This document shows positions 1-64,000 of a stretch of DNA of 64,000 bases, in pieces (position 1 is the stretch's first letter; the number at the start of each line of letters is the position of its first letter). A model generated the notes under the pieces. It made no database searches. It had not been told where the DNA came from and was given only the letters and a program-made list of their open reading frames with translations. The translations under genes were made by a program, and so were the position numbers. The stretch is from Candidatus Heimdallarchaeota archaeon (GTDB lineage: Archaea > Asgardarchaeota > Heimdallarchaeia > Heimdallarchaeales > Heimdallarchaeaceae): NCBI GenBank assembly GCA_030603365.1, contig JAUVXV010000001.1, positions 544,001 through 608,000 of the forward strand, read 5' to 3'.

Positions 1-2522
1 TTTACTGCTTGTGATGCCCTTACTATCAATTCTTTTTGATTTCCATATGTTTCTTCAACTATTATTTCAGTAGATTTTATTTTCTTTGTCTCTATCTTTG
101 AAGATGAATACTGAACCTCTGCTATTTTCTTATTCAATGTATCAATAATCTTCTTTTGTTCTTTCCATTCCCTGAAGAATCTATTAACAGTCTTTGGAAG
201 AATCTTTGGTTCTACGCTCAGAATATTGGATGATTCCTTTAAAATTTGTTCTTGATTTTGAATATAATTTAGCGCAGGTTCTCCAGCTAAGATATCTAAT
301 CGAACAATCCCATCTTGTATTCTTTCACTTCCCACAAGTTTAATGATACCAATATCTCCTGTGTTATCAAGATGAGTTCCTCCACATGCTTCAATATCCC
401 AAGAATTGATAGCAATAATGTGAAGAATTTTTCCAGGGACAACTCCTCCTTGATAAATATGAAAACCAAAATCTCGTTCAGCTGCGTCTCGATCACGCTC
501 ACTCTTTTCAATGGAACGATGCTCAAAAACAACTTGATTTGCTAAAGTTTCTATCTTCTGTAATTCCTCAAATGATACAGATTGATAGTGAGTTATATCT
601 AATCTTGCTTTTTCTGGGGTTTTGTCAGCTCCTGCCTGCCAAATATGATCCCCAAGAACTTCTTTAGCAGCGTTATTAATGACATGAACTGCAGTATGGT
701 GCCTCATAATAGCTAGTCTTCTTTTACCATTAATCTCACCATTAATTTTAGTTCCCTTAGCAAAAGTACACTTTTCTCCTAACCTGTGTATGGTGGTTGA
801 TCCAATTCTGAATACATTAGTAACTTGGTATTCTTTTCCTTCGGAAGAAATCTTACCTGTATCATGAATTTGTCCTCCCCCTGTAGGATAGAAGAGTGTC
901 TGATCAAGAATTAGGTTATAATCATCAACTACATCCACAACTTTTGCTGTAAATTTTGTTTGATAAACATCAGTATAATATAACGGAAATGTGACATAAT
1001 CTTTGTCTATTTTCAATCCTTTGTATTCTACTATTTCATCTTTCTTATCTGCTTGTTTAGAAAGGAGTTCCTCTATTCTAATGTAAAAATCATCAGGAAC
1101 ATCAACTTCCACGTTTTTCTCTTTAGCTAGTTCTTTTACCATAAGAGGATTAATACCATTATTTTGGTATAAATCAACTAGTGTATTGAATTTTATTTCT
1201 TTACTTTTCTGGAGAAGTTGATTTATTATCCTTCTTCCTGAAACCTTCGTTTCTTCGTATCTTTTAATCTCTAAATCAATTATTTTGTGTATTTGATCCC
1301 TCTGATCTTTCACCCTCGGATAGGAAACTGACAAATGATCAATCTGTAAATCAAATATGTCATTTATAGAGAATTGAAGTTTAAACAGTTCTTTGAGAGC
1401 TATTATCCTGCGGAGAAGAACTCTAAGATTATATCCTCCTCCAACATTTGAAGGGATAGCTCCATCCGCAATAGTCATAGATAATGTTCTAGCATGATCT
1501 GCAATTGCATACATAGATTCAAGAGGTCCAATTGTTTTTATCATTTCATCGTAGGACATCCCTAGTTTCTTGGCAAGCTCAATTCTTTCATCCTTCAAAT
1601 CTTTAACTTCTTCTACTGCTAAGAGACCTGAAAGTCTACTATATTCAAGAAGTAAATCAGGATTGATATCGTAATCATTTTCTTTTTTCAGATACTCTAT
1701 TGCTTTGGGGAAAATAGCTTCATATATAGTGGGTGTTCCTTGACTGAACCAAGATGTTCGTTCCAGACCCCATCCAACATCAATCACCTGCATGTCGAGT
1801 TTCTTTACTTTTCCATTTTCAAAGCCATAAGCTATGAATACATTATTTACTAACTCTGTTCCAAAAGCCATAGCTTCAAGATTTGGCCCGAAATTTCCTC
1901 CACCAGACCATATCCCTTCAACGTAATTGATTTCATCTGATTTAAGTCCTAATTCTTCAGTAAGATATGTGAAATTCAAATCTAGACATTTATTCATCCA
2001 ATATCCGTCTGTTAATGTCTTTGAGTTGAAAGCATGTTGACCAAACATAACGAAACTAGTTAAATGACGAGCAGTTTTTCCAATATTATCAATATCTGAG
2101 AATTCTCCACCAGTTCTAATGCACATCTGAGGAACAACTAGAGGATTTGCAGGCGGGTCGATTACTCCTTCTAGTACCCAAGGTTGAAAATCAGCAATAG
2201 ATGCAATTGTGAAATCCATATCAGCTCTCCATCTTGAAACAACTGGATAATCCTTAATAGCTGTATGTCCGTTTTTGACAAAGAAATCAGTCAGACTTTT
2301 GATAGTTTCATCAAAATTTAGATTTTTACCTTTTTTATTCAGAAATTGATATCCTCCAGCACAACGTGTATCTCCACATGTTTCCTTATCAGGTACAAGA
2401 GTCCAGAAATTATGGTTACAGCTGGGGCAAAGTTTTCGAATATACCCCTTCTCTTTGAATAGCTCAACTTCATAGTTTTCTCTTTTGAAGTTCTTTTTAA
2501 GCTCGTCTTTGGATATTGACAT
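1..2522 (-). CDS. alaS: Alanyl-tRNA synthetase, archaeal type (3' end runs off the window)
   Basis: Not in the ORF track because it is truncated. My translation from ATG at 2522 gives MSISKDELKK...LCPSCNHNFWTL...CGDTRC (archaeal N-terminal Zn motif), then YPVVSRWRADMDFTIASIADFQPW, DVGWGLER, and the editing motifs RHHTAVH and ACGGTHL. Confidence 0.95.
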   Translation of the reverse strand, partial: MSISKDELKKNFKRENYEVELFKEKGYIRKLCPSCNHNFWTLVPDKETCGDTRCAGGYQFLNKKGKNLNFDETIKSLTDFFVKNGHTAIKDYPVVSRWRADMDFTIASIADFQPWVLEGVIDPPANPLVVPQMCIRTGGEFSDIDNIGKTARHLTSFVMFGQHAFNSKTLTDGYWMNKCLDLNFTYLTEELGLKSDEINYVEGIWSGGGNFGPNLEAMAFGTELVNNVFIAYGFENGKVKKLDMQVIDVGWGLERTSWFSQGTPTIYEAIFPKAIEYLKKENDYDINPDLLLEYSRLSGLLAVEEVKDLKDERIELAKKLGMSYDEMIKTIGPLESMYAIADHARTLSMTIADGAIPSNVGGGYNLRVLLRRIIALKELFKLQFSINDIFDLQIDHLSVSYPRVKDQRDQIHKIIDLEIKRYEETKVSGRRIINQLLQKSKEIKFNTLVDLYQNNGINPLMVKELAKEKNVEVDVPDDFYIRIEELLSKQADKKDEIVEYKGLKIDKDYVTFPLYYTDVYQTKFTAKVVDVVDDYNLILDQTLFYPTGGGQIHDTGKISSEGKEYQVTNVFRIGSTTIHRLGEKCTFAKGTKINGEINGKRRLAIMRHHTAVHVINNAAKEVLGDHIWQAGADKTPEKARLDITHYQSVSFEELQKIETLANQVVFEHRSIEKSERDRDAAERDFGFHIYQGGVVPGKILHIIAINSWDIEACGGTHLDNTGDIGIIKLVGSERIQDGIVRLDILAGEPALNYIQNQEQILKESSNILSVEPKILPKTVNRFFREWKEQKKIIDTLNKKIAEVQYSSSKIETKKIKSTEIIVEETYGNQKELIVRASQAV

Positions 2523-2625
2523 AGTAACTCTAAAAGCAAATGAAACTATAAAATATAAAAATATGCTTAAGAAAAACTGATTTTCATTGCAATAGTTTTT
2601 TAAGAGTTTAATTTTGCTTTCTGTT

Positions 2626-3810
2626 ATGGATAATATAGAAATAAAGGAGTTCCAAGGGCAAGATGATGAAGCTCTAGAAATGGCTTTCTATGCTTTTTAT
2701 CCAACTCCTGGTGATGTTGAGAAAATCAAAAAAATGGCACCTTACTTCAAGGATGACACATCTTTTGTTCTTTTCGAAAACAATAAACCTGTTTCAGCAT
2801 TAATATGTAAACCAATTCCCCAGAATGTTAGAGGGTTAATTAATCAAATGTGCGGAATCCAAAATGTAGCTACAAATCCAGAAGCTAGAGGAAAAGGATA
2901 TTCAAAAATTTTGATGAAAAAGGCATTTGAACATATGAAAGAGAAAGACTATGTTTTTTCAACTCTTTACCCATTCAAAGAATCCTACTATGAGAAATTT
3001 GGCTACATCAGTTTTCCACAAGTAAGAACAGCTATTTTTTCTCCAAAACAAATTGTAACTCTACTGAAAAAAGACTTGCCTGGTGGTGTTGAAAGATATA
3101 GCTTCAAAGATGGATTTGAGATTTATGAAAAATTCTTGAAAGAAATCCAAAATTCAATTCATGGTATGGGAATAAAACATACAACTGAAATCATCAGGTA
3201 TAAAGACAATTCTAATGAATGGGTGGCTATCGCTCAAAATAATGGCAAGGTTGTAGGAATTATGACCTACAAAATTACAGGATTCTGGAAAGAGATCAAA
3301 GTTCGAGATTTCTTTTATAGCAGTTCTTTGGGTAAATATCTACTATTACAATTTTTAGCTGTACATGCAGATCAAGTCAAAGAAATTCACATAACAATCA
3401 AACCAGATGAATTTCCAGAAACATGGATTAACGATACATTTTGGGGAGATAATGGTAAAATCATTAGTAGGGAGTGGGTGCCATCTTGTATGGGACGAAT
3501 AATACAAATTGAAAAACTTTCTAATTTAAAAGTTGGAGAAGGAAGTATTTCAGTAAGTATATCTGATGATTATTGCGATTGGAATAACAAATCCTTTACT
3601 TTGAAGAGCGATGATGGAGTCTTAGAAATAACTGAAACTGACCATTCTGAATGTGAGTTAACAATTCAAGGATTATCGGCAATTGTCTATGGTTGTTATA
3701 ATTTAGATGATTTTGAGTTCAAAGGATGGGGAAGTCTAACTGACGATTATAAAATAAAAATCGAAAAATTGTTTCCAAAAAAATCACCATTTTTATATGC
3801 AGATTTTTAA
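2626..3810 (+). CDS. Eis-like GNAT acetyltransferase
   Basis: VATNPEARGKGY acetyl-CoA motif, STLYPF..YYEKFGY, C-terminal SCP2-like region ending in Phe. ATG 2626 preferred over TTG 2614. Confidence 0.85.
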   Translation: MDNIEIKEFQGQDDEALEMAFYAFYPTPGDVEKIKKMAPYFKDDTSFVLFENNKPVSALICKPIPQNVRGLINQMCGIQNVATNPEARGKGYSKILMKKAFEHMKEKDYVFSTLYPFKESYYEKFGYISFPQVRTAIFSPKQIVTLLKKDLPGGVERYSFKDGFEIYEKFLKEIQNSIHGMGIKHTTEIIRYKDNSNEWVAIAQNNGKVVGIMTYKITGFWKEIKVRDFFYSSSLGKYLLLQFLAVHADQVKEIHITIKPDEFPETWINDTFWGDNGKIISREWVPSCMGRIIQIEKLSNLKVGEGSISVSISDDYCDWNNKSFTLKSDDGVLEITETDHSECELTIQGLSAIVYGCYNLDDFEFKGWGSLTDDYKIKIEKLFPKKSPFLYADF

Positions 3811-3821
3811 TTTCTATCTTT

Positions 3822-4811
3822 TTACATCATTGTATCCCATACTGTTGGAGCTGAATCTGGATAGAAATTATCAATATCTTTTATCACAATTGCTATTTGG
3901 CCTGTTTTACCATGTATGGAATATGGCATCCTACTAACACGTCTAGTATCCATTGTAACTTTTCTATCAATTCTTGGATATCTTTGAAGAATAAATTCGC
4001 TGGAGAGTTTTCTTCTTATTATAGTGTCATTTGGAATGAGGATGTTGTAATCATTATGATCAAAGTTTTCAAAGGTTTTTATTCTAGCAACAATCTCATT
4101 AGCTTTGCGTGTTGAAATTCCTAGTTCTTTCAAGCTTTCTGGAGTCGCTCTATCAAGGTAAGCTTTGGCGACTAAAGCATATATCCGATTACGTAATGGT
4201 TTTGCTTCATTTGGAATCTCTTCAATAGACTGTGATCGTTTTTCATCATGAATAAATGTTAGATAATTAAGTATTGCAACTCTTTGAGCTTGGTCAAAAT
4301 CATGAGTTATCTTATCCATCACCCAACCATGAACCCCTCTTCTACCTGAGAAGAACCAAATGACTTCCTTAAAACCAAAGTCTTCTTTCATAGTTTTATC
4401 TATGAAGCTTGCTGCTTCTTGTACTAGTGACCAACAGTCTTTGCAATATACATCTCCATGACAACCACATGTTCTTACTAAATCATATTCATCAATATCA
4501 ATATCATAAATGAACTCTCTAGCTTTCCATTTTATCCTTTGAATTGGATTTTCTCTAGATGGAGGCTTATCATAAACTGCCCCCACATAAGCATGTTGGA
4601 CACTATTTTGAACCATAAAATCTTTTAGTTTATCAGTATTAGAAAAGGAAATATTTCTCACAAACCTGTTGTCACCAACTACAAAACCAAATTCTCTATT
4701 CTGAAAATTCGATAAACCAACAAATGACATGAAATAATCCATTGGAAATTTCTCAACATAGTATTTAGCTAAGATTTCATCTGTCAATTTTTCATTCATT
4801 TGTTTTATCAC
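3822..4811 (-). CDS. priS: DNA primase small (catalytic) subunit
   Basis: REFGF, EFIYDIDIDEY (catalytic DxD), CGCHGDVYCKDCW Zn motif, SGRRGVH, YPRIDRKVT, RMPYSIHGKTG. Confidence 0.95.
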   Translation of the reverse strand: MIKQMNEKLTDEILAKYYVEKFPMDYFMSFVGLSNFQNREFGFVVGDNRFVRNISFSNTDKLKDFMVQNSVQHAYVGAVYDKPPSRENPIQRIKWKAREFIYDIDIDEYDLVRTCGCHGDVYCKDCWSLVQEAASFIDKTMKEDFGFKEVIWFFSGRRGVHGWVMDKITHDFDQAQRVAILNYLTFIHDEKRSQSIEEIPNEAKPLRNRIYALVAKAYLDRATPESLKELGISTRKANEIVARIKTFENFDHNDYNILIPNDTIIRRKLSSEFILQRYPRIDRKVTMDTRRVSRMPYSIHGKTGQIAIVIKDIDNFYPDSAPTVWDTMM

Positions 4812-6139
4812 TTTTCCTTGTCTTTCTTCTGATCTTTCTTTGTATAGAACCGTTTGTAAGCTTTGGTAGTATAGCTTAACATGTGTAAAACTCTGCGAAT
4901 TTGCCAGCCAGTAAGTAATCTAAAATATCTCCCACATGCTTCCTGAAATCTTTGATTTATTATTAGTCTGGAAATATCCTCAATAGCTCTGTCTACAACC
5001 TTTTGATCTCTATCTTTCATTAGCGTCTTTATGTCTTCAGAAATATCTTCTAATTTCTTATGAGCCCAATAACAGAAATATCCATTTATGCATGTTTTAC
5101 AACTTGGGGGACTGTAATCTATCCCTCCTCCCACTTCACCATAAATGTGTTTTATCTGATAACCAACTCGACGAACAAATTCATCAAAAGACATACCTAC
5201 ATTATCTACGGAATTATTGTACCAAAAACGCTGTTGATCTTCTATTGTCATGCCTGCTTTCTTTAGAAATGTACCTAGTTGCCAATTTTCTACGTGTGAT
5301 AAGTGACCTTTTGATCTTAGAATCCCCAGTAACTCTAGAATACATGGTGGAAATAGTTCAGGTTTAGAAAATATCTCTTCTCCTTCACCAATTCCTAAAG
5401 TTGATAAATCACTAGAAAGCTTAGTTTTTCGAGCAATTTCAGTAATTTTGTCTCTAATTGGTTTTACGGTATTATCCAGACTCTTATTAGCTTCTACTAA
5501 ATCCTTCGATTTTTCAATAATAATCTTAAGTTGTTTTTCAAATTCTCTCTTTACAGCTAATCTGATGTCCGCTAATCTAACAATTCCCCAACCGTTGAAT
5601 AGTAAAACTTTTTTCGCTGATACTACAGAGGGGATTTTGTGAAATTTCACTGCAATTCTGCGATCCAAATCTTTTACTAATGACCCAAATTTACTTTTAG
5701 AATACCTACTTGATTTAAAGGGGACGTCAGCTAAGTTAAAATGTTTGTAAATGTTAATTTTGAAGAGTTTATCGATTTCCTGTATCGTCTTAACATTTTC
5801 CTTCTCATAAAGTTCTTCAAGAACTTTTATCTTTTGATCAAAGCTTGGGCTACTAACAAATCGGAATTCGAATAAATCTCCTTCTACCTCTACTAACCAA
5901 GAAGTCAGACGTGGATCTTTAGATACTGCTAATCTTAATAATAAATGCCCACCCATCTCTTCTACCTTTGTAAGATACCATTCATCATCATCCATCCAGG
6001 AAGGTTTTGAAATACTCCATAAATCTTCATCAATAAAGCGTTGTAATCTAGTGTCTGCAAACCTATTCCAATTGTCAACATCTACAGATATCTCACCTGG
6101 ATCTTTTAACACATACCAATCGGGAATTTCGATAGACAT
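4808..6139 (-). CDS. priL: DNA primase large subunit with Fe-S C-terminal domain
   Basis: HLLLRLA...EGDLFEFRF, FPPC, YQIKHIYG..YSPPSC, FCYW, QEACGRYF. 4-bp overlap with priS. Confidence 0.92.
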   Translation of the reverse strand: MSIEIPDWYVLKDPGEISVDVDNWNRFADTRLQRFIDEDLWSISKPSWMDDDEWYLTKVEEMGGHLLLRLAVSKDPRLTSWLVEVEGDLFEFRFVSSPSFDQKIKVLEELYEKENVKTIQEIDKLFKINIYKHFNLADVPFKSSRYSKSKFGSLVKDLDRRIAVKFHKIPSVVSAKKVLLFNGWGIVRLADIRLAVKREFEKQLKIIIEKSKDLVEANKSLDNTVKPIRDKITEIARKTKLSSDLSTLGIGEGEEIFSKPELFPPCILELLGILRSKGHLSHVENWQLGTFLKKAGMTIEDQQRFWYNNSVDNVGMSFDEFVRRVGYQIKHIYGEVGGGIDYSPPSCKTCINGYFCYWAHKKLEDISEDIKTLMKDRDQKVVDRAIEDISRLIINQRFQEACGRYFRLLTGWQIRRVLHMLSYTTKAYKRFYTKKDQKKDKEK

Positions 6140-6165
6140 AACAAGTTCCTTTTCTCATTTACTAA

Positions 6166-7308
6166 CTAACCTATATTATTAAAAAATTGTGTTAAAGTTT
6201 TCTGATTATCATCTATTTTCATTAAATTTGAAATTTTTACTCCAATTAATCTTATATCTTCAGGTTTTTTTCCTTCAAACTCTTCTAGAAGTTTCATTAC
6301 AACAACTCTTACATGTTTAGGAGATGTATTGTAACTTGTTAATGAATGAGCTCTTGTATAGGTTTCAAAGTTTTTGAAACGAATTTTCAGAGTAATAGTT
6401 CTGAAACTCATTTTTTTAACTGTCAATCTAGTAACTATCGCATCTATAGAAGAATCTATTCTTATCCAAATCTCTTCCCATGAATTATACTTCTCAAAAA
6501 AAGTACGTTCTTCACTGATAGATTTTCGTTCATGACGAACAAATTTCTCTCCTGTATTTTCAGTATTATAGCCATTTACAAGTTTCCATGTTTTTAGACC
6601 ATATTTACCAAATTTTTGATAAGCAAGTTGATGAGGAAGTTTTGCCAAATCACCACAGAGTTCAACATTCTCTTTGCTGAATACTTCAAAACTTTTCCTT
6701 CCCACGCCTGGAATAATAGTGATATTCAAAGGAGCTAGGAATTCTGATATTTCAAGAGGTTTAACCACAACTAATCCATCAGGTTTATCGGAATCAGAAG
6801 CAATTTTTGCCAAAATTCTATTAGGTGCAATACCTATTGAACAAGTTATTTCTTCACTTGCATAGACGTCATCTTTTAATTCTGTTGCTAATCTTTTTGC
6901 TTCTTCATAATCTGCCACAACATCTGTTAAATCGAGATATGCTTCATCATTTCCTGCAACCTTCATTGTGGGAGAATAATACTCTAATATCTTCATTATA
7001 CTCTTTGATACTTCTCCGTAAAGCTTGAACGACCCACGTACCATTGTTAGATGGGGACATAATTTCAAAGCCTGATTAATTGGCATTCCTGAGTGAATCC
7101 CAAATTTTCTTGCTTCATAGGAACAAGTACTCACAACACCTTGCTTGGTTTTAGGATTGCCACCAACAACCAATGGTAACCCTTCTAATTCAGGATTTTC
7201 TCTAATTTCGACAGATGCAAAAAATGCATCTAAGTCCATATAGAGAATTATTGAATCAAATGTTTGTTCTCTTTCTGAGAAATAAACAATTTGATTAGCA
7301 AGGGTCAT
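6166..7308 (-). CDS. dinB: Y-family DNA polymerase IV with C-terminal PIP box
   Basis: DLDAFFASVE, SYEARKFG, NDEAYLD, LAKIASD..KPDG, IPGVG, C-terminal QKTLTQFF. Confidence 0.95.
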   Translation of the reverse strand: MTLANQIVYFSEREQTFDSIILYMDLDAFFASVEIRENPELEGLPLVVGGNPKTKQGVVSTCSYEARKFGIHSGMPINQALKLCPHLTMVRGSFKLYGEVSKSIMKILEYYSPTMKVAGNDEAYLDLTDVVADYEEAKRLATELKDDVYASEEITCSIGIAPNRILAKIASDSDKPDGLVVVKPLEISEFLAPLNITIIPGVGRKSFEVFSKENVELCGDLAKLPHQLAYQKFGKYGLKTWKLVNGYNTENTGEKFVRHERKSISEERTFFEKYNSWEEIWIRIDSSIDAIVTRLTVKKMSFRTITLKIRFKNFETYTRAHSLTSYNTSPKHVRVVVMKLLEEFEGKKPEDIRLIGVKISNLMKIDDNQKTLTQFFNNIG

Positions 7309-7361
7309 ATGATATTAAAATGGATTTTTCAATATAAAAATACAAAAAAAGAATGAAGAAG

Positions 7362-9386
7362 CTATCTTCTTCTTCGAATAAAGATAACAACTAAAGCTAC
7401 AACACTCAATATTGGAAGTGCTACTAATGGTAATAACTCAGGAGTTACATCAGGAACAGAACCTGGAGTTGGAGTATCAATTATGAAATCGCTGTTACAA
7501 TCATTAGTATCAACATTACCAAATTCTCTCTGTAATGTCTGATCATCTCCAGTTGTAGCACCACTCCAAGTAGTGACACCAGATACACTTCCAGATCCCC
7601 ATGCTACAGCATCTCTTATTGTACCAGAAGGGTCTTCAAGAATAATCTCGTCTCCAGAATTAGCAAGTTGAATATCTCCTAACCCATAATCTGCAGGTGG
7701 TGCTGAAACAGGTATTGCTGCCATTTCACTCTCATATGTTGAACTATCAGAGTTGAAAATCAAGACTTCATCTGATTCTATTTGTGCATTATTGGGCATG
7801 TTGTATGCCCCCTCATTATCTGTTAATGACCAACCTTCAAGGTAGATTGCAAAATCAAATGCATTAAAAACTTCCACAAATTCACCATTAGGTTCAGAAA
7901 CTGCATCATATCTGACTTCAGTGATTAGTAGATCCCATTCATCAAGGTTGATGATATTAATCTTTGATTCTATTTCAATTGGGTCTCCTACTGTTGGAGT
8001 CCCTACTACTTTGACAATATGAATGCCATCATCATAAGAATCGGTATTAACACTTATGCTAACAATTCCATCAGGATTAGACCATACATGGACTGATAAA
8101 CCATCTATGAATAATTCACCTTCAGTGTATGTATTAACGGCAAAAGAAACTTGGAAATTGTAATCATTTGAAGCTATTCCACCTACCTTTGGAGATACAA
8201 GCGCAATGGGTGCCGCATAACCTACTGGTACTTCACTATTAGCCCAGTCATAATCAAAAACAGTTTTGAAATAAGCTGCAATATTAGAATTCTTAACAAT
8301 TGCTCCTGCTTCTCTGTTATTCTCCATAGAGTTATTTGACCAGTTTATACTTGAAACCTGAACTGTTTCACCATCAACAGAAACATACTTGTTATGATTG
8401 TGACCAAGTCCTTTGAAGAATCTAACTTGTGCTCCATTGTTAATCAGTACTTCTGTAACATTCTCATTTGCCACACCTGGTTCAGGGATAAGTACTCTCA
8501 CAGCAACACCTCTAAGTGCTGCATCAATTACATCATTAAGCAAATCACAATCAAACTTAATGTATTGCAACTCTAAATCTAAACTAATAGTTGCAGATTG
8601 GATGAGATTAGAGAGAAGTTCATAACCGTTATCTGGTGCAAAAATTGGTGTTACTTCAGCAGATTCTACAAAAGTTGTGTAATCAAATGGATGCTCATAT
8701 GTTCCTGTAGTTTCATTGGCTTGTAGAGTACCTGTATGAGCTATTATGGTGTAGGCTGTTGAAATCCCATTATCATCAAAGAATACATCTTCATAGTAAC
8801 CAGCAATGTCAACATCATTAAAGATGAAACCCATTTCTCTATTTGTTCTTGCCCCTTCATATTGAGGGATACTAGAAGGTGCCCAATTTCCGGAATATAC
8901 AAATGCTTGTTGACTATCAACTATCCAGAATTTAGCATGGGTAAAAGTAAAGGAACTGCTTGTCCAAAACACATCAATTCCTGCATCATATAATCTCCAA
9001 GCTGCTTCCTCAGTGTATTCATCTTCATAGCTATTTACTCGATCATCAGAAAGTTGGACTACAACATCTACTCCTCTGTTATGGGCTCTGATCAACTCAC
9101 TTACTAAAGGTTCACTTGAGAGAGTATAAACTTCTAAATAGAATGAGGTTAGAGAATTCTTAATTGAGTTTAAGACTATTTCATAAGCATTGTCAGGACC
9201 TACAAAAGCTGTAATATTAGTAGTACCTGTAAATGTTTCTGGTATTATGGCATTTATCACATATTCATCTATACCAGTAGTAATCTGATTTCCAGCAGTT
9301 ACTTGATTTTCTACATTAATTGCAGAAAAAATAGGTAAAAGTAGCGACAAAATAACCAGTAAACTAAATTGTTTTTTTCTTATCAT
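7362..9386 (-). CDS. Membrane-anchored extracellular phospholipase D-family protein with lamin-tail domain
   Basis: Signal peptide, two HKD motifs (HAKFWIVD, HNKYVSVD), LTD (LITEVRY...EFVEVFN...LANSGDEIIL), C-terminal TM helix plus RRRR. Start ATG 9386 preferred. Confidence 0.85.
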   Translation of the reverse strand: MIRKKQFSLLVILSLLLPIFSAINVENQVTAGNQITTGIDEYVINAIIPETFTGTTNITAFVGPDNAYEIVLNSIKNSLTSFYLEVYTLSSEPLVSELIRAHNRGVDVVVQLSDDRVNSYEDEYTEEAAWRLYDAGIDVFWTSSSFTFTHAKFWIVDSQQAFVYSGNWAPSSIPQYEGARTNREMGFIFNDVDIAGYYEDVFFDDNGISTAYTIIAHTGTLQANETTGTYEHPFDYTTFVESAEVTPIFAPDNGYELLSNLIQSATISLDLELQYIKFDCDLLNDVIDAALRGVAVRVLIPEPGVANENVTEVLINNGAQVRFFKGLGHNHNKYVSVDGETVQVSSINWSNNSMENNREAGAIVKNSNIAAYFKTVFDYDWANSEVPVGYAAPIALVSPKVGGIASNDYNFQVSFAVNTYTEGELFIDGLSVHVWSNPDGIVSISVNTDSYDDGIHIVKVVGTPTVGDPIEIESKINIINLDEWDLLITEVRYDAVSEPNGEFVEVFNAFDFAIYLEGWSLTDNEGAYNMPNNAQIESDEVLIFNSDSSTYESEMAAIPVSAPPADYGLGDIQLANSGDEIILEDPSGTIRDAVAWGSGSVSGVTTWSGATTGDDQTLQREFGNVDTNDCNSDFIIDTPTPGSVPDVTPELLPLVALPILSVVALVVIFIRRRR

Positions 9387-9449
9387 AGGTATACATACAA
9401 AATTTCCCTTAATAAATATGTATCGTCTACGCAAAAAAATCAGTGACCT

Positions 9450-9905
9450 TTATCTTACTTTCTTTAGCAGTTCAGAAGCTTTTTTCAGTTCATTTGAAGC
9501 GTTAGGTCTTCTTGCTGATCTTTGGATGAATCTTTCAAATTGCTGATATTCCTTTTCAGTTATATCAAGTGTTTGAATTATTTCACTAGAGGATAGATTT
9601 TCAATAGCAGGAATCTCTGATAATTCAATAGCAAATTCTATAGGTGTTAATTTGTCTTTGAATACTAGAAAAGGTTCTCCCCAAATTTGCTTAAGAAAGT
9701 TAAGATCTTCTTCATTAGCTCCCCAAACATGAATAGAATGACCATTATCTCTGATTTTTTCTGAGATTTTGATTCTAGATTTAACAAAGATAAAGTGTCC
9801 ATCTCCTGTGTCATGTTGCTTCACTTCAGCATCATACCTTGTTGCAACGTTATGGAGTTGGTTCAATATCTGTTGCTTATCAATGGGTTTGAAAATTATT
9901 TTCAT
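9450..9905 (-). CDS. Hypothetical protein
   Basis: 151-aa ORF co-oriented between the xpd and PLD genes; no motif recognised. Confidence 0.6.
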   Translation of the reverse strand: MKIIFKPIDKQQILNQLHNVATRYDAEVKQHDTGDGHFIFVKSRIKISEKIRDNGHSIHVWGANEEDLNFLKQIWGEPFLVFKDKLTPIEFAIELSEIPAIENLSSSEIIQTLDITEKEYQQFERFIQRSARRPNASNELKKASELLKKVR

Positions 9906-9961
9906 ATATTAACTCATGAACCAAAAGCATAAAATTGTTTCTCAAATGCTAAAGAACACAG

Positions 9962-12103
9962 TTAAATTTCATGGTAATCATAAAATTTGGTTATTTTATC
10001 CTCTAGAATTATAGATTCGGCTTGAACAAGATGTAAATTCTCTTTCAACCAGTTTGGTAAATGTTTTTTGTAATAATGTCTTATAAAACGGTAATCTAGA
10101 AGCACTATTACTGCATAATCCTCTAAACTTCTTATAGGTCTTCCAGCTGCTTGAGAAGCTCTTGTTAGTGCAGGAATATTATATCCAAATTCTCTTCCTT
10201 TAGTTGGGAATTGACTCTCTAAATATTCGATCATTGCATTAACAGTTGGACTAGGACGTGCATAGGGTATACCTACAATAATTACACTTTGCATCTCTTT
10301 CCCAGGGTAATCACTTCCTTCGGAAGACCGTCCTCCTAAGACAGAAATCAAAACCGCACCATTTTTTCGAGACTCGTTTTTAAAGTCCTCAATTAACTTA
10401 TCATTTTCTAATGAAGACATACCTTGATAAGCTATGAAAAGAGGTTTTGATAGACTTCTTTCCAAACCTATATCCAGTAGACTCTTCATAATTGAATAAC
10501 TCGCGCAAAAAACACCTGTATTTTTTGGGGTAGATTCAACTACTGTGTTAATAACCTCAACCATTTTTAAAAAAGTCGCAGGGACTCTATCTTCGAGTTT
10601 AGAAGAAATTTTGTCTATAACTAAAGTAATATGATTTTCTTTTTCATAAGGAGAAGGTAGATTTAGACTTACAGTTTTAGCCTCAGGGATACCTACCAGA
10701 GAAATATATGCATCGAATGGATCTAAAGTTCCTGATAATGAAACTGTGAGATAGGTTTTTTCAAAAATCTCTTTTGTGATAGTTCTAGGATCTAGAGAGA
10801 GTGAGATTAATTTGGAATTAGAATCTCCGCTTTTTGTTTCGGTTTTTGATTGGAAGAATGCATAACTCTGTTTTCCTTTATTTTCCAATAATTGATTTAG
10901 GTGTTTAGCAACAGCATTATTGTAAGACAGTGGAGCTTTATTCTGCTTAACTTGAATCTCTTTAACAAAATCACCTAATCTTTCTAGAGCTTGTATGAGT
11001 TTGTTATCAATTTGCTGCTTAGCTCTTTTTTCAACTTTTTCTATGAATTCATTGGGATCTATTCTTACTTCTTCGCCAACACCTAATTCCTTCGTATCAT
11101 CATTTAAAACTGACTGTAACGCTTCTAACAAATCATAAATCTCTCCCATCTTATATTTCATCGCCTCAGATTGAGCTTGATCTATACTATAACTAGTCAA
11201 TATGCTACTGCTGATATCAACAGCTGTAGATGGTAAATTATGGGCTTCATCTATGATTAGAATCAAATCATCAAGTCCTTTTTCAAGATTTTGAAGGAAC
11301 GAATTTCGTATACTTGGATTAAAGATGTACTGATAACTTACTGCAATTACATTAGAATTAGATGTTATTTTCTTCGAAATCTCAAAAGGACACATTTCCA
11401 GAGATTTACCAATATCAAGGATTTCCAAACTATCTAATATTTGATTGTAAGTAATCTTTTTCATATTATCGAGTTTTTGCTTTTTACCCATGTTAAGGAA
11501 ATACTTGCATTTACCTTCTTTCTTCAAATATCTACAAATATCCGCAGCATTAGCGGCATCAAGTGAGAATTTTTGGATAATTGGGTGCAAACATAGCTCC
11601 TTCCTTCCTCTTAAAGCAACTCCAGAAATAGGTTTAAGTTGTTTAATCATCTTGAGCTCTTCAATTACTCTGCTCATTTGTTGATGTGTACGACAACTAT
11701 ATACCACTGTTTTGTTTTTTTCAAGACTAATAGGAAGAACAGCAGTCAAAATCGCTATTGTTTTTCCAACTCCATTTGCAGCTTGAATAATAAAGTGATA
11801 CCCTCTTTTCCCTTTTTTTGTAATAGTTTCTGCAATCTCCTTTTGTAGTGGTCTAATTGATAGATATGGAAAAAAGCTTTCCCAATTTTTTTGTCCAGAT
11901 TTTTGCTTCTTTAATTCTGGATCTATTATTTTAGATGGTTTTGTTTGTTTAGTTTGTGATATCTTTTTTTTAACAACTGTTATCTTCTTGCACTTAGAGC
12001 ATTGCTTTTCACCATAACCATTCGGAAGAATCTTTCCACAATCTGGACAAAAGATGTATGCATCATTTTCTTGTTCTCCCGTATCAAAAGAATGGTTATT
12101 CAT
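9962..12103 (-). CDS. xpd: XPD/Rad3-family Fe-S SF2 DNA helicase with N-terminal Zn ribbon
   Basis: FPYLSIRPLQ Q motif, AANGVGKT, four Fe-S Cys, DEAHN, SGTL, SEGSDY, QAAGRPIR. N-terminal CPDC/CSKC. Start ATG 12103 preferred. Confidence 0.9.
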   Translation of the reverse strand: MNNHSFDTGEQENDAYIFCPDCGKILPNGYGEKQCSKCKKITVVKKKISQTKQTKPSKIIDPELKKQKSGQKNWESFFPYLSIRPLQKEIAETITKKGKRGYHFIIQAANGVGKTIAILTAVLPISLEKNKTVVYSCRTHQQMSRVIEELKMIKQLKPISGVALRGRKELCLHPIIQKFSLDAANAADICRYLKKEGKCKYFLNMGKKQKLDNMKKITYNQILDSLEILDIGKSLEMCPFEISKKITSNSNVIAVSYQYIFNPSIRNSFLQNLEKGLDDLILIIDEAHNLPSTAVDISSSILTSYSIDQAQSEAMKYKMGEIYDLLEALQSVLNDDTKELGVGEEVRIDPNEFIEKVEKRAKQQIDNKLIQALERLGDFVKEIQVKQNKAPLSYNNAVAKHLNQLLENKGKQSYAFFQSKTETKSGDSNSKLISLSLDPRTITKEIFEKTYLTVSLSGTLDPFDAYISLVGIPEAKTVSLNLPSPYEKENHITLVIDKISSKLEDRVPATFLKMVEVINTVVESTPKNTGVFCASYSIMKSLLDIGLERSLSKPLFIAYQGMSSLENDKLIEDFKNESRKNGAVLISVLGGRSSEGSDYPGKEMQSVIIVGIPYARPSPTVNAMIEYLESQFPTKGREFGYNIPALTRASQAAGRPIRSLEDYAVIVLLDYRFIRHYYKKHLPNWLKENLHLVQAESIILEDKITKFYDYHEI

Positions 12104-12421
12104 AAGCTTCTTTGCTCTGTTCCAAAGAGGTCTTATAAGCTTTGTCAAGGGAGTAAGGTGAAAATAAAAAGTCAAGTAACAATAACTCTGTATTCAAGAG
12201 AATCTTTGGTTTAGTTTACTGGAAAAATAGTTAATTTAATAAGTTACTTTGTACATTATATAAGTAACAGCTTGAAACTAGACTGGAAAATACAAAACAG
12301 CTAGTAATCTTTAAATATAACACAAAGTGAAGAGCTATTTCATCACTGGCTCTAGTCTCGAAGACTGACACTTAAGTGGCAATATTGAACTGGGGAAACT
12401 CAAGGTCTGGTTTGGGAAGCT

Positions 12422-14197
12422 ATGACTCAAGAAAATATTAGAAATTTAGATGAATTGTTGGAAAATACAGCTATTCTAGTGGAAACTATAGCTTCTGAAA
12501 TTGTACATTCTACGGATAAAATTTATGCAAGTTTTCCTCCTGGTGAAACGGGTTTCAGCCTTTTTGAATTTAAGAACGATAAATTCTTGAGAGAATTTAC
12601 TGAAAATTTTGAAGCAATAAAAACAACAATAGAGAAAGAAATTACCAATTTACCTTTTGAAAAGGAAAATGAGGTTCTAATACTAGCGAACCTTCTAACT
12701 GAATTAAAAGAATACGATTTAGCAATTCAAATTTATCATTATCTAACCCAATATAATCCTGAGAATCGTTTTGCATGGGCGAATTTAATGTCTATTTTCA
12801 TTCTTAAAGGCAAACACGACAAAGCGATGGATTGTTATTTGCACCTTCCACCAGATTTTCTTGAACATGCAAACAACGAAAAGAAAGATGCAACTGCAGA
12901 TGCTTACAGAATCCTTAATATTTCTACTGCATATCCACTACATAAATCACTTAGTTCTATAGGTCGAAGAGCTCAATCCTCAACAGATCTCAAACACCAT
13001 TTTGAGCAAGAATTACGTGATTTGTATACTAACAAGGATTTTGTAAATGGTCAAGAAGCCTTAGCGAATGGTAACACTGATGAAGCATTCATACTTTTTT
13101 CAAGTGTAGTCCTTAAACAACCTGACAGTCATGTTCTTCTCTTCTTTACAGGAAAAGCTGCAATAGAAGGACAACATTACCTTATTGCAGAAGAATATTT
13201 CAAAAAAGCTATTCAAATTAAGAATGATATACCTGAATACTGGAATGAACTTGCTGATTGTTTCTTCTTACAACATAAGAATGAGCAAGCAATAAAGGCA
13301 TTAAAGACAGCTTTAACTCTAGATCCAACATGTTTAGAGTGTTGGAATTTAGCAGGTAAAGCTTTCTCCACTATTGAATCTATGAATGAATATGACTATT
13401 TCATAAAACAAGCACAATTAATGTCTTCAGCTGAAGCGATATTAAGTTTCGTTGATGGTTTAATAACTAAAAAACGTTTTGAAAATGCTCTTGAAGTTTT
13501 ACAAATCGGAGTATCTAAATTCCCAGAAGATGTCCGAATCCTTGAGAATTTAGCTTTAGTTTACGAAAGAATGGGTAAATTTGATGAAGCAATTGGAACC
13601 TATGAAGATTTATTGATGACTGGAAAATCTGTTCATAAATATCTACAGAAGATTACTTCTATACTTACTGTTTTACATGATGATAAAAGACTCGTTAGAA
13701 TTCTCAAGATGGTATCCTCTTACTTACCATGGGATGAAACAACCTTGTGGAATAAAATAGGGGACTTATTGATGAGAGCTAAAGATTACTTAGGTGCAAG
13801 TGAAGCTTTTCGTAAAGTAATTTCTTTTGATCCAAATGATTCTAGAATTCAATTTAATCTTGGTCTTGCTTATCAGGAGCTCTCACTTTTCAAAAAAGCA
13901 GAAGAAACTTATCAAAAAGTGCTTGAGTTAAACCCAGACGATCATGCATGTTTAAACAACCTAGGAAATGTTCTGAAAGAAATGAAAAGATATGATGAGG
14001 CTATAGAATCATATCAAACCGCAATAGAAATTGAACCAGATAAAGCAATTTCTTGGGCAAATCTAGGAATTATATACGAAGAGCTCAAATTAAAAAATGA
14101 AGCAAAAGAATGTTATCAGAAAGCTAAAGATATTTCCATGAAAAATAAAGATTATAAAACAGCTGCAAAATTCGAGGAATGGGAAAATTCAATATGA
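12422..14197 (+). CDS. Tetratricopeptide-repeat protein
   Basis: Many TPR units (e.g. WNKIG..., FNLGLAY..., NNLGNVL...A...Y..A..I.P). Confidence 0.9.
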   Translation: MTQENIRNLDELLENTAILVETIASEIVHSTDKIYASFPPGETGFSLFEFKNDKFLREFTENFEAIKTTIEKEITNLPFEKENEVLILANLLTELKEYDLAIQIYHYLTQYNPENRFAWANLMSIFILKGKHDKAMDCYLHLPPDFLEHANNEKKDATADAYRILNISTAYPLHKSLSSIGRRAQSSTDLKHHFEQELRDLYTNKDFVNGQEALANGNTDEAFILFSSVVLKQPDSHVLLFFTGKAAIEGQHYLIAEEYFKKAIQIKNDIPEYWNELADCFFLQHKNEQAIKALKTALTLDPTCLECWNLAGKAFSTIESMNEYDYFIKQAQLMSSAEAILSFVDGLITKKRFENALEVLQIGVSKFPEDVRILENLALVYERMGKFDEAIGTYEDLLMTGKSVHKYLQKITSILTVLHDDKRLVRILKMVSSYLPWDETTLWNKIGDLLMRAKDYLGASEAFRKVISFDPNDSRIQFNLGLAYQELSLFKKAEETYQKVLELNPDDHACLNNLGNVLKEMKRYDEAIESYQTAIEIEPDKAISWANLGIIYEELKLKNEAKECYQKAKDISMKNKDYKTAAKFEEWENSI

Positions 14198-14733
14198 GCT
14201 TTTCGAAAGAGAAAAAACATCTTGAATGGCAAGAAGTACCCCTTAAAATAGCTAGATTTTTAAGAAATAATAGTTTTGAAGTTTGGAACGAAAGATCAAT
14301 TGAAAAGAAAAGAGTTGATATTCTTGCTAAACGGGCCTACAAGAACAAAACTTATTATATTATACTCGAATTCAAGCATTACGAGAAAGTAACAGGTAGT
14401 GCAGAAGATAAATTTCTAGAACAGTTACGAGAGTATCTGAGGATATTTGTTCAACGAGAACTGAAGAGAAAAGGTTTCAGTCACATATCTCGCAATTATG
14501 TTTTTATTGGTTATCTTGTTCTCTCAAAGGATTATGGTATATATAAAAACCGTCGTAAAAACTGGAGAAAAGAAAGATTATTTCCTGAAGATAAGGATTT
14601 AGAATATATTTGGAAACGAAATCTGTATCTCTTCAGTTCAACTGAGGACTATATTCGTTCGAATTTGGAATTAGTTGGATTACCCTTTTACTCCCAGACC
14701 TCTATTCAGGATTTTACTGATAAAGAAATATAA
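14194..14733 (+). CDS. Putative PD-(D/E)xK nuclease with C-terminal PIP-like motif
   Basis: E..RVDILAK...ILEFKHY pattern, C-terminal QTSIQDF, ATGA overlap with the TPR gene. Confidence 0.6.
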   Translation: MSFSKEKKHLEWQEVPLKIARFLRNNSFEVWNERSIEKKRVDILAKRAYKNKTYYIILEFKHYEKVTGSAEDKFLEQLREYLRIFVQRELKRKGFSHISRNYVFIGYLVLSKDYGIYKNRRKNWRKERLFPEDKDLEYIWKRNLYLFSSTEDYIRSNLELVGLPFYSQTSIQDFTDKEI

Positions 14734-14768
14734 TAACAGTAAAAAACCCTTAGTGTAATTTAGTTTTA

Positions 14769-15683
14769 ATGAGTGTTGACCTATCCAAATTTAAAGATGA
14801 GTTGTATTCGATTCATATTCTTGAAGAAGGTGTGAATCTATTTAGTGAAAAGTTCGAAGATTTTTTAAATGTTGATGATGTTCTTGTATTTGGTTTTATT
14901 TCAGCACTTTATAGCTATACATATGCCATAGGTCATGAAGAAGTCAAATCAATTGATTTCGGAAGTTGTAAGTTTCTTTTCTTGCAATTGTTTGATAATA
15001 GATTATTAGTAGTTATTACTAAAGATGAGATTTCAAGTGAGAATGAAAATATTTTGTTGAAGAATATTGCACTCAGATATGAAATTCTGACTGAAAACAA
15101 ATCTATTGGTCAGATTAAATCTTTACTTGACATAGAAAATACTATTATCCCTCTAGATATTGTTGCTGAGATTAGAAAGAAGAAATACAAGAAACAAGAA
15201 GAAGATGCTATCCCCCTAGACCTTCCAGCAATTCCTGAGATACAAATACCTGAAGTAAAAATTGAGAATTTTTATGTAGAGATGCTCACTGATGAAACAC
15301 AACTCTCTGTGGATAAACTTAATACAATTAAAAAAACTTTAACAAACTTCTTTCTAGGATATAAGACTTTAATATCAAGCCTTTTTGCAATTGCTAAGCA
15401 AGAAAAATTGATTTCATTTGTTTTTAGCAGAAAAACTTTCGATGAGATATATCCTCTTGTTAAATTCATTATCACTAATCCTTCCGAAATTGATGTGAAT
15501 TCAGAGAGTATTCAGAGTCACATTAAAGGAGTAAAAATTGATGATGAGGATTTATACGTCCTGATTTATCTTTCAAAAAAACAGAACACTAAATCTGTCG
15601 TATTTAGCAAATATAAGGACGAACTTGAATCTCTTGCTCCACACCTAAGTAGAATCTCCAAATTTGTTGAAAAGATGATTTGA
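14769..15683 (+). CDS. Longin-like domain protein (Asgard-type)
   Basis: N-terminal LYSIHILEEGVNLF...DDVLVFGFISALYSY...VKSIDFG matches the Asgard longin pattern as recalled; Pro-rich linker and a second alpha/beta domain follow. Confidence 0.6.
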   Translation: MSVDLSKFKDELYSIHILEEGVNLFSEKFEDFLNVDDVLVFGFISALYSYTYAIGHEEVKSIDFGSCKFLFLQLFDNRLLVVITKDEISSENENILLKNIALRYEILTENKSIGQIKSLLDIENTIIPLDIVAEIRKKKYKKQEEDAIPLDLPAIPEIQIPEVKIENFYVEMLTDETQLSVDKLNTIKKTLTNFFLGYKTLISSLFAIAKQEKLISFVFSRKTFDEIYPLVKFIITNPSEIDVNSESIQSHIKGVKIDDEDLYVLIYLSKKQNTKSVVFSKYKDELESLAPHLSRISKFVEKMI

Positions 15684-15823
15684 TGCTTTTTGAAATCTTT
15701 TCCATATTTTATGTTCTTTGGGTTTAAATACCAATTTCAATCTTATCTGGTGAATTCAACGAGAATAAAGATAAGATTGATATACTATTAATTCTATTTT
15801 TACCCAAAGTGTTGGTGAATGTA

Positions 15824-16204
15824 ATGAGTCTCTCTGGACAACAAATCGAACAAACATTGCATGAGTTTGAGGCAAATACTGAAGGAATTTTAGGATGTTC
15901 AATAATCTATGCAAAAGATGCTCTGTTATTAGCAGAATCATCTCAAAAATTCGAAAGGCTCGTGATTCAATGGTTAAGTGAGAAAATGCTCTCATTAGCA
16001 AAAGAGTCGTTACAACAATTGATGAAAGAGTTCACTCTTTTGAGTGTTACAATAGAAGAAAAAGATCATTTCGTTTATCTTCGTCCAATTGGTGATGACT
16101 ATTATGCAGTAATAATAACCACGAAGGAAGAAAACAGAGGATTGTTGGAGCATAATATCAAAAGGTTACTACAAAAATTAACTCCAATGATGTTGCTTAG
16201 TTAA
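15824..16204 (+). CDS. Roadblock/LC7 domain protein
   Basis: About 125 aa, helix-GILGCSII..DALLL-helix-three strands-NRGLL helix; GGTGA SD before ATG 15824. Confidence 0.75.
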   Translation: MSLSGQQIEQTLHEFEANTEGILGCSIIYAKDALLLAESSQKFERLVIQWLSEKMLSLAKESLQQLMKEFTLLSVTIEEKDHFVYLRPIGDDYYAVIITTKEENRGLLEHNIKRLLQKLTPMMLLS

Positions 16205-16223
16205 TATATAGAGGTCGAAAACT

Positions 16224-16610
16224 GTGGATCTAACTACTCTGAAAGTACTAGCAAAAATGGCTAGTGGGGAAGAAGGACCTAATGCAAGATTCAACTTTAT
16301 GTCTTCAGATACTAAAGGATTCTTGTGTTCTTGTTCAACTCTGGAGGAATTATATGAATGTGTAACAAGTCTAGAACCAGATATAATACTTGCTCATGTA
16401 TGCTCATGTGAGGAATTTGATCAATCATCAGGAACAAGAGATTTAGCATTTTATATTCACTACGTTTTTGGTGATGTAGAACTTTCTATGAAGATATACA
16501 GCGTAGCTGAGAGGTATGCTGAAGATTCAGACAAATTAAAACTTGAAATTGGTAATCTTTTATTCACTAGGCTATTAAACTACAGCGAAATAGCATTAAT
16601 TCCTGATTAA
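16224..16610 (+). CDS. DUF5752-like hypothetical protein
   Basis: F.F...STLEELYE...ILAH...RDLAFYIHYVFGDVELS.KI resembles the recalled DUF5752 pattern (xLxEL...YH...NDFAxWV..LGDxxLA). Confidence 0.5.
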   Translation: MDLTTLKVLAKMASGEEGPNARFNFMSSDTKGFLCSCSTLEELYECVTSLEPDIILAHVCSCEEFDQSSGTRDLAFYIHYVFGDVELSMKIYSVAERYAEDSDKLKLEIGNLLFTRLLNYSEIALIPD

Positions 16611-16680
16611 CATTTATCAAAATTCTTTTTTATTCAAAGTTACTTCTTCAATTCGTCTCTTAAAAATAGGTGAAATTAAT

Positions 16681-18798
16681 TTGAGCTCAAAATGTCCAAA
16701 GTGTAAAGGTATTGGTAAGATAATAAAAGAGAAAATGACCTGTCCTTCCTGTCTTGGAATAGGAAAAACATCCTTTACTCTAGGTGGGGATGAAGAGGGA
16801 AAGCCTTGCGAAAAATGCGATGGGAAAGGAAAAATAATCCTCCGGGAAAAATGCCCTATTTGTGGTGGGAAAAAAACTGTCAAATACTGCAGTTCATGTA
16901 GAAAAATACTATCAGAACCATCATCTTCTGGATTATGTTCAAAGTGTGAAAAGAGAAAAGTACCATTAGTGTATTCACTTAAACCTCCTATTGATTCTCA
17001 ATTAATCCGAAAAGAAATGCTATTACTTTCAAGAGTTGAAAGCGTAAAAAAAGTAGGTGTTTTTGTTTCTGTTTCACCTAAGCTTAACGTCTTAATTAGA
17101 ACTAAAGATATCACACAAGATTATGCTTGGGATATAGGTGAAGAAGTAATTGTCAAAGTAAATTTCATCAATGACCAAGGAAAGCTTTCTGGTGTTCCTG
17201 TACATCTAGAAGACTATGTATCTGAGTCTTTAAGAGGTAGGGTTCGAAAATTACAGATTAGCAACTTAAACGAAGATATGGAAGGATCATTCATATCCAT
17301 AAATGCTCAAGTGGTTTCTATTCTTCAAACCTCAGGTCCTACTAGATTTACACTAGTTGACCCTTCTGGCACAATCACTGCTGCTGCTTTCATTAAACCA
17401 GGAGAAAGAGCTTTTTCTGAAATTACTGAGGATATGGTTGTTTCTGTTTTCGGTGAAATCAACAAACACCGTGATATTCTTCAAATCGAGATTAAAGATA
17501 TGGAAAAATTAGCGACCTCAGAAACAGCTGGAATTCTAAAAGAAATAGAAAAAGCGATAGACACCAAATCTACACCAAAAGAATTTAACTTTTCCATCAA
17601 AAGTGAATTATTAGAAAAGTTACGACCAGACTTAATAGCTGTTGCTAAAAGAATCAGAAAAGCTGTTTTCACAGGACAACCCATCTTTATTCGAAATCAT
17701 GCAGATGCTGATGGGACAGTTGCAGGTTTCACTGTAAAACGAGCTATTCAAAAAATTATGGAACAAGAAGGATATGATTCTGATACAATTAGAATTCGTT
17801 TAAAACGGCTACCAAATAAACCTCCATTTTTTGATGCCATCGATGTAACTAAAGACTTGGAATTTGCCCTATCCGATCAAGAAAGATTTGGTGACAAATT
17901 ACCTCTATTCCTCTGTATGGATTTTGGATCCAGTACCGAATCTCTATTCCCTTATCTACAAATCAAATCACTAGGTTTAGAAATTCTTGTTGTAGATCAC
18001 CATTTTCCAGATAAAGAAATCAAGGAATTAGTGGATTATCATGTTAATCCATACTTTGTTGGTGGAGGATACGAGCTTTCAGCTGGAATGCTAGGTTATG
18101 AACTAGCAAGAATCATCTGCCCTGATGTAACAGAAGAGATGAAACATCTACCTGCTATTGCTGGTTTAATGGATAGAGTAGAAGGGAAAGAGATACAGGC
18201 CTATATCAAACTTGCAGAAGAGAAGGGATATACTGTTGATGATCTGCGAAATATTGGATTATCTGTTGATTATGAAGTATACAACTTGAGATTCTCTGAA
18301 GGATCTCATATCCTTAGCATTTTATTTGGTGTTAATGTTCCCGTAGAGTGGCACACAAAAATGTTTAATCTAATCGGAAGGGAAACAAAGCAAATGATGG
18401 AGAAGTCCTTTAGGAATGCTCTTCCACATAGTAAAACTAAGATACTAACGAATAATGTTCTATTTGTAACTCTTGATGTTGAATTATTTTCACATAGATT
18501 CACATTTCCCAATCCAGGGAAACTTACAGGGTTAATATTTGACTACTATTGTGAGAAAAACAAAGATAAAGCTGTCGTAACTTTAGGTGAAGGTCCAGAT
18601 TTCATAATATTGCGTTCTAAAGGATTGAAAATAAATTTTCCTGATGCTGTTAAACTTATGCAGAAAAAGTTACCTGAAGCAGATGTTGAGGGTGGAGGGC
18701 ATGAAGTTGTAGGATCAATTAAGTTCTATGAAGGGGAAAGAAAGAAAGTTAAGAAATTCTTCATTGAATATCTTTCAACTCTAGAGATGACTAAGTGA
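16681..18798 (+). CDS. Archaeal RecJ-like DHH phosphoesterase with DnaJ-type Zn finger and OB folds (COG1107-like)
   Basis: Repeated CxxCxGxG, S1/OB regions, HADADG, VDHH, GGGH. TTG start after AGGTGA. Confidence 0.9.
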   Translation: MSSKCPKCKGIGKIIKEKMTCPSCLGIGKTSFTLGGDEEGKPCEKCDGKGKIILREKCPICGGKKTVKYCSSCRKILSEPSSSGLCSKCEKRKVPLVYSLKPPIDSQLIRKEMLLLSRVESVKKVGVFVSVSPKLNVLIRTKDITQDYAWDIGEEVIVKVNFINDQGKLSGVPVHLEDYVSESLRGRVRKLQISNLNEDMEGSFISINAQVVSILQTSGPTRFTLVDPSGTITAAAFIKPGERAFSEITEDMVVSVFGEINKHRDILQIEIKDMEKLATSETAGILKEIEKAIDTKSTPKEFNFSIKSELLEKLRPDLIAVAKRIRKAVFTGQPIFIRNHADADGTVAGFTVKRAIQKIMEQEGYDSDTIRIRLKRLPNKPPFFDAIDVTKDLEFALSDQERFGDKLPLFLCMDFGSSTESLFPYLQIKSLGLEILVVDHHFPDKEIKELVDYHVNPYFVGGGYELSAGMLGYELARIICPDVTEEMKHLPAIAGLMDRVEGKEIQAYIKLAEEKGYTVDDLRNIGLSVDYEVYNLRFSEGSHILSILFGVNVPVEWHTKMFNLIGRETKQMMEKSFRNALPHSKTKILTNNVLFVTLDVELFSHRFTFPNPGKLTGLIFDYYCEKNKDKAVVTLGEGPDFIILRSKGLKINFPDAVKLMQKKLPEADVEGGGHEVVGSIKFYEGERKKVKKFFIEYLSTLEMTK

Positions 18799-18803
18799 CG
18801 AAG

Positions 18804-20303
18804 CTAATTCTCGTCTTCAATTTCTTCATTGCTATCTTTATCTTTTTTTCTTCTGAAAACCTTTCCAATTCCACTTTTAGTTTTAGAATAGGCTCCTCCT
18901 ATTGCACCTGCTACTTTCTTAGTAGGAGAAATGAAAACTTTCACTGCAGCTGATTTTACACCGTATTTCATACCTTCTTTAAGTACCATATTTGCATATT
19001 GTTTCCATGAATCCTCCCCTCTCTTTACTCTGTCAATTCTTTCTACGAGCTCATCAAATGGTGGTAAGAACTCAAATCTATATAATTCAGGTGATGCATA
19101 GTTTCTGAATCTCTTAGATGCTCGATAGTTCAAAATGAAGAATATCATCAAACATGGAATAGCGATCAATGCTATTTTATCTTTGATATAAACTAAATCA
19201 ATATTAGCGAAAAATTGAGTGAAAATTCCACCAAATAGATCATTTTTTGTCACTATATGAAGGAATGTGATATGATAACTGAGAACCAAACCCATTACAG
19301 TAATCAAAACACCTAATGGTGACATAAATCTAGGAATCTTGAGTAAGAACCATGGTTTTTCTTCTTCAGTTTCTATTATTTCTTTCTTTTTCTTCTTCTT
19401 CTTTGATCTCTCTTCTTCAATTAGGATAACTTCTTTCTCTATTCCCTTCTCAATGCGTTTAACTTTTCTAGCATAAGTTGAGACAGAGTAAAATATCAAA
19501 AACAATGCAGTAAGTATGCTACCAACATTGTCACTAGGATCATTTTCTGTAACAGTATAGATAGTTAATTTCCACAATGTAAATGAAGAAAAGACATAAA
19601 AAAATGCAAGTATTGTATAGAATACATCATCCTTCTTTCCTAGTACGAATATTATTACATTAGTCAATATAACAGCAAGAATAACAAAAGATGCTGAGAT
19701 TAATAGAAATAGCTGAAAATCCACGAAAATAGAGTAATATATCAAATAACCTCCCATCGCTGCATTTACAAAAGATAAAATAAAAACTACTAAGCTGAAT
19801 ATTACTGTTCCTTCATTTGCTTGTTTACCTAAGAACATGATGCTGCCTAGAACTTTATTTCCCCAAAAGTTTCTAGATATAGAGAAAGTTAAGAAAATTG
19901 AAACTCCTATCCAGCCTAGATACCCTATAGCAGCTATAAAAGGGGAAATGTTCTTGATTTCCTCTACGAAATATAATAGTGCAGTTCCTCCCCCAGCTGT
20001 GAGAATAGCAGGCCCTGCCCAGTATTTTAATGGATATTTAGCAATGAAAAGACCAAAAATGATGTATGTAACAGCAACTGATAACTCGATTAGGATAAGA
20101 ATCCTTGCTGTCTCAGCTAAAGCGGTATAATAGGGCTCTGACCCTTGTAATTGATTCTCAATTAGATAAAATATCGTTGAAGTTACTGAAATGAGTATAA
20201 ACGCTATTGTGTAGAAAATGTACCTTTTACTAAAAAGAACTCTTATTCCACTTGTAAAAATGTTCTTGATGAATTTGTAAAAAGCTTTCTCAACATATGA
20301 CAT
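18804..20303 (-). CDS. Multi-pass membrane protein of unknown function
   Basis: About 10 hydrophobic helices, a Lys-rich loop and a charged C-terminus. Confidence 0.7.
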   Translation of the reverse strand: MSYVEKAFYKFIKNIFTSGIRVLFSKRYIFYTIAFILISVTSTIFYLIENQLQGSEPYYTALAETARILILIELSVAVTYIIFGLFIAKYPLKYWAGPAILTAGGGTALLYFVEEIKNISPFIAAIGYLGWIGVSIFLTFSISRNFWGNKVLGSIMFLGKQANEGTVIFSLVVFILSFVNAAMGGYLIYYSIFVDFQLFLLISASFVILAVILTNVIIFVLGKKDDVFYTILAFFYVFSSFTLWKLTIYTVTENDPSDNVGSILTALFLIFYSVSTYARKVKRIEKGIEKEVILIEEERSKKKKKKKEIIETEEEKPWFLLKIPRFMSPLGVLITVMGLVLSYHITFLHIVTKNDLFGGIFTQFFANIDLVYIKDKIALIAIPCLMIFFILNYRASKRFRNYASPELYRFEFLPPFDELVERIDRVKRGEDSWKQYANMVLKEGMKYGVKSAAVKVFISPTKKVAGAIGGAYSKTKSGIGKVFRRKKDKDSNEEIEDEN

Positions 20304-20413
20304 GTTTATTCAATATAGACAATATATAATAAAAGTTTGGAAACAGTTTGATAAAGTAATTGAGAGTTTGTTTTTTCTGTTTCATAATCGTTAAATAACT
20401 CAATCAAAATTAT

Positions 20414-21268
20414 ATGTTGATAGATATGTTCGATGTCTTTGATACTTTTCTCTTTGACGGTGATGGTGTATTGTATAAGGAATCTAATCCACTTCCAGGA
20501 TCTATTGAATTTTTAAATTTCCTTGAAAAGCAAGGAAAGAAAGTATACATTTTAACCAACAATAGTACAAAAACGAGAAAAGAATTTCAAACCAAACTTA
20601 CAACTTTGGGAATTACTTTACCAATTAAAAACATATTAACCTCTTCTTATCTAACAGCAAAATATATTGAAAAACAGTCACCAAAAGCAACCATCTACGT
20701 AATTGGAGAAGATGGTCTTAGAAGTGAATTAAAAGCTGTTGGATTAGTTGTACTGAATGATTGGCAAGAAAACAATGAGGAAGATATTTTCGAATTCGAT
20801 TTTGATAAGGTTGATTATGTTATTACTGGAATGGACAGATTGCTTAATTACACAAAAATCTCCAGAGCAACCCATATTCTCCAAAACCATGACCATGTAA
20901 AATTCATAGCCACTAATGGTGATTTTACATTCCCCACAGTTAAAGGGTTAATTCCAGGGGGTGGAGCTATGATAAAAATATTAGAAGTATTGTCTGATAG
21001 AAATATAGAATTAGTTATAGGAAAACCCGAACCTGAAATGTATGAAACAGCTGTGGAATTATCTAAATCATCTATAGAAAAAACAATTATGTTTGGTGAT
21101 AGAATCGAAACTGATATCCTCGGAGCCAATCAAGTAGGAATGAGTTCTTGTTTAGTTTTAACAGGAGTTACTCAAATGCGAGACTTAGAGAATCTCACTG
21201 AAGAAAATGCTCCCACAATAATAATGAGTGACCTTCGAGATGCTCTTAACAATTTTAATTCTTCTTAA
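20414..21268 (+). CDS. HAD-IIA (NagD-like) phosphatase
   Basis: FDGDGVL, LTNNS, IGKPEP, GDRIETDI. Confidence 0.9.
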   Translation: MLIDMFDVFDTFLFDGDGVLYKESNPLPGSIEFLNFLEKQGKKVYILTNNSTKTRKEFQTKLTTLGITLPIKNILTSSYLTAKYIEKQSPKATIYVIGEDGLRSELKAVGLVVLNDWQENNEEDIFEFDFDKVDYVITGMDRLLNYTKISRATHILQNHDHVKFIATNGDFTFPTVKGLIPGGGAMIKILEVLSDRNIELVIGKPEPEMYETAVELSKSSIEKTIMFGDRIETDILGANQVGMSSCLVLTGVTQMRDLENLTEENAPTIIMSDLRDALNNFNSS

Positions 21269-21317
21269 TCAATCTAGATGTGATTAGATTTTTATATGAA
21301 AATGAATTAATTTTCTT

Positions 21318-24140
21318 GTGGTAAATATAACTAGATTCAAGAAATTTTCTTGCGTTTTTATGATAATGTGCTGTATATTCACTTATTCATCGTATGCTCA
21401 GAAAAAAGAATATTTACCTCCACTTATTGCCAAGAATACGATTCAATTAGAAGATGTGATAAAAAACAAGCGATTCTTGAATGAGTTTATAGATTCCAAT
21501 TTTAATGAGGAATTCAGAGTCTTTGTAAAAACTAATGATCAACGAACACTATCTGCTCTGAACCAAATGGGAAAGAATGTTAATACTTTTCGAAGTTATT
21601 CAGGTTTAGCAGTAACACTTACAAAAACTAACTTAGTAGATTTAATACAGGAAGGGGGTATTTCTGGTGTTTGGGAAAACTCACGACTTTACTCTGTTGA
21701 TGGAGAGTATAGTTTTTCATCATTGAACTACACTCAAGATATTGCTAATTTCACAGAAATGGTTTCTACAACCCCAATTTGGGCCGTAGGTTTCTATGGT
21801 AGTGATACTAAAGTTGCGATACTTGATACTGGAATAAAGACTGATCACCTTGCTTTAAACGTTACAATGAGTGGAAATGATAGAATAGTTGATTCTTGGA
21901 ATTTTATAAGTGATAATTCAAATGTAGAGGATGATAATGGTCATGGCACAGAAGTTGCAGGAATCATTGGAAGCAATGGACTTTATGGTTATCATTTTGG
22001 AGTAGCTCCAAATTGTAGTTTTATGATTGGAAAAATACTAGATTATAATGGGATGGGAACACTAGAACTGCTAATCCAGGGTATTGATTGGGCAATAGAA
22101 AACGATGCTGATATTATTAATCTCTCCCTTGGATCAATTGTAACAGATAGAAATTCTCCCGACATTGAAGCTGTAAATAATGCTGTTAGTAATGGTACAA
22201 TGGTCTGTGTTGCTGCTGGTAATATGAGGGGGATAGAAGAATTAGGTTACAATGATATGTTTACAATATTAACTCCAGGAATAGCTAAACAAGCTATTAC
22301 AGTTGGAGCAATTGATAACAATTATATGCTATACGAAACAAGTAGTGCTGGTCCAGTTGCTATTCAATATAATGAGGCTTCAGATTCATTTGTTTATGAT
22401 GATATTAATCTAGATAAGACATGGTTAAAACCTGATGTTGTTGCACCAGGTGTTATGCTTAATACAACAGCATTTGGAGGGCAAACAACTAAATTAGTGT
22501 CTGGAACAAGCTATGCTACAGCTGTTGTTTCTGGAGTGTGTTCTTTGTTAAAACAGATCTTTCCAGATAATAAACCTTCAACTTTTAAAGCATCATTATT
22601 AGAAACATCAATTGACATATCACCAGAAATCATGTCTCCTCTGGGTGATAAAGTAGAAATTTCGATTCCTTCCATCTATCAAGGTGCAGGTCTTGTTAAT
22701 GTTTCTAAAGCAGGACCCTTCCTAATTAATCCACCTTCTATAACTTTCTGGCCTAAACGAATACCATTTACACAAGAAGTTTATTTTCTTAATGAGTATG
22801 ATTCCTTCTACCTCAGTATCTTCATCAATAAGCAGATTTCGTCGTTGTCATACAAATATTATGAATTATATAGACCTTATTTTGAATTCTCATACTTTCC
22901 TAGAAATCCCAAAATTGGGCAACATGATATCCTTGTTAATTTTTCTACAAAAGAAAAATACTACGGATTAGTCAATTTTCCAATACATTTTAATGATGGA
23001 TTTATAGATTATGACTTGAATGTTTCCTTCTATCTAACGAGGGGAAAAGGAAGAATTTTATATGATGTAAATGAAATTGGAGATGAAAATCGATTCTCTC
23101 TATATGGTAACCTAAATGGTTTTTTTGATATATCTAAATACTTCGGATTGATTACAAAGGTTCTCCCTAGGGCAGATAATTCCCAACAAATTTCATCTCT
23201 TGATTTGAGAGATTATGAAGTAATTGCACTTCTCAATCATAATAGTTCAAGTTTACATGAATTTACGAGTGCTGATGAAGAAGCTATTCTTGATTATCTC
23301 CTGCCAGGAGGAGATTATCATGGTGGAACCGTGATATTTTTCCCAACAAGAAGTAGTGATTTCAATAGTCTAAACTCAATATTGGAACATTATGATATAA
23401 CCTATAGTGTTTTGATGAGTGATAATGAAACATTAGATTTATCATCAATTATTCATCCTCTTACATCAAATTACAACACAATAGGTATATTGTCATTAAT
23501 TTTACCACTTGAAGTATTGAAAGTAAATGATACTTACAACTCAATTGCAGATAGGTTTGTCTATAATGATACTAGACAAAATAGTGGATCATTGGTTCTA
23601 GCTTGCAATAACCTTGAGATGTTCTTAAATTCACCATATTTGTACAATAGTCTAACATCTAATTATGAAGAAAAACAGTCTTCACTTCAGTTTGGTGATA
23701 ACTATCAAATGTTGGAGAATATAATGGTGGCTTCTACAGTATCAGATATCTCAATGAATTACTCAATCAGTTCAACTGAATCACAATTAAACTCAGAAAT
23801 TCAAGTTACAATTTCAGCTTTAAACAACTATGAACCACTTACTGGTTGGGATTTCTTTCTTTCTTTAGAAACTTTACAAAATGTAGCTCAAAAAATAGAA
23901 ATTAAATATTATGATTTTATAGATTTCAAAAATGGTACATACATTTTTCATTTCACTCCAGGAATTTTTCCAATCCCAGGGGGTTCGTATTTCCTTTCGG
24001 TTCGTTCTTCTTATGATACAATGACCTGGACTGTGTATTTAATGACCGATTATTCGTGGGGACCAACACTCATCACTATATCGATTGCTGCTTGTATGTT
24101 ATTATTTGTTATTTTTAGAAAAAAACAGACTAAGCTGTAA
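21318..24140 (+). CDS. Membrane-anchored S8 (subtilisin-family) serine peptidase
   Basis: Triad ILDTG / NGHGT / SGTSYA, AAGN oxyanion, KPDVVAPG, C-terminal TM helix plus RKK. Confidence 0.9.
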   Translation: MVNITRFKKFSCVFMIMCCIFTYSSYAQKKEYLPPLIAKNTIQLEDVIKNKRFLNEFIDSNFNEEFRVFVKTNDQRTLSALNQMGKNVNTFRSYSGLAVTLTKTNLVDLIQEGGISGVWENSRLYSVDGEYSFSSLNYTQDIANFTEMVSTTPIWAVGFYGSDTKVAILDTGIKTDHLALNVTMSGNDRIVDSWNFISDNSNVEDDNGHGTEVAGIIGSNGLYGYHFGVAPNCSFMIGKILDYNGMGTLELLIQGIDWAIENDADIINLSLGSIVTDRNSPDIEAVNNAVSNGTMVCVAAGNMRGIEELGYNDMFTILTPGIAKQAITVGAIDNNYMLYETSSAGPVAIQYNEASDSFVYDDINLDKTWLKPDVVAPGVMLNTTAFGGQTTKLVSGTSYATAVVSGVCSLLKQIFPDNKPSTFKASLLETSIDISPEIMSPLGDKVEISIPSIYQGAGLVNVSKAGPFLINPPSITFWPKRIPFTQEVYFLNEYDSFYLSIFINKQISSLSYKYYELYRPYFEFSYFPRNPKIGQHDILVNFSTKEKYYGLVNFPIHFNDGFIDYDLNVSFYLTRGKGRILYDVNEIGDENRFSLYGNLNGFFDISKYFGLITKVLPRADNSQQISSLDLRDYEVIALLNHNSSSLHEFTSADEEAILDYLLPGGDYHGGTVIFFPTRSSDFNSLNSILEHYDITYSVLMSDNETLDLSSIIHPLTSNYNTIGILSLILPLEVLKVNDTYNSIADRFVYNDTRQNSGSLVLACNNLEMFLNSPYLYNSLTSNYEEKQSSLQFGDNYQMLENIMVASTVSDISMNYSISSTESQLNSEIQVTISALNNYEPLTGWDFFLSLETLQNVAQKIEIKYYDFIDFKNGTYIFHFTPGIFPIPGGSYFLSVRSSYDTMTWTVYLMTDYSWGPTLITISIAACMLLFVIFRKKQTKL

Positions 24141-24513
24141 GAATTTGATATACATTCTTACCATATTTTGTTAGTATAGTCATTCCTAGAGCTAAACTAT
24201 AAATGTCCTTTGAAGCAGCCAAAACAATGAATTGGTCTAGATTTAGTAGAATAACAAAACCCTCTGTCCCCTTTATAATAACTTGATCCAGATTTCCACA
24301 TTTAATTTGATTTACAGTTTGTTGTCCTGCTGAATTGAGAGCAGAAGCTAAGGCTGACATTATAACTTGATCTGTGCTTTTTTCAGCAAAAAAAGCAAGC
24401 TCTTGACCTTCTGAACTCACAACAGCAATAGCACTTAAACTACATTCCTTTGAAATATCTCTAAGAATTCCTAGTAGTTTCGATTTCTTTTCAGGTGGCA
24501 AATCATTTAACAT
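24130..24513 (-). CDS. Roadblock/LC7 domain protein
   Basis: AIAVVSSEG...MSALASAL...LDQVIIKGTEGFVIL...LG. Start ATG 24513; convergent overlap with the S8 gene. Confidence 0.85.
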   Translation of the reverse strand: MLNDLPPEKKSKLLGILRDISKECSLSAIAVVSSEGQELAFFAEKSTDQVIMSALASALNSAGQQTVNQIKCGNLDQVIIKGTEGFVILLNLDQFIVLAASKDIYSLALGMTILTKYGKNVYQILTA

Positions 24514-24560
24514 TAAGCTAGAACATCTATGCAAAATTATAAGTTTTCTTATACATTAAG

Positions 24561-25196
24561 CTAAATTAATCTATCTCGATGTGTTTTACATACCGGAGTG
24601 TAGACCTCTAAATCTTTGTCCTTGCTCTTATAGATCCAGACATTTAAAGCAAAAGCAGGTTTTCCACAGATAAAACAAGCTTTCTCATCATATATTGGCT
24701 TCTTTTTCCTAGGCATACGATTCCAGTGGTCCTTAAAATCCTCAAAATTATCTAGATACTTTTTATGTAGTATCTGGGCTTCTTCGTCTTCACTTGGTTT
24801 CTTTCCAGTTGAAAATACTATATAGCTCCAAATTGTAATTGAAAGCATATTTCCAAATGACTTTAGTGGAATAAAATGATATCCTGTAATATTTATTTGT
24901 TGAAAACTTTTGTCCATAATAAAATCTATCATGATATCTTTTTTGTGTGAAGTCTGACCTATGTCTAGTTGGTACTTTCTAGAAACTCTAACTAATCTCT
25001 TAGAAAGTTCTTCAAACAACCAATCTACAGTTTTTTGACTACCTTTTCTTCTGATGTTCAGAAATTTAATTTCCAGAATAGGAAAAGATATTGTTATGAA
25101 TATCTCACCCAAAGCTGCATTTGCCTTTCTAACTAGATAGTTATATAAACCAGATGGAAAAGTATATTTTTTTCTGTTAGGTTCCACTTCTTTCAC
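24561..25196 (-). CDS. Hypothetical protein with C-terminal CxxC...CxxH Zn finger
   Basis: CFICGKPA...PVCKTH. Confidence 0.6.
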   Translation of the reverse strand: MKEVEPNRKKYTFPSGLYNYLVRKANAALGEIFITISFPILEIKFLNIRRKGSQKTVDWLFEELSKRLVRVSRKYQLDIGQTSHKKDIMIDFIMDKSFQQINITGYHFIPLKSFGNMLSITIWSYIVFSTGKKPSEDEEAQILHKKYLDNFEDFKDHWNRMPRKKKPIYDEKACFICGKPAFALNVWIYKSKDKDLEVYTPVCKTHRDRLI

Positions 25197-25256
25197 GTTT
25201 AGATTAATAATTCAATAAAATAGGTGGAATACTAGCCTAAAAATTTAACGTAAGAA

Positions 25257-25586
25257 TTAGCTATCTTTTGCCGCTTTTTCAACAAGAGCTTTCAATTTAT
25301 CTCGCTTTGCACCAATTAGTGAATTGAAAGGTTTCCCCTCTTTGAAAACAACAAATGTTGGAAGACTTGCAATCATATGTTTTTGAGCAAAAGCTGATTC
25401 TGTATCCATGTTCATACGTACAAATCTTATCTTACTGGAATATTGCTCTGATAATTGTTCAAAATATGGTTCAATTCCCCTACAAGGACCACACCAAGGT
25501 GCCCATGTATCTACAATGATTGGCCTGGTTTCTGATTGTAATATTGCTTCGAATTCATCAAAAGTCACGTCAGGTACTTTTCCCAT
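25257..25586 (-). CDS. trxA: Thioredoxin
   Basis: WAPWCGPC, cis-Pro motif LPT, 109 aa. Confidence 0.95.
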   Translation of the reverse strand: MGKVPDVTFDEFEAILQSETRPIIVDTWAPWCGPCRGIEPYFEQLSEQYSSKIRFVRMNMDTESAFAQKHMIASLPTFVVFKEGKPFNSLIGAKRDKLKALVEKAAKDS

Positions 25587-25800
25587 TTTTTTATCACTCT
25601 GCTAAATTTTCTGCTATTTCATTTGCTTTTTAAAGCACTAGTATATAATTATTAGTTTCATGAGAATTTTATTAGAAATAAAAGTTTATGTAAAACGACC
25701 AAAAGAAGCAAAGTTTAAGTATATACTTTTGAAGTCTAAATAAGTAAATTTGTGATAAAAGAATACATGGAATCACGAGAATAAAAGGTGTTTAGTTTTT

Positions 25801-27822
25801 ATGGTCTCCCGAATATTCGATGATATTAAGGAAGAAATAACTAAGGTTCTGAAAACCGAATATAAAACTGATTTAGAGTTAATTTGGACATTTCCACGTT
25901 CCTCTGAATTAGGAGATATCAGTTTTCCTTTGTTCAATCTCTCTAAAAAATTACAAAAATCTCCCCAGGAAATTAGTAATTTTATACTAAAGAATTTCTC
26001 TTATCTTGACATAATCGAAGATATATCTCTACAAGGTGGTTTTCTTAACGTTTTTCTAAAGAAAGATAAGTTTACATCAAAAATCATTCAAAACTTGTTA
26101 AAACAGGATCAATATGGAACTAGCACCTTAAAATCACAAGAAAGAATAATAGTTGAGCATACATCTGCAAATCCTACAGGACCATTACATGTAGGTAATG
26201 TTCGAAGCTCAATAATCGGAGATGTAATTGGACGATTATACAGATTCTTAGGAGCTAAAATTAATTTCAGGTATTATGTTAATGATTTAGGAAGACAAAT
26301 AGCTCCTCTAGTTATAGGATATCAGCTGGTGAAAGATAAAATACAACCGGATGCGAAAATAGACCTTTGGGTAGGAAAATTATATGCGGTAATGAATACT
26401 ATCTTGGAAATAAACCAAATAAAGGATTTACTGAAATCCAAAGGCTTCAATTTGAATAATAAGTATTCAAAATACGAGCTTAAAGAAGAGGAAATTGCCG
26501 ATTATATTCAGCAGATAAAGAATACAGACGATTTAGAAGAGCAAAAAGAGAAAATTATTGTTCAATTACAAAAATTACTAAGAATTCAATCCTCTCTTCT
26601 AGAGAGAATCCCTGATCTATACGATATTTTGTATACGCTGACTTTAGAGAATATTGAGGATTTGAGTTCACAAACAACTCTTTACGTTAAGAAGTACCAA
26701 GAGGGTAAAGATCAAGAAATTATACCTCAATTTAGAAACTTGACTAAAAAGGTTTTATCTGGTCATATTGAAACACTTCAAATGTTGAATATCTTCCTAG
26801 ACGATTATGACTGGGAATCTGAATATGCTTGGTCAGGAGAAGTGCCCTTAATTCTAGATGAATTAAGTAAGAAAGAATACCTTAAACATGACAATAAAGC
26901 TAGATTACTCATATGTGATAAAATAGCAAATGAGACATCTTACAAAAAGAAGTACAATATAAACTATGAAATACCTGATTTGATAATCGTAAATTCTGAA
27001 GGAATCTCACTTTATCCATGCCGTGATATCGTTTATCATTTGCACAAATTGGATGCGTTTGATGCGACCTACTGTTATAATGTAATTAGCAAGCAACAAC
27101 AATTAGCACAACAAGGTGTAAAATTAGCTCTCTATGGTTTAGGTAAGCCTGAAATTGCAGATAAAATCGAACACTTCGATTATGAATACGTGTCTCTTGT
27201 TGGTAGAAAAATGGCTGGACGAGAATTTGAATATGTTACTCCCGATGAACTTTATGAATTAACTCAAACGGAGATATACGAAATTCTCAAGAATCGTGAG
27301 TATTCTCAGAGCCAAATGGATGAGATAGCTCAAAAGGTGTCATCGAGTAGCATTAAATATCACATTCTTAAAATGGATCCACAAAAAGCAATAACATTTG
27401 ATGTTAAAAAAGCAGTAGACCCTAATGAAAATTCTGGGCCTTTTCTTCAATATTCATATGCAAGGGCGCTTAACATCTTACTAAAAGCTCCTGAAAAAGG
27501 AATAAATGTTCAAGAAATCCTTGATAATATTGATAAAATCGAAATGAAAATTGAGAAGGAAGCTGAATGGAATATTGTTAAGTTGATTGAAGAATTACCT
27601 CATATGTTGATTAAATCTTTAAAGACTCTAAAACCTGATTCAGTTGCGAACTTCTCATATTCATTAGCTTCAGCATTCCACAAATTTTATGATGCATGTC
27701 CTGTACTTGTTGTAAAGGATGAAGCAGTTAAACAAACAAGAATTCTTATCGTATATTCTATAGTGAAATGTTTAGAAAGTTTATTTGAAGTAATGGGAAT
27801 TGATGTTTTAGAAAAAATGTAA
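25801..27822 (+). CDS. argS: Arginyl-tRNA synthetase
   Basis: EHTSANPTGPLHVGN, YYVNDLGRQ, LQYSYARA, FHKFYDACPVL, C-terminal EKM. Confidence 0.95.
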   Translation: MVSRIFDDIKEEITKVLKTEYKTDLELIWTFPRSSELGDISFPLFNLSKKLQKSPQEISNFILKNFSYLDIIEDISLQGGFLNVFLKKDKFTSKIIQNLLKQDQYGTSTLKSQERIIVEHTSANPTGPLHVGNVRSSIIGDVIGRLYRFLGAKINFRYYVNDLGRQIAPLVIGYQLVKDKIQPDAKIDLWVGKLYAVMNTILEINQIKDLLKSKGFNLNNKYSKYELKEEEIADYIQQIKNTDDLEEQKEKIIVQLQKLLRIQSSLLERIPDLYDILYTLTLENIEDLSSQTTLYVKKYQEGKDQEIIPQFRNLTKKVLSGHIETLQMLNIFLDDYDWESEYAWSGEVPLILDELSKKEYLKHDNKARLLICDKIANETSYKKKYNINYEIPDLIIVNSEGISLYPCRDIVYHLHKLDAFDATYCYNVISKQQQLAQQGVKLALYGLGKPEIADKIEHFDYEYVSLVGRKMAGREFEYVTPDELYELTQTEIYEILKNREYSQSQMDEIAQKVSSSSIKYHILKMDPQKAITFDVKKAVDPNENSGPFLQYSYARALNILLKAPEKGINVQEILDNIDKIEMKIEKEAEWNIVKLIEELPHMLIKSLKTLKPDSVANFSYSLASAFHKFYDACPVLVVKDEAVKQTRILIVYSIVKCLESLFEVMGIDVLEKM

Positions 27823-27834
27823 AGGTTTGATTGA

Positions 27835-28845
27835 ATGCCAAATAAAGATATGATTTATGGTGGATTTGACCCGTCATTTATTGACATTGATATTCAACCC
27901 ATTGACTCTAAAACAGATAAGCTAATAGCTAAATTACCAGCGTTAGGCTCACATCACACATCAACTGATATCATTTTTCGACCAGGGGGTAATGGTTTCA
28001 ATCTATGTAGAACACTAGCTACTTTAGGAAGACCAGTCACTTATGTGGGGCCATCTTCACAGTTATTTGAAAATCTTTTAAGAGAAAAAAATATCCCAGT
28101 GCAAGTTAAAGCAATAGAGAATTCTGAAGTAAACTTCACTGGAATACTCAATCTTCTAGACGGAGAAATTCAGTTCAATTCTGTCAAGGGAAAATTATCT
28201 GTTGATTCATTATCGGAAGAACTGGTTAAACTTTACAGAAAAAGTCCCTTGAAATCAATAAGTAATGTGTCTTTGAACCCCTCTTCAATCGAATGGATTA
28301 GTTCTCTTGTGTTAAGTTTGTGGTCTAGTGATATTTTAGAAATTCTTCATGAAGGAGTACCTCCCTTAGACCTACTACAAAAGAGTGGTGAAACATCATT
28401 TGAAGGTGTAATGTTTATAGATCCATCAGATATCACCAATTTTAAACAAAAAGAGGAGTTTAGATTATTTCTTCTAGAATTAAAGAAATTGGAAGGAGAA
28501 AAATATCTTTCCGTAAATGAAAATGAATTAAGATGTCTTTCTGAAATTTTCTCAAACTCACCACAACAATTATTTGAGCTTCTTGAATTACCCATAATAT
28601 CTCATTCTGCAGAGGAAGTAATTTACTATGGGAAAGAAAATATCCGATTAATTTCAAAGCAATTAGAAACACAGAAAACCTTTGTGGGTGCAGGAGATTG
28701 CTTCAATGGTTCCTTCCTACATTCAATTTTTGATGACAATTCTACTGAAGATTCTTTGGAGTATGCGATCGAAGCCGCTTCATATCTGATTGAAACTGGA
28801 GATTATCCTTCAGCATTACATATCTCAAAAAGAATAAATACGTGA
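27835..28845 (+). CDS. PfkB/ribokinase-family carbohydrate kinase
   Basis: PGGNGFN, VNENE, TFVGAGDCFNG. Confidence 0.8.
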   Translation: MPNKDMIYGGFDPSFIDIDIQPIDSKTDKLIAKLPALGSHHTSTDIIFRPGGNGFNLCRTLATLGRPVTYVGPSSQLFENLLREKNIPVQVKAIENSEVNFTGILNLLDGEIQFNSVKGKLSVDSLSEELVKLYRKSPLKSISNVSLNPSSIEWISSLVLSLWSSDILEILHEGVPPLDLLQKSGETSFEGVMFIDPSDITNFKQKEEFRLFLLELKKLEGEKYLSVNENELRCLSEIFSNSPQQLFELLELPIISHSAEEVIYYGKENIRLISKQLETQKTFVGAGDCFNGSFLHSIFDDNSTEDSLEYAIEAASYLIETGDYPSALHISKRINT

Positions 28846-28902
28846 ATACAAGTACTTACTAAAACAGTTCTCGTAGCAAAATTAATGGAAGAATGCTAAA
28901 CA

Positions 28903-29937
28903 ATGTCACTTAAAGTTGAAGATTCGAAAGAATACAAGGAAATTCAGAAACGGATTGATCTACTACAACTTCTCAAATTGTACTATGGTTCTGGAGCAAA
29001 TTTCTATGATTTTGATACAGGAGATATTCCTCTGAGAGAACTGATTGCTTTTATGTCTGATGAAGGCTATCCAAGAAGACTTCCTGAAGCTGATCATGTT
29101 CTTAAAAGAATGGATGAAGAAATAATAGCTTTAGAAAATGAAAAGAAAAAGATGAGACTCCAAGAAATGGAGTCAAGGAACCTGAATTCACTTCTGATAA
29201 TAACTTCTTGGACAAAATTGATTAATACACCAAACAAAGGAGTTTTTCTAGATAAACCAGTGGTGGATCTTCGAAGAGATACTATTGTAATGCTCACTGA
29301 TGAAACTCAAACCTTCAAAGAACTTACAGATGAAAGAATTGCTGTGATATTTGGACCAGGGTTATATTTCTCTGAATTTGCTGTAGATAGAGGAAATTAT
29401 TTAGAAGATTCCCTTGAAATAAACGGTGTATGTTTACCATTAGACTTGTTAGGTAAGATTTATACTGCAGACAAAATTTACCATTCTGATAAGATTGATG
29501 CTACTATTACAGAAGTATCAACAATTCTACCATTTCATATACTAGAACAAACTGAATCTGTTCAAACATATGTAAAAGGAATCATAAGTCGTAATGTATT
29601 TCTTCCCAATAAAACTGCAATAGAGAAATTTAATCAACATATTATGGACCCAGTTTCCTATGCTATTTCTGAGGGGTTTAAAATTATGTCTGCTCATCCT
29701 TTATGGTACAACAAATTACTTGTAGAACCAGATTATGAATTTAGGACTGGTAGTGGTAAGAAAGCATATAGTACGGCAGGTATAGGATCACTTTCAGGAA
29801 TGGTTCATAAAATCAAACCAATTATTTTTTCTTCTCCAGCTAAAGAAAGAGAACAATTAGAAAGAATTTCAGAAATTGTTAAACAATATAGAGAAATGGG
29901 ATACCCTCTTCTGAAAGCATGGATACCCTCTTACTGA
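28903..29937 (+). CDS. Hypothetical protein
   Basis: 344-aa clean ORF with a short coiled coil; no family recognised. Confidence 0.7.
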   Translation: MSLKVEDSKEYKEIQKRIDLLQLLKLYYGSGANFYDFDTGDIPLRELIAFMSDEGYPRRLPEADHVLKRMDEEIIALENEKKKMRLQEMESRNLNSLLIITSWTKLINTPNKGVFLDKPVVDLRRDTIVMLTDETQTFKELTDERIAVIFGPGLYFSEFAVDRGNYLEDSLEINGVCLPLDLLGKIYTADKIYHSDKIDATITEVSTILPFHILEQTESVQTYVKGIISRNVFLPNKTAIEKFNQHIMDPVSYAISEGFKIMSAHPLWYNKLLVEPDYEFRTGSGKKAYSTAGIGSLSGMVHKIKPIIFSSPAKEREQLERISEIVKQYREMGYPLLKAWIPSY

Positions 29938-29940
29938 TTG

Positions 29941-30465
29941 TTAGAGTATAGTTGATGAAGCTATTTCCTCTAATACTCTTTTTTCAATTACTAGAATATC
30001 CTCTTCACATTGATATTTCAAACTTAAATCTTTGATGCTAAGAATTGGGAATTTGATCTCAATTAATTTGTCGTCAGAAAGATTCAGTTGCTGCATGAAG
30101 TTTTCAACTTCTTCTTTGTTTTCTTCTTTCTCTCCTCCGAAGGCTATTATCATAACCATCTCACTAGTTTCATTTATACCATATATTTCAAGAGCACTCG
30201 ATATCTGCTTTTGTCCTGAGATTCTCAATAAGAACTCTGTCCCAATATCTCGAGCCTTATTTCGATTCTGTTTGAAAGCTTTCAAAGTATGATAAATTGA
30301 AACTAAAATTTGTTTTTCGCTTACAATGAATTTTGGATTAATAATCTGTAAATGAATCTCCTTATTTTGTTTTAATTTTATCTTCTTCAGATAATTATCA
30401 ACATCAATAGGGTGAGAAGGATAAAAGGTTTGATAATGAAAGTTATATTGCTCTTCATTATTCAT
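29941..30465 (-). CDS. cgi121: KEOPS complex subunit Cgi121
   Basis: QIINPKFIVSEKQILVSIYHTLKAF...ARDIGTEFLLRISGQKQISSALE.YGI. Confidence 0.85.
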   Translation of the reverse strand: MNNEEQYNFHYQTFYPSHPIDVDNYLKKIKLKQNKEIHLQIINPKFIVSEKQILVSIYHTLKAFKQNRNKARDIGTEFLLRISGQKQISSALEIYGINETSEMVMIIAFGGEKEENKEEVENFMQQLNLSDDKLIEIKFPILSIKDLSLKYQCEEDILVIEKRVLEEIASSTIL

Positions 30466-30473
30466 TCGAAATA

Positions 30474-31997
30474 TTACAGCTCCTTAGGACCACGTATGAT
30501 ATCTAAAATCATCTTTTCCATATCTATTGGTTGAAAATCAGAAGCTGCAAGTTTGGCCGCTGAAGAAAGTCTACCTTCAGAAGATGAATGTATCTCAAAA
30601 AGGGTATCACCTTTCTTAAATCGGTCTCCTCTTTTTACCTTCAGATGAACTCCTGCTGTTTTATCTGTGGGAGCTCCTGCTTGTCTAGCTAGAGTGGAAA
30701 TAGCAGCACTATCTACGGCATAAACTACACCATCAGTGTTTGCTGTTATACTTTCAACATAATCTGCTCTTGGTAAATCATCTATTGCAATATTTTCATT
30801 GCCCCCCTGAGCTACAACAATTTCTTTGAATTTAGTAAAAGCTTTTCCACTTCTTAATATCTCTTCAGAGAATTCGAATCCATACCCTCTTGGACACCAA
30901 TTATGGGCTTCAAATATTATGCCTGTGAGTGAAAGAGCTTTTCTCATTAAATCAGCACTACCGGTTTGATCTGTTAATATTTGAAGAACATCTCTTGCTT
31001 CCAAAGCTGGTCCTATCATACTTCCTATAGGTCTATCACCAGGACTTATGATGCAGTCAAGTTTGATTTTCAAAGCATATCCGATAGAGATAAAGAGACT
31101 TCCAAGTTCTTGAGCGTTTTCTCTGTGAACTACCTTTGCTCCTTTGCCGGTAGGAAGATCAATAAGTACGTAGTCAGATCCCGCTGCTATTTTTTTAGAC
31201 AATATGCTTGCAACCATAAACTCCTTAGGATCAATTTTTATTGTTTCTAAAACTGATATGATTTTATCAGAAACATCTGCTAATCCTACAGTTTCACCAC
31301 TTACTATACACCCTCCAGTGGTATCAACAACATTAATCATTTCTTCGAGTTTAAGTTCACATGGCATTAACAGTTCTACAGTATCAATTGTTCCTGCTGG
31401 TGATGTTATAGCTCTTGTTGAAACCTTAGGAACTGTTAAACCTGCAGCTGCTAAAATGGGGACCATAATAGGTGTAATTCTATTCCCTGCAATACCACCA
31501 ATACTGTGTTTATCAACAACTGGTTTTTTCTTTAGATCAATAATAGTAGAATTATTTATAATCGCTTTAGCTACAGATGTAGTTTCTTCAAGAGTCAATC
31601 CTTGAACTTGAAAAAGTGACATTAAAACTGCAATTTGTGTAGGATGCATAAGATTCTTATCTATAGATTCAAAAATTGAATTGATATCGGGTTCCTTTAA
31701 TTGTTCTCCTCTCATTTTCTTATGAATTAAATGAATGATATGTTCATTTGTTAAATCTTTAAGAACAATTTCATCTCCTTTATGCATTCCGTGCTCTTCT
31801 GCTACGATACTTGATATCCCAATAGTATTTTCAGGATATTTATCACTAGTATATACTTTTAAACCAAAATTGAATGGTGAAATTTCTATTAATTGACCTG
31901 GTAGAATTTCATATTTTTGTGCTAAATCATTATTAATAAACATGTATTCTGGCTCTGAGTCTAACATTTTTTCTATTTTTACAACTAATTTTATCAT
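30474..31997 (-). CDS. AMP phosphorylase (thymidine phosphorylase family)
   Basis: DKHSIGGIAGN, STRAITSPAGT.D, SILSKK, IGPALEA, AGAP.DK.AG, plus the N-terminal extension of the archaeal AMPpase type. Confidence 0.9.
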   Translation of the reverse strand: MIKLVVKIEKMLDSEPEYMFINNDLAQKYEILPGQLIEISPFNFGLKVYTSDKYPENTIGISSIVAEEHGMHKGDEIVLKDLTNEHIIHLIHKKMRGEQLKEPDINSIFESIDKNLMHPTQIAVLMSLFQVQGLTLEETTSVAKAIINNSTIIDLKKKPVVDKHSIGGIAGNRITPIMVPILAAAGLTVPKVSTRAITSPAGTIDTVELLMPCELKLEEMINVVDTTGGCIVSGETVGLADVSDKIISVLETIKIDPKEFMVASILSKKIAAGSDYVLIDLPTGKGAKVVHRENAQELGSLFISIGYALKIKLDCIISPGDRPIGSMIGPALEARDVLQILTDQTGSADLMRKALSLTGIIFEAHNWCPRGYGFEFSEEILRSGKAFTKFKEIVVAQGGNENIAIDDLPRADYVESITANTDGVVYAVDSAAISTLARQAGAPTDKTAGVHLKVKRGDRFKKGDTLFEIHSSSEGRLSSAAKLAASDFQPIDMEKMILDIIRGPKEL

Positions 31998-32146
31998 ATA
32001 ATTACCGCCAGTTGATTTCCATTTCTTTAAACACTAAATGGTTTGGGTTCTATAATAAGCATTGTGAATGAGTAAAAAAATTCTTCTCTTTCCTTTTTCC
32101 TAACTCGTAATAATTATTAATCTCTTCTTCTATAATGTATCTAACA

Positions 32147-32293
32147 ATGAATGGAGAACAAAAATCTCCTCAATCAAAAGATACCGAGGAAGAAAAACCT
32201 TTTAGCTGTAGTGGTTGTGGAAAACCTTTAGGTAGATTGGATGAATACTGCTCTAATTGTGAAAGAATAAATCCAAACTATATTCTTAGATAG
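32147..32293 (+). CDS. Zn-ribbon microprotein (48 aa)
   Basis: My translation: MNGEQKSPQSKDTEEEKPFSCSGCGKPLGRLDEYCSNCERINPNYILR*. CxxC-x10-CxxC; below the ORF-track length cutoff. Confidence 0.7.
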   Translation: MNGEQKSPQSKDTEEEKPFSCSGCGKPLGRLDEYCSNCERINPNYILR

Positions 32294-32357
32294 AATTGGA
32301 ATAGAAGGAAAACTATTAAATATATTTAACAAATTCGTAATAACGTAGGTTTATAAA

Positions 32358-32531
32358 ATGGCTGGTATACCTCTCCCCCCAGGTAAGAAAGGTGAGCAGA
32401 ATGGAAACCCTGATGCTGACTGTGAAAAATATGAGCCAATAATGGGAGACTATTGTAAGTATTATGTTACAATAACAGAGGAATGTATGATAAAATTCAG
32501 CTTATGTAATGGGTATGGTAAATTGAAATAA
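32358..32531 (+). CDS. Cys-rich microprotein (57 aa)
   Basis: My translation: MAGIPLPPGKKGEQNGNPDADCEKYEPIMGDYCKYYVTITEECMIKFSLCNGYGKLK*. AGGT upstream; locally higher GC than its flanks. Confidence 0.6.
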   Translation: MAGIPLPPGKKGEQNGNPDADCEKYEPIMGDYCKYYVTITEECMIKFSLCNGYGKLK

Positions 32532-32550
32532 AAACCTCCCAAATCATTTC

Positions 32551-33384
32551 TTACCTTTTTAGTAACTGATCAAGATCATTACTTATATCCTTAACATTTG
32601 CTACAATTCTATTTTGACCTGTTCCTTTGGTGCCCCCCACATCGATGGTTGCAGATGTTAGAAATAGTGGTTTGAAAAAATCTTTGATCATTAATTTTCC
32701 GTCTCCAAGAAGACAGGAACATGTACCCACATATTTGTCTCCTTCAACTTTCCTAACTCTAAAGAAACTTACGTGATTTGATCTGTCTCTCCAGATAATT
32801 AAATTTGCAGCTAGGATGATATTATCTCGGATGATATGACCTAAAAACACATTAGGATCTAAACCTAACTCGTATAAATCTGAACTTTGACTCTTTTCGA
32901 AATTTGTAAGAACCATCATTTTTGTATTCTTTGCAAGTTGCTCATATCTTTCAATTGGTACTTGTTCAGTTCCTTCTTTTATGATGAAAGTGTAAGATCT
33001 ATCTCGTCGCAAAGTATATGCTGCTTGATATTCTATCATTGCAGAAACTAACTCAATTAACAGAGGTGCTTCCTTTTTACTTAGCTCAAATTTGTCAATA
33101 GATTGTATAGGTATTTTTGACCTAGCTAGAAGACTGCAAATAAGTACTCCTATTAAATCGTGAGAGAGTGATCCTGCGATAATACAACCTGAAGGGAGTA
33201 AAATTGCTGGAAGTTGGTTCAATGGAATTCCCTTTTTCTCTGCGGATTCTCTATTCTTACTTACTTGATGTACAATAACTTTAACTTCCTGTGTCTTAAG
33301 AGCACTAATAACTGCTGTCAAGAACTTCAAAGTAGGTTGACAATGGTCACAATTCTCTTCATGTATGAATATTTCTATTTCCAT
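32551..33384 (-). CDS. Thioredoxin-fold (CDHC) domain fused to a putative DICT-like domain
   Basis: N-terminal CDHC ...LPAILL; C-terminal LLIELVSAMIEYQA...ERYEQLAK..MMVL. Confidence 0.55.
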   Translation of the reverse strand: MEIEIFIHEENCDHCQPTLKFLTAVISALKTQEVKVIVHQVSKNRESAEKKGIPLNQLPAILLPSGCIIAGSLSHDLIGVLICSLLARSKIPIQSIDKFELSKKEAPLLIELVSAMIEYQAAYTLRRDRSYTFIIKEGTEQVPIERYEQLAKNTKMMVLTNFEKSQSSDLYELGLDPNVFLGHIIRDNIILAANLIIWRDRSNHVSFFRVRKVEGDKYVGTCSCLLGDGKLMIKDFFKPLFLTSATIDVGGTKGTGQNRIVANVKDISNDLDQLLKR

Positions 33385-33468
33385 TTTGCTCCAACAACTA
33401 AAACGATTAACGAATGAGTAGCATAATGTTTAGATTAATATAAAGATTTTTGTTCCTTGAAAATCTTT

Positions 33469-34719
33469 TTACTTCCTTTTTAGAATATACCTCTCTAGAT
33501 ATTTTTCTCTTGCTTTGGTAATTGCTTCATATGCTTGCGAAAAACAGTCAAGTCTCCTCTCTGGTATAGGATCCCAGCCTCTACCATCGCTATTTTCTGC
33601 AAGTAATAGGTGTTTCCACATTTCTTCGGTAATATCTGAATCAGGTAAATGTGCAAAATACCATCGAGCTTCCTGGCATAATCTTTCTAATTTTCTATTA
33701 TCTTCATCTTCAGTCCATAAATCTAATCTTCTATTTGGACTCCAACTTCCTGTTTTCATGTAACCTAAGTCTTTTGGTTTATGTTTTTCAAGATATTTCG
33801 CTGGAAGAATCATTTCAAAATTCTTTACTTTCAACATATGTTGTATGAGATTTTTCAAATCTTCTTCAGTTGGTAATCTACCTTCTATAAAACTCCTATA
33901 TCCGAAGAATTCAATATCTGTGCCATATGGAATGACTAAACCTGATGCATCTCTGAATTTTGAAAGCAATCTAGCTACTCTTTTTGGATTAATAAATGGA
34001 AATCCAAGAACACTTGCTGTGGAAAGAATGCTCCAAGATTGAGGAACTTTGACACCTGTAATTGTCCCTTTGACTCCCTTCAACTCGACTAGAGAAAAGT
34101 CTGTTTGTTTGCAGAATTTTGTAATGCCTTTTCTCGCTTTGTTAAATTTATATATCTTCTTGAAAAACCCTTTTGCTTTGAGAAAATCAATAATATAATG
34201 AGTTGCTGAAAAATAAGGCGTATTGTAGGCATTGGCATCATTGAGGAGAGGGTTGCTTAAGTTAAACAATTCCTCATCAATAAACACATATGAAAAATCA
34301 TAAGTTTTGAGGATAGCAGGCAAGAGTGGATCATAAGCAAGTTCTGGTAACCAGAAACCCTTTGGTTTATAATTCATCACTTTTAGAAGTACTTTCTGAT
34401 TAAATTCAATCTGTTTTTTCATATCCTCTATCGGTAAAAGTGGAAATATAGGATGAGAATAACCGCAACCTGTCAATTCAAATTTACCTTCATCTACACC
34501 TAGTTTGAGCAAGTCAATGATTTCAGGATATTCATTGTTGAGAATCTCAAGTGTAACTCCAGTGAAATTAAGAACAACTTCAACTTTAGGCATTTCTAAC
34601 AATGTTGAAATTACTGGAAGGTAGCTATGTTTAACAACTTTAGGAATTTCACTTACTGGAATTTCTGCGTATTGAAGATTTGCATGTAAAACAATTGTTG
34701 AATACACAAAAAGAGACAT
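33469..34719 (-). CDS. GH57 alpha-galactosidase (Thermococcales type)
   Basis: HANLQYAEIP, GFWLPELAYDP, YGTDIEF.GY, TGSW.P, LAENSDGRGW.P.PERRLD match the recalled Pyrococcus GH57 alpha-galactosidase. Start ATG 34719. Confidence 0.85.
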   Translation of the reverse strand: MSLFVYSTIVLHANLQYAEIPVSEIPKVVKHSYLPVISTLLEMPKVEVVLNFTGVTLEILNNEYPEIIDLLKLGVDEGKFELTGCGYSHPIFPLLPIEDMKKQIEFNQKVLLKVMNYKPKGFWLPELAYDPLLPAILKTYDFSYVFIDEELFNLSNPLLNDANAYNTPYFSATHYIIDFLKAKGFFKKIYKFNKARKGITKFCKQTDFSLVELKGVKGTITGVKVPQSWSILSTASVLGFPFINPKRVARLLSKFRDASGLVIPYGTDIEFFGYRSFIEGRLPTEEDLKNLIQHMLKVKNFEMILPAKYLEKHKPKDLGYMKTGSWSPNRRLDLWTEDEDNRKLERLCQEARWYFAHLPDSDITEEMWKHLLLAENSDGRGWDPIPERRLDCFSQAYEAITKAREKYLERYILKRK

Positions 34720-34833
34720 TAAACTATTAATATAAACATTGTGGGAGCAAATAAAGTAGCTAAAATTGAACATATTTAATTTGAAACAAAGTAATCCGAA
34801 GGTGTTAAATATAAATCCCAGAGATTCCTTTTA

Positions 34834-35796
34834 ATGACCGTTCGAGAAATAAGAAAAAACCCTTTTACAAACGAATGGATAATATATTCAGAATCTAGAC
34901 AAACTAGACCAGATCGTGAAGAAGGATTCTGTCCTCTTTGTACAGGATCCACAGAAGTTCCAAATTTTAGTCAACCTTTAAGGATTCCAAATAAATTTCC
35001 CTCCCTCAGTTCAGATGAAGAACTCAGAAAAAGCAAGAAAGGAGAATTTCAACAGAAGATGAATGGATATGGTACATGTGAATTAGTTGTCTATACTGAC
35101 GTTCATAATGCAAAATTCATTGATTTAACTTTAGATGAGATTATGCTCATTTTTGAGAGATGGATGGAAGCAAGCAAAGAATTTAGTTCGAATAAGAATA
35201 TCAAATATATACTTCCTTTTGAAAATTATGGACCAGAAGTAGGTGCTACTTTGATACATCCCCACGGTCAACTTTATGCATATCCATTTGTTCCTAATTC
35301 AGTCCAAAAAGAACTAGATTCAATATTACAGTATAAGGAGAAGAATAACGCTTGTATGGTTTGTGATTTTATTTCTTCAGAGATACAAGATGAGAAAAGA
35401 ATTATTTTCCAAGACGAGAATATAGTAGTTCTTATTCCCTATTTTGCAAGATATGCTTATGATGTCTTCATCTATCCAAGAAGACATGTTAGTTTTCTTC
35501 ATCAATGTACTAGAATTGAACTTACAAATATGATTTCATGTTTACGCCAATCTATTGTTGCCTTAACTGATGTTTTTCAGAAAGATGTAAGCTATTCACT
35601 CTCTTTACATCAAGCTCCTGTAAATGTTAAAGGTACTTCCTACTATCATCTATACTTCAAAATTCACACACCACAGCGGAATTTAAAGTCACTTAAGTTA
35701 CTAGGAGCAGTAGAAACAAGTACTATGACATACATCAATAGTACTCTACCAGAAACAGCTTCCTCTAATCTTAGAAAATACTTCTCGAACATATGA
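34834..35796 (+). CDS. galT: Galactose-1-phosphate uridylyltransferase
   Basis: R..RP...CPLC, NKFPSL, FENYG..GATLIHPHGQ (HPH catalytic motif). Confidence 0.92.
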   Translation: MTVREIRKNPFTNEWIIYSESRQTRPDREEGFCPLCTGSTEVPNFSQPLRIPNKFPSLSSDEELRKSKKGEFQQKMNGYGTCELVVYTDVHNAKFIDLTLDEIMLIFERWMEASKEFSSNKNIKYILPFENYGPEVGATLIHPHGQLYAYPFVPNSVQKELDSILQYKEKNNACMVCDFISSEIQDEKRIIFQDENIVVLIPYFARYAYDVFIYPRRHVSFLHQCTRIELTNMISCLRQSIVALTDVFQKDVSYSLSLHQAPVNVKGTSYYHLYFKIHTPQRNLKSLKLLGAVETSTMTYINSTLPETASSNLRKYFSNI

Positions 35797-35982
35797 AAAA
35801 AATATGCATTAAAACATAAACATCAAGAACCAATATTGCTGATTAGACTAATTACAGTCTCTTAAAGGCTTATAATAAAACTTCTAATTTTCTCGAACTT
35901 CTTAATTAGGCTAGATTCTAAAATAACATTTATAATAAGCCTAGAATATATAAAATAGTAGACAAAATTATGGAGGTCTAAA

Positions 35983-38900
35983 ATGAAAAAAAAGGCAATT
36001 ATGGGTTCAGCCTTGTTAGGTTTGACATTTATCCTTCTCACAATGAGTGGATCAATCAGTCAAGTGAGTATTAATTACATAAATAATGCCCTTGATGCAC
36101 CAACACTGAACCCAGTGTTTGTAGAAGAAATGCGAATAATCGCAGCTATAGATTCTGCAGCAGTAGTGGAATTAGATCTTGTAGGTGGAGCTATACCTGA
36201 AATATCTTCGAATCCGTTATTTGCTGATGTTATGAGTTGGGGTCTTATTGCTTCTGATCAGGCTAATTTCGCGGATTATGTTCTGAGAAGACCATTCAAG
36301 GCACCAGATAATGCTACACTATTACTAGAAATGAGTGGAACACTTACTCCTGAAGAAAGTCTAGTACAAGCTGTTAAAGTAGCTTTATTGTTTGACTCTG
36401 TTTATGAACTCAATCTAATGTGGACTAGAGCTGAAGCTCTTCCAAGTGGTGGTTACTTATACTATTTCACTGGAGGAATGGGCTTAAGCATCTTTACAAC
36501 CCTAATAACTGATATTCAAACAGATATTGGTAGTGGTTTTGCTACTGTACTAGATTCCGTAGATATTAATGCTTCTCCTGTAAAATGTATCCTAATCGGT
36601 TCATTGGTTACTGAAGACTTGCTAACACCTATTCGTGGTGTATATTATGTAGATACAGATGCCATCACAGGTACAACTGATTTCACATTATCAACAAATA
36701 ATGTTTTTGGTGAAAATCTTGTTCCTAAAATAGGTTTTCCTGTTTATTCTATACTTAAATTCCGATTTCCATATACAATCAATCCTTCAATTATCAGCCC
36801 AATGGCAGATAATTTTGCACCACAAATAACTGGTAAAATGGATTGGAATTTGAATACTCCATGGATGGATGCTAGACCAGGAATGAACTACCAAGTTGTA
36901 TATAATATAAATCATGCTGAATTAGCTTCTTCACCAAGAGTTTCAGTAAATATGGCCTATGATCAAGATATGCTAAATAATGATGGCAGATTGCAGATGG
37001 ATTATGTTGTAACAAATACTGGAACAGAAGCTGCAACTGACATAGATATTAGTTATCCATTAGGACCTGATTTTCTAAACTTCATGGCAACAAAACCAAA
37101 TCTCTTTGTACTTAGAGATGATGTAACAATAAATAAAGGATATTTTAATGTTATTCATGCAACTGTTTTAATGCAGTTTGAAGGAGTTTTATTCCCAGAT
37201 GGAGATTATCCAGATGTGGTATATGAACAAGATTTTCTTATATTAGATGGATGGTATCAGAACAACACAGATATGTCAATGGTTGACATTGATCCATTAA
37301 ATACTGATGTTGTTGTTAAAACTGATTTTACTACCTATGTTATCGTAGAATCAGGAGATGTTATAACTACTGTTACTCTTAGTTCACCACAGGGTGTGCC
37401 TACTTCACTAATAAATCTGTGTAAAGAATATCTAGACCCAATAAAATTACCCCCAGTAAATCCGGTAGATGTATATGATACATTCTTAGCATATTCAGAT
37501 AATCTTGTAATTGCTACACAAGAAACAGGAGAATATTTGTTTGATTTGCTCTATACAGAACAATCTATGTTCGATTCTGATTTAATGGATTTCAGTATCT
37601 CTGTACGAGATGTTGGAATAGTGGGAGACGAAAGTTTCCGTGAAGAAGTTTTCCTGAACACAACCATTCCATTCTTAGATGTTGGAGCATCAGTTAATGT
37701 TAGTTGGGCAATGGATAATATTCCTGCAAAAGACATGCACTTTGGAATGATGGGTTTAGCACCAATAAATGTCGGTGCTTCATATCCTGCACTACAATTA
37801 ACAACACTTGACCGAACAGGTTATGATTTGATGCAGTTCCTATTTGGAGTAGGAGATATGATCACTCCTTACTTGGGAGATAAATTTAGTCGCCCACTAA
37901 GCTACTTTGAACCATGGACAGAAACATGGATATCTGCAGGTGCTAGATTTAGTTATACTGATCCTCAAGGCTTTGAATATTACGGATTTAGCAACGGAAT
38001 TAATTTGCAAATTGCAGATGACGAAGCAGTACTGAATGTTCATGTCTCATTGAATCAAACAGCTTATGAAGTAGGAGATCCTGTAACAGTTTCTTATTAC
38101 ATTCAAAATACTGGCAATTTACCAGCTGAAGATGTTGTATTAGCACTCTTTCATGGACGAATGGGAGCTGATTGGCAAATCGTTGATTCTGAAGTTTTCT
38201 GGGTAGATGAAGTTGGTACAGTTGCAGCAGGCACAACCTATGCAAATGAAGCTAACGTTTTAGCTAACTCTTTCCTAGGTATTCATCCAGTTTATGCTGT
38301 TGTTGCTTTTACTAGTGATAAAGGACAAACTGCTGAGGTGGAAGGTTTTATAGACTTTGCACCAGGGTTGGTTTCAACATTTGATGGCGCAGCAGAGACT
38401 GCTCAAGTGATCCTTTCAAATATGGATTGGGGATTAGTATTACCAAAAACTGAAGATAGAAGACCAGCATTTCCACAACCAATTATTGTAATAGATGTGG
38501 ATGTAAAATTCATTATTCCTGAAGATGCCCCATGGGAACTTTTGCTTACCATAACCATTGCCAATGTAGGTGATGAGAGAACACATATTACCGCTATCCA
38601 ATATTACAACGCTTCTGAAATGCAATTATTACACAAATCTTCAACTCCACAAGGCGTTACACTAAATAGAACTCGTTACGGTATAGGAGTTATACTATTC
38701 CAAGGTATCACATTATTACCAGGAGAATCAGTCGTACTCACAATACAATGGTTGTTCTTAACCAGCCATGGTTGTTACATCCCAGGTATCATTGTAATTT
38801 ATGACAGTAGATACGAGAATGAACTTGGTGATGAAGGCGTTGTAGATACAACTCCTGAAGTCGATGAGCCATTGGTTTATGCAATGAACGGTGCTGCTCA

Positions 38901-39081
38901 AGAAGAGGAGGAATGGGAAGATTATGGACAATCTACTCAAACTGGATCTTCAGCTGGAGCAGATGCTTTTGCAGAAGGAGACTATACTAGAAAACTTGGA
39001 TCAGCTGATGTAATCATCTGGTCATTAAGTGCAATATTTGTAACTGCTCTCGCAACCACATTGAAGTGGAAAAAGAAATAA
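35983..39081 (+). CDS. Large secreted, C-terminally anchored surface protein with CARDB/Ig-like domains (S-layer-like)
   Basis: Signal peptide, acidic composition, repeated V/I-x-N-T/V-G motifs, C-terminal TM helix plus KWKKK, strong GGAGGT SD. Confidence 0.7.
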   Translation: MKKKAIMGSALLGLTFILLTMSGSISQVSINYINNALDAPTLNPVFVEEMRIIAAIDSAAVVELDLVGGAIPEISSNPLFADVMSWGLIASDQANFADYVLRRPFKAPDNATLLLEMSGTLTPEESLVQAVKVALLFDSVYELNLMWTRAEALPSGGYLYYFTGGMGLSIFTTLITDIQTDIGSGFATVLDSVDINASPVKCILIGSLVTEDLLTPIRGVYYVDTDAITGTTDFTLSTNNVFGENLVPKIGFPVYSILKFRFPYTINPSIISPMADNFAPQITGKMDWNLNTPWMDARPGMNYQVVYNINHAELASSPRVSVNMAYDQDMLNNDGRLQMDYVVTNTGTEAATDIDISYPLGPDFLNFMATKPNLFVLRDDVTINKGYFNVIHATVLMQFEGVLFPDGDYPDVVYEQDFLILDGWYQNNTDMSMVDIDPLNTDVVVKTDFTTYVIVESGDVITTVTLSSPQGVPTSLINLCKEYLDPIKLPPVNPVDVYDTFLAYSDNLVIATQETGEYLFDLLYTEQSMFDSDLMDFSISVRDVGIVGDESFREEVFLNTTIPFLDVGASVNVSWAMDNIPAKDMHFGMMGLAPINVGASYPALQLTTLDRTGYDLMQFLFGVGDMITPYLGDKFSRPLSYFEPWTETWISAGARFSYTDPQGFEYYGFSNGINLQIADDEAVLNVHVSLNQTAYEVGDPVTVSYYIQNTGNLPAEDVVLALFHGRMGADWQIVDSEVFWVDEVGTVAAGTTYANEANVLANSFLGIHPVYAVVAFTSDKGQTAEVEGFIDFAPGLVSTFDGAAETAQVILSNMDWGLVLPKTEDRRPAFPQPIIVIDVDVKFIIPEDAPWELLLTITIANVGDERTHITAIQYYNASEMQLLHKSSTPQGVTLNRTRYGIGVILFQGITLLPGESVVLTIQWLFLTSHGCYIPGIIVIYDSRYENELGDEGVVDTTPEVDEPLVYAMNGAAQEEEEWEDYGQSTQTGSSAGADAFAEGDYTRKLGSADVIIWSLSAIFVTALATTLKWKKK

Positions 39082-39120
39082 TTTTTCTCTTTTTTTTTCT
39101 TTTCCTTATTTATTTTTGAA
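39082..39120 (+). terminator. Archaeal oligo-T terminator
   Basis: T-rich run (tttttctctttttttttcttt...) immediately after the stop codon. Confidence 0.6.
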
Positions 39121-39179
39121 CATTCGTAATAGCTTGTTTTAAATAGGCATTTGTCGCTAGATTTAGAAAGGGGAACTAG

Positions 39180-42170
39180 ATGGTTAGTACTAGTACTGTC
39201 AACTCATTTAATTGTGTCTTTGATAGCCTTGCATTATATAATTTTAAAATGCACAAAGATACTAAATTAGAGTTATCTGAAGTTCCCATAATAGTTATCT
39301 CAGGTGCAAATGGAAGTGGTAAAACACAAATTTTAGAAGCTTTGATTTTAGCTATTGGACATACACCTAGCAGAATAGCTTTAAGTACTTTTAAAGAATT
39401 GATAGGGCCATTTGATAACAACTCGAAAATTACTTTAAAACTAAACAATCCTGTCCTTTCTGACAACAGATTATTTTATAGTTCAGATCCTGACTTGACC
39501 TCATTTATCGATTCTGATTCATTTGAAATTGAAATAAGAATAAATAGTGAAGGATCTGTACAAAGAAGAATCATTTCCATGAAAGGTAACAGAAGAGAAG
39601 TTACCAAAAGGCAGATTCAGAATTTGATGAAGAATATCGGAATTTATGAAGATACAATGTTAAATTTCACTGAAGAAGGTTATTTAGGTTCTTTTGCTGA
39701 AGGTTCCCCTCATAAAAAATTAGATAGCCTACTTGTTGCTACAGGATTGAAAGAAGTTTTTTCAAGCTATGTAGAATCAAAAAAGAAAGTTGAAGAGAAA
39801 GAGAAAGAGTATTCTCCCTTATCTCTACAATATGAACGAGAACTAAATAAGCTAGAAAAACTTAGAGAAAATTTTGACCGAATTCAGAAAAAAAGAGAAT
39901 TAGTTACTCGATATGAACTTGTAGAAAGAGAATTAACTTGGTTTCTAGCTCTTGAAAATCAAGCTCAGCTTGAAAAAGTAAAGAAGCAAATTAATTTTAA
40001 AGATAATGAACTTAATGAATTGGATACTGAAAATAGGAAGATAGAATCCGATTTTGGTATTGTAAAAGAGTCACTAGAAAGACTCAACTCCGATATAGTT
40101 GATGAAAAGTCAAATGTTAGAGATTTTTCTGATAAGAAAAATAGATTGGAAGGTCAAAAGGATGAAAAAATCACAAGAATTAATATTCTTGAAAAGGAGA
40201 TTTCTGATTTAGAGAATAAACTAGAAAACTTTGGTAACATTCAATCAAATGAAGGATTAGAAAGGAAAAGAGTATTACAGAATTCTTTGAGTTCAATTAA
40301 AGAGAGAGAGAAGCAGCTAGATAATGAATTAGAAACTAGTCAAAATGATTTAAAGAGGAAGATTACAGAGGAAATTAAAATAAAAGAACGAATAGCTGAT
40401 AGATCCAATCAATACGGTAATATTTCAGACTATGAACGACGATTGATAAAAGATAGTATCCTATTCAAAGAAAAGATTCAATCATCTAGATTTAAAAAAG
40501 AAATAATAGGACCAATTTATGAAATTATTTCCATAAAACCCGGTTTTGAGGAATACACTACCGTTATTAAAACAGCAATAGGAAGATATCTCTTCGGTTT
40601 TATTGCTACTTCTCATGAAGCTTATTACGAATCTAAAAGATTGTATGACGAACTCTTCCCTTCTTTCAAACCAAATTTTACTGTAGGTAGAGTATTGGAG
40701 GAAGAAAAAGGGCCCAAACCGAATTTTCTAGTACAATTAGCTCTGGAAACCAAACCTTCAGGAATCGTGGATTATGCCATAAATCTTATTGATTCTCCCT
40801 TTCAAGTTAAGATTTATCTAAAGAGATTTGTTAGAACTTTGTTAGCATCATCTTCAATTTCCTCAAATTTACTTACAGATTATGCTAAGAAATATAGGAC
40901 TAATATTCTAACAACTGATAGTAAAAGTTTCTACCTTTCCCAGGAAGCATTCTCTAGACCTCCTAGTGCATATAATATCAAATTAGGTGTTGGATTAGAG
41001 AAATATCAAACCGTTGAGAGGATAAGGGAACAGCTTTATTCTGTTCAATCTGATATAGAAAGGCTAACAGAAGACAAAATTAGAATAAATAGGGAGATTG
41101 TTGATTTTGAAAATGAGAGAAGAGATCTTGAGAATCTACTTAAACCTTGGAATTTAGGTAAAAATGAACTAGAGAACGAATTTCTTAAACTGGAACAACT
41201 TAAGAATACAGCTGAAGCTCAAATTAGATCGGAGCAAATTGGTATTAATAATTTAGGTTCAAACATTACTTCCATATCAAGCAATCTTTTAGAGGTTGAA
41301 ACAGCATTAATAGAAAAAGAACGAACCTATTCGTCAAAGAAGAATGAATACAATCAATTGGATGATCAAATTCAATTATATCGAACTAAACGAGAAAAAA
41401 TAATAAGACAACTAGAGTTTTTGAATGCTGAATTTATTGAGCTAGATGAACAACATCAGATTCTAATTAAGAACGCTCAGGATAAGGGTTCTCCACCTGA
41501 AACTATTAGAGAAAATCAAGAAGATATCTTTTCTGAATACAATCAAATAAAAGGTCAATTAGAACTATTAGAAATTACCCCTGATATTTCTCAAGAAGTT
41601 ATAGAAAAGCAAGAAAATCATGTTAACCTAATCAAGATAGAGGCACAAAAGGCTGAGGAACATCTTAAGAATTTACGAGATGATCTAGATAAAAGAATTT
41701 CCGAATGGGAAGGTGGTCTGCATAATATTGTTACTCATCTGAATAAAATGCTAAACCTTCTATTGAAGGATACTTTTATGAATATCTCAATACAAATCAA
41801 AAATTATAATGATGAAAGAAATGCAGGTTTATACATAGAAGCTGAAACTAAAGGGGATAATAGGAAATATAGACAATTATCCGGAGGAGAAAAAACACTT
41901 CTCGCACAAGCAATAATTTTGGCTTTACATATGATAAACCATTCTCCTATTCATGCTATAGACGAGTTTACTCAAAAACTAGATAGAAAGAACAAAGCTC
42001 TTGCATTTTCTATGGCACTGTTAACATATCGTCTAGCAAAAGAAAGTAGAATCATAACTCCACAGTTCATCCTGATAACTCCTTCCTTAGATGACATAGA
42101 ATTATCAGAAGAATTTTCTCATAAGATCCTAATAGAAAGCAAAGTAAAATCAAAGGGGGTAAAGACATGA
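39180..42170 (+). CDS. SMC5/6-family ATPase
   Basis: Walker A GANGSGKT, coiled coils, hinge (IIGPIYEIISI...IKTAIGRYLFGFIA), LSGGEK, AIDEFTQKLD, switch QFILITP typical of Smc5/6. Confidence 0.85.
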   Translation: MVSTSTVNSFNCVFDSLALYNFKMHKDTKLELSEVPIIVISGANGSGKTQILEALILAIGHTPSRIALSTFKELIGPFDNNSKITLKLNNPVLSDNRLFYSSDPDLTSFIDSDSFEIEIRINSEGSVQRRIISMKGNRREVTKRQIQNLMKNIGIYEDTMLNFTEEGYLGSFAEGSPHKKLDSLLVATGLKEVFSSYVESKKKVEEKEKEYSPLSLQYERELNKLEKLRENFDRIQKKRELVTRYELVERELTWFLALENQAQLEKVKKQINFKDNELNELDTENRKIESDFGIVKESLERLNSDIVDEKSNVRDFSDKKNRLEGQKDEKITRINILEKEISDLENKLENFGNIQSNEGLERKRVLQNSLSSIKEREKQLDNELETSQNDLKRKITEEIKIKERIADRSNQYGNISDYERRLIKDSILFKEKIQSSRFKKEIIGPIYEIISIKPGFEEYTTVIKTAIGRYLFGFIATSHEAYYESKRLYDELFPSFKPNFTVGRVLEEEKGPKPNFLVQLALETKPSGIVDYAINLIDSPFQVKIYLKRFVRTLLASSSISSNLLTDYAKKYRTNILTTDSKSFYLSQEAFSRPPSAYNIKLGVGLEKYQTVERIREQLYSVQSDIERLTEDKIRINREIVDFENERRDLENLLKPWNLGKNELENEFLKLEQLKNTAEAQIRSEQIGINNLGSNITSISSNLLEVETALIEKERTYSSKKNEYNQLDDQIQLYRTKREKIIRQLEFLNAEFIELDEQHQILIKNAQDKGSPPETIRENQEDIFSEYNQIKGQLELLEITPDISQEVIEKQENHVNLIKIEAQKAEEHLKNLRDDLDKRISEWEGGLHNIVTHLNKMLNLLLKDTFMNISIQIKNYNDERNAGLYIEAETKGDNRKYRQLSGGEKTLLAQAIILALHMINHSPIHAIDEFTQKLDRKNKALAFSMALLTYRLAKESRIITPQFILITPSLDDIELSEEFSHKILIESKVKSKGVKT

Positions 42171-42946
42171 CTGATAATGATTTCATAGATAGTGATGTTG
42201 AAACAAACACTGGTTATTTAGAACAAGCTAGTGAATGGTCTGAAAATATTTTTCACCTTCTTTTTGAGTTGAAAAAGAAATATGATAAATCATTAAAAAA
42301 CAAAGTAGTAGTCACCGTAAATGAATCAGAATCGGATAGAGTCAGAGTGTCGGATGCTTTTCTTTATCTCCAAAGTGAAAAGGAGAGTTTGATTGATGCT
42401 GCTCTCTACAAAGATTTTGTTGGAATGAGTGAACTGAGAGAAAAAAGTTTCTTAGATCAAATGCTTTATCCAAACAAGCGTATAGAAAAATTTGCTGAAA
42501 TAGTAAAAAAGCTGTCTACTCCCATAACCTATTTTTCTAGAGTAAATCAGTTCAACTCTGAGGAGTTATTACCAAATCTTGAACCTCAAATTATTGAAAT
42601 TGAATCAAATCAGGAATTGGAAGAATTCATCAAGAAATATCAAAAGTATTTCCTAAAGTTACAGAATAATTTCCTAAGTAAGGGCGATATAATGAGTATT
42701 GAAGAAAGAATAAAAGAGAAAATCATCAATAAGAAATTAAGTAAAAATGAAATTAATAATATTCTAACTACTTTAGAAGCTGAAATCTTATCAAAGATGA
42801 TAAGCGAGAAAAAAGTGTTTGCCATACAAGAGGACGACTTACTTATTTTTACATTGAATGAAGATGACAAAGAAGTAATTGGAGTATCAAGTTCACTTCT
42901 CCTTTCTCCAAAAATACATAAAAATGAAGGTAGAGAAGATGGATGA
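42167..42946 (+). CDS. Putative kleisin (ScpA/Nse4-like)
   Basis: ATGA overlap with the SMC gene; about 260 aa; helical N-terminus; C-terminal ILSKMISEKKVFAIQEDDLLIF resembles the kleisin C-terminal winged helix. Confidence 0.5.
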   Translation: MTDNDFIDSDVETNTGYLEQASEWSENIFHLLFELKKKYDKSLKNKVVVTVNESESDRVRVSDAFLYLQSEKESLIDAALYKDFVGMSELREKSFLDQMLYPNKRIEKFAEIVKKLSTPITYFSRVNQFNSEELLPNLEPQIIEIESNQELEEFIKKYQKYFLKLQNNFLSKGDIMSIEERIKEKIINKKLSKNEINNILTTLEAEILSKMISEKKVFAIQEDDLLIFTLNEDDKEVIGVSSSLLLSPKIHKNEGREDG

Positions 42947-43544
42947 AAACCCTTTCAATGAGGGAGAAGAATCTCAATCGGATTCAATGATCATCAATAT
43001 ACTTCCCCCTTCAATCTCTGATGAAGAAAAGGGACAACTTTTCAAAGAACTTACTACGATACTTTCAAGAAAATGGACAAAAGATAAAACTATTGTCTTT
43101 GGATGTTCAGAACTAGACTTACTTCTAGCTACAAGATTTGATGTTGCTACACTCAGGGAAGCACTAGACGAGTATAAACTATTCGTAAAAGTTATTGGTT
43201 TAGATTTAATAGACTATGATATAGAAGGTGAAAGATGGTATTGCTTGAAGTCAACATACTATGCACCTTCTGAACTGGAACAATCAGAGTTGATTATTCT
43301 TGGTTTAATTATAGCGATGATAGAAGATGAAAATCCCAAACCTATAACTACAGAGAAAATTAAGGAGAAATTAGTGATTCCTGGAAAGATGAAAGAATAT
43401 CTAGTCGAACAAAGCTTGAGAAATCTAGCAAAGTTGGGGTATATTCAGAGAAAAAACAATTCTTGGCAATACAATTATAGAACTCTTATAGAATATGGAT
43501 CTGAAGAAAGACAGAAGATTATAGAGGAGTTCAGGAACATTTGA
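42939..43544 (+). CDS. KITE-family tandem winged-helix protein (Nse1/Nse3/ScpB/MksE-like)
   Basis: LREALDEY..VKVIGLDL...WYCL (WH-A), LEQSELIILGLII...LRNLAKLGYI...YNYRTLIEY (WH-B). ATG 42939 overlaps the previous stop. Confidence 0.7.
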   Translation: MDENPFNEGEESQSDSMIINILPPSISDEEKGQLFKELTTILSRKWTKDKTIVFGCSELDLLLATRFDVATLREALDEYKLFVKVIGLDLIDYDIEGERWYCLKSTYYAPSELEQSELIILGLIIAMIEDENPKPITTEKIKEKLVIPGKMKEYLVEQSLRNLAKLGYIQRKNNSWQYNYRTLIEYGSEERQKIIEEFRNI

Positions 43545-43996
43545 AAGAACAAGAACTTATACAATGCTATATTCGTTGTACTTTCTGTAATGTTAAGGTT
43601 CCTCTTAAGGAAGCTGCCTTGGAAGGATGGGAAGTCTGTCAAAAATGTCAGCTTGTTTTTTGTGTAGAATGTAAAACCTCTGTAGATGAAAATTTGCACT
43701 GCCCTGGTTCTGTTTATACAACAGAACATAAAGCTGCTTTTCAACTATTACCTGTTGAGCAAATTCTTGAAACTGCTACCATGATGGAGCAACCAGTAAA
43801 GAAAGGTCAATATATTTCGAAAATCTTTTTTGATGATGAACGTAGAAAAATAGATCTATTAAGAAAAGAACAAAATAAGAAAGGTCCAATTGATTTTAGC
43901 ATCATCCGATTTAGGGAAGAGCAATGGAAAAAATTCGGTACTGTCCTAGTTAAGAGAAAAGATGGAAAGTTCCTTACTTGGGGTCAGATTGATTAA
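43541..43996 (+). CDS. RING-like Zn-finger protein
   Basis: C13-x2-C16-x16-C33-x2-C36-x4-C41-x2-C44-x9-C54-x8-H63. TTG start overlaps the KITE stop (TTGA) with GAGGAG upstream. Confidence 0.7.
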   Translation: MKEQELIQCYIRCTFCNVKVPLKEAALEGWEVCQKCQLVFCVECKTSVDENLHCPGSVYTTEHKAAFQLLPVEQILETATMMEQPVKKGQYISKIFFDDERRKIDLLRKEQNKKGPIDFSIIRFREEQWKKFGTVLVKRKDGKFLTWGQID

Positions 43997-44026
43997 ATGA
44001 AAAAGAAAGAAAAAGAAGAAGAGGAA
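43997..44026 (-). terminator. Oligo-T terminator between convergent genes
   Basis: A-rich purine tract on + (T-rich on -) after the permease stop. Confidence 0.5.
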
Positions 44027-46918
44027 TTATATTCCTGTTATAGCTTCTGCTCTTGAGCCCAGAATTACGTTAGTTATAAACAGACTAGTTATCTGTAATA
44101 GCATTAATAGCACACCCAAAGCACAGAATATCTGGAATTTTAATGGATTCCAAGCCATATACCAGGTAATTGTTCCTGCACGAGCACTAAGAATTAGGAA
44201 AATCGTAGTTGAAACTTCTGATAAACAATACAAGAAAGATACAAGAGAACCTGCAAATATATTAAGTGAAATTAGAGGTAATGTAATCTTCCTCATTGTA
44301 TTCATTCTTGAAGCGCCTAAATTGAAAGAAGCTTCTTCTAAAACTGGGTCAACTTGTTGTAATCCAGCATAAGCTGATCTTACCGTAAACGGTATTTTTC
44401 GAACCGTATAGCTCATAATTAACAGCGTTACAGCAACACCAACAAAAGGATCAAGATGCAAACCTGCGGCTAGGTTAGCCATCATTCTATTGAACCATGT
44501 AGGATTTCTTGAAGCGACACCACCCCAATCAAAAGTTCTGTAGAAACCAATAGCGAGTACTATTCCAGGAATTGCTATTGGTAACGTTACTAGTGCGTCT
44601 AGAAGATTCTTCCCTCTGAAATCTTTTCGACTTACAACATAGGCAGCTAAGGAACCTATGACTATTATTAACATCGTTGCTATTACACTATAAACAAGCG
44701 TGTTTATTACATAATTCGGTATATTATATCGCGAAGAAGTAAATACAAGTCCATAGTTTTCCAACGTGAACTTAATATCTGAGGGCTTCGTACCCCCTAA
44801 TGTTTCCATAATTGACATTAGGAAAACTCCTACATGAACAAGCAGTGAAAATGCAAATAATATGACTAAAAATGGGTAAATGAACAGTAATTTCCATTTT
44901 GCTTTGGATAATCTATATTGACCTGCTCTTCCTTTACTGACCATTGAATAAGTTTTCAAAGAAACATATTTTCTTATTGCGAAGAAACCAAGTATAGCTA
45001 TAATTAGAAGAATCCCTCCAAGTACACATACTTCTGGCGTAATTACTGCTGAACCCGCTTTTGTGAAATTCTCAAAAATATGATAAGGTAGAACTTTCTT
45101 AGCTGCATCATCTCCCATTGCAGCGAAGATAATCGGTGTACCTACATCTTCCATTGCAAGAATTAAGACAAGTATTGCACCTGCTCCAATGCCCGGCATT
45201 GCAAGCGGTAATGTTACCGATGAAAACAAACGTAATCTTCCTGCACCAAGGTTTTCTGCTGATTCTTCCATGCTAGGATCTATGTTAAGGAATGCAGAAA
45301 ATGCATTCAAGTATACAAGCGCATAGAAATGAGAAACTTGAACAAACACTATCGCAAATATACCTGAAAAGACAAGTTTACTTTCGTATACTGGTATAAG
45401 AAAGAAATTATTGAGAAAACCATTGGGACCTAGAATCAATCTGAATCCCATACCTGATATGAACGGAGGAATGATTAATGGTGCTAGAGCTAGAAGACTA
45501 ACTAATCTTTTACCAGGGAATTCATATCTGGCTAAGATGAAAGCTAAAGCAGTACCAAGAAGGACTGAGAAAATTGTTGTTAATATTCCAATTTTGATTG
45601 TGTTCAGAACAACTCCATGATCTTTTCCACTAAGCGTTATAACATAAATCATAATTGTATCTTCATATTCTCCAAGACTGTTTAATGTTAAAATTGATTG
45701 ACTATCCAGAACATTTAATCCATTTTTTGATTGTGCTAAATAAATTCTGTCATTATCAATGTCTAAAAGTACATCTTCAGTATTCTTTCCAATTTGGATG
45801 AAATTACTTATTTCAAACATGATTGAAGGGTCTGTTATATCAATCACTCTTATTCCATAATCAAAAGTAAACTCATTTGAGGTTACAATATATGCATAAT
45901 TATCATCAATAAATACATCGTCCGCTCTTGTACTAGCTGTTAAATTAAACCATCCCAACACACTGATATCTGATGGGTCAGAAATATCAAACGCAACAAA
46001 TCCATCGAGATCAGCAGCTATATATGCTACATCATCTACAATTTCAATACCTTGAGCATTTATCGATTCTGATGTTTCCGGATATAAAGAATATTTTTCT
46101 ATATGTATTGGATTGGATTTATTGGTTATATCAAAAACGTTGATTCCAGAATCATACCCAATAAGAAATGCATAATTGTCTTTTATCGCTATATCTTTAG
46201 AATCGATAATATCTAAGGCAGTATTAGTGTCTCTTGCAGTTCTTGATAGGACTATTGGGTATGTTGGGTCTGAAACATCAATAATAGCAAACCCTTCTCC
46301 ATTAATATCAAGGTAAACAGTATCATTTTGAACTAGTAGAAAATTTGTGTCATTTGCAAGTTTGTAAATCTCTGATACAGGTTTGAAAGATTCTTCTATG
46401 TCAGAAATATTGAAGATAAGTAATCCGCTTTCACCTGCTGCAGTGTATAACAAATCATCTTGTATATGTAAATCTTTGAAGTCGGCTAATTCATCATAAT
46501 ACTGTCTTATCTCCGTAATTGATTCTGGATTGGTAATATTCAATATTTCTATTCCTTGTTCTCTTTCAGCTATGTAAGCAACATTATTTGAAACAGCAAC
46601 AGCATCAGCTGGACCACCATAAGGTTCGTTACCCGCGGAATAAAAGGTAGTTTCATCCACTCCACCAAAATTGAAATAGATATCTTGAGTAAAAACATTA
46701 GCTATAGGAGTACCAGACCATTCCCCATTGAAGTAAATAGCTCCAGATAAAACTGAAAATAGAGGAACAACCATCCAGACGATGAAAACAAATCCTACGA
46801 GAACAATAATAAAGTTTGTAGAAGGTTCTCTTAATAGTTTTACATACAATAAGTCAATAATTGATCTTCTCTGTTTCCCTCGTTTTTTATCATCATTTTC
46901 TTTGTTTGATCTAGCCAT
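44027..46918 (-). CDS. Fe3+/thiamine-type ABC permease (FbpB-like) with an inserted LVIVD-repeat domain
   Basis: Two EAA loops (EESAENLGA, EEASFNLGA), PLIIPPF and PIAIPG; aa ~100-420 contain repeated AY(I/V)A...G(L/I)x(I/V)(I/F)D(I/V)(S/T)(D/N)P units. Confidence 0.88.
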   Translation of the reverse strand: MARSNKENDDKKRGKQRRSIIDLLYVKLLREPSTNFIIVLVGFVFIVWMVVPLFSVLSGAIYFNGEWSGTPIANVFTQDIYFNFGGVDETTFYSAGNEPYGGPADAVAVSNNVAYIAEREQGIEILNITNPESITEIRQYYDELADFKDLHIQDDLLYTAAGESGLLIFNISDIEESFKPVSEIYKLANDTNFLLVQNDTVYLDINGEGFAIIDVSDPTYPIVLSRTARDTNTALDIIDSKDIAIKDNYAFLIGYDSGINVFDITNKSNPIHIEKYSLYPETSESINAQGIEIVDDVAYIAADLDGFVAFDISDPSDISVLGWFNLTASTRADDVFIDDNYAYIVTSNEFTFDYGIRVIDITDPSIMFEISNFIQIGKNTEDVLLDIDNDRIYLAQSKNGLNVLDSQSILTLNSLGEYEDTIMIYVITLSGKDHGVVLNTIKIGILTTIFSVLLGTALAFILARYEFPGKRLVSLLALAPLIIPPFISGMGFRLILGPNGFLNNFFLIPVYESKLVFSGIFAIVFVQVSHFYALVYLNAFSAFLNIDPSMEESAENLGAGRLRLFSSVTLPLAMPGIGAGAILVLILAMEDVGTPIIFAAMGDDAAKKVLPYHIFENFTKAGSAVITPEVCVLGGILLIIAILGFFAIRKYVSLKTYSMVSKGRAGQYRLSKAKWKLLFIYPFLVILFAFSLLVHVGVFLMSIMETLGGTKPSDIKFTLENYGLVFTSSRYNIPNYVINTLVYSVIATMLIIVIGSLAAYVVSRKDFRGKNLLDALVTLPIAIPGIVLAIGFYRTFDWGGVASRNPTWFNRMMANLAAGLHLDPFVGVAVTLLIMSYTVRKIPFTVRSAYAGLQQVDPVLEEASFNLGASRMNTMRKITLPLISLNIFAGSLVSFLYCLSEVSTTIFLILSARAGTITWYMAWNPLKFQIFCALGVLLMLLQITSLFITNVILGSRAEAITGI

Positions 46919-47060
46919 CTTTATTCTACCTGTATACTATGGGTGAGTTGTTAATCACTTAATGCTTTTTGAATTTTCTCCCTAACTTTTAAAAGTGCAT
47001 CATTAAAGTTGAAGAATTTTAGTAAAACTAATTATAAAAAAATAGAGAAGAAAAAGAAAA

Positions 47061-48569
47061 TTACTTTTTCTTTCTTTTATATATTAATATAATAGTTGCT
47101 ACAGTAAGTGTTGAGATCAATGCAGGTATGAAAGCAAAAGAACTGTCATCGGTTGGAACAGTAGGACACGGATCACCTAATGCACCAAGAATTACACAAT
47201 ACTGTGCACTAGCGTAGGTTCTCCATTCTGAATCTTTTTCCGATGCAAACGTTGGATCTGATTGATATTGTGTATTCCAATCAATTGACTCTTGTAACGT
47301 CATTCCAGGCACACCGAGTTGATCTTTTAATTCCACGAAATATGTGCCGTTGATTGTTGTATCACGAAATTGGGTTACCATTTCACCCCAAGTCTTTCTC
47401 AATAAACTATATTTTTGTTCAATAGTTTGGTGGAAGTAGTAAATTGTTGTGGCTAAGTTGCTAGTGGCAAGAGGTTCATCGAAGTCTATACCTATATTGG
47501 CTAGGGTTTCATTATAGAGGGCATATAATTCTACATGTGTGGAACCCTCTGGAGTTAGAAATGCCGAAGCATTAACAGGAAGACGATCAAGTCCTTCAGT
47601 CATCCAAGCAGTTTGACCCGCTGGTGAGAATAAATATTTCATGAAAGCTGCAGCTGCATCATAATGGTCTACATTGATTCCCAAAGCGATTGGGTCTCCA
47701 TTAACGATAGACTGTCCTTCTGGAATGATATACTCACAGCTAGGATTCTCTCTGTTAGCAATAACACCATAGAAATCTATAGTCATTGCAATACCTACTT
47801 CTCCACTTACAACAGCTGCTCTGGTATCAACAGATCCAGGATAAATACCTGCATTACCACCCATTCGAGTAAGTAGCTTCCATCCTTCTTCCCAACCAAA
47901 TGCTTGGAGAATGATTTGGTAGATTCTTGTGTTAGAGGTTGTTAAAGGTGGATCTCCCATACTGATTGCTTTCACACTATCACTTATGTAATAAGTTGGA
48001 CTAGCAAGTTCTTCCCAAGTTTGTGGAATAGGTAGGCCATATGTGGATAGGAAGTCATTATTGATTGTAAAACCAAAAGATGATATGGCATTAGCGGCCC
48101 AAATCATAGCACCTTCACCATCAAAACTCTTCATTCCTGCTCCTGCCAAAGTAGCAGGAACACTGTCATTAACAGCAGTAAATAACTCTGCATCAGTAAC
48201 TGGGTCTATATGGTATAAGAGGCCCCAATTTTCCATAGTGTTGAACAATGAAGGTCCTCCTCCCCATGCAAGATCAATGGATTTGGAGGGGTCTTCAAGA
48301 AGTTTCTTCCAACCATCATCTGTTGTGGCATATCTGAAATCTAGCTCAGTAATTCCCAAAGCGATTGCTTCAGGTGTTGCTAGAAATCTTGCTGTAAATT
48401 CATCTGTAATTGTTACATCGTGTCGAGTAACAATTGATAATGTTACATCGTTAAGCTTTGGATCAGGTGTTATAACCGAATCTTGTTCTGCAGTTGCGAT
48501 AAATACAGTACTACCTGCTATCAATGTAACAAGCATTAAAACTATTATAGCTTTTCTTTTTATTTTCAT
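47061..48569 (-). CDS. ABC transporter substrate-binding protein (Fe3+/AfuA-like, archaeal type)
   Basis: IVTRHD, DLAWGGGP..F, P.TWEELA, IDFYG, NGDPIAL; C-terminal TM helix plus KRKKK. Confidence 0.88.
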   Translation of the reverse strand: MKIKRKAIIVLMLVTLIAGSTVFIATAEQDSVITPDPKLNDVTLSIVTRHDVTITDEFTARFLATPEAIALGITELDFRYATTDDGWKKLLEDPSKSIDLAWGGGPSLFNTMENWGLLYHIDPVTDAELFTAVNDSVPATLAGAGMKSFDGEGAMIWAANAISSFGFTINNDFLSTYGLPIPQTWEELASPTYYISDSVKAISMGDPPLTTSNTRIYQIILQAFGWEEGWKLLTRMGGNAGIYPGSVDTRAAVVSGEVGIAMTIDFYGVIANRENPSCEYIIPEGQSIVNGDPIALGINVDHYDAAAAFMKYLFSPAGQTAWMTEGLDRLPVNASAFLTPEGSTHVELYALYNETLANIGIDFDEPLATSNLATTIYYFHQTIEQKYSLLRKTWGEMVTQFRDTTINGTYFVELKDQLGVPGMTLQESIDWNTQYQSDPTFASEKDSEWRTYASAQYCVILGALGDPCPTVPTDDSSFAFIPALISTLTVATIILIYKRKKK

Positions 48570-48809
48570 TTTCTAATCAACCTTCTTATTGATATCCAAT
48601 GAATATCAAAATACAATCTAGTTTTCCCGCTATAAAGTTTTTGCACCCACGACAAAAAACCCGTTTATTCAAAAAAACAATTATGAGTATAAACAAAGTA
48701 TGATAATTTCATCTAATTTGATTATTTTATCTGTGAAAATAGATTAAAACATATGATGTTACATAACAAAATTCAATAATATGTTCTAAAATTATTACTT
48801 AAAGTTGAA

Positions 48810-50372
48810 ATGAGTGAATATGATATGAAACAAAAAATACTAACATTTGTTATTTTGATAACTTTGTTTTCCTCTATTCAAGGATTTAATGCTATTTCTT
48901 ATACTAACCAAGAAACTAGTGATTTCATAATAATCAATGATTTCGTTATACCATACTTTGAAAATGTTGTTTTTATTACATGGGATGGAACAAATTACAA
49001 AGTTCTAGAGGATATGATGGATGATGGAAGACTCGTTAATACAAATAAAGTAGATCAAACTGGTTATAGACAAACTATTAGAATCACTTCCCATTTAACA
49101 AGTACCAATCCCGGTTTAGCTTGCATGGAAACTGGTTATGGACCCGATATAAATCTTATACCTTACAATATGTTTGGACCTGGAACTATCAAACAATCAA
49201 TTCCTGATAACTTGACTATTGCTGAACGATTGAAAGAATCATTTGGAGATGACGTTACAACCATGTTCGTTTATTCATGGCAAACTGCTGAAATGGATAT
49301 GACCTATATCAATCAGGACCCCATGATTGATCCCATTTATAATAATATGAAAGAAGAAATAGATTTGTACTTCGCATCTGAGAACATTTCTTGGACTCCA
49401 GATGACCCCGATGCTCAAGCTGCAAATTTCCATGGATTCAGTGAGGAACTTCAGCTATATGTTTCTCCAGTCATGAAAGCAGATTATTTGGGAAATGTAG
49501 CTGTAGATTTTCTCAAAAATGTTACTACAGATAGATTCTTTTTGCGTGTTCATTTCACAGAACCAGATCAAGCAGGACATGGTTATGGAGTAACTGACAC
49601 ACTAACTGGAGAATACACTGAAGGGTATGTGCAGTCATTGATAGATTGTGACATAGCAACAGGAACCATTTTAGATCAGCTAGAAAGCATGGGTGTCTTA
49701 GACGAAACCTTGGTAATAATCGGTGCTGATCATGGTATGTATGATCATGGTCATGATGGCGGTATATGGCCTTCCAATACTGATGAAATAACAACAAATA
49801 CCTTCATTTTCAGTAATGATTCAGTAGAACATCCACTAGGTGTGCCTGTTTATCAAAGGGATATTGCTCCAACTATTCTTGCATCTATGGGTGTTGATCT
49901 TTTATCAGTTAGTCCTCTCTATATAAGAGATGCTCAAACTGGAGTACCTTTCTGGGAATTGTATGAAACAACAAAACCAAAACTCTATGAAACCTATTAT
50001 CAAACAGCTGGAAACATCTATCAACTAATTAATGAAAATGCAACCATAAATGGTGTATTTAACATAAGTATGGTTATTTTTGACTGGTGTGACGACTTAA
50101 CAGGTGTTCTAGACGTAGGTGATTTAGAGTTTAACTCAATTGCATCATCCTGGTCAAGAGTTATCTGGAGAAATATAGATTTAACGGCTCTAGAAGGTGG
50201 TCCAATAAAATTGAATTTCACGGTCACGGATACTTTTGGAAATAGTGAAATCAAACAATTAGATACCAACATTAATGTAGCTGATGATACTCCAATTTCA
50301 GTTTGGTTTTCTATTTTGGCTATTCTTGCTATTGGAACTGCAGCTTACTTGAAAAAGAAAAATAAATTCTAA
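48810..50372 (+). CDS. Membrane-anchored alkaline-phosphatase-superfamily (NPP-like) enzyme
   Basis: ITWDG, TSTNPG (Thr nucleophile), PDQAGHGYG, ADHG, RDIAPTIL; signal peptide and C-terminal anchor. Confidence 0.85.
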   Translation: MSEYDMKQKILTFVILITLFSSIQGFNAISYTNQETSDFIIINDFVIPYFENVVFITWDGTNYKVLEDMMDDGRLVNTNKVDQTGYRQTIRITSHLTSTNPGLACMETGYGPDINLIPYNMFGPGTIKQSIPDNLTIAERLKESFGDDVTTMFVYSWQTAEMDMTYINQDPMIDPIYNNMKEEIDLYFASENISWTPDDPDAQAANFHGFSEELQLYVSPVMKADYLGNVAVDFLKNVTTDRFFLRVHFTEPDQAGHGYGVTDTLTGEYTEGYVQSLIDCDIATGTILDQLESMGVLDETLVIIGADHGMYDHGHDGGIWPSNTDEITTNTFIFSNDSVEHPLGVPVYQRDIAPTILASMGVDLLSVSPLYIRDAQTGVPFWELYETTKPKLYETYYQTAGNIYQLINENATINGVFNISMVIFDWCDDLTGVLDVGDLEFNSIASSWSRVIWRNIDLTALEGGPIKLNFTVTDTFGNSEIKQLDTNINVADDTPISVWFSILAILAIGTAAYLKKKNKF

Positions 50373-50392
50373 TCTCTTTTTTTCTTTCTTTT

Positions 50393-51997
50393 TTATTGAA
50401 AACTTATTTTCTTTTGTTCATACCCAATTTTATTGCCATTTTCATCTTGGAAAATAAAATCAATAAAAGTAGGTCCAAGAAAGTTTGTTGCAGGAATCTC
50501 AATCATCAAAGGTTCGTGGGAATTAGGTGTTATTTGTAAAGGATAGAGGTGACTCGTATATAATCCGCCTCTAACAAAAGAAACACGGAGTGTTCCAATA
50601 ATTGTTTCATCATTTCGATTATAGAGATGAACTGGAATGCTGAATGGTTTATGAACAGGGGCAGTTTTGGGTGCTGTAACTCTAATCTCAATTTCTTTAT
50701 CCTGCTGTTCTAAATCTAGACTGGGTAATGAATACTTCATATTTATATTCTCAAAGAATGTTCCCTTTATCTGCTCTACTTCTTCTTTTGTTGGGCCATT
50801 ACTATGTTCTTTTATTGGTTGCTTATCCCAAATTACTTGTTTATGCGAGTGTATTGCAACTTTGTTAGTATTCATATCATCATAACTGTAACGAATTTCT
50901 CTGATATTAGTGTCACCCAATGTATTTCCTCTCTGAAAAATAATACAACTAGGATTTCTGTAAAGGTATCTGAAATCATGCTGTAGAGTTGGATCTATCG
51001 GTATCCAAATGCCATTTGAAAAGAATTCTGCTTGCGCATGATAAACCCAACCTTCAAATTCGCTTAGAACAATACTTGTTGTCATTCTTGCTGGTACTGA
51101 AGCTGCTCTACATAAACTGACAAATAAGGAGGCAAATTCTGTACAATCGCCAATATTATTTTCAATTGCAAAACCTGCTCCATAATCTCCATCTTGAGGA
51201 ACATATTTGATGTTATCTTTTACATACTTCAAAAAAGAAAGGACTTTGTTTAACGGAGTATGAGAGCTGTATTTTCTTGCAATTGATTTAATTTTCTCAT
51301 GATTTGATTCTATAAATGGTTCTGATTGTACATAGTTTCTATAAGTTTCAGGGTAGTATTTGGCAATGTCTTTTTCTTCTCCTCTTATCCGAGTTATGTC
51401 ATAAGAAACCAAACGAGTAATTAGGGAAGACTTATACGCAACAGTTATCTTTTCTTTTGGATTAATTTGATGGAAATAATATCTTAACCATCTATTTCCG
51501 TCTCGATCTGTAACAAGTTTAGAAGGTTTGTAATTGCAGTCAACTTCTGTTATATGTTGAATAGGAGAAATATTCGGGGGGAGGGCAATATCAACAACGA
51601 AATTATTTATGGGAAAATTATTAGGGTTAGAAATCTGAACACCATAATAAAGTATCCACCTGTATATCAAGTGATTGCTTGTTCGTATATTGATTTTCTC
51701 TCTAAGTTTAAAATCTCCATCTATTTGTAGAACATATGTACCTGAATAAAGATCAGGCGTTATAGGAAAAGAGTAAATCCTTTTCAAACCCGTATCGTCT
51801 AATCGAACTTGATCTGAATCAACGATTGTACCGATTGGAGAGATAAACAGAATGTGCAATTTTTGATTCCTTTTTGTTTGTACAAATGGAATATCATCCT
51901 TCTTACCTGAAATTAAAATAGTGTCCCCTACTTCAGCAGGTTTGTTTAAGGAAATTGATTGATTTTTGTTCTGTTTTACATGAAATACTTCGATCAT
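50393..51997 (-). CDS. Transglutaminase-like protein
   Basis: Catalytic triad GDCTEFA / YHAQAE / WIPIDPT, flanked by beta-sandwich regions. Confidence 0.85.
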   Translation of the reverse strand: MIEVFHVKQNKNQSISLNKPAEVGDTILISGKKDDIPFVQTKRNQKLHILFISPIGTIVDSDQVRLDDTGLKRIYSFPITPDLYSGTYVLQIDGDFKLREKINIRTSNHLIYRWILYYGVQISNPNNFPINNFVVDIALPPNISPIQHITEVDCNYKPSKLVTDRDGNRWLRYYFHQINPKEKITVAYKSSLITRLVSYDITRIRGEEKDIAKYYPETYRNYVQSEPFIESNHEKIKSIARKYSSHTPLNKVLSFLKYVKDNIKYVPQDGDYGAGFAIENNIGDCTEFASLFVSLCRAASVPARMTTSIVLSEFEGWVYHAQAEFFSNGIWIPIDPTLQHDFRYLYRNPSCIIFQRGNTLGDTNIREIRYSYDDMNTNKVAIHSHKQVIWDKQPIKEHSNGPTKEEVEQIKGTFFENINMKYSLPSLDLEQQDKEIEIRVTAPKTAPVHKPFSIPVHLYNRNDETIIGTLRVSFVRGGLYTSHLYPLQITPNSHEPLMIEIPATNFLGPTFIDFIFQDENGNKIGYEQKKISFQ

Positions 51998-52297
51998 TTG
52001 TCTGACACTAGTTTGTAATGCTCAGTAAGCTATGAAGTACTGTACTTCCGTAGTTCCTCCTTATATTTCATTACTAAAATTTTCAATATAAATTTACGTA
52101 ATATTGTCGGAGTGTTAAACTGCAAATGTGCGGTCTTTTCACTATTCATTCCAATTATTAAAATAGATTCACCCTTATTTTATATTGTTGATTTTAAGGT
52201 ATTTTTGTCGGTATATGCTTTTCAATCCTTTAATCAGAAAAGTTTAATTAGGAGAAGTTTCTCTTATTTACTGCACACATGTGCACGGTGAAATAAA

Positions 52298-53329
52298 ATG
52301 AACAGAAAATATATTTTCAGTTTAATTCTAATTGTGGGAATGATTGCCGGCATGACTACAACACATGCAGTCGTAACCGAAATAGAATTTAGTGGCGTTG
52401 TCATAGCCTTTGATATCTATCATGGTGGTTACCACGCTAACGATGTTGACAATCTCTTTGCTAATCTAACCGCAGCTGGAAACACAGTTACATATATTAA
52501 TCAGACTTGGGGACTTCCCGCAGATCTTGATGTATTATTCCTAACTGAAGCAGATTCTGGTGCAAACTGGACAGATGCTGAAGTAGCAGATATTGCTGCT
52601 TGGATGGCACTTGGAAGCAAATTGCTCTGGGTAGCTGGTGATTCTGATTATGCAGGAATATTTGATCCAGTTCCAATTAACAACGTGTTAAATGCAACAG
52701 GAGCTATTGTAAGACTAGATGGTTCATCAATTTCTGATCCTGTCTTCAATGACGGTGCTTCATACAGAGTAGCTGCACCATACTTTGGTTATGGTGATCC
52801 TCTTTATGATACATATCCAGTTTTGAACGCATCACAAGATTGTACAGCAGGTGCTATCTTCCATGGTCCTGGTGCAATTATTGCATGGAATGGATATGAA
52901 TACAGAGATTTGCGATATGGTAAATCTGTCTTCCCAGAAAGAGTCTGGGTATTAATGAGATACAGTGAAAATGCTACTGCTGATGATGCAGATACAAGCG
53001 ATGACTATTTAGGTCTAGATTTGTATTCTAATTCAACTACAGAAGGAAACTATCCAGCATTGGTTTATGAACACTTAATAAACATAGACAGTCACATCAT
53101 TGCAGGTGGAGAAGCAATCTATTCAGACTACAAATACATGTATAACCAGGAAACAGAAGTTGGAATATACAATAACGGAACCACATTTGGTCAAGTTATT
53201 GTCAATAATATTCTAAATTGGTTACTACCACTACCTGAAGTAGTCCCAGACGATACAAGCGCTTCAATTGCTCTAATACCTTTGGCATTCATTGGTGTTA
53301 TCTACGCAATTTCCCGCAAAAGAAAGTAA
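52298..53329 (+). CDS. Secreted, membrane-anchored GldG/GIFT-like (DUF4350-like) protein
   Basis: Signal peptide, IAFDIYHG...LDVLFL...WTDAEV..I..W...KLLWVAGDSDY, C-terminal TM helix plus RKRK; GGTGA SD. Confidence 0.6.
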   Translation: MNRKYIFSLILIVGMIAGMTTTHAVVTEIEFSGVVIAFDIYHGGYHANDVDNLFANLTAAGNTVTYINQTWGLPADLDVLFLTEADSGANWTDAEVADIAAWMALGSKLLWVAGDSDYAGIFDPVPINNVLNATGAIVRLDGSSISDPVFNDGASYRVAAPYFGYGDPLYDTYPVLNASQDCTAGAIFHGPGAIIAWNGYEYRDLRYGKSVFPERVWVLMRYSENATADDADTSDDYLGLDLYSNSTTEGNYPALVYEHLINIDSHIIAGGEAIYSDYKYMYNQETEVGIYNNGTTFGQVIVNNILNWLLPLPEVVPDDTSASIALIPLAFIGVIYAISRKRK

Positions 53330-53335
53330 TTAAAC

Positions 53336-53372
53336 TAATTTTCTTTTTTTCTTTCTTTTTTTTATTTGTTTT
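53336..53372 (+). terminator. Oligo-T terminator
   Basis: Long T runs directly after the stop codon. Confidence 0.6.
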
Positions 53373-53451
53373 AAAAATCTCACACTAGATTCTAACTAAA
53401 CCTTAAATATGGTAGGTATCCTTATTTTCTGCAAAAAGAACGTGGTATCTG

Positions 53452-53865
53452 ATGGTTCTAATTTGGGGATATACCTCTACAAACACCTTAGAAAAGAATA
53501 AAGAGATAGGAAGGGGAGTTCAAGAAGTTAAACAGTTGTTCTCTGCTTTATTGTTTCAAACTGGAATCAAAGGGGTTTGTGTAAATATAGCAGCATTCCA
53601 TGAAAATACAACTGCAAGAATTAGTTTGTATATTGACTCAGAAAAAGTGTTTGAAACAGATTTTTCACCTGAAGAAGCTAGAGAGTACATCTTTGAATTA
53701 GAGAACAAAGTTCATCCTGTATTAAAAATTGAAGTTGCTCTCCAAGTTATAGAAGGTTTAGTGGAAGTACCCTTATCCTCAATTGGAATTGGTATGGGTT
53801 TTCAAAGGACAAATGAAGATTTCCTCCCCACAAATCACTTAGCTCTGGGATTAATTCTTCCTTAG
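53452..53865 (+). CDS. Hypothetical protein
   Basis: 137-aa beta-rich ORF; no family recognised. Confidence 0.55.
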   Translation: MVLIWGYTSTNTLEKNKEIGRGVQEVKQLFSALLFQTGIKGVCVNIAAFHENTTARISLYIDSEKVFETDFSPEEAREYIFELENKVHPVLKIEVALQVIEGLVEVPLSSIGIGMGFQRTNEDFLPTNHLALGLILP

Positions 53866-54365
53866 TCTAATATTTTTTTTCGCATTGAAAATAGTTTTAC
53901 AACATAACCAAGTTTATCGTAGAAATCTACTCCCTCTTTATTTAAGGAATGAACATACAATGATAATTCATTTGCATTATTATTTTTAGCAAACTCGTTT
54001 TCAAATCTCGCCATTAAAGCTGATCCAACACCAGCTCTTCTTAACGGTTTGATTACAGCTATATCTGAAATGTGAGCAATTATGCGTTTCTTAAAGAATC
54101 CTGAATGCTTTTTGACATATCCGAAAAGAAAACCTATAATTTCATTATTCCTTCGAGCAATATATACAATCTGTGAAGAATCATGCACTGCTTTAGAAAT
54201 CATAAAACTAAAATTAGTTCTACCATCTTTATCTAGTGTAAAATCATCATCAAATTCAGAATGCCAATTAATTACCTCTTCCCAGATGTCTATTATAGTT
54301 TTTATTGTTTCTTTAGAAGCAACTTTGAGTTCAGAAATGATAAAATCTTCAGTTTCATTGCCCAT
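53862..54365 (-). CDS. GNAT acetyltransferase
   Basis: ISDIAV...RRAGVGSALM, N..GVDFYDKLGY. Confidence 0.88.
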   Translation of the reverse strand: MGNETEDFIISELKVASKETIKTIIDIWEEVINWHSEFDDDFTLDKDGRTNFSFMISKAVHDSSQIVYIARRNNEIIGFLFGYVKKHSGFFKKRIIAHISDIAVIKPLRRAGVGSALMARFENEFAKNNNANELSLYVHSLNKEGVDFYDKLGYVVKLFSMRKKILD

Positions 54366-54510
54366 AGGAATATACTATCCTTCTAGTTTGTATGTTTTGT
54401 GATTGATATATCAAAATTAATTGGAATAAGTTGTAGACTAACTTTTTTAATTGAGTTACCAATTCATCACATTCAACACGAAATATATTCATTACAAGGA
54501 GTATTTAGTT

Positions 54511-55770
54511 ATGCTTGCGAATAATCCTGCTCAAGATTTCCTTGGGTTTGAAAGAGATCTTTCTGATATTCTGAAGTTTAAAGAGAAGAATTCAATTTAT
54601 GATGTAAAACTAAAAAACAAAAGGGTGCTTGTCAGAGCTGATTTTAATGTACCCTTAAATAAAGATGGAGAGATTACAGATTCTCAAAGAATTGAAAAAG
54701 CCTTACCAACGATTAAATATCTCCAAGAAATGAATTGTAAAATCATTTTAATTTCTCATCTAGGAAGACCTAAAGGTAAAGTTGTAAAAGAATTGAGACT
54801 TGATCCTGTTTTCAAAAAACTTCAAGAATTCTTACCATTGACAAACGTCTACAAAGCAGAAGATTGTATAGGTCCTGAAGTAGAAGAAACGGTAATGAAA
54901 CTAAAGAAAGGAGAGGTACTCTTACTAGAAAATTCTCGCTTTCATGCAGGAGAAAAAGAAAACAGTGCTAATTTTTCTGCTGCTTTATCCAAACTTGCTG
55001 ATGTTTATATTACTGATGCTTTTGCAACAGCACATAGAAAACATTCCTCAACTTACGGTGTGTGCAATTATCTTAAAGAAAACGGATATGGATTTTTGAT
55101 GAAGAAGGAATTAGAGTATCTTGCAACAAGCATCGAGAACCCCAAAAGACCTTTTACAGTGATTCTTGGTGGAGCTAAAGTAAAAGATAAACTTGACGTA
55201 ATTCAATATCTTATAGGGCTTGCAGATAACATCCTTATTGGTGGGGGGATGGCATTCACTTTTCTTTTAGCAAAGGGCTTTTCTGTTGGACAATCAATTA
55301 AAGATGAATCAAAACTTGAAAAAGTAAAAAATTATCTTAAGATTGATTCACAGGGAACAAAAATCTTCCTTCCTAAAGATGTTGTAGTTTGTGATGACAT
55401 TAACTCCCCCAATAAAATAGAAACTGTATCCATAGAAAGCATTAGTGAAAAAGACATTGGAGTTGATATAGGTCCAAAAACGATTAGCAAATATAAAGAA
55501 ATTTTAGACGATTCAGCACAAGTAATTTGGAATGGTCCTTTGGGAATATTTGAGAAAGAGGAGTTTGAAAAAGGAACAAAAGAGATTGCGGAATATCTTG
55601 TAGAAAATGAGATTTATACAATTGTTGGAGGAGGAGATAGTGCTGCTGCATTTGAGAAATTTAATCTACAGGATGAAGTTTCATTCATTTCTACAGGTGG
55701 AGGAGCAAGTCTTGAAATAATGAAAGGTGCTCTTTTACCTGGTATTGCTTGTTTACAGGATAAAAAATAG
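54511..55770 (+). CDS. pgk: Phosphoglycerate kinase (bacterial-like)
   Basis: RADFNVP, SHLGRP, LLENSRF, DAFATAHR, GGAKV.DK, WNGPLG.FE, GGGDS, STGGGASL; AAGGAG before ATG 54511. Confidence 0.95.
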   Translation: MLANNPAQDFLGFERDLSDILKFKEKNSIYDVKLKNKRVLVRADFNVPLNKDGEITDSQRIEKALPTIKYLQEMNCKIILISHLGRPKGKVVKELRLDPVFKKLQEFLPLTNVYKAEDCIGPEVEETVMKLKKGEVLLLENSRFHAGEKENSANFSAALSKLADVYITDAFATAHRKHSSTYGVCNYLKENGYGFLMKKELEYLATSIENPKRPFTVILGGAKVKDKLDVIQYLIGLADNILIGGGMAFTFLLAKGFSVGQSIKDESKLEKVKNYLKIDSQGTKIFLPKDVVVCDDINSPNKIETVSIESISEKDIGVDIGPKTISKYKEILDDSAQVIWNGPLGIFEKEEFEKGTKEIAEYLVENEIYTIVGGGDSAAAFEKFNLQDEVSFISTGGGASLEIMKGALLPGIACLQDKK

Positions 55771-55773
55771 GGC

Positions 55774-57372
55774 TTAAAATAATAGTGCGATCAAATAGCA
55801 CCCTAAAGCGACAACAGCACCAACAATTATGCTAAAAAGATTAACAAAGTCATTTCTTATCCATTTTACACCGGAATGATGAGTTGCTATCTTTTGGCAA
55901 TGTTCTTTTTTCTCTGTTACTTTACCACAAACTACACATTTATTCATTTTCTGTATAGTACAAGCAAAAATACTATCCATATAAGCACCAGCAAATCCAC
56001 CAATTATAACAGGAATAACAAAAATTAGGAAATTTGAAGGAAACCCTACTAAAGCTAAACTATCAATTTGTGCCACTCCAAGTCCAATGAACGCAATTAT
56101 TGCAGCTCCTAGAAAAGATGCTAATAAACCTGTAAACGATGTTGCTCCAGGTGTTCCCCTAGAAACCTTTATCCATGGTTTGATGGATAGTCGTGGTTCA
56201 TTCCTTGACAGAGCACCAATTTCAGTTCCTAAAGTGTCTGCTAAACTTACAGCTATAGCTCCAGCTCCTACTATAGTGATTATTGGTTTATCACGAATAA
56301 GCACTATCAAAAATGTCATGATTGCGGGTATAATACTGTTAACCATCGCCTGAACACTGTCTCTTGCTGTATCTCCCTTCTCATATTCCTGACTAACACC
56401 TTCTTTCCTTTTTTTACCAATAAAAGATGAAAGGCTTCCTAATATGAAGAAAGCAAAATACATAGCTCCCCATGTCCATGATCCCAATCCTAAAATTACG
56501 ATACCAAAGTAAAAACCTGCCATTCCTCCATCCCAAGTTAAAGCCTTAAAAATTATACTAACTGTTGCTATTACTAAACCTACAATTGCAGCAGTAATAA
56601 TAGCTATTATAGAAATTTCAGTACTTAGATTAATAAGATTCCCACCGAACAAACTGTAAAGTCCAAAAAGTACTATTGCATTCGCTGCTGGAATTGCAAT
56701 GTTGTCAAATCCTTTTGGAGTAAGTGCTTCAATAAACGCAGTTACAAATCCAGTTAAAAGCCCAATGTAAATACATACTTCGACAGATTCAGCAGATCTG
56801 AATAATATCAAACACCCAATTGTAACTGATATAAATGTTGCAAAAGCTGCTGCCCAACTACCAAGTAATGTTTTAGTTCCCCCAAAGATCTTGTAAGCTT
56901 TATTGTTCCCAAATTTGGAACCTATAACTGCACTAATTCCATCGCCCCAAACTAAAGGTAAAAATGAGCCAATAAGAATTATATTGTTTTGATTATTGGG
57001 ATCTTTATCAAAGAAAAGAGCAACAAGAATAGTAAGAGAAATGGCGTAAAACACAGTTCCATATGCATGACCAGATTCCACTCCTTTTAGTCTAAACTTC
57101 TTTATTGGTGATGCTGGACAAGTGAAGTAAGTGAATGGTATAAAGAAAACTGGTCCAATTAAAGCAAACCAAACACTTGAAAAAACAAAAGGAAGTATTA
57201 CTACTACATTTCCCACTGATAAATGAACAATTTTTCTCGATGTAGCTCCTGATACTTTATCTTTTCGTCGCAATACTTCAGCTAGAATTAGGGCTGCTAG
57301 AACAAAAACAAATAAGCCTGCTAATCCTAATATGTCGCTAAGTTCAATTGACGTTGGAATAGTGTAATCCAT
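55774..57372 (-). CDS. Fusion of a phytol/dolichol-kinase (CTP-dependent) domain and a DUF92/TMEM19 domain
   Basis: N-half RKIVH, WGDG.SA.IG, KT..GS, DNIAIP; C-half ADTLGTEIG, GTPGA.S..GL, DS...TIQ..C.VCG..TE, NDFVN. Confidence 0.8.
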   Translation of the reverse strand: MDYTIPTSIELSDILGLAGLFVFVLAALILAEVLRRKDKVSGATSRKIVHLSVGNVVVILPFVFSSVWFALIGPVFFIPFTYFTCPASPIKKFRLKGVESGHAYGTVFYAISLTILVALFFDKDPNNQNNIILIGSFLPLVWGDGISAVIGSKFGNNKAYKIFGGTKTLLGSWAAAFATFISVTIGCLILFRSAESVEVCIYIGLLTGFVTAFIEALTPKGFDNIAIPAANAIVLFGLYSLFGGNLINLSTEISIIAIITAAIVGLVIATVSIIFKALTWDGGMAGFYFGIVILGLGSWTWGAMYFAFFILGSLSSFIGKKRKEGVSQEYEKGDTARDSVQAMVNSIIPAIMTFLIVLIRDKPIITIVGAGAIAVSLADTLGTEIGALSRNEPRLSIKPWIKVSRGTPGATSFTGLLASFLGAAIIAFIGLGVAQIDSLALVGFPSNFLIFVIPVIIGGFAGAYMDSIFACTIQKMNKCVVCGKVTEKKEHCQKIATHHSGVKWIRNDFVNLFSIIVGAVVALGCYLIALLF

Positions 57373-57450
57373 GTATTATTCCTCTAATCTCTATATGATT
57401 AAACTGATTTCACTTGCTTTAAGGGTGAAATCAAGCGGATGGTTAAAAAT

Positions 57451-58044
57451 CTACTGCTCGCTAAATGCGTCTCCTTTTTCTAAGCTTTCCAAACCCTTTA
57501 CTTTGTCTACAACTGATCTCATCCCCTCACAACGTGGGTGATAAAACTGTTCACAGTTCCTACACACTTGTTCGTTTTTCCGATCCCTGAATCTTGTAAA
57601 GTAAGCTCGACTACCAAAGTATACAGACAGTGTAATAATTATTACTGCAAAAGCTCCCCAATCCATTCCTTTAGTTAATTCAACTATAGCTAAAATAACA
57701 GACAAACCAGCACTAATCATAGCAATTCCTAATAGAAAACGACTGATGTCTTTAAACCATCTTGGGGGTTTCAAAAATGCACTTATGGGAGTTAAAATAA
57801 ACATTGAATTAGTAGCAATAAATGCTATCCAGAAACTAATATGTAGAACAAAAACAACTATTGGAGCTAATATCAAACCAAATATCATCCCACTGTAGAG
57901 ATTTAAACAACCTCTACATACTTTTCTTCCTTTGATAGTATAAACATGGTCATCAAATTTAGTGCAGAGTGGGTGATGTGCTAAACGGTATGGTGAAAGT
58001 ACCCATTTTTCTCGTCTAGTCATCTTTTTCGGTTTTTGTACCAC
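57451..58044 (-). CDS. DUF2085-like Cys/His membrane protein
   Basis: HHPLC...VCRGC..LYSG, four TM helices, CRNC...C. Confidence 0.6.
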   Translation of the reverse strand: MVQKPKKMTRREKWVLSPYRLAHHPLCTKFDDHVYTIKGRKVCRGCLNLYSGMIFGLILAPIVVFVLHISFWIAFIATNSMFILTPISAFLKPPRWFKDISRFLLGIAMISAGLSVILAIVELTKGMDWGAFAVIIITLSVYFGSRAYFTRFRDRKNEQVCRNCEQFYHPRCEGMRSVVDKVKGLESLEKGDAFSEQ

Positions 58045-60124
58045 TTATTTCACCTGAACTTATAATAGCTATAGTTCTAACGACTATATCTGCAATTATT
58101 CCTTGTAATAATTTTATTGATTCACCATCAGTTTTTTCATATTCTCTAATTGAATTTGCGAGAATTTTTTTACAAAGGAATTTTGCGTTTTTGCCGATGG
58201 GGATATCTTTCAAATCACTTTTTAAACCATGTTCATTGGATATAATGTTAATTAGTATTTCTTGTTTTAGTTCAACTAAATTTTTCTGTTCAGTTTCGAT
58301 TTTGCTAGACCAATTGTTTTCTAGTAAGTATTTTTTCGAAATGAAACCAAAAATAATACCATAAAATACAATATCTAAAATTACTAGTAATTCATGAAAA
58401 GGAATAGATTCTTGTTGTTTTAGCATTTCAATATTCTCTCTTATATCTTCAGGTAAAACTTGTTTTCTCGATATCCTTGATAATAATGAAAACAAGTTAC
58501 TGCCATTTTGTGGAAATGGAAAAAGTTTTTCTCTCTCATCTTGATTTATATAAATCAAATTCAATGTTAATAATAAATAAGGTATTAGATGAGTTAAATC
58601 ATCAGATAGTTTGGTTACTAAACCTTTAAACAATTTTTCTAATTTGGATAAAGTTACTTTACCAGTTAATATAACCGAGAATAGATCTTGATATAACAGT
58701 AGAATCTGAAATTCTTTATGTAAGTGCTTATACTCCGTGAAATTAACTTTGGTAATTCTCTCATTTTCCGCTATCTGTAAGGAACGTAAAATTAATTCCA
58801 AATGGGCTCTCCTACTTATGTGGATATATTTAGATAACTCCTTTGAATAATGAATACATTCTTTAAAATCTGATTGTTTCCAGCTTATACCAAAAAGCAG
58901 ATCTAAAAACGCTGTTAATGATGGATCTTTATGTTTTGAAGCTACCTTTACGCCTGTTTGAGCCAATTCCTTTGCGATGTCTAATTTATTAACTACAAAA
59001 AAAATCTGTGATTTTGAAAAATTGATAGCTAATTTACTTTTTTCATCGTTGAACTCTATAGCAAGTTTTTCTAATTTTTCTAGCACTTCTAATGACTGCT
59101 CGTATTTTTCTTGTTGAAACAAGTATTGACTCTTTAAATGCATTAATTTCACAATATCAGTGATGTGATGTGCTTTTTTGTTTGTGTCAAATGACTGGGT
59201 AGCCTCTAAGGTTTTTTCTACAATTCTCTCTGCTTCCTTCGTATTTTTGTCTTTTAACAAAGACTCTATTAATAATACTAACATACTTATTTGCGGACTA
59301 GATATCTCTTTAACAGCTATAGTTTGCAGGTATTTCAAGCTTTTAACTGCTAAAGGATAATTTTTCAGACTATAATACATCCGAGCTTTTGTATTCAGAG
59401 TAGTTTGTTCTCCCTTTTGATGTTTAAGTTTTTTGAAAATTTTTTCTGCTTTTGAAAGATAAGATAAAGCATTTTTTTCATTAAGCAAGTTTGCGTATGT
59501 TGAACCTAGATTCAATAAAAGAGTTGCTTCACCTATCAAGTCCTTTGCTTTAGAACGGATTTTTAGACTGCGTCTATAATAGTCAATTGCTTGGTCATAC
59601 TCTCCAATATAGAAATACATTCCTCCTAAACCTGAGAAACTTTGAGCTAAACCGATTTCATTGTTATTTCTTTTATCAATTTCTATAGCTTGTTCGAATA
59701 GATTTTTACTTTGATCAAAACTACCTTTTTCTAGGTATAAGTTAGCTAAATTGTGAAAAATAGTCGCTCTCATACCCTCACTCAATTTCTCTTCAGAGTT
59801 TTTCAATAACTTATCATATATCTGTAAAGATACATCTTTCTCACCTAAACGTCTCAGAATTTTCGCTCGCTGTATTTCTATATCTGCAGATTCTTCAGAT
59901 GAACAAGCTAGTTCGTTCATTATCTGCTTAACTTTCAAAATATCCTCAAGTGCTTGTTTATTTTTGCTTAAGAAATAATTGGATTGTGAAGAAAAGAGTA
60001 ACATTTCTTTTTTCTCTCTGATATCCTCTACTTCTGATAAATTTGAACTGACAATTTGAGAAACCTCTAGATAATTATGTTCTTCAAATAGCTTTTGAAT
60101 TTGAATTATCAGAGGGTTTGACAT
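58016..60124 (-). CDS. Tetratricopeptide-repeat protein
   Basis: TPR units such as HNLANLY..G, SGLGGMY..GEYDQAIDYY.RSL, LNLGSTY. Confidence 0.85.
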   Translation of the reverse strand: MSNPLIIQIQKLFEEHNYLEVSQIVSSNLSEVEDIREKKEMLLFSSQSNYFLSKNKQALEDILKVKQIMNELACSSEESADIEIQRAKILRRLGEKDVSLQIYDKLLKNSEEKLSEGMRATIFHNLANLYLEKGSFDQSKNLFEQAIEIDKRNNNEIGLAQSFSGLGGMYFYIGEYDQAIDYYRRSLKIRSKAKDLIGEATLLLNLGSTYANLLNEKNALSYLSKAEKIFKKLKHQKGEQTTLNTKARMYYSLKNYPLAVKSLKYLQTIAVKEISSPQISMLVLLIESLLKDKNTKEAERIVEKTLEATQSFDTNKKAHHITDIVKLMHLKSQYLFQQEKYEQSLEVLEKLEKLAIEFNDEKSKLAINFSKSQIFFVVNKLDIAKELAQTGVKVASKHKDPSLTAFLDLLFGISWKQSDFKECIHYSKELSKYIHISRRAHLELILRSLQIAENERITKVNFTEYKHLHKEFQILLLYQDLFSVILTGKVTLSKLEKLFKGLVTKLSDDLTHLIPYLLLTLNLIYINQDEREKLFPFPQNGSNLFSLLSRISRKQVLPEDIRENIEMLKQQESIPFHELLVILDIVFYGIIFGFISKKYLLENNWSSKIETEQKNLVELKQEILINIISNEHGLKSDLKDIPIGKNAKFLCKKILANSIREYEKTDGESIKLLQGIIADIVVRTIAIISSGEISGTKTEKDD

Positions 60125-60157
60125 CTTTTCATCATCGAAGGAAAAATATGTAGAAGA

Positions 60158-60694
60158 TTATCTATCTTCTATTACGATTGTATTTGCTAAGTAGTCCCCA
60201 ATTCTCCGACCTTCATCATTACACAATGGTACAATGTAATCTATTCCTGCAAGAAAACCTAAACATAAGGTTCGAATGCATGATTGACCTGTAGTTATTG
60301 GTTTACCTGTATCATAGTCTACTACTTTAATATTCAATATGGATTTCCCAAATGATTTTCCTTTTTCAGGGATAACATCTCTGAAACACCAAAGTGGAGG
60401 ACATAGATTGTATATGACACCATCTATCAATAAGGCTAGGAAACGATCTAAATAGCTCGCTTTTATTTGCACATAATTACCTGGTACAACTGCAACTGGC
60501 ATCGGTTGAGCTTGCGCATAAGGCGAAGGTTGAACTGGTGCATAAGGTGAAGGTTGTACTGGAGCTGGAGCTTGTTGAGCTTTTGGAGAGGGTACTGATT
60601 CATCTTCAGTTAATTTATGACCGCAATTCAAGCAGAACTTGTCTTCTGGTGCTATAGATGAACCACAATTAGGGCAGAAATATTTTTTCGACAT
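60158..60694 (-). CDS. Zn-ribbon plus RDD-family membrane protein
   Basis: CPNCG...FCLNCG, Pro/Gln linker, RFLALLID, GKSFGK, RRIGD.LANT.V. Confidence 0.85.
   Translation of the reverse strand: MSKKYFCPNCGSSIAPEDKFCLNCGHKLTEDESVPSPKAQQAPAPVQPSPYAPVQPSPYAQAQPMPVAVVPGNYVQIKASYLDRFLALLIDGVIYNLCPPLWCFRDVIPEKGKSFGKSILNIKVVDYDTGKPITTGQSCIRTLCLGFLAGIDYIVPLCNDEGRRIGDYLANTIVIEDR
60516..60563. repeat. Two-copy 24-bp tandem repeat encoding (PVQPSPYA)x2
   Basis: gcataaggcgaaggttgaactggt / gcataaggtgaaggttgtactgga. Confidence 0.8.
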
Positions 60695-60800
60695 TTAAAT
60701 AACACCCATTCTATAATATTCATGTAATTGGAATATATAAGGGTAGTTTAATAAAAAGAATAAAAATCTTTCTCGTAATTTCGAGTATTTTTCAACAGAA

Positions 60801-62024
60801 TTACTCTAATTCCTTTATAATTTTACTATAGGTTTTTACAAGATTTTTTCCAGTTATCGAATAATCATAATTTTTCAAAGCATGATTTTGTGATTTAAAA
60901 GTAATTTCTTGAATCGTATCTTTATTGTGAACAATTTCTAGTACTTTATCTATAATTTGTTCTCTTTTATTGGGAGGGTATAGCCAACCATAATCTGGAG
61001 GTAGTATTTCATTCATTGGGGGTTTATCCATTGCAATTACAGGTAAACCAGACGCCATAGCTTCAATTATTGGTATACCAAAACTGCCTTCTTTTGAAGG
61101 ATATAATAGAATATCACTTACGTGATAAGCTAATAGGAGCTCTTCATCTTTTATGTAACCAGTTATTATGGCTGCATCATCAATTTTCAGATTTACTACT
61201 CGTTCTTTTATCACTTTTAACAGTGGTCCGTCTCCAATTATCAGAAAATTAGTGTTTGGACACCTCAGTAGAATTTCAGGAAAGTAATTTACTACCTCAT
61301 GCTGAGATTTTCGTGTTATAAAGGGACCTTGAAGTAAAATAATAGTTTTACCCTGAGTTAGATCATATTTGTCTCTAAATGCTTCAGTATCTTCGATTTT
61401 AGGTATTTGTGAAAACAACTTACAATTCAATGGATGTTGCACTAAAACAACTTTTTCTTCAACTCTACTTGGTAATCGTTTAATTTTTTCTAACAGAGAC
61501 ATAGAATTAGTTATAATTTTGTCACAGTATTTGACTATTCTTCTAAGAAGTTTAGAATAAGGTCTTTTTACCCAAAGTCTTGTTTTCAGGTTTCCGGTTG
61601 TTACTGCTCCATGCACAGATACAACAAAAGGAATTGTCAATTCTTCCTTCTTCTTAGCAATTGCAAAAGAATGTCCTGCAACCTCCATAGCATGAATAAG
61701 AGAAATGTCTATCTCTGATGATAATTCATTAAAAACTTCTAATGCTTTCTTAGAGAATTTTCTGTGATTTCTAGCATTAAAATTGGTTAATGTACTATAA
61801 GCACCACGGGCCGAAATTTGTTCTGGTAGAAAATAAAAATGTATATTTTCTCTATTCATCAATTCATCATCAGAAGATAATTCGGTTGTTGTGGCAACAT
61901 GGATTTCTATATTTTGATTAGCAAGAGCTTGAATTAATGAATAAACATATCTACGAAGTCCAGCCATTGGCCCAATATAAGGAGGTCCAATCTCTATCGT
62001 AGAAATGAAGATAGAGAAATCCAT
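60801..62024 (-). CDS. GT4-family glycosyltransferase
   Basis: GLRRYV..L, VSVHG, RK, IGDGP, YPSKEGSFGIPIIEAMASGLPVI. Confidence 0.9.
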   Translation of the reverse strand: MDFSIFISTIEIGPPYIGPMAGLRRYVYSLIQALANQNIEIHVATTTELSSDDELMNRENIHFYFLPEQISARGAYSTLTNFNARNHRKFSKKALEVFNELSSEIDISLIHAMEVAGHSFAIAKKKEELTIPFVVSVHGAVTTGNLKTRLWVKRPYSKLLRRIVKYCDKIITNSMSLLEKIKRLPSRVEEKVVLVQHPLNCKLFSQIPKIEDTEAFRDKYDLTQGKTIILLQGPFITRKSQHEVVNYFPEILLRCPNTNFLIIGDGPLLKVIKERVVNLKIDDAAIITGYIKDEELLLAYHVSDILLYPSKEGSFGIPIIEAMASGLPVIAMDKPPMNEILPPDYGWLYPPNKREQIIDKVLEIVHNKDTIQEITFKSQNHALKNYDYSITGKNLVKTYSKIIKELE

Positions 62025-62199
62025 ATGTAAAAATCTGAACCAACTAAAAAAGCATTTTGGTGATAATTTTACATTAAAAAAGCAAAAAAAAGAAGAAAAA
62101 AAGATTATAGATTACATACCTCATACATATTATTGGAAATTTTTTGTCGATTTTTGTTCAACCGATATAGTAAAAAGAATTGATGGAGTAAATAAATAT

Positions 62200-62979
62200 A
62201 TGATTGATGTCGAAGACAGAATTTTTGATTATATTCTCGAAAATGGGCTCTCTTCAAGTTCTGTAAAACTTATTAAGGAAAATCTTCCAAATATCTCAAG
62301 TTCATTTCTCACAGATATTCTTGTTGAAAATATCAATATTCATCTTCAATATAAGCTTCTAATTGAATTCCTTCCAGATATTTGGAAGGATGAAAACACA
62401 AGCTCGAACCTTCTCGCATACATAAGTGGTGTCCTTCATAGACTGATTTATCTTGCTAGAGAGCAACCATTGGGAAAAGAAATTTCAAGCTTCTATAGGG
62501 AAGAATTAGAGTTATTTCATCAACAACTATGTGATTTCAGGCTAGAGTGTTTAGATTCTGTTGAAAGCTTCGAACAGCAGCAATTAGGCAAAGTAGAATC
62601 ATTTGCTGAATTGATTCTAGCTATTGAGTCTCTTCCCAAGTTATCAGCTGAAATAACAGAGATGCTAAGGATCGTCTCCTTACTATTCCTTCAATTTGCA
62701 ACAAATAGAAAACAAAATCTTAGGAATTTAGATGAATTGAGTTTATTCTTAAGTCGATGTTTAGTTTTATGGAAACTAAAAACTCTTACTGATACTGAGT
62801 TTAATGAATGCTTAAAGAAAGCAATAGAGAAATTTTCTGGTTCAATTGATTTAGATAAGTTCGAGGAAATACTTTCTCTTGAAATACAAAACTATCAATT
62901 TTTACAATTTGGTATAAGTCACAGGACTGTAAAACTAATTGCTGATACTTTTAAGAAAATACACGACACTCACTACTGA
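62200..62979 (+). CDS. Hypothetical all-alpha protein
   Basis: The ORF-track start at 62005 overlaps GT4 head-to-head; ATG 62200 with upstream GGAG is more plausible. Confidence 0.55.
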   Translation: MIDVEDRIFDYILENGLSSSSVKLIKENLPNISSSFLTDILVENINIHLQYKLLIEFLPDIWKDENTSSNLLAYISGVLHRLIYLAREQPLGKEISSFYREELELFHQQLCDFRLECLDSVESFEQQQLGKVESFAELILAIESLPKLSAEITEMLRIVSLLFLQFATNRKQNLRNLDELSLFLSRCLVLWKLKTLTDTEFNECLKKAIEKFSGSIDLDKFEEILSLEIQNYQFLQFGISHRTVKLIADTFKKIHDTHY

Positions 62980-63013
62980 TAGCAAAAACAAGTTAGAAAA
63001 AATAGTAGTGTTC

Positions 63014-63454
63014 TTACTTACTATTCACGTATGATTTTAGTTCCTCAGATATTCTTGAAGCTTTCTTGAACTCAGGTGCAAGATAATTCAATAGATCTCT
63101 TGGAACTCCTTTTCTACTAAATATAGTCTGCAGAATCTCACCTAAAACTTCTTCTTTCAGATCTGGGTTTTTCAGCATTTCTTTTACAGAGGTTATCTTC
63201 ATACTTGCGGGAAGATTGTCTTCTAACATAGTAATTGATGACCAGGCTTGTATTGTTGAATAGACAGCCATATCAGGAGTAACTATATCTAAAGCCATTC
63301 GAAAACGCCATTTTTTAACCTCTAATGGTGAACTATCATTAGCAATAGCTCTACCAAGTTTCATAGCATTTTCCTGACTTGGCTTATGACTATAGTCATC
63401 AAGCAAATTCCTTATCGTTTCTTTAGAGGGTACTTTATCCACACTAATCCCCAA
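63014..63454 (-). CDS. Hypothetical alpha-helical protein
   Basis: 146-aa ORF with a TATA-like tatatata about 30-40 nt upstream. Confidence 0.6.
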   Translation of the reverse strand: MGISVDKVPSKETIRNLLDDYSHKPSQENAMKLGRAIANDSSPLEVKKWRFRMALDIVTPDMAVYSTIQAWSSITMLEDNLPASMKITSVKEMLKNPDLKEEVLGEILQTIFSRKGVPRDLLNYLAPEFKKASRISEELKSYVNSK

Positions 63455-63512
63455 CTTTACCTATATAGAAATACGAGTTTGAGAATATATATACCTTACT
63501 CTTTAAGGATTT

Positions 63513-63750
63513 AGAGTAGGGGATTTCGGGAGAAGCAGAAGTTAGCACCTTCTTATAATACACCTTCTGTTAAAGATGACTATGTAAAAAAGGTGGGGTA
63601 GAAAGCACCAAATAACCTTACCGCAAGGTTTTACTATATTTATTCAAAAATAATCGTTCTAGATAGTACTTCAAAGCTTATAAGCCAACACAATCAGAGA
63701 ATAGAGAAAAAATGTGAAAGTGTAAGACTCGAGGTCTCTTAACTTACTCC
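63513..63750. ncRNA. Possible structured non-coding RNA (unassigned)
   Basis: ORF-free interval whose ends can pair (63517-63530 with 63728-63741, 14 bp incl. G-U), with an internal acc-GCAA-ggt hairpin and a TATA about 25 nt upstream. Confidence 0.3.
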
Positions 63751-63752
63751 TT

Positions 63753-64000
63753 TCAAGATTTGAATAGATTATAGAAAGCTAAAATCGAATAAATAGCTGT
63801 TCCTTTCCACAATATTTCCTCATCTACATCGAATTTTGGATGATGGTGGGGGTGAATTATACCTTTTTCTTCATTATACAGCCCAAGAGCTATGAATGCT
63901 CCTTTTGTTTTATTCAAATAGAAAGCAAAATCTTCTCCACCCATAGTAAGTTCAGCTTCTTTTACCTCATCAAGAGGTTTTAGGATCTCAATTAAATCTT
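63753..64000 (-). CDS. M20 amidohydrolase, C-terminal fragment (5' end outside the window)
   Basis: MGGEDFAFY...G...HHPKFDVDE. Confidence 0.9.
   Translation of the reverse strand, partial: DLIEILKPLDEVKEAELTMGGEDFAFYLNKTKGAFIALGLYNEEKGIIHPHHHPKFDVDEEILWKGTAIYSILAFYNLFKS

Follow-up and report, generated by a model that had tools for sequence, protein, structure and literature searches.

A separate gene for a RING-like zinc protein adjoins the KITE gene in an Asgard SMC5/6-like operon

The window analyzed here is a 64,000-nucleotide stretch of DNA from a Candidatus Heimdallarchaeota archaeon. Analysis of its open reading frames revealed a locus of four co-directional ORFs, which encode an SMC-like protein, a kleisin candidate, a KITE protein and a zinc-finger protein (Table 1). 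The downstream neighbor of the zinc-finger gene in the window is a convergent ABC permease gene. The longest PDB match of the SMC protein was to Smc6, covering residues 16-478 (E 7e-9). This gene is the sole long SMC-like ORF found in the genome, which is 89% complete, and the complex is the only SMC complex found in the window's family (f1), even in a closed one-contig genome. Families f7, f8 and f12 also possess a canonical SMC elsewhere in the genome, and thus the SMC-kleisin-KITE complex in these families is a second one. Neither Pfam nor PDB searches by sequence gave a signal for the kleisin candidate, even with a 15-sequence profile, and its identity is therefore assigned from position alone. 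In all loci it occupies the slot that separates SMC from KITE.

Table 1 Features of the SMC-kleisin-KITE-zinc-finger locus in the window.
Feature	Position	Strand	Description
SMC-family ATPase, 996 aa	39180-42170	+	First operon gene; Pfam SMC_N E 1.3e-25
Kleisin candidate, 259 aa	42167-42946	+	Start (ATG) and SMC stop share 4 nt
Nse1/3-like tandem winged-helix KITE, 201 aa	42939-43544	+	AF2 model and fold matches
GAGGAG Shine-Dalgarno-like motif	43524-43529	+	Within the 3' end of KITE; 11 nt separate it from the TTG
TTGA start/stop overlap	43541-43544	+	TTG, zinc-finger start; TGA (43542-43544), KITE stop
Gene for RING-like zinc protein, 151 aa	43541-43996	+	Conserved family; purifying selection
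N-terminal zinc domain, residues 10-66	43568-43738	+	Ligand conservation, AF2, fold matches
C-terminal domain, residues 96-150	43826-43990	+	Invariant F96 and W129; basic beta-hairpin motif

The predicted structure of the KITE protein (AF2, pLDDT 79) has the tandem winged-helix fold of the Nse1 type. Foldseek ranked Nse1 (7dg2_A, E 6e-5) as the best match, followed by ScpB, MAGE-G1/NSE1 and MukE, which bears out the initial annotation of this gene as a KITE. VIA gave Z-scores of 9.8 over 143 aa for ScpB and 9.5 over 161 aa for Nse1, and the weak Pfam matches were to MksE, SMC_Nse1 and MAGE. The protein ends shortly past the YNYRTLIEY motif, as had been noted, with the C-terminus 15 residues beyond it. 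The presence of only one KITE gene implies a homodimer, as opposed to the Nse1-Nse3 pair.

The start codon of the zinc-finger ORF overlaps the stop codon of the KITE gene. The zinc-finger frame lies at -1 relative to KITE and, as the initial annotation had read it, is open from 43505, 12 codons upstream in the window genome, with TTG as its start and no ATG before M81. From this it had been proposed that a single -1 shift, either programmed or caused by an assembly indel, would fuse the pair into one Nse1-like KITE-RING chain, such that the split would be bypassed or artefactual. Comparison within the genus argues against this. All 20 genomes, which are independent assemblies, carry the identical TTGA overlap, and the zinc-finger frame is closed by stops 2-20 codons upstream; five of the 20 assemblies leave just 2 codons open. 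No slippery heptamer was found at the junction across the 20 genomes, where nothing is conserved besides the TTGA and the GAGGAG motif, the latter being present in all 20. In other genera, the zinc-finger gene has its own ATG or GTG, and overlaps KITE by up to 13 nt or is separated from it by up to 38 nt. Each of the 62 loci has distinct KITE and zinc-finger genes, and none encodes a RING fused to the KITE C-terminus in one chain as in Nse1. The proposed search for fused KITE-RING homologs returned none, either among proteins of 313-2000 aa or among 1.84 billion representatives. We thus regard a frameshift or indel as extremely unlikely. The split is real, and 43541-43996 is a genuine separate gene, for which the GAGGAG motif may have a role in re-initiation.

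The cysteine pattern of this ORF, C13-x2-C16-x16-C33-x2-C36-x4-C41-x2-C44-x9-C54, is exactly as first described. The last ligand had been listed as missing or replaced by H63; alignments support the latter, with H63 as the conserved eighth ligand and C9 and H53 not conserved. Residue conservation accordingly provides the eight Cys/His ligands of a two-zinc domain (C13, C16, C33, C36, C41, C44, C54 and H63; putative metal binding). The 41 cluster representatives carry C, H or D as the second ligand; their eighth is either C (+5) or H (+8 to +11). The divergent members P0071 and P0074 retain ligand pairs 2 and 4 but have jointly lost pairs 1 and 3, which is what a cross-brace predicts. The position after the first ligand, the usual E2 contact, is not conserved as hydrophobic.

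The AF2 model of the zinc domain has a pLDDT of 76-90, and four fold searches were dominated by RING, U-box and ZZ domains (including the CTLH RING). The RNF4 RING was a fold match (Z 5.3, rmsd 2.6 over 58 aa) as well as the best PDB sequence match of the zinc protein, and many ZZ domains appeared in the lists at Z 4-4.5. Z-scores of 4-5.3 are modest, as is usual for domains of ~60 residues, and are not decisive. Taken together, the fold matches and the co-loss of ligands predict a cross-brace topology, in agreement with the earlier description of a stand-alone RING-like zinc protein. They also argue against an IBR domain, in which the two zinc ions are coordinated sequentially, a reading suggested by the x4 spacing and by sub-threshold Pfam matches in 7 of 34 members (best E 0.039). 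RING family models scored below threshold in a few members (zf-RING_UBOX 2e-4, zf-C3HC4 1e-3, zf-RING_4 5e-3), and the sub-threshold Pfam matches spread over IBR, FYVE and B-box besides RING; the zinc protein reached no curated family threshold, Pfam's RING models included. The likeness to the C4C4 RING of p44 that had been suggested found little support, given the scores of C1_4 (E 0.048, 14.4 bits against a threshold of 28.9), TIGR00622 (E 0.005, 17.5 bits against 45.1) and the p44 structures 1z60 (E 0.5) and 5obz_B (Z 3.7). Neither Nse1 nor zf-RING-like matched the finger at Pfam E up to 1 or PDB E up to 10, and Nse1 did not appear among the top 50 fold matches for the finger, an absence that is compatible with distant homology. 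An ESM Atlas feature search with the zinc protein gave no usable match. Complex prediction for KITE, the zinc protein and two zinc ions scored 0.00 in two runs, which were made without controls and carry no weight for or against binding.

The zinc-finger ORF family is conserved in eight or more families within the phylum, with a dN/dS of 0.09-0.17 for the gene, and the feature is far beyond chance. All database members are annotated as 'hypothetical protein'. Some database versions are 133 aa long and begin at an internal ATG, which omits the first CxxC; we take these to be gene-caller start errors and not a shorter isoform. The zinc protein defines a new, unannotated zinc-domain family. Its C-terminal domain, the fold of which is poorly predicted by AF2, is strongly conserved in the KITE-linked members and missing in the finger-only paralogs.

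Linkage of the finger gene to the KITE gene, as initially annotated, holds for 60 of the 62 full-length copies in 400 genomes of the phylum, which lie directly downstream of a KITE gene. Homologs away from SMC/KITE genes had been named as a finding that would refute the initial interpretation; they do occur, as distant finger-only paralogs, which weighs in part against it. One zinc-finger gene (genome G079) adjoins genes for a JAB protein and a small GTPase in place of KITE. The KITE and zinc-finger genes are co-present or co-absent across families, and in one locus (L034) the pair is intact though apart from SMC-kleisin. The operon is single-copy, and its distribution is vertical by family and not patchy within families.

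In four other Asgard families (f6, f7, f8 and f29), the operon continues with genes for a JAB protein and a ThiF-type E1 (Prok-JAB E 5e-9 and 2e-8; ThiF E 1e-38 and 2e-36). Six f7 loci contain a full cluster of JAB, E1, a modifier candidate ending in Gly and an E2-like protein, whilst the f6, f8 and f29 loci contain a partial cluster; in f12, the conjugation genes are upstream and divergently oriented. The modifier candidate terminates in VG, either directly or with a single residue after it, as in f12, where a transglutaminase-like protease is also encoded. It produced weak Atlas leads (<0.9) to the beta-grasp proteins TmoB, Rad60-SLD/ubiquitin and YukD. The E2-like protein has an invariant HPR...C, a weak match to UQ_con and an Atlas E2 score of 0.94. 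Neither of these two proteins reaches a Pfam threshold. The E2-like family was found in 32 of 400 genomes, exclusively in families that possess the zinc finger, and a second, finger-only paralog adjoins the E2-like gene. The JAB, E1 and E2 genes are absent at the locus in f1, f2 and f4. Searches of the window genome (89% complete) recovered neither the dedicated modifier candidate nor the E2-like gene; four UQ_con genes are present. The combination known from archaeal E1/E2/RING/JAB operons is seen, in whole or in part, in f6, f7, f8, f12 and f29 and not in the window. The gene neighborhood in these other families supports the link to a ubiquitin-type system that had been put forward for this locus. 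The contiguity of conjugation genes with the KITE-zinc-finger operon in other Asgard families is new.

The zinc-finger ORF is a separate gene, probably reinitiated at the TTGA, and we consider it rather probable that its product is a fourth, E3-like subunit of an Asgard SMC5/6-like complex. Termination of KITE translation would be followed by reinitiation at the TTGA, so that the zinc protein is translated separately. Its N-terminal part is predicted to form a two-zinc cross-brace domain of the RING/U-box/ZZ type with a C4-C3H ligand set, and the C-terminal domain, conserved in the KITE-linked members, would dock on the KITE/kleisin module. The RING-like domain may then act as an E3-like adaptor for the ubiquitin-like conjugation system, and the zinc protein would correspond in function to the RING fused to KITE in eukaryotic Nse1. 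In the window's family, the protein might use other E2s, such as the products of the four UQ_con genes, or might have kept a structural role only.

The domain could instead be a non-catalytic module of a real SMC-complex subunit that binds in a ZZ/FYVE/B-box-like manner and does not stimulate E2 discharge, with a peptide tail, the modifier, DNA or another subunit as its ligand. The wide last pair (C-x8-H) is ZZ-like, as are many of the fold matches, and the Pfam scatter over FYVE, B-box and IBR points the same way. Furthermore, f1 retains the gene without dedicated conjugation genes, and the actual E3 could be the finger-only paralog that adjoins the E2-like gene. However, in four families the zinc-finger gene is immediately flanked by KITE on one side and JAB-E1 on the other, a catalytic RING, that of RNF4, is the top match by sequence as well as by fold, and a C-P motif is found at ligand 7, as in RINGs. 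We therefore judge a purely binding role to be unlikely, albeit one to be taken seriously. Sets of E1, E2 and JAB genes are typical of bacterial defense operons, and the locus might be a mobile-element defense system, and not a chromosome-maintenance complex, in which a Wadjet/JetABC-like module is combined with a conjugation module similar to type II CBASS Cap2/Cap3 or Bil and the zinc protein is one component. JetB is among the KITE fold matches, and in f7, f8 and f12 this complex is a second one besides the canonical SMC. Eukaryotic Smc5/6 also restricts extrachromosomal DNA (PMC9458440). The single-copy operon with its vertical distribution argues against defense, as does its status as the sole SMC complex found in the window's family, and the loci showed no gene for a JetD-like nuclease. 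We thus consider a defense role improbable, and favor the putative E3-like subunit.

The presence of a RING-like gene in an SMC5/6-like operon, with the conjugation set next to it in relatives, indicates that the E3 arm may pre-date eukaryotes. It is possible that the zinc protein is ancestral to the Nse1 RING. The full scenario, in which it is the direct precursor, the SMC5/6-like complex of the Asgard ancestor ran with a dedicated ubiquitin-like conjugation system (modifier, E1, E2, JAB peptidase and this RING-like E3 docked on the KITE) and eukaryotes later fused the KITE and RING genes, is one that we hold tentatively and rather doubt. If true, the E3 arm of SMC5/6 was inherited from archaea and did not arise in eukaryotes. 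A survey of SMC complex evolution described the Nse1 RING as absent from archaeal KITEs and as a eukaryotic innovation (bioRxiv 10.1101/2024.01.07.573240). Our literature search found no paper on RING-like or ubiquitin-like genes in Asgard SMC operons. An Nse1/3-like KITE gene has a near-obligate RING-like partner in several Asgard families, contiguous in some with a complete candidate cascade, and the long-standing question of the origin of the SMC5/6 ubiquitin/SUMO ligase activities, together with their first targets, is now directly testable with small recombinant proteins.

Among known systems, the Caldiarchaeum subterraneum operon encodes Ub, E1, E2, a small RING finger protein and an Rpn11-like JAB (PMC3082918, PMC5654768). 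The loci of f6, f7, f8, f12 and f29 similarly combine the zinc-finger gene with some or all of the conjugation genes. They differ from that operon in that the genes are joined to an SMC-kleisin-KITE operon and the RING-like protein has a second domain; the window locus differs in lacking the conjugation set altogether. Smc-ScpAB, MukBEF and Wadjet share the gene order of SMC, kleisin and KITE, with overlapping genes, and to our knowledge none of them includes a fourth gene of the RING-like type or has E1/E2/JAB genes attached. The SP-RING SUMO ligase Nse2/Mms21 is a RING-type E3 and a separate SMC5/6 subunit, and was matched by the zinc domain (3htk_C, Z 4.7; 7qcd_C, Z 4.4). However, it coordinates a single zinc and attaches to the coiled coil of Smc5 via a long helical N-terminus, whereas the zinc protein provides eight ligands and is encoded in linkage with KITE. 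The C4C4 RINGs (TFIIH p44/Ssl1, CNOT4) resemble the zinc protein in having all, or nearly all, ligands as Cys and x4 between ligands 4 and 5, and ZZ domains resemble it in the wide final pair ending in His; the context and C-terminal domain of the zinc protein are unrelated to either. Nse1 is the KITE subunit of SMC5/6 that carries a C-terminal RING, and constitutes a MAGE-RING ligase with Nse3. It is one polypeptide, whereas here there are two, plus an extra conserved C-terminal domain, and its RING is C4HC3 compared to C4-C3H with a wide last pair in the zinc protein, with no detectable sequence similarity between them. Common to both are the order of a tandem winged-helix KITE followed by a two-zinc RING-type domain, the central spacing C-x2-C-x4-(C/H)-x2-C, and the setting among SMC5/6-like SMC and kleisin partners.

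Four open reading frames run head to tail on one strand of the window, with successive overlaps of 4, 8 and 4 nt between the SMC, kleisin, KITE and zinc-finger genes. The third gene, named a KITE in the initial annotation, was modeled by AlphaFold2 (AF2) as a tandem winged helix (pLDDT 79). Its top Foldseek match is Nse1 of the Nse1-Nse3-Nse4 complex (7dg2_A, E 6e-5), followed by ScpB, MAGE-G1/NSE1, MukE and JetB. In VIA, 143 residues aligned with ScpB at Z 9.8 and 161 residues with Nse1 at Z 9.5, while sequence signals (MksE, SMC_Nse1, MAGE) were weak. The predicted structure thus supports the original naming and indicates that the third gene encodes a KITE. This fits the literature, where archaeal KITEs resembling Nse1/3 are described as a class encoded together with SMC and kleisin in one operon (bioRxiv 10.1101/2024.01.07.573240). 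Downstream lies a convergent gene for an ABC-type permease, in which a long repeat-rich insert follows the first transmembrane segment.

Coordinates of the operon and of related loci (L, relatives' loci; G000, the window's genome; f, Asgard families of a 400-genome survey)
Feature	Position	Strand	Match
SMC-family ATPase	39180-42170	+	Pfam SMC_N, E 1.3e-25
Kleisin candidate, 259 aa	42167-42946	+	
KITE protein, 201 aa	42939-43544	+	
Zinc protein, 151 aa	43541-43996	+	
ABC-type permease, 963 aa	44027-46918	-	
Eight-gene cluster, f7, labelled 'Ca. Heimdallarchaeota'	L046:3629-11503 (also L050-L054)	co-directional	
Finger-only/PF01841 pairs	L045:580-3913, L057-L059; L046:18105-20000		
Small GTPase/zinc-protein/JAB genes, G079	L064:247-1412		
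Hodarchaeales-type finger proteins, 315-363 aa	L029:8001-8978, L030:8001-8969		
TATA-box-binding-protein-like ORF, f2	L021:9264-9845	opposite to SMC and kleisin	
Conserved ORF of ~280 aa, f4	L023:3510-4352, L024:1-297	same as zinc protein	
E1-like/E2-like genes, G000	C1:330186-331637, C17:22232-27259		

The cysteine pattern described for the fourth gene product is present exactly as claimed. Eight ligands (C13, C16, C33, C36, C41, C44, C54 and H63) emerge from alignments that include both near and remote relatives, while C9 and H53 are not conserved. Among 41 cluster representatives of the family, ligand 2 varies between C, H and D, and ligand 8 is a His at +8 to +11 or a Cys at +5. In the divergent members P0071 and P0074, ligands 1, 2, 5 and 6 are gone as a set and 3, 4, 7 and 8 are retained, a pattern predicted by a cross-brace and not by a sequential arrangement. 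Residues 10-80 were modeled by AF2 with a pLDDT of 76-90, and the matches of four fold searches were nearly all RING, U-box or ZZ domains. These include the RNF4 RING (Z 5.3, rmsd 2.6 over 58/64 residues), the SP-RING of Mms21 (Z 4.7) and p44 (Z 3.7), along with the CTLH and GID RINGs, the Prp19 and CHIP U-boxes, Ring1b, and the p300 and p62 ZZ domains; Z-scores at this modest level are normal for a domain of about 60 residues. RNF4 is also the best PDB sequence match (E 2.7e-5 for a tandem construct, 0.008 for the single domain). No Pfam or NCBIfam model reached threshold, and sub-threshold matches were scattered over RING variants, IBR, FYVE, B-box and the p44 C1_4 domain. By ligand pattern and predicted fold, the domain belongs to the RING-like class of cross-brace domains, within which it forms a new family. 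The RING-like assignment therefore stands at the level of the class, but the Nse1 RING itself never appeared among the Pfam, NCBIfam or PDB matches or in the top 50 rows of the fold searches. The C-terminal half of the protein was poorly modeled and is strongly conserved; it contains a basic hairpin motif, and both F96 and W129 are invariant.

The two genes meet at ATTTGA, where the TTG start of the zinc-finger gene overlaps the TGA stop of KITE, 11 nt downstream of a GAGGAG motif. The zinc-finger frame is -1 relative to KITE and remains open for 12 codons upstream in the window, which favors the original suggestion that a single -1 shift, programmed or an assembly indel, would yield one fused chain. 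Outside the window's own genome, the zinc protein was found in 21 of 24 genomes of the genus. We compared the junctions of 20 fetched loci of the genus, the window's own included, and all 20 share the gene order, the TTGA overlap and the GAGGAG motif. A stop closes the zinc-finger frame 2 to 20 codons upstream (2 codons in five genomes), and no slippery-site-like sequence is conserved across these junctions. In other genera the gene starts at ATG or GTG, and its distance to KITE varies between an overlap of 13 nt and a gap of 38 nt. Searches for a fused protein found none at lengths of 313-2000 aa, none with a profile against 1.84 billion representatives and none among the phylum's 62 genomic copies, whose open frames span 148-203 aa, so that the fused Asgard homologs that had been envisaged did not emerge. 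Against seven orthologs, dN/dS of the zinc-finger gene is 0.09-0.17, with dS near saturation. We reject an indel or frameshift because of the conserved junction with its closed upstream frames, the genes' own starts elsewhere, the absence of fused forms and this dN/dS, and consider a fused or frameshifted chain extremely improbable. The architecture is fairly called "split", the genes being separate throughout. The zinc-finger gene is likely translated by termination-reinitiation at the overlap, a mode that we infer. Several public gene calls of 131-133 aa (P0009, P0011, P0014-P0016) place the start at an internal ATG, leaving out the first CxxC, probably since the TTG start was not considered.

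The family is small: with E up to 1e-3, the 1.84 billion representatives yielded 57 clusters, almost all 140-190 aa long, and members are named only "hypothetical protein" in Heimdallarchaeota, Heimdallarchaeaceae, Asgardarchaeia and Hodarchaeales MAGs. A survey of 400 genomes across the phylum recovered the zinc protein in 70 and its KITE subfamily in 66; both occur in the same families (27/30 genomes of f1, the window's own Heimdallarchaeaceae, and also f2, f4, f6, f7, f8, f12 and f29) and are jointly absent from others (f3, 0/12; f20, 0-2/135). The proposed coupling to KITE holds for 60 of 62 full-length copies, which lie directly downstream on the same strand, but finger-only relatives occur elsewhere. 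Of the two non-adjacent copies, one (G083) is separated from KITE by a contig break, and the one genuine exception (G079) lies beside JAB and small GTPase genes; here an Arf/Sar-like GTPase gene precedes the zinc-protein gene, which faces the JAB gene, and KITE is at the end of another contig. One Asgard contig has SMC-kleisin divergent from an intact KITE-zinc-finger pair. Finger-bearing relatives of 243-363 aa adjoin TPR genes on Hodarchaeales-type contigs, and two degenerate members with a single zinc site, both on short contigs, have no KITE neighbor. In Hodarchaeales-type proteins of 315-363 aa the finger is C-terminal to a helical region and its first ligand pair is C-x2-H; their neighbors are large TPR_MalT genes, not SMC genes. 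A TATA-box-binding-protein-like ORF separates the SMC and kleisin genes in f2, and in f4 an ORF with no assigned function overlaps the 3' end of the zinc-protein gene.

Conjugation genes adjoin the operon in several families. The f7 operon continues on one strand with genes for JAB (Prok-JAB, E 5e-9), a ThiF-type E1 (E 1e-38), a 103-aa protein and a protein of about 250 aa; six loci are complete and three more end at the JAB gene, at contig ends. The conserved 103-aa protein terminates in VG in f7 and in VG plus one residue in f12, making it a candidate ubiquitin-like modifier and precursor, respectively, as judged from sequence. Its Atlas leads are beta-grasp families, all below 0.9. The ~250-aa protein carries HPR...C as an invariant motif and shows a weak UQ_con match and an Atlas score of 0.94 to prokaryotic E2 clusters. 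This E2-like family occurs in 32/400 genomes (f6 2/2, f7 10/12, f8 1/1, f12 19/19), all in zinc-finger-positive families and none in zinc-finger-negative ones. In f8 and f29 the zinc finger is followed by JAB and E1, and in f6 by JAB and a contig end. The 125-131-aa finger-only paralog invariably has a transglutaminase-like (PF01841) protein as its partner. In f12 this pair lies with the modifier candidate, the E2-like gene and E1, immediately upstream of and divergent from the SMC gene; no JAB was seen at this cluster, and the transglutaminase-like protease may therefore be the processing enzyme. The predicted link to the ubiquitin system is thus borne out by gene neighborhood in f6, f7, f8, f12 and f29, but in f1, f2 and f4 the operon consists of four genes only.

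We did not find the dedicated modifier candidate or E2-like gene in the window's genome (89% complete), where other ThiF and UQ_con genes lie near one another at two places and are candidates for general ubiquitin-like systems usable by the zinc protein. Neither a canonical SMC hinge nor ScpB was found in this genome or in two others of the family (G055, G050), and the sole hinge match in a closed genome of the family is the operon's own SMC. Thus, Heimdallarchaeaceae may have no SMC complex other than the one encoded by this SMC5/6-like operon. Genomes of f7, f8 and f12 encode a canonical SMC elsewhere and so have both complexes.

We found no paper reporting the zinc-finger gene or the attached conjugation genes. 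An E3-like role is favored mainly because the conjugation neighborhood is kept, in two arrangements, over class-level distances. A non-catalytic zinc adaptor, in line with the four-gene operons, appears rather unlikely beside these neighborhoods. That the whole cluster is a defense system is improbable, and would be compatible with an E3-like subunit. Descent of the Nse1 RING directly from the zinc protein is possible, though doubtful. Our preferred reading, held with moderate confidence, is that an archaeal SMC5/6-like complex includes the zinc protein as its fourth subunit, RING-like and probably E3-like, and that this subunit is the analog of the RING that eukaryotic Nse1 carries in one chain with its KITE.
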